In this document: positions 1-10,927 of the stretch, piece by piece
How positions within the stretch are numbered: position 1 is the stretch's first letter
Layout of the letters: the number at the start of each line of letters is the position of its first letter
Translations under genes and position numbers: made by a program
The notes under the pieces: model-generated
Told to the model about the DNA's origin: nothing
Databases searched by the model: none
Seen by the model: the letters and a program-made list of their open reading frames with translations, nothing else
DNA from: Armatimonadota bacterium
Lineage (GTDB): Bacteria > Sysuimicrobiota > Sysuimicrobiia > Sysuimicrobiales > Humicultoraceae
Length of the DNA stretch: 10,927 bases
Direction: 5' to 3'
NCBI GenBank assembly: GCA_037446215.1
Contig: JBBIJB010000073.1
Coordinates: forward strand, 1 to 10,927

Positions 1-54
1 AGCCGGGCAGCAGGTGACCGGTGCGCACACCCGTGGGTCGGCTCGGAGTTCTTG

Positions 55-83
55 TTGACGGGGCCCGGGGCTCGGCCTATAAT
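55..83 (+). promoter_or_regulatory. sigma70/SigA-type promoter for the hpt-guaB3-guaA operon
   Basis: TTGACG (55-60), a 17-bp spacer, then a perfect TATAAT (78-83) in very GC-rich DNA. Predicted start is near position 90, followed by SD-like GAGGTG (100-105) and the TTG start at 116. Confidence 0.85.
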
Positions 84-115
84 GGCGAAAACCCCACGCG
101 AGGTGAAGGTTCCCC

Positions 116-661
116 TTGCCCCTGGCAGATGATGTCGCCGAGGTTCTGATCCCGGAGGAGGCCCTCCAGGGTCGAATCCGGGAGCTGGGAGAGCAGATCT
201 CGCACGAGTACGACGGCAAGGAACCTCTTCTGGTAGGCATCCTGACGGGTGCCTTCGTGTTTCTCTCCGACCTGCTGCGCTACGTGAAGATCCCCTGCCA
301 CGTGGACTTCATGGCCACCGCTTCCTACGGCGGCGGGACCGAGAGCAGCGGCATCGTCAGGATCCTCAAGGACCTCAACCAGACGATCGAAGGACGCCAT
401 GTCCTGATCGTCGAGGACATCATCGACACCGGACTCACCATGGACTACCTGCTGGAAACGCTCAAGGCCCGTTATCCGGCCTCGTTACGCGTCTGTGCCC
501 TCCTGGACAAGCGCCCCCGCCGCCGCCGCGAGGTCCCGATCGACTTCCCGGGCTTCGAGATCCCGGACAAGTTCGTGATCGGGTACGGCCTCGACTACGA
601 CGGCCGGTACCGCAACCTGCCGTTCATCGGCGTGCTGAAACCAGAGCTGTACGGCGCGTGA
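116..661 (+). CDS. hpt: hypoxanthine(-guanine) phosphoribosyltransferase
   Basis: 181 aa, TTG start. Has the type I PRT PRPP-binding loop VLIVEDIIDTGLT, the SYGGGTESSG flexible loop and the C-terminal FVIGYGLDYDGRYRNLP signature. Confidence 0.97.
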   Translation: MPLADDVAEVLIPEEALQGRIRELGEQISHEYDGKEPLLVGILTGAFVFLSDLLRYVKIPCHVDFMATASYGGGTESSGIVRILKDLNQTIEGRHVLIVEDIIDTGLTMDYLLETLKARYPASLRVCALLDKRPRRRREVPIDFPGFEIPDKFVIGYGLDYDGRYRNLPFIGVLKPELYGA

Positions 662-704
662 TCAGCATGCGTGGAGAGCTCCACCCCGGGAGAGGTGAGC
701 GCCC

Positions 705-1919
705 GTGAGCAGAGTGATGCAACCGACTGAGGTCCGGCGCCCTCCCGACGTCGAGCGGGGAGGCGAGCTGTTGGGGCTGGGCCGGCGGGTCAGGCGCACC
801 TACAGTTTCGACGACATAGCCCTGGCACCGGCCGCCTCGACCCTCGACCCGGACGACGTGGACTGCTCGTGGCAGGTCGGCTCCCACCTCTTCAGGCTCC
901 CCTTCGTGGCCTCGGCGATGGACAGCGTGGTGGACGTGAGGACCGCGGCGGCGCTCGGCACCCTGGGCGGCCTTGCGGTCCTGAACCTCGAAGGCCTCCA
1001 GACCCGCTACGCCGATCCCGAGGAGCCCCTCTCGGCGATCGCCGCGGCAGACCCCGATGCCGTTGTTGCGCTGCTGCAGCGCCTCTACGGCGCCCCGATC
1101 AGGGACGAGTTGGTTGCTGCCCGCATCGGCGCGATCAAGGCTTCCGGCGAAGCCGCCGCGGTCTCGGTGACGCCCGCCGGGGCAGCGCGCCTGGCCGCCC
1201 TCGCAGAGGAGGCGGGCGCCGACATCCTGCTCGTTCAGTCGACCGTTGTGACGGAGGAGCACCGCTCCGCCGGGGGGAGGAGGCTCTCCCTACGAGAACT
1301 GACCTCGGCCTCGCGGCTGCCCGTGATGGCCGGGAACTGCGTGGGCTACGCGCCCGCCCTCCGGCTGCTGGAATCCGGGGTGGCCGCGCTCTTCGTGGGG
1401 GTCGGGCCCGGCGCGGCGTGCACCAGCAGGAGGGTGCTTGGGATCGGCGTGCCGCAGGCAACCGCGATCTGCGACGTTGCGGCGGCACGCGACGAGTTCC
1501 AAAGGCGCACCGGAAGGTACGTCCCGATCGCGGCGGACGGCGGCATAGCCACGGGCGGGGAGGTAGCGAAGGCGATCGCGTGCGGGGCGGACGCGGTGAT
1601 GCTGGGTTCGGCGCTCGCCCGCGCCGCCGAGGCCCCGGGCCGCGGCTACCACTGGGGGATGGCCGCGCCGCACGCGTTCCTGCCGCGGGGCACCAGGATA
1701 AGGGTGGGCTCGACCGGAACGCTTCGGCAGATAGTGCTGGGCCCGGCCACCGTCGACGACGGCACCCACAACCTGGCGCTGGCGCTTCGCACAGCGATGG
1801 GGCTGTGCGGGGCGGGGACGATACGCGAGATGCACGCCGCCGAGCTCGTGCTGGCGCCCGCCCTGCAATCCGAGGGGAAGGCCGTCCAGTTCAGCCAGCG
1901 GGTGGGGCAGGGGCGCTGA
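705..1919 (+). CDS. guaB3: IMP dehydrogenase family protein, GuaB3 type (no CBS/Bateman domain)
   Basis: 404 aa, GTG start after SD GAGAGGTGA (690-698), with an alternative ATG at 717. Motifs: [32 protein letters not shown] (GuaB3-typical), catalytic loop [11 protein letters not shown] (Cys at 1419-1421), [24 protein letters not shown]. Confidence 0.92.
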
Positions 1920-1921
1920 CC

Positions 1922-3469
1922 GTGGCCAGACCCCAGGCGGGCGCGCGGCCCGTGGTCGTCCTCGACTTCGGAGCGCAGTACGCCCAGCTGATAGCGCGTC
2001 GGATCCGCGAGAGCCGCGTATACAGCGTGATCCTTCCCTTCGACACGCCCCTGCGGGAGTTGCTCGCGCAAGACCCCCTGGGGATCGTACTGTCCGGAGG
2101 CCCGGCAAGCGTCTACGAGCCCGGCGCCCCTCAAGCCGACCCGGCGCTGTTCGAAGCCGGGATTCCGGTGCTTGGGATATGCTATGGAATGCAGTTGATG
2201 GCTCAGGCGATGGGAGGCACCACCGGGGCCTCGGGCCACCGCGAGTACGGCCGCACCCGTCTCTTCGTCACCGACGGCGGCGACCTGTTCTCGGGGCTGG
2301 AGCCCCGCCTCATCTGCTGGATGAGCCACGGCGACTCGGTCGGAGAGCTTCCCCCGGGGTTCGATGTCCTCGCCCACACCGACCGTAACCCGGTGGCCGC
2401 GATCGCGGACCGCTCGCGCCGGCTCTACGGGCTGCAGTTCCACCCGGAGGTCTCGCACACTCCCTGGGGGATCGAGGTCCTGCGCAACTTCCTCTACGGG
2501 GTGTGCGGCTGCGAGCCCGCCTGGACCATGGCCTCGTTCATCGACAAGAGCGTCGGCGCGATCCGAGGGCAGGTGGGAGGCGGCCGGGCGGTGTGCGGGC
2601 TGTCGGGCGGCGTCGACTCGGCGACCGCGGCGGCGCTGGTGCACCGCGCCATAGGAGATCAGCTTACCTGCATCTTCGTCGACCACGGGCTGCTGCGGAA
2701 GGACGAGCCCGAACAGGTCGTGGCCACCTTCAAGGATACCTTCCAGGTGCCGCTGGTGCACGTCGACGCCCGCACGCGGTTCCTGGGGAGGCTCGCCGGC
2801 GTCACCGACCCCGAGCAGAAGCGTAAGGCGATAGGCGCGGAGTTCGTGCGGGTCTTCGAGGAGGAGGCCCAGCGGCTGGGCGAGGTCGAGTTCCTGGTGC
2901 AGGGGACGCTCTACCCGGACGTGATCGAGAGCGGAACGCGCACCGCCTCCCGGATAAAGACCCACCACAACGTAGGCGGCCTGCCGGAGGTGATGCGGCT
3001 GCGCCTCGTGGAGCCGTTCCGCGACCTCTTCAAGGACGAGGTCCGGGAGGTGGCACGCCATCTGGGCCTGCCCGACCGCATGGTCGTCCGCCACCCGTTC
3101 CCGGGTCCCGGGCTGGCGGTGCGGATCCTCGGCGAGGTCACCTCCGAGAGGCTGGAGCTGCTGCGCGAGGCTGATGCCATCGTGCTCGACGAGCTTCGGG
3201 AGGCCGGCCTGATGCTTGAGATCTGGCAGGCGTTCGGGGTGCTGCTTCCCGTCCACACGGTGGGGGTGATGGGCGACGCCAGGACCTACGGCCACGTGGT
3301 CGTGGTGAGGGCCGTCACCAGCGAGGACGGCATGACCGCCGACTGGGCCCGGCTGCCCGAGGGCGTGCTGGAGTCGATCGCCAGCCGCGTCACCCGCGAG
3401 GTCCCGGGGGTGACGCGGGTCGTCTACGACATAACAAGCAAGCCCCCCGCGACCATAGAGTGGGAGTAG
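1922..3469 (+). CDS. guaA: GMP synthase (glutamine-hydrolysing)
   Basis: The likely start is GTG at 1922, 2 nt after the guaB3 stop, giving 515 aa. Motifs: [15 protein letters not shown], class I GATase GICYG and FHPE, ATP-pyrophosphatase [25 protein letters not shown], and C-terminal [10 protein letters not shown]. Confidence 0.97.
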
Positions 3470-3472
3470 GGT

Positions 3473-3501
3473 TTGCCGAGATCCCTCGCCGCCGATATAG
3501 T
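3473..3501 (+). promoter_or_regulatory. putative sigma70-type promoter for pcrA
   Basis: TTGCCG (3473-3478), a 17-bp spacer, then TATAGT (3496-3501) within the 44-bp guaA-pcrA spacer. The ATG follows at 3514. Confidence 0.6.
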
Positions 3502-3513
3502 TGACGGCGGACC

Positions 3514-6500
3514 ATGGACCTTCTATCGGGACTGAACCCCCCTCAGCGCCAGGCGGTCACCCATCCCGGCGGCCCCCTGCTCATACTCGCGGGTGCGGGC
3601 TCGGGCAAGACCCGCGTTCTCACCCACCGCATCGCATACCTGATCAGAACCCGCCGGGTCTCCCCACGACGGATCCTGGCGGTCACCTTCACGAACAAGG
3701 CCGCGGGCGAGATGCGAGAGCGTGTGGGGACCCTGCTCGGAGGGCCCGTCGCGCGCGACATCTGGATCGGCACCTTCCACGCGATCTGCAGCCGCATCCT
3801 GCGCGTCGACGGCGAGCGCGTCGGAGTAGGCCCCAACTTCGTGATCTACGACGAGGAGGAGCAGCGCAAGGTGATCCGCGACTCCGCCGCACGGCTGGGG
3901 TTGGACGAGCGGCGCTACCCGCCGGCGGCGCTCCACGCGATGATAGGGCGCGCCAAGGACGAGGCGGTCGGCGCGGCCTCCTACGCGGCCCGGGCCTCCA
4001 ACTTCATGGAGGAAGCCGCGGCGCGCGTCTGGCTGCTCTACCAGGAGGAGTTGCGGAAGCGAGGGGCGCTCGACTTCGACGACCTGCTCTGCGAGACGCT
4101 GCGGCTGTTCGACGGGCACCCGGACGTGCTGCGCCACTACCAGGAACGGTTCGAGCACGTGCTGGTGGACGAGTACCAGGACACCAACCACGTCCAGTAC
4201 CTGCTGGTGCGGTCAATCGGCGGGCTGCACCGCAACGTGACAGTGGTGGGAGACGACGACCAGTGCATTGTGGCCGGTACGCCGATCCACCGTTTAGGCG
4301 GTACATCCCCCATCGAGTCCCTTGAGGAGGGGGCGGGTGTCATGGCGGCCTGCGGCGGTGGCCGCCTGGCGCCCGCGGCCTCCGCAGCGCCGCTGGAGCG
4401 CCACTACGACGGGCACGTCGTGACGGTGCGCACCCTCGGCGGCCACCGCCTCACCGCTACCCCAAACCACCTCGTCTTCGGGCGTCTCGTGCCGCGAGAG
4501 GATCTTCACTACGTCTACTTGATGCACAGGCGCGGCAAGGGCTACCGGATCGGACGTACCCGAGGCATGCGCTCCCGGCGACCCGGCGGTGTTGATTGCG
4601 GGCTTGGCCTCCGACTGAACGGCGAGGTAGCCGACCGCCTGTGGGTGATAGCGGCCACGCCGGATGAAGCAGAGGCGGCGTGTCTGGAGCAGCTCTACGC
4701 CTTCACACACGGCATACCCACCACGGTATTCCACGTGCGCGGGCGGAGGATGCAGATGTCTCAGCATCACGTCGACCGGGTCTTCGGCGGGATCGACACC
4801 GAGGCCCGCGCCCACTGCCTGCTCGCGGAGCTCGGTATGCTTCCCGAGTACCCTCACCTTCGCGCGGGTGCCGTGGTCAGGGGTCAGAGCGCGCGACGGC
4901 TCGTGCACTTCACTATGTTTGGTGATCGCAGGGTCTACCTCAACCGTCCGTGGGCCGATCACCGCATCCAGCTCGTGACCTCGGGAGCGGGGACACGCGC
5001 CCGGGTGAACGAGCACTACCAGACACGGGAGAGCCGCGCGACGGTCTGGCGTGTCGAGACCGCCCGCAGGGACTACGATACGGGTTGGCACATGGCCCGC
5101 CACCTCGCCGCCCTCGTGGAGGGCGAGCCCGTACTTCGGGCGTGCGTGGTCGGGCCGGAGCGGCGCTCCGCCGGATCAGCACCGAGGTACCGGCCCGTGC
5201 ATCAGGTTCTGCCCATTGGCCATCTCCACGAAGGGATGATGCTGGCCGTTGTCCGCGACGGACGCGTCGTCGAGGACGAGGTGGTCTCGCGGGTCATGGA
5301 GCCCTACAGCGGACCAGTGTACGACTTAGACGTTCGGGATCTCCGCACATACATCGCCGGCGGCGTGCTAGTTCACAACTCGATCTACCGGTGGCGAGGG
5401 GCCGACGTCCGCAACATCCTGGAGTTCGAGCGCGACTACCCCGACGCCGCCGTGGTCACCCTGGCCCAGAACTACCGCTCGACCCGCAACATCCTGGACG
5501 CGGCCAGCGCCGTCATCAAGAACAACCCGCACAGGCATGCCAAGGAGCTGTGGACGGGAAACGAGGAGGGCGCCCCCGTCCTGGTCTACGAGGCGGCAGA
5601 CGGCTCGGAAGAGGCGCGCTTCGTGGTCGAGCAGGTGAAGGAGACGGCCGCCGGGGGACTGCGCTTGCGGGAGATGGCGGTTCTCTATCGGACCAACGCG
5701 CAGTCGCGCCTCCTCGAGGAGGAGTGCCTGAGGGCGGGCGTGCCCTACCAGATCGTAGGCGGCGTCCGCTTCTACGAGCGCAAGGAGATAAAGGACCTGC
5801 TCGCGTACCTGCGCCTGGCCGTGGCGCCCGAGGACGAGGCGAGCCTGCGCAGGGCGGTGGCCGCGCCCCGGAGGGGAATTGGAGAGATAACCCTCGCGCG
5901 CCTGGCCTCCTATGCCGCGGCGGCCGGGTGCGGGTTGCTGGAGGCGATGCGAAGGCCGGAGGCGCTGGAGGGGCACTCGCGGGGCGCCTCCGGCGCGGTC
6001 GCCGAGTTCGTAGGCATCGTCGACGGCCTCACCGAGCAGGCCGGGTCGCTCCCGGCGAGCCAGGTGATAGCGAGGGCGATCTCACAGACCGGCTACGGCG
6101 CCATGCTCGAGGCGGAGGGCACCGAGGAGGCGTTGGGCCGGCTCGAGAATCTCCGAGAGCTCGCCAGCGTAGCGCGCGAGGTGGAAGAGTCCACCGGCGA
6201 GCCGCACCTCGCCGCCTTCCTGCAGCATCTCGCGCTGGTCTCCGACGTCGACACCTACAGAGACGATCTCGACCAGTTGACCCTGATGACGCTGCACAGC
6301 GCCAAGGGGCTCGAGTTCCAGGCCGTCTTCTTCACCGGGCTCGAGGAGGGGCTCTGCCCGCATGCGAGGGCGATGGAGGAGGAGGGGGGGCTCGAGGAGG
6401 AGAGGCGGCTCTGCTACGTGGGCTTCACCAGGGCGAAGACGCGCCTGCTTCTGACGCACGCCCTCGTGCGCGCGACCTTCGGCAGCCCGATGATGACGGT

Positions 6501-6822
6501 GCGCTCGCGGTTCCTGGACGAGATCCCGCAGGAACGGGTGGCGGAGGCGAGGAGCAGCCGCGCGCGCGCCTGGGATGCGGCCCTTCCGTGGCGCGGTCGC
6601 CCCGGGTGGGCTTCCGCCGCTACGGGCTCGGGAGGGGGCGGCACCGGGCCTGCGTCGCCGCTGCCGGACCTCGAGGTCGGCGACCGGGTCAGGCATGCCA
6701 GGTTCGGGGACGGAGAGGTGCTCGAGGTCGAGGGCGAGGGGGGCGGCGCAATAGTCACCGTGAGGTTCGCCGGTGCCGTCAAGCGGCTGGCCCTCGGCTA
6801 CGCACCGATGGAGCGCCTGTAG
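3514..6822 (+). CDS. pcrA: ATP-dependent DNA helicase PcrA/UvrD (SF1A), intein-containing precursor of 1102 aa (730 aa after splicing)
   Basis: Q motif LNPPQ, Walker A LAGAGSGKT, Ia VTFTNKAA, II LVDEYQDTN, III VGDDDQ/SIYRWRGA (split by the intein), IV LAQNYRST, LYRTNAQSR, V LMTLHSAKGLEF, VI EEERRLCYVGFTRA. A Gly-rich linker precedes the C-terminal Tudor-like domain VGDRVRHARFGDGEV. Confidence 0.96.
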   Translation: MDLLSGLNPPQRQAVTHPGGPLLILAGAGSGKTRVLTHRIAYLIRTRRVSPRRILAVTFTNKAAGEMRERVGTLLGGPVARDIWIGTFHAICSRILRVDGERVGVGPNFVIYDEEEQRKVIRDSAARLGLDERRYPPAALHAMIGRAKDEAVGAASYAARASNFMEEAAARVWLLYQEELRKRGALDFDDLLCETLRLFDGHPDVLRHYQERFEHVLVDEYQDTNHVQYLLVRSIGGLHRNVTVVGDDDQCIVAGTPIHRLGGTSPIESLEEGAGVMAACGGGRLAPAASAAPLERHYDGHVVTVRTLGGHRLTATPNHLVFGRLVPREDLHYVYLMHRRGKGYRIGRTRGMRSRRPGGVDCGLGLRLNGEVADRLWVIAATPDEAEAACLEQLYAFTHGIPTTVFHVRGRRMQMSQHHVDRVFGGIDTEARAHCLLAELGMLPEYPHLRAGAVVRGQSARRLVHFTMFGDRRVYLNRPWADHRIQLVTSGAGTRARVNEHYQTRESRATVWRVETARRDYDTGWHMARHLAALVEGEPVLRACVVGPERRSAGSAPRYRPVHQVLPIGHLHEGMMLAVVRDGRVVEDEVVSRVMEPYSGPVYDLDVRDLRTYIAGGVLVHNSIYRWRGADVRNILEFERDYPDAAVVTLAQNYRSTRNILDAASAVIKNNPHRHAKELWTGNEEGAPVLVYEAADGSEEARFVVEQVKETAAGGLRLREMAVLYRTNAQSRLLEEECLRAGVPYQIVGGVRFYERKEIKDLLAYLRLAVAPEDEASLRRAVAAPRRGIGEITLARLASYAAAAGCGLLEAMRRPEALEGHSRGASGAVAEFVGIVDGLTEQAGSLPASQVIARAISQTGYGAMLEAEGTEEALGRLENLRELASVAREVEESTGEPHLAAFLQHLALVSDVDTYRDDLDQLTLMTLHSAKGLEFQAVFFTGLEEGLCPHARAMEEEGGLEEERRLCYVGFTRAKTRLLLTHALVRATFGSPMMTVRSRFLDEIPQERVAEARSSRARAWDAALPWRGRPGWASAATGSGGGGTGPASPLPDLEVGDRVRHARFGDGEVLEVEGEGGGAIVTVRFAGAVKRLALGYAPMERL
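4264..5379 (+). mobile_element. intein (1116 bp, 372 aa) in PcrA motif III, carrying a ~240-aa internal domain with a GIY-YIG-like motif
   Basis: In-frame insertion between VGDDDQ and SIYRWRG. Block A CIVAGTPI starts with Cys1 and block B is LTATPNHLVF (TxxH at 4459-4470). Block F is GPVYDLDV and block G is GVLVHN followed by Ser+1 (5380-5382). Removing it restores the canonical motif GDDDQSIYRWRGA. Confidence 0.96.
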
Positions 6823-6915
6823 GGCGGCGGGCGCTGGAGGAGATTGCCGCGCACAGGAGTAAATTATTGGAACCCGGCGGCGTGCCGTGCTCGGGGGTCG
6901 CGGGGGAGAAAGCCC

Positions 6916-6923
6916 AAGGAGGT
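6916..6923 (+). promoter_or_regulatory. strong Shine-Dalgarno site for the solute-binding protein gene
   Basis: AAGGAGGT lies 8 nt upstream of the ATG at 6932. Confidence 0.8.
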
Positions 6924-6931
6924 AGCGGGAG

Positions 6932-8677
6932 ATGAGCACTGTGCTGTCACGGACTCTGGTGGCGGTGATCTGCGCGGCGCTCCTCGTTACGGCTCCGGTC
7001 GCGGCCCAGCAGCCTGCTCGGGGCCTCCCGGGCATTCCGAAGCCCATGATCGTGGAGGCCGACGAGGCCGGTCGCTACGGCGGGACCTTCGTCGTTACCT
7101 CCATCTCGGATCCACGGACCTTCAACTCGATAGTGGCCCAGGAAACCTCTTCCACGGTTCCGCTCGGATACATGTTCGAGGGACTGGTCGAGACGAACCG
7201 CGTGACCACGGAGGTAGAGCCCTCGATCGCCGAGTCGTGGACCGTGACCAAGGACGGCAAGACCTGGCGGTTCAAGATGCGGCAGGGGATCAAGTGGTTC
7301 GATGGGAAGCCGGTTACCGCCGACGACGTGGTGTTCACGCTCGACGCCGCCTTCACGCCGGGGGTGCAGTCGAGCCTGCGCGACGTGCTGACCATAGCGG
7401 GCAAGAAGATCGGCTACCGCAAGGTCGACGACTACACCATGGAGTTCAAGACCGACGAGCCGTTCGGGCCGTTCCTGCGGCAGATCGGCTTCGCTGTCGT
7501 GCCCAGGCACAAGCTGGAGGACTCCCTCAAGAAGGGCGCCGCCGAGTTCAACAGGACGTGGGGCGTGAACACCCCGCCGCGCGAGCTCGTGGGCAGCGGC
7601 CCGTTCGTGATGCACGCCTACACCCCCGGCCAGCGGATCCTCTACGTGCGCAACTCCAACTACTGGAAGGTGGACAAGAGCGGGCAGCGGCTCCCCTACC
7701 TGGCGCGGCTCGTGGTCGAGATCGTGCCCAACCTCGACGCCGCGCGCCTGAAGTTCATGGCCAAGGAGACCGACTCCTACCCCGCGAGACCGCGGGAGTA
7801 CGCCGAGCTGCGCGCCCAGCAGAAGGCGGGCGACTTCCAGATCTTCGACGGCCCGCCCACCTTCTCGACCGAGTTCCTGGTCTTAAACCAGAACCCCGCC
7901 GGGATAAGGCCGCCGAAGCTCACTTGGTTCCAGAACGCGAAGTTCCGACAGGCGATCAGCCACGCGGTGGATCGCGACGCGATAGTCCGCCAGGTCTACG
8001 CAGGGCGCGCAACCGCTCAGTGGGGTCCGACCAGCCCGGCCAACAAGTTCTTCTTCAACCCGAACTTGCGCAAGTACCCCTACGACCTGGCGCGGGCCGA
8101 GGCCCTGCTTCGGGAGGCCGGGTTCACCAAGGGGGCCGACGGCCAGCTGCGCGACTCCGCGGGCAACCTGGTGGAGTTCACGATCGCGACGAACGCGGGC
8201 AACACCGACCGGGAGGCGATCGGGAACCTGGTGCGCCAGGACCTGACCAAGCTGGGCATGAAGGTCACGTTCGCCCCTGAGGCTTTCAACACGCTCGTCG
8301 GCAAGCTGACCGGCACCTTCAACTGGGAGGCGATCATCATCGGCCTGACCGGGGGGCTCGACCCGCACGGCGGGCAGAACGTCTGGAAGTCCGGCGGCTC
8401 GCTGCACATGTGGTGGCCCAAGCAGGAGAGCCCGGCCACCGACTGGGAGGCGGAGATCGACAGGATATTCGACCAGGCGGCCACAACCGTCGACCAGAAC
8501 CGGCGCAAGCAGCTCTACAATCGCTGGCAGGAGATCGTCTCAGAACAGGTGCCGATGGTGTACTTCACGACCACGCTGACCCAGCCGGCGTTTCGCAACA
8601 CGCTCTCCAACTTCAGCAACGCGCCGCTCGCCTTCTACGACATAGAGACGATCTACTACAAGACCCCCTACAGGTGA
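6932..8677 (+). CDS. ABC transporter substrate-binding protein, family 5 (OppA/DppA/AppA/NikA-like)
   Basis: 581 aa with an N-terminal signal peptide ending VAA|QQ. Family 5 signatures: SDPRTFN, FEGLVE, PSIAESW, KWFDGKPVTADDVVFT, VGSGPF, RNSNYW, FRQAISHAVDR, YDLARAEALLREAG. The substrate cannot be determined from sequence. Confidence 0.93.
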   Translation: MSTVLSRTLVAVICAALLVTAPVAAQQPARGLPGIPKPMIVEADEAGRYGGTFVVTSISDPRTFNSIVAQETSSTVPLGYMFEGLVETNRVTTEVEPSIAESWTVTKDGKTWRFKMRQGIKWFDGKPVTADDVVFTLDAAFTPGVQSSLRDVLTIAGKKIGYRKVDDYTMEFKTDEPFGPFLRQIGFAVVPRHKLEDSLKKGAAEFNRTWGVNTPPRELVGSGPFVMHAYTPGQRILYVRNSNYWKVDKSGQRLPYLARLVVEIVPNLDAARLKFMAKETDSYPARPREYAELRAQQKAGDFQIFDGPPTFSTEFLVLNQNPAGIRPPKLTWFQNAKFRQAISHAVDRDAIVRQVYAGRATAQWGPTSPANKFFFNPNLRKYPYDLARAEALLREAGFTKGADGQLRDSAGNLVEFTIATNAGNTDREAIGNLVRQDLTKLGMKVTFAPEAFNTLVGKLTGTFNWEAIIIGLTGGLDPHGGQNVWKSGGSLHMWWPKQESPATDWEAEIDRIFDQAATTVDQNRRKQLYNRWQEIVSEQVPMVYFTTTLTQPAFRNTLSNFSNAPLAFYDIETIYYKTPYR

Positions 8678-8684
8678 TCTGCCG

Positions 8685-8714
8685 CGGGGGAGGGGCGTAA
8701 TCGCCCCTCCCCCG
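8685..8714 (+). promoter_or_regulatory. 13-bp perfect stem-loop between the binding-protein and permease genes (mRNA stabiliser or partial terminator)
   Basis: CGGGGGAGGGGCG-TAAT-CGCCCCTCCCCCG, 7 nt after the stop codon, with no U-tract. Confidence 0.75.
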
Positions 8715-8724
8715 GCCTCCTCCG

Positions 8725-9690
8725 ATGCTGCGCCACATCCTGCGCCGGCTCTTCCACCTGATCCCGATGATGCTGGGGATAACCCTCTTCTCGTTCGCCA
8801 TCATCCAGCTCTCGCCCGGCGACTACCTGGCGGAGATCCGCATGAACCCGGTGGTCAGCCAGGAAACCGTGGACCAGATGCGGGCCAACTTCGGACTCGA
8901 CCAGCCGCTGCACATCCAGTACCTGAAGTGGCTCTGGAACGCTCTGCGTCTCGACTTCGGATACTCATTCGCGTTCCAGGTGCCGGTCATGTGGCTGATA
9001 GGGTCGCGCCTACTCAACTCGCTGCTGCTGAACATCGTGGCCTTCGCCGTCGCGTGGGCGCTCGCGATTCCGTTGGGCATACACGCCGCCCGCAGGCAGT
9101 ATTCCTGGTCCGACAACTCGCTCTCATTCGCCGCTTACGTCGGCATCTCCACCCCCACGTTCTTCTCGGGGCTGTTCCTCCTGTACATCGCCTACAGGAC
9201 CGGCTGGCTGCCGATAGGCGGCATGACCAGCATCGAGCATGAGTTCCTCCCGTGGTGGGGTAAGGTGCTCGACGTGGCCCACCACATGGTGCTCCCGGTC
9301 CTGGTGCTCGGCGTGTTGAGCGTGGCGGGGCTGATGCGCCAGATGCGGGCCAACCTGCTCGAGGTGATGCGCCAGGACTACGTCAGGACGGCCCGCAGCA
9401 AGGGCCTTGCCGAGAACGTGGTGGTCAACAGACACGCGGTCAGGAACGCGATCAACCCGCTCGTCACGATCTTCGGGTTCAGCCTGGGCGGGCTGCTCGG
9501 CGGTTCGGCGATCCTGGAGAACGTGATGGGCTGGCCCGGAATAGGGAGGCTGATCGTCGAGGCGACGATCCAGAAGGATCTCTACGTGGTGATGGCGTCC
9601 CTAGTCATCGGCTCGGTCACTCTGGTGGTCGGCAACCTGATAGCGGACGTGCTGCTGGTGCTGACCGACCCGAGGATAAGGTACGATTAG
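8725..9690 (+). CDS. peptide/nickel ABC transporter permease (OppB/DppB/AppB-like)
   Basis: 321 aa with about 6 hydrophobic segments. Motifs: HILRRL, SPGD, FGLDQPLHIQYLKWL, DFGYS, EAA loop DYVRTARSKGL, RHAVRNA, WPGIGRL, and C-terminal DPRIRY. Confidence 0.94.
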   Translation: MLRHILRRLFHLIPMMLGITLFSFAIIQLSPGDYLAEIRMNPVVSQETVDQMRANFGLDQPLHIQYLKWLWNALRLDFGYSFAFQVPVMWLIGSRLLNSLLLNIVAFAVAWALAIPLGIHAARRQYSWSDNSLSFAAYVGISTPTFFSGLFLLYIAYRTGWLPIGGMTSIEHEFLPWWGKVLDVAHHMVLPVLVLGVLSVAGLMRQMRANLLEVMRQDYVRTARSKGLAENVVVNRHAVRNAINPLVTIFGFSLGGLLGGSAILENVMGWPGIGRLIVEATIQKDLYVVMASLVIGSVTLVVGNLIADVLLVLTDPRIRYD

Positions 9691-10812
9691 ATGCGCTCCC
9701 CCGGCGACCGCAGAGGCGGGGCTCCCTCGGGCGCGGGGCAGGCGCGCACGCCGGCCCAGATGGCGTGGAGGCAGCTTCGCCGCCACCGCATGGCGCTTGC
9801 CGGAGGGGCCGTCCTCATCCTCCTCTACCTGCTCGCGATCTTCGCGGAGGTGATCGCCCCGTACAGCCTGGACTACGCCGACAGGGAGAGGTTCTTCCAT
9901 CCGCCGGTGCTGCCGAGGTTTGCCGATGCCCAGGGGATCAGCCTGCGGCCGTTCGTCCACGGCACCTCGCTGGTGGATCCCGGCCTCCGGAAGTACGCGG
10001 TGGACGAGACCCAGCGGCACTACGTGAGGTTCCTGGTACGGGGCGAGCCCTACCTGCTGTTTGGCGTCTTCCCCGGCTCGATCCACCTGTTCGGGGTGGA
10101 CGAGCCGGGCCGGATCTTCCTGATGGGCACGGACCAGTCGGGCAGGGACCAGTTCAGCCGCATCCTGTACGGTTCCAGGATCTCGCTGACCATAGGGATG
10201 ATGGCCGCCGCGGTCACGATTCCCATCGGCCTGCTCTACGGCGGCATCGCCGGCTACTACGGGGGACGCGTGGACAACGTGATGATGCGGCTCTCGGAGA
10301 TCATCATCGCCTTCCCCGAGTTCTACCTCCTGCTGACGCTGAGCGCGGTGCTCCCGTCCGCTGTGGGGTGCACCACCAGGTTCTACCTCATTACGCTGAT
10401 ACTCTCGTTCATAGGGTGGGCGGGCTTCTCGCGGCTGATCAGGGGCCTGGTCCTCTCGCTGAAGGAGCGTGAGTTCGTCCTGGCCGCCAAGGCCGCGGGG
10501 CTCGACGACTTCCGAATCATCGTGCGCCACGTGCTCCCGCAGACCTCCTCGCTTGTCATAGTGGTGGTGACGCTCGGCATTCCGGGCGCGATACTGGGGG
10601 AGTCGGCGCTCTCGTTCTTCGGGTTCGGCGTGCGCGAGCCGTGCTCTTCGTGGGGCAACCTCCTCACCACGGCGTCGAACCTGCCCACGCTGATCCTGTC
10701 GCCCTGGCTGCTCTTCCCGGGGCTGTTCATCATAGCCGCGGTGGTGGCCTTCAACCTGTTCGGGGACGGTCTGCGGGACGCGCTCGACCCGCGGCACCGG
10801 ACTTCGTCCTAG
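9691..10812 (+). CDS. peptide/nickel ABC transporter permease (OppC/DppC/AppC-like)
   Basis: 373 aa, with the ATG immediately after the upstream TAG. Motifs: WRQLRRHRMA, MGTDQSGRDQFSRILYGSRISL, EAA loop EFVLAAKAAG, RHVLP, ESALSFFGFG, SWG, FNLFGDGLRDALDPR. Confidence 0.94.
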   Translation: MRSPGDRRGGAPSGAGQARTPAQMAWRQLRRHRMALAGGAVLILLYLLAIFAEVIAPYSLDYADRERFFHPPVLPRFADAQGISLRPFVHGTSLVDPGLRKYAVDETQRHYVRFLVRGEPYLLFGVFPGSIHLFGVDEPGRIFLMGTDQSGRDQFSRILYGSRISLTIGMMAAAVTIPIGLLYGGIAGYYGGRVDNVMMRLSEIIIAFPEFYLLLTLSAVLPSAVGCTTRFYLITLILSFIGWAGFSRLIRGLVLSLKEREFVLAAKAAGLDDFRIIVRHVLPQTSSLVIVVVTLGIPGAILGESALSFFGFGVREPCSSWGNLLTTASNLPTLILSPWLLFPGLFIIAAVVAFNLFGDGLRDALDPRHRTSS

Positions 10813-10831
10813 CCGGTCTAGGAGGAGCAGC

Positions 10832-10927
10832 ATGAACGCGGAAGCGCAGGCGAACTTGCAGCAACAAACGGCCCCGGGCACGCTGCTCGTGCTCGCGACC
10901 TACGGGCTTGAGATAGTCGAGGTCGGC
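10832..10927 (+). CDS. partial CDS running off the window, possibly a divergent PIG-L/LmbE-family deacetylase-like protein
   Basis: SD AGGAGG at 10820-10825 and ATG at 10832, with an open frame MNAEAQANLQQQTAPGTLLVLATYGLEIVEVG. The gene start is well supported, but the product guess rests on only 32 codons. Confidence 0.5.
   Translation, partial: MNAEAQANLQQQTAPGTLLVLATYGLEIVEVG

What the first reader, a model, noticed from the sequence alone, without database searches (positions are those of the whole stretch)
4486..5205. Insert appears to sit at a non-canonical position inside the HINT splicing domain
Seen: the order is block A, block B (TPNHLVF), a ~240-aa insert, LPIGHLHEGMMLAV (5209-5250), a short VRDGRVVEDEVVS, then blocks F and G. 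Established: in typical inteins the A-x-x-L-x-x-G-D-x-V-type motif (N4) follows shortly after block B, and the endonuclease is inserted after it. Inference: LPIGHLHEGMMLAV is the N4 equivalent, so the insert lies between block B and N4 while the canonical site holds only a short turn. Removing the insert leaves about 74+58 aa, which is mini-intein size. This suggests an independent invasion of a mini-intein by a different nuclease at a different loop, and points to a possible new split or insertion site for intein engineering.
Basis: partly seen in the sequence, partly recalled or inferred. Interest (0 to 1): 0.75.

Follow-up and report, generated by a model that had tools for sequence, protein, structure and literature searches.

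The report
PcrA intein with misplaced nuclease-like insert
A self-splicing intein in a DNA-helicase gene carries its large extra domain, probably a GIY-YIG-type homing nuclease, in a different loop of the splicing fold from the one that published intein studies describe as universal.

Summary
The 1102-aa PcrA/UvrD helicase gene (3514-6822, +) holds a 372-aa class-1 intein (4264-5379) in helicase motif III (DDDQ|C...HN|SIYRWRGA).

Three lines agree on the layout: sequence profiles against solved mini-inteins, a confident AlphaFold model (pLDDT 94.9, pTM 0.92) and a fold search.
- The splicing (HINT) fold is intein residues 1-74 plus 313-372.
- About 238 residues (75-312) sit between the block B strand and the N4 strand.
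- The canonical endonuclease site is only a two-residue turn (332-333).

This is a family, not a one-off. The same architecture occurs at the same PcrA site in 174 species-representative genomes of several phyla. A related intein with the same junction sits in a Streptococcus prophage DNA methyltransferase.

The insert is as conserved as the helicase itself. Its N-terminal lobe has GIY-YIG-like motifs and strand/helix order, but every family test stayed below significance. It is therefore probably, not demonstrably, a GIY-YIG-type homing nuclease.

Passages I read state that all intein endonuclease domains sit at one conserved site, and that GIY-YIG domains are not known in inteins. As I recall, the DNA-recognition region of PI-SceI occupies this same loop, so the loop is not a new insertion point as such. 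I rate it a new variant of a known kind.

The parts
3514..6822 (+). pcrA/uvrD gene: 1102-aa precursor, about 730-aa helicase after splicing
   Evidence: Pfam UvrD-helicase 1.1e-85, UvrD_C 3.9e-69, PcrA_UvrD_tudor. ORF.
4264..5379 (+). Class-1 intein, 372 aa, inserted in helicase motif III (DDDQ|C...HN|SIYRWRGA)
   Evidence: C1, T66, H69, D354, H371 and N372 are invariant in 148 aligned sequences.
4264..4485 (+). N-terminal part of the HINT fold (intein residues 1-74; blocks A, N2, B)
   Evidence: Profile A8 matches gp41-1, hedgehog and Mtu RecA N-terminal parts and ends at block B. Model strands lie in 2-74.
4459..4479 (+). Block B, TPNHLVF (T66, H69)
   Evidence: T66 and H69 invariant.
4486..5199 (+). 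Non-canonical insert, intein residues 75-312, between the block B strand and the N4 strand
   Evidence: 674 cluster representatives carry the domain. The insert folded alone gives pLDDT 91.7.
4495..4713 (+). Insert N-lobe, residues 78-150: GIY-YIG-like strand-strand-helix-strand-helix unit. Motifs hYVYLM, G(Y/F)R(I/V)G, R103, R117-x-N-x-E121, W127, E142
   Evidence: Invariant residues in 19 diverse members. Secondary structure. Weak GIY-YIG signals.
4714..4878 (+). Insert middle, residues 151-205: YGIPTxVFH segment, two helices (167-176, 179-189), YPHHR motif (P197 and H198 invariant)
   Evidence: Mean pairwise identity 0.49.
4879..5151 (+). Insert C-lobe, residues 206-296: alpha/beta unit with R211, F219, H233-R234, W262-R263. 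Presumed DNA-binding part. Missing from some relatives.
   Evidence: Deleted wholly or mostly in P0031 and P0115, and absent from the prophage methyltransferase intein.
5152..5199 (+). Variable linker, residues 297-312. Most relatives lack about 12 of these residues.
   Evidence: Gap fractions. pLDDT 62 for residues 301-310. Mean identity 0.18.
5200..5256 (+). Block N4 equivalent, residues 313-331 (contains LPIGHLHEGMMLAV)
   Evidence: Aligns with N4 of the Pho RadA and Mtu RecA mini-inteins. Strands 313-317 and 326-331.
5257..5262 (+). Canonical endonuclease insertion site, here only a two-residue turn (D332-G333)
   Evidence: Model strands 326-331 and 334-354. PI-PkoII alignment starts at this position. 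No insertion here in 68 homologues.
5263..5379 (+). Blocks F and G, residues 334-372 (VYDLDV with D354; terminal VHN)
   Evidence: TIGR01443 intein_Cterm at 351-372.
5380..5382 (+). Ser+1, first C-extein residue (SIYRWRGA, second half of helicase motif III)
   Evidence: S, or rarely C, at this position in the 68 loci whose junction was read.

Best explanation
The pcrA gene is interrupted in helicase motif III by a splicing-competent class-1 intein. Its accessory module of about 238 residues is nested in the hairpin that follows the block B strand, before N4. It is not at the canonical site between N4 and block F.

The module has three parts: an N-terminal lobe that is most likely a GIY-YIG-superfamily nuclease, a helical middle part, and a C-terminal alpha/beta lobe that probably binds DNA. 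This order (catalytic part, linker, binding part) matches that of free-standing GIY-YIG homing enzymes.

Proposed working, step by step.
1. The 1102-aa precursor folds.
2. HINT residues 1-74 and 313-372 carry out standard splicing: Cys1 acyl shift aided by T66 and H69, attack by Ser+1, and cyclisation of Asn372 aided by H371 and D354.
3. Motif III of PcrA is restored.
4. The released intein cuts intein-free pcrA alleles near the motif III codons, and repair copies the intein in.

Shown here: the architecture, the intact splicing residues, the conservation and the distribution. Inferred: splicing activity, nuclease activity, the target, and that a mini-intein was once invaded at this loop.
For: Position of the insert:
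- Profile alignments to solved mini-inteins and a phmmer alignment to Mtu RecA.
- Model with pLDDT 94.9 and pTM 0.92.
- Fold search TM 0.80-0.83 to the Mtu RecA mini-intein.
- No insertion at the canonical site in 68 homologues.

Splicing residues: C1, T66, H69, D354, H371 and N372 are invariant in 148 sequences.

Selection on the insert:
- Mean pairwise identity is 0.48 for the N-lobe and 0.49 for the middle part. The HINT parts give 0.39 and 0.45, and the PcrA exteins 0.49 and 0.45.
- 18 residues are invariant in 19 members that share 50% identity or less. Many are polar: Y85, R95, R103, R117, E121, E142, H198, R211.

Family and mobility:
- 152 PcrA proteins match the intein.
- 674 cluster representatives match the insert.
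- 174 species genomes carry it; 76 of the 80 loci kept have the intein at the same motif III junction. Phyla include Armatimonadota, Bacillota, Chloroflexota, Elusimicrobiota, Saccharibacteria and Victivallales.
- A collinear relative (31% identity over intein residues 1-202, E=1e-22) with the same block B/insert junction sits in a Streptococcus prophage adenine methyltransferase.
- In some pairs the inteins are up to 17 points more alike than their exteins.

Nuclease type:
- hYVYLM and G(Y/F)R(I/V)G motifs on two adjacent strands, followed by helix, strand, helix.
- 4 of 19 members give weak Pfam PF01541 GIY-YIG matches, best E 0.0084. No other family recurs.
- Language-model neighbours of the N-lobe: 23 of 30 clusters carry T5orf172, GIY-YIG or SegE_GIY-YIG.
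- In the viral fold search, 11 of the 50 listed hits are named GIY-YIG and two more are named group I intron endonuclease (best E 2.5e-3).
Against: No GIY-YIG test reached significance.
- Pfam, NCBIfam and PHROGs give nothing for the window's own insert.
- The insert profile finds no PDB sequence at E up to 10.
- The fold search of the insert against the PDB finds nothing at E up to 0.001 and lists no GIY-YIG enzyme among the 48 shown. 15 of those 48 are weak LAGLIDADG matches.
- hhalign against seven phage T4 GIY-YIG enzymes gives probability 0.8% and P=0.066.

Other points against.
- The GIY-to-YIG spacing is shorter than in I-TevI (recalled).
- No free-standing relative was found: all 30 hits of 120-406 aa look like gene fragments.
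- Intein and extein identities correlate (r=0.70 over 2278 pairs), so inheritance is largely vertical.
- Decay is rare. Of 116 inteins, I examined the six shortest and found internal deletions in all six. A purely selfish endonuclease is expected to decay more often.
- No activity was measured.
Confidence: 0.7

Rival explanations
1. The insert is not a nuclease. It is a DNA-binding or regulatory accessory domain, comparable to the DNA recognition region of PI-SceI. Either it remains from a lost homing system, or the host kept it, for example to couple PcrA maturation to DNA or to stress.
For: - All nuclease-family tests are sub-threshold.
- Conservation equals that of the exteins.
- Inheritance is largely vertical (r=0.70) and decay is rare.
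- The model packs the module rigidly on HINT (pTM 0.92).
Against: - The invariant residues fall where GIY-YIG catalytic residues fall: Tyr on strand 1, Gly on strand 2, then Arg, and Glu on the helix after strand 3.
- Independent weak signals all point to one superfamily.
- The same intein lineage reached an unrelated phage gene, which needs some means of mobility.
- No second endonuclease is present anywhere in the intein.
Confidence: 0.2
2. The insert is a diverged LAGLIDADG endonuclease.
For: 15 of the 48 listed PDB fold matches of the insert are LAGLIDADG enzymes, at E 0.19-0.49 and probability 0.05-0.54.
Against: - None of these matches is significant, and TM scores are 0.15-0.2.
- No LAGLIDADG Pfam match appears in the window or in 19 members.
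- The strand-strand-helix-strand-helix order differs from helix-strand-strand-helix-strand-strand-helix.
- No internal repeat is detectable between the two lobes.
Confidence: 0.04
3. The layout is misread. The insert sits at the canonical site, and N4 is formed by residues at the start of the insert.
For: None found.
Against: as set out under the observation check.
Confidence: 0.02
4. The real endonuclease is encoded in another frame or on the opposite strand of the insert, as reported for some actinobacteriophage inteins.
For: The window has a 269-aa open frame on the minus strand at 4294-5103. Such arrangements are described in the 2025 preprint 10.1101/2025.01.02.630785 (passages).
Against: - Across 76 related loci the median longest stop-free stretch in the five other frames is 78.5 aa.
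- In the 58 loci with G+C below 0.45 none exceeds 146 aa. Long alternative frames occur only in G+C-rich members.
- The in-frame protein is conserved and folds confidently.
Confidence: 0.01

Closest known systems
Canonical endonuclease-bearing class-1 inteins (PI-PkoII, PI-PfuI, Tli and Pho VMA inteins)
   Same: HINT splicing fold with blocks A, B, N4, F and G. Cys1, TxxH, terminal His-Asn and a nucleophilic +1 residue. A large nested domain. Insertion in a conserved motif of a DNA-metabolism enzyme.
   Different: Their endonuclease is LAGLIDADG and lies between N4 and block F (the 'C35' site). Here that site is a two-residue turn and the module lies between block B and N4. Beyer et al. 2019 (PMC6801210; abstract and discussion passages) state that all intein endonuclease domains sit at that one site.
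PI-SceI (yeast VMA intein) DNA recognition region
   Same: A sizeable extra domain inserted into the HINT fold itself rather than at the HINT/endonuclease junction (passage of PMC8966425). From recall, not from a call, it lies after the block B histidine and before the N4 region, which is the same loop as here.
   Different: It is a DNA-binding accessory of roughly 70-90 residues, and it works beside a LAGLIDADG domain at the canonical site. Here the loop holds the only extra module, about 238 residues, and that module looks like a nuclease plus a binding part. The residue-level equivalence of the two loops was not tested here.
GIY-YIG homing endonucleases (I-TevI, phage T4 Seg proteins, T5orf172-type enzymes)
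   Same: Motif pair on two adjacent strands, followed by conserved Arg and Glu. Catalytic part first, then linker, then a presumed DNA-binding part. The nearest language-model and viral fold neighbours are of this superfamily.
   Different: Those enzymes are free-standing or intron-encoded. Dassa et al. [quoted passage not shown] Here the domain is in frame inside an intein. Sequence and fold similarity stay below significance.
Mini-inteins (Mtu RecA delta-delta-Ihh, Pho RadA, Npu DnaB, Spl DnaX, gp41-1)
   Same: Without the insert the HINT part is 134 residues. It aligns end to end with these proteins.
   Different: They have a short hairpin of about 9 residues between block B and N4.

Membership tests
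Class-1 intein (HINT splicing domain) | N-terminal Cys or Ser nucleophile directly after the N-extein | tested here: met
   C1 follows DDDQ. Invariant in 148 sequences.
Class-1 intein (HINT splicing domain) | Block B TxxH motif | tested here: met
   T66 and H69 in TPNH, invariant.
Class-1 intein (HINT splicing domain) | Block F Asp, and block G ending in His-Asn followed by Ser, Thr or Cys | tested here: met
   D354, H371 and N372 invariant. Ser+1. S or C in the 68 junctions read.
Class-1 intein (HINT splicing domain) | HINT fold | tested here: met
   Model pLDDT 94.9. TM 0.80-0.83 normalised to the Mtu RecA mini-intein. Pfam and TIGR intein models match only below their cut-offs.
Class-1 intein (HINT splicing domain) | Protein splicing activity | not testable with these tools
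   Inferred from intact residues and from motif III being split.
Canonical endonuclease-bearing intein architecture | Nested domain located between N4 and block F | tested here: not met
   That site is a two-residue turn. The insert lies between block B and N4.
GIY-YIG nuclease superfamily | Match to a curated family model above its cut-off | tested here: not met
   No Pfam, NCBIfam or PHROGs hit for the window's insert. 4 of 19 relatives hit PF01541 weakly, best E 0.0084.
GIY-YIG nuclease superfamily | GIY and YIG motifs on strands 1 and 2, then conserved Arg, then Glu on the helix after strand 3 | tested here: inconclusive
   hYVYLM (Y85) and G(Y/F)R(I/V)G (G97) on strands 82-89 and 93-100. 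R103 and E142 invariant. The mapping onto I-TevI residues is by eye and recall. An equivalent of the conserved Asn was not identified.
GIY-YIG nuclease superfamily | Significant profile or fold similarity to known members | tested here: inconclusive
   hhalign against seven T4 enzymes: P=0.066. PDB fold search: none. Viral fold search: 11 of 50 listed hits named GIY-YIG, best E 0.011. Language-model neighbours: 23 of 30 in the clan.
GIY-YIG nuclease superfamily | Metal-dependent DNA cleavage | not testable with these tools
   No assay.
LAGLIDADG homing endonuclease | LAGLIDADG helices and a match to the family model | tested here: not met
   No Pfam LAGLIDADG match in the window or in 19 members. 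Fold matches only at E 0.19-0.49.
PI-SceI-type DNA recognition region | Accessory domain inserted in HINT after block B, and binding DNA | not tested
   Location equivalence is recalled. Only 'insertion into the HINT domain' was read. PI-SceI domain I is a fold hit of the whole intein (1gpp, E=2.7e-4), but no residue mapping was available.

The most novel reading that the evidence does not exclude
The module is no longer, or not only, a selfish homing nuclease. It has been kept for hundreds of millions of years, at extein-like conservation, in an often essential helicase across several phyla. The host may use it as a DNA-sensing switch, so that binding of DNA or damaged DNA by the insert, which is rigidly packed on HINT next to block B, controls when PcrA is spliced into an active enzyme.
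Probability: 0.12. Interest if true: 0.85.

Novelty: new variant of a known kind. Interest (0 to 1): 0.7.

Why it matters
Passages of Beyer et al. 2019 treat the single endonuclease insertion site as a rule. They ask why no intein carries its endonuclease elsewhere, and they offer a steric explanation.

A widespread, conserved lineage with its whole accessory module in another loop is the counter-example that question calls for. It shows the rule is not absolute, gives a natural test of the steric model, and suggests that inteins acquired endonucleases more than once.

If the N-lobe is an active GIY-YIG enzyme, it adds a nuclease family to those known in frame in inteins. The passages I read list LAGLIDADG and HNH in frame, plus Vsr-like and endonuclease VII-like enzymes in other arrangements.

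There are two practical leads.
- The hairpin after block B becomes a candidate natural site for domain insertion or splitting.
- The family includes cultured hosts listed (Geosporobacter ferrireducens, Clostridium bovifaecis, Desulfosporosinus lacus, Thermobrachium celere).

Tried and rejected
- **Family libraries.** Pfam, NCBIfam and PHROGs on the window's insert gave no family.
- **Insert profile (A4) against PDB sequences.** No hit at E up to 10.
- **Fold search of the insert against the PDB.** Nothing significant.
- **hhalign against seven phage T4 GIY-YIG enzymes (A5).** Not significant, P=0.066. The only aligned stretch was strand 3 plus the Glu helix.
- **Internal duplication of the two lobes.** hhalign of N-lobe against C-lobe gave probability 0.2%. 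Rejected.
- **Free-standing relatives of 120-406 aa.** All 30 hits look like fragments of intein-bearing pcrA genes, and none has a GIY-YIG Pfam label. That search needs shared 5-residue words, so distant free-standing relatives could be missed.
- **Alternative-frame or antisense endonuclease.** Rejected.
- **Literature.**
  - Phrase searches for PcrA/UvrD intein found 0 papers.
  - Phrase searches for GIY-YIG intein found 0 papers.
  - A search for intein plus T5orf172 listed 5 of 7 papers. The passages I read in two of them did not link the two terms.
  - Searches for alternative endonuclease insertion sites found no counter-example.
  - The library lacks most subscription journals. InBase and InterPro could not be consulted.
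- **PI-SceI paper.** The domain I structure paper could not be opened, so the position of the DNA recognition region rests on recall.
- **Not available.**
  - The model's coordinates were not supplied, so I could not superpose it on PI-SceI, I-TevI or UvrC. I also could not tell whether the insert points to the dorsal or ventral face of HINT.
  - bioRxiv supplements were closed. The supplementary figures of the 2025 actinobacteriophage intein preprint may show other architectures.
Full report
**What is in the window**

The longest frame (3514-6822, +) encodes a 1102-aa PcrA/UvrD helicase (Pfam UvrD-helicase 1.1e-85, UvrD_C 3.9e-69, PcrA_UvrD_tudor). Helicase motif III is split by an intein as DDDQ|C...HN|SIYRWRGA. 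The intein is 372 aa (nt 4264-5379).

The neighbours are ordinary chromosomal genes: a phosphoribosyltransferase, an IMPDH-family protein and GMP synthase upstream, and a family-5 solute-binding protein with two permeases downstream. G+C in the intein (0.66-0.68) is only slightly below the flanks (about 0.70).

**Checking the observation**

- Block B, TPNHLVF: intein residues 66-72.
- nt 4486-5205: in frame, residues 75-314.
- LPIGHLHEGMMLAV: residues 316-329.
- VRDGRVVEDEVVS: residues 330-342.
- Block F (VYDLDV) and block G (GGVLVHN) follow.

The decisive question is whether residues 316-329 are the N4 block. Four results say yes.

1. phmmer against PDB sequences aligns intein residues 319-372 with residues 85-139 of the 139-aa Mtu RecA mini-intein, and residues 11-72 with 13-76. 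These matches are weak, at E about 0.01.
2. A profile of the last 64 residues from 16 diverse family members (A7) gives strong matches.
   - Pho RadA mini-intein 4e2u: E=8.7e-11, profile 6-64 to chain 107-166, unbroken from N4 to the terminal HN.
   - Similar matches to Mtu RecA (7-64 to 81-139), Spl DnaX, the CDC21-1 mini-intein 6rpp (labelled 'cell division control protein') and Tvo VMA.
   - The canonical endonuclease-bearing PI-PkoII aligns only from profile position 24, which is window residue 332. That is exactly where the canonical site should be.
3. The profile of the first 78 residues (A8) matches the N-terminal parts of gp41-1, hedgehog, Pho RadA (62-97) and Mtu RecA (1-76), and it ends at block B. 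So 9 residues of Pho RadA (98-106) stand for about 244 residues here.
4. An AlphaFold2 model built on a 69-row alignment is very confident (pLDDT 94.9, pTM 0.92).
   - HINT strands run to residue 74 and resume at 313-317.
   - Strands 326-331 and 334-354 are joined by a two-residue turn.
   - Foldseek gives TM 0.80-0.83 normalised to the Mtu RecA mini-intein, over alignments of about 380 columns that span the whole query.

None of the 68 homologues in that alignment has an insertion of 3 or more residues in 313-372. The HINT part is 74 + 60 = 134 residues, which is mini-intein size.

**It is a family**

- Searching with the intein region finds 152 PcrA-length proteins. The 120 listed share 36-99% identity, nearly all over the full intein.
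- The insert alone finds 674 cluster representatives at E up to 0.001 among 1.84 billion.
- Of 13 long hits scanned, 12 carry UvrD-family domains, often with several inteins.
- A scan of one genome per species finds 174 relatives. Of the 80 loci kept, 76 show the intein at the same motif III junction, with lengths of 315-379 aa and mostly 358-371.
- Record titles name Armatimonadota, many Bacillota (Geosporobacter, Desulfosporosinus, Clostridium bovifaecis, Tissierella, Thermobrachium, Ammoniphilus), Chloroflexota, Elusimicrobiota, Saccharibacteria, Victivallales and a deltaproteobacterium.
- The window's closest relatives (73-79% over the insert) are uncultured bacteria, including Armatimonadota-like genomes.

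The same insert also turns up in 15 Streptococcus suis prophages, inside an adenine methyltransferase. Translation shows a complete intein there. It is collinear with the window's intein from residue 1 to 202 (31% identity, E=1e-22). It has the same block B/insert junction, and it lacks the C-lobe. So the unusual architecture belongs to an intein lineage that has colonised at least two unrelated host genes.

**What the insert is**

Folded alone, it is again confident (pLDDT 91.7). It has three parts, plus a poorly conserved linker (297-312).
- An N-lobe, residues 78-150: strand, strand, helix, strand, helix.
- A middle part with two helices.
- A C-lobe, residues 206-296, of alpha/beta type.

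It is under strong constraint. Mean pairwise identity is 0.48 (N-lobe), 0.49 (middle) and 0.38 (C-lobe). For comparison, the two HINT parts give 0.39 and 0.45, and the PcrA exteins 0.49 and 0.45. In 19 members that share 50% identity or less, 18 residues are invariant. They include Y85, L86, M87, G93, R95, G97, R103, R117, E121, W127, E142, P197, H198 and R211.

The hYVYLM and G(Y/F)R(I/V)G motifs lie on the first two strands. The following Arg, and the Glu on the helix after strand 3, recall the GIY-YIG nuclease core.

Signals in favour of GIY-YIG:
- 4 of 19 members hit Pfam GIY-YIG weakly (best E 0.0084), and no other family recurs.
- Language-model neighbours of the N-lobe are viral clusters, and 23 of 30 carry T5orf172, GIY-YIG or SegE_GIY-YIG.
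- In the viral fold library the three significant hits are large proteins. Two are named a DNA helicase and an adenine methyltransferase and presumably carry related inteins; the best hit is unnamed. After these come many weak GIY-YIG hits: 11 of the 50 listed are so named, and two more are 'group I intron endonuclease' with best E 2.5e-3.

Signals against:
- No curated model matches the window's insert.
- The profile finds no PDB sequence.
- The PDB fold search finds nothing significant, and its weak list is enriched for LAGLIDADG rather than GIY-YIG.
- hhalign against seven T4 GIY-YIG enzymes is not significant.

I therefore call the N-lobe a probable, unproven GIY-YIG-superfamily nuclease.

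The C-lobe is the part lost in deletion variants. Of 116 inteins, the six shortest were examined, and all their deletions fall within residues 157-314. It is also the part absent from the prophage intein. This fits a separable DNA-binding part.

An endonuclease in another frame is excluded. Long alternative frames occur only in G+C-rich members.

**How it most likely works**

The intein has every class-1 splicing residue, invariant in 148 sequences, and it splits an essential helicase motif, so it must splice. The released intein would recognise and cut the conserved motif III coding sequence of empty alleles and be copied in by repair. Splicing, cleavage and target are all inferred.

Mobility is supported by three observations:
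- the spread over several phyla at one site;
- the jump to a phage methyltransferase;
- pairs whose inteins are up to 17 points more alike than their exteins.

However, intein and extein identities correlate overall (r=0.70), decay is rare, and no free-standing relative was found. A host-retained, non-selfish role stays open for these reasons.

**Comparison with what is known**

- Beyer et al. 2019 (PMC6801210; abstract and discussion passages) state that all intein endonuclease domains sit at one conserved site. They note that inteins with endonucleases elsewhere 'should exist' if invasion were random, and they propose steric clash with exteins as the filter.
- Beyer and Iwai 2022 (PMC8966425; passages) describe accessory domains next to the endonuclease. 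[quoted passage not shown] From recall, that region lies between block B and N4, the loop used here. I could not check this with a tool.
- Dassa et al. [quoted passage not shown]
- The 2025 preprint on actinobacteriophage inteins (passages) lists LAGLIDADG, HNH, Vsr-like and endonuclease VII-like types, but no GIY-YIG.
- UvrD is listed as an intein host, with 16 cases, in Novikova et al. 2016 (PMC4760082; passages). The passages I saw say nothing about architecture.
- My searches found no description of this lineage. The library omits most subscription journals.

**Verdict**

The thing itself is a new variant of a known kind: a class-1 intein whose whole accessory module, probably a GIY-YIG-type homing nuclease with its DNA-binding part, is nested after block B instead of at the canonical site.

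The engineering angle is reasonable but untested, and PI-SceI already hints that this loop tolerates inserts.

Noticed in passing
proteins P0250 (353 aa) and P0236 (290 aa); sequences: These look like free-standing proteins that start with Met and keep the HINT-N + insert + HINT-C layout, but they have lost the splicing residues. There is no Cys1, block B reads LPKQ/IPKQ instead of TPNH, P0250 ends in YC instead of HN, and the conserved Tyr85 of the insert is lost. They may be decayed or domesticated intein derivatives, comparable in idea to yeast HO.
   Followed up: partly
L001 1292-3403 (Streptococcus phage Javan599, annotated adenine-specific methyltransferase); 14 further S. suis phage records: The annotated methyltransferase (ParB_N + N6_N4_Mtase) contains an unannotated intein of about 285 aa (residues 293-577 of P0266). 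It has the same block B/insert junction and a shorter insert that lacks the C-lobe.
   Followed up: partly
protein P0121 (332 aa): The insert domain follows directly on the C-terminal part of a class-I tRNA synthetase (KMSKS region) with no HINT N-part, and the protein ends in low-complexity sequence. The contig is 1676 bases long. This could be an assembly chimera, a frameshift or a real fusion.
   Followed up: no
window 4294-5103, minus strand: A 269-aa open frame lies antisense to the insert. Related low-G+C loci have no such frame, so it is a by-product of high G+C.
   Followed up: yes
proteins P0185, P0223, P0230, P0235, P0253, P0259: These are UvrD-family proteins of 1500-2500 aa with two or three inteins each. 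Some of those inteins carry LAGLIDADG domains, and others carry this insert domain (P0185 has three matched stretches). In P0223 one intein ends immediately before ...CQD (motif II region) and another before SIYGFRGA (motif III).
   Followed up: partly
window 5152-5199 (intein residues 297-312): The window has about 12 extra, poorly modelled residues (RSAGSAPRYRP region) in the linker before N4. Most relatives lack them.
   Followed up: no
protein P0231 (1466 aa): An intein with this insert ends at ...VVHN|CLYGWRKA. This junction resembles the prophage methyltransferase junction rather than PcrA motif III. Pfam sees only intein domains in this protein, and the host protein was not identified.
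   Followed up: no

Follow-up and report, generated by a model that had tools for sequence, protein, structure and literature searches.

A PcrA intein with a probable divergent GIY-YIG-type homing endonuclease domain and mobile relatives in phages

Results

The window (the whole 10,927-nt stretch of Armatimonadota DNA analysed here) carries a pcrA/uvrD gene interrupted by a class-1 intein, its splicing being predicted from residues and fold. This intein is probably bifunctional, with a homing endonuclease from a divergent, unannotated branch of the GIY-YIG superfamily. Derivation of the core fold from GIY-YIG is highly likely and, given that fold, a role as homing nuclease is likely, with slightly less assurance.

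Host gene and intein boundaries

The orf at 3514–6822 (forward strand, as are all features below) encodes a 1102-aa PcrA/UvrD helicase. The N-extein (3514–4263; PF00580, E 1e-85; pcrA TIGR01073) ends at helicase motif III (GDDDQ), the 372-aa intein (4264–5379) splits this motif between GDDDQ and SIYRWRG, and the C-extein (5380–6822) begins with the +1 Ser of SIYRWRG. The N-terminal splicing region (4264–4488) includes Cys1 (4264–4266) and block B (TPNH; 4459–4470), and the C-terminal region (5197–5379) includes block F with Asp354, and His371-Asn372. The full class-1 residue set is present (C1, T66-P-N-H69, D354, H371, N372, S+1), with C1, T66, H69, D354, H371 and N372 invariant across 92 aligned inteins (that of the window plus 91 of 119 homologues, the other 28 being missed by the junction pattern). 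The intein has the HINT fold; solved inteins match the splicing part only, and whole-intein fold searches were filled by HINT domains. Among 41 pcrA genes, 13 are interrupted in frame at this codon and 28 are empty. Upstream (116–3469) lie genes for a phosphoribosyltransferase (hpt-like), an IMPDH-family protein and GMP synthase and downstream (6932–10812) an oligopeptide ABC transporter; these neighbours give no sign of a mobile region, and GC is flat across the intein.

A probable GIY-YIG-type core domain

The core (4507–4710; strands, helices and key residues placed by prediction and alignment) has the order beta-beta-alpha-beta-alpha (E82-89, E93-100, H113-120, E125-132, H135-149). Strand 1 carries the first-motif Tyr (Tyr85; 4516–4518), strand 2 Arg95-Ile-Gly97 (4546–4554) with the motif Gly, and the first helix Arg117 (4612–4614); Glu121 (4624–4626) is followed by strand 3 with Trp127 and by the last helix with Glu142 (4687–4689), aligned with the Glu of UvrC EALILE. 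The second-motif Tyr position is taken by Arg95 (RIG for YIG), for which there is a basic precedent in Hpy188I (KIG), with none seen for Arg. A C-terminal Asn motif of the PF01541 type is absent from the core domain; one passage of PMC1564403 notes that this motif may be missing in members of the superfamily.

The preliminary description, made from the DNA letters, had read Tyr, Gly, Arg and Glu as the nuclease residues, and these sit where it placed them. In 273 core domains (from 283 profile hits, after hits of ≤85 residues and query duplicates were dropped) conservation was 260 for Y85, 268 for R95, 271 for G97, 261 for R117, 263 for E121 and 270 each for W127, E142 and P152, counts that are not independent trials, the rows sharing kinship. 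The six key residues (Y85, R95, G97, R117, E121, E142) are all kept in 242 of 265 complete rows and intact in the window copy. A GIY-like pattern matched once in the 10,830 orfs of the genome, weak evidence since the pattern derives from the family itself.

Every structural match to the core domain points to GIY-YIG, with Slx1 and At-HIGLE among the neighbours; four libraries converge on this superfamily, and structure-based identity to UvrC is 23–24%. No single fold or profile score for the core reached the confident threshold. With the insert as query, Foldseek returned nothing from the PDB at E ≤ 0.001, and Pfam, NCBIfam and PHROGs hold no family for the 238-aa insert. The window protein gave no match at the PF01541 gathering cut-off (22.6 bits), and two relatives scored 17.2 (P0231) and 12 bits (P0247). 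Local hhalign against 26 UvrC N-terminal domains from the phylum did no better than against 60 column-shuffled decoys and gave no result against three single GIY-YIG or T5orf172 hits, while the best 60 of 115 rows of a PDB sequence search (alignment A2) were helicase-type and intein/HINT chains only. What was first described as a GIY-YIG nuclease in a mobile intein is supported, as a GIY-YIG-type domain, by topology, invariant residues, structural-match identities and a footprint in phage relatives, and by no confident single score. Its narrower reading as T5orf172/MUG113 fell away: neither PF10544 (T5orf172) nor PF13455 (MUG113) matched the window protein or the relatives tested, PF10544 had no match in the genome, and look-alikes of this type in the language-model Atlas (scores 0.81–0.82) are leads only. 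T5orf172 matched in one of 94 phylum genomes, a match that looked spurious once translated and is too few for profile building. Two phage terminase proteins among BFVD rows (A0A8S5NZ63, A0A6J5MBR8) are weak structural matches (E 0.05–0.1) and may contain more distant inteins of the same kind.

Second domain and predicted dimer

The core is followed by a conserved GIP loop and helical extension (4711–4863), which together with the Glu142 helix forms a predicted homodimer surface, and by a second alpha/beta domain (4888–5148) of ferredoxin/BMC-like arrangement, assigned to no family and a putative DNA-recognition module. The second domain had no usable match in the Atlas, and the intein insert had no NUMOD, zinc-finger or HTH match. 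Among relatives it is partly deleted in some and missing from those with short inserts, the N-terminal core being deleted less often. Dimer prediction with two copies of the insert scored 0.57 against 0.00 for the best control, all runs agreeing in 100% of contacts with partner pLDDT ≥68. The mark was passed by 20 of 30 proteins solved as one-chain pairs and one of 23 solved as single chains, benchmark counts that are only rough because the dimer run used its own alignment; solved dimeric GIY-YIG enzymes exist, so the pass may reflect likeness to them. The predicted surface comprises intein residues 135-154 and 164-177, Glu142 itself not being listed. The model suggests a route to a double-strand break, although a dimeric double-strand cutter and a monomeric nickase appear about equally probable.

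Distribution in the phylum

Relatives of the insert number 123 among long proteins and 672 representatives at 50% identity (the best 150 of 672 inspected), with labels including Armatimonadota, Rokubacteria, Chloroflexota, Poribacteria and Clostridium thermopalmarium. The core domain is present in 14 of 94 phylum genomes and eight of 31 genera, at one locus each, and 80 genomes gave no match; in G001 and G024 the intein is present with the core in a gap or off the contig. An extein tree of 41 rows (13 occupied, 28 empty) requires at least 11 changes of state. Occupied and empty sister groups are starred at G065/G066, G059/G063, G021/G013 and G014+G022/G041, with G006/G005 at support 95/71. Between G037 and G065, of the same genus, extein dS is 0.53 and intein dS saturated, which suggests separate acquisitions on this comparison, although a quick intein tree roughly splits the same two families as the extein tree. 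Bacterial sister pairs showed no local co-conversion tract; G065 and G066 differ at 70 of 750 positions upstream and 24 of 700 downstream, an asymmetry spanning >700 nt.

The core is better conserved than the splicing domain, under purifying selection at least equal to that on the extein (dN/dS 0.06–0.12 in six of nine pairs, undefined in two). G014/G022, both without Glu121, gave 0.55, a noisy value from few substitutions. G002, G016, G017 and G043 have deletions or have lost conserved residues, as would fit the phase of decay in a homing cycle. Several empty pcrA alleles (L025–L030 and some of L098–L117) have a splicing-incompatible Ala at +1, and none of the Ala +1 alleles examined is occupied. 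Four free-standing, intein-sized proteins with a Met start lack Cys1 and the terminal His-Asn (P0218, P0238, P0251, P0265); P0218 retains the nuclease residues; Tyr85, Arg117 and Glu142 are gone from P0238 and P0251 (Ca. Muiribacteriota). These four proteins may be derivatives that were domesticated and no longer splice, a fate paralleled by yeast HO.

Transfer among phages

Phages phi92, CampHawk/SPO1 and Vibrio phage RYC have the same domain in their UvrD inteins, and S. suis prophages have it in an adenine methyltransferase intein. CampHawk and phi92 match the family profile at 48 and 76 bits, respectively, both at the motif III site. The phi92 N-extein is matched by 134 records (56 at ≥95% and 78 at 60–80% identity) and a domain ≥95% identical to that of phi92 is found in 38, duplicates included in both counts. 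In the phage comparison, which covered 11 loci, the N-extein of Phapecoctavirus DIJ07P2 is 98.4% identical to that of the empty DIJ07P1 and 74.1% to that of phi92, while the DIJ07P2 and phi92 inteins differ at 4 of 1038 nt. Upstream of the intein, 174 of 176 informative sites are of recipient type (donor type at -1, recipient type at -4); downstream, all 81 sites from +1 to +273 are of donor type, with recipient type again from +276. At most 3 nt separate the crossover from the insertion site, in DNA of 74% identity. Read from the alleles, the pattern is one of insertion with co-conversion, as in homing, a signature described in part of PMC2988022. An assembly chimera is unlikely, as no exact stretch shared within the final 60 nt upstream exceeds 11 nt (assembled sequence).

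In Justusliebigvirus, fixed differences between two occupied and two empty alleles are confined to -27 to -1 (8) and +1 to +51 (15). Of 61 S. suis prophage records, 15 are occupied; 13 occupied alleles have a mean intein difference of 0.75%, with flanks differing by 2.5–4.6% upstream and 7–11% downstream. One occupied allele switches background at +6, so that tract direction is not uniform, and a general rule drawn from DIJ07P2, that the cut lies downstream, was dropped. The S. suis intein runs on for only ~80 residues after the core, too short a stretch to hold the second domain. Taken together, the relatives show recent, site-precise transfer in the family, a pattern that does not by itself point to the domain that cuts. 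Sporadic distribution and recent transfer with co-converted flanks are as expected of a homing element, the tracts being seen in phage relatives only and not in the window genome; no contig in IMG/VR had a match to insert patterns taken from the window itself.

In the phi92 group (L033, L034, L065, L082) the +1 residue is Cys in all occupied alleles and Ser in all five empty alleles examined, so the co-converted flank alters helicase motif III residues. Among phages of E. coli K-12, Bas60 and Bas62 carry the intein and Bas61 is free of it, and the claim is open to a cross of these related phages. The Bas62 GenBank intein (L034; 1375–2415) has 347 codons, and 346 by our junction reading, with Cys as +1; for CampHawk, paper (PMC3868849) and record conflict on the intein end (N576 or N566). 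The helicase of Klebsiella phage KP13-16 (L066) has, besides the motif III intein, a second, more N-terminal one that looks LAGLIDADG-like by eye.

Insertion sites

Junctions, read by eye, place the insertions at seven distinct UvrD-type sites (motif III, motif II, after QDxNx, before DFDD, after FEHD, after IKHN, and the region of motif V). A further two sites around motif III are offset by two or three codons, and the methyltransferase adds one; this host rules out confinement of the family to helicases. A quick tree of 48 rows shows the site classes intermingled. The residues downstream of the methyltransferase insertion (CLYGW) recur after motif III inteins, which suggests a jump by target resemblance, if the sequence likeness is a guide. 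Some genes have two or three such inteins: five UvrD-like helicases of 1872–2536 aa (P0189, P0233, P0248, P0257, P0263), of which P0233 and P0257 have an additional ordinary LAGLIDADG intein near the P-loop. In one protein (P0261, residues ~259–818) two related inteins lie in tandem at motif III, Cys1 of the second following His-Asn of the first.

Discussion

We propose that the precursor splices via Cys1, His371-Asn372 and Ser+1, restoring PcrA, and that the freed intein would bind intein-free pcrA motif III, probably via the second alpha/beta domain and basic loops. Cleavage would be of the one-metal GIY-YIG kind, with Tyr85 as general base and Glu142 as metal ligand, and Arg117 and Arg95 would hold the phosphate, Arg95 replacing the second Tyr (Lys in Hpy188I), all roles assigned by analogy. 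In the predicted model a double-strand break may come from two copies paired via the Glu142 helix and the helix after it. Repair by recombination, with the intein-bearing allele as template, would then copy the intein with some flanking DNA, and copies would decay after fixation; the element has moved to new target sites several times. Catalysis, the residues' roles, recognition of DNA by the second domain and action as a dimer are all inferred.

Among other explanations, the one with most weight, though unlikely, is that a GIY-YIG-type nuclease is kept for host or phage benefit (a structure-specific, Slx1-like function beside UvrD, or a weapon directed at the helicase gene of co-infecting phages) and the intein spreads by ordinary recombination and selection. 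It is favoured by structure-specific Slx1 and At-HIGLE among structural neighbours, by hosts that are nearly all UvrD-family helicases, and by purifying selection on the domain as strong as on the extein or stronger. A useful function sits poorly with the absence of matches from 80 of 94 phylum genomes, with sister species that differ, with decay by deletion or residue loss in six genomes (G002, G016, G017, G014, G022, G043) and with the methyltransferase host; the DIJ07P2 crossover, so close to the site at such low identity, favours a nearby break over random recombination. Competition among phages does not conflict with homing and might act in addition. Slightly less likely again is a convergent likeness, in which a nuclease of another or new fold, or a DNA-binding module, has a three-strand, two-helix arrangement; against it stand the agreement of four libraries on one superfamily, the identity to UvrC, and an invariant Tyr, Gly, Arg and Glu whose order and structural elements are those expected.

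That the mobility enzyme lies elsewhere, as a LAGLIDADG remnant or active half in the second domain or a nuclease in another frame, is very improbable. Weak Foldseek rows for the insert do include I-DmoI, I-TnaI, I-CreI variants, I-PanMI and I-PnoMI (E 0.53–0.81), a 269-codon antisense orf overlaps the insert, and antisense or out-of-frame endonucleases are described for some phage and dnaX inteins in parts of bioRxiv 2025.01.02.630785 and bioRxiv 2026.09.14.751524. Against this, a six-frame pattern scan found no LAGLIDADG or HNH motif, as the preliminary description had reported for the insert, and Pfam no LAGLIDADG/HNH match; overlapping antisense and shifted orfs had no Pfam match and were rejected as hidden nucleases; the antisense frame, rejected as coding, is interrupted by stop codons in 11 of the 13 inteins from bacteria and is equally open in control extein DNA; and the spreading S. 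suis intein is too short for the second domain. Least probable of all is a former nuclease retained as a relic for intein folding or splicing. Some inteins do need their endonuclease domain for splicing (according to a passage of PMC7765530), and deletions hit the core less often than the second domain; conservation, however, centres on polar catalytic-type residues and exceeds that of the splicing domain, and recent transfers are seen. A homing endonuclease of GIY-YIG type is the preferred reading.

A wider reading, to which we give somewhat less than an even chance, is that these elements would form a widespread unclassified class of intein endonuclease (in-frame, homodimeric, RIG-site GIY-YIG), homing now among coliphage genera, occupying at least nine UvrD-family positions, having jumped into a DNA methyltransferase with motif III-like downstream codons and spun off free-standing, splicing-dead derivatives.

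Comparison with known systems

In the literature searched, this is a known mobile element with a nuclease superfamily undocumented at that position. Parts of PMC1564403 (2006) place GIY-YIG within group I introns as opposed to inteins, and parts of Dassa et al. 2009 (PMC2677866) describe it as unknown in inteins, with free-standing ORFs between split-intein halves. A survey of 784 actinophage inteins (bioRxiv 2025.01.02.630785) reports, in the sections available, LAGLIDADG, HNH, Vsr-like and Endo VII-like endonucleases, and one sentence of its discussion lists GIY-YIG as intein-associated, citing four papers including that of 2009. Novikova et al. 2016 (PMC4760082) list 16 UvrD inteins, the main text making no mention of GIY; the CampHawk paper (PMC3868849) notes an intein and names no endonuclease type, as is also the case in the GenBank records of phage UvrD inteins examined. 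One passage of a 2024 paper (PMC11162368) has inteins as unreported in coliphages, yet BASEL records annotate a UvrD intein. In literature outside subscription journals, InBase and supplements (those of PMC4760082 and bioRxiv 2025.01.02.630785 may classify UvrD inteins), including parts of PMC3384342, PMC12923530, PMC5874633 and PMC3267165, we found no continuous intein described with a GIY-YIG domain in frame.

If correct, our reading would add a nuclease superfamily to the continuous-intein list (in frame, LAGLIDADG and HNH; out of frame, Vsr-like and Endo VII-like) and lend support to several independent recruitments of nucleases by splicing domains. It would also account for the unannotated insert that UvrD inteins carry by the hundred, those of the classic phages SPO1 and phi92 among them. 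Natural variants at many targets with exchangeable C-terminal parts would make a series for studying target change, and the family is a possible source of long-site nucleases.

I-TevI, I-TevII and the T4 Seg enzymes, which are GIY-YIG homing endonucleases from group I introns or free-standing phage genes, share with the window domain the predicted core order Tyr, Gly, Arg, Glu, a nuclease domain with a variable, putatively DNA-binding part after it, and co-conversion of flanks. The window domain differs from I-TevI-type enzymes in lying in frame inside a continuous intein, in RIG for YIG, in lacking the C-terminal Asn motif and any NUMOD, zinc-finger or HTH match, and in being a predicted homodimer, whereas I-TevI reportedly binds as a monomer. 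With T5orf172 (PF10544)/MUG113, whose motif we take to be a first strand reading Y-V-Y with a basic residue ahead of IG, it shares both of these features; there is no HMM match, and the window family has its own NQE-AD-W and YGIP motifs. T5orf172 genes are described as phage homing endonucleases in a section of PMC10448857. Hpy188I, as set out in parts of PMC3045582, likewise substitutes a basic residue for the second Tyr (KIG, against RIG in the window domain); its first Tyr is the general base and its homodimer involves the glutamate helix region, as predicted for the window domain. It is, however, a free-standing restriction enzyme that recognises 5 bp, with its Glu helix domain-swapped, and is not among the structural matches of the core domain. 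Class-1 inteins with LAGLIDADG or HNH endonucleases (PI-SceI, PI-PfuI, PI-PkoII, Tli/Pho VMA) have the same HINT fold, Cys1, block B, His-Asn and Ser/Cys +1, the same placement of the endonuclease between blocks B and F, a conserved ATPase motif as site, patchy spread and decay; the putative nuclease in the window comes from a different superfamily. The annotated UvrD inteins of SPO1, CampHawk (PMC3868849), phi92 and BASEL phages Bas60/Bas62 belong to the same family at the same motif III site, the CampHawk insert differing in being short, with the second domain missing.
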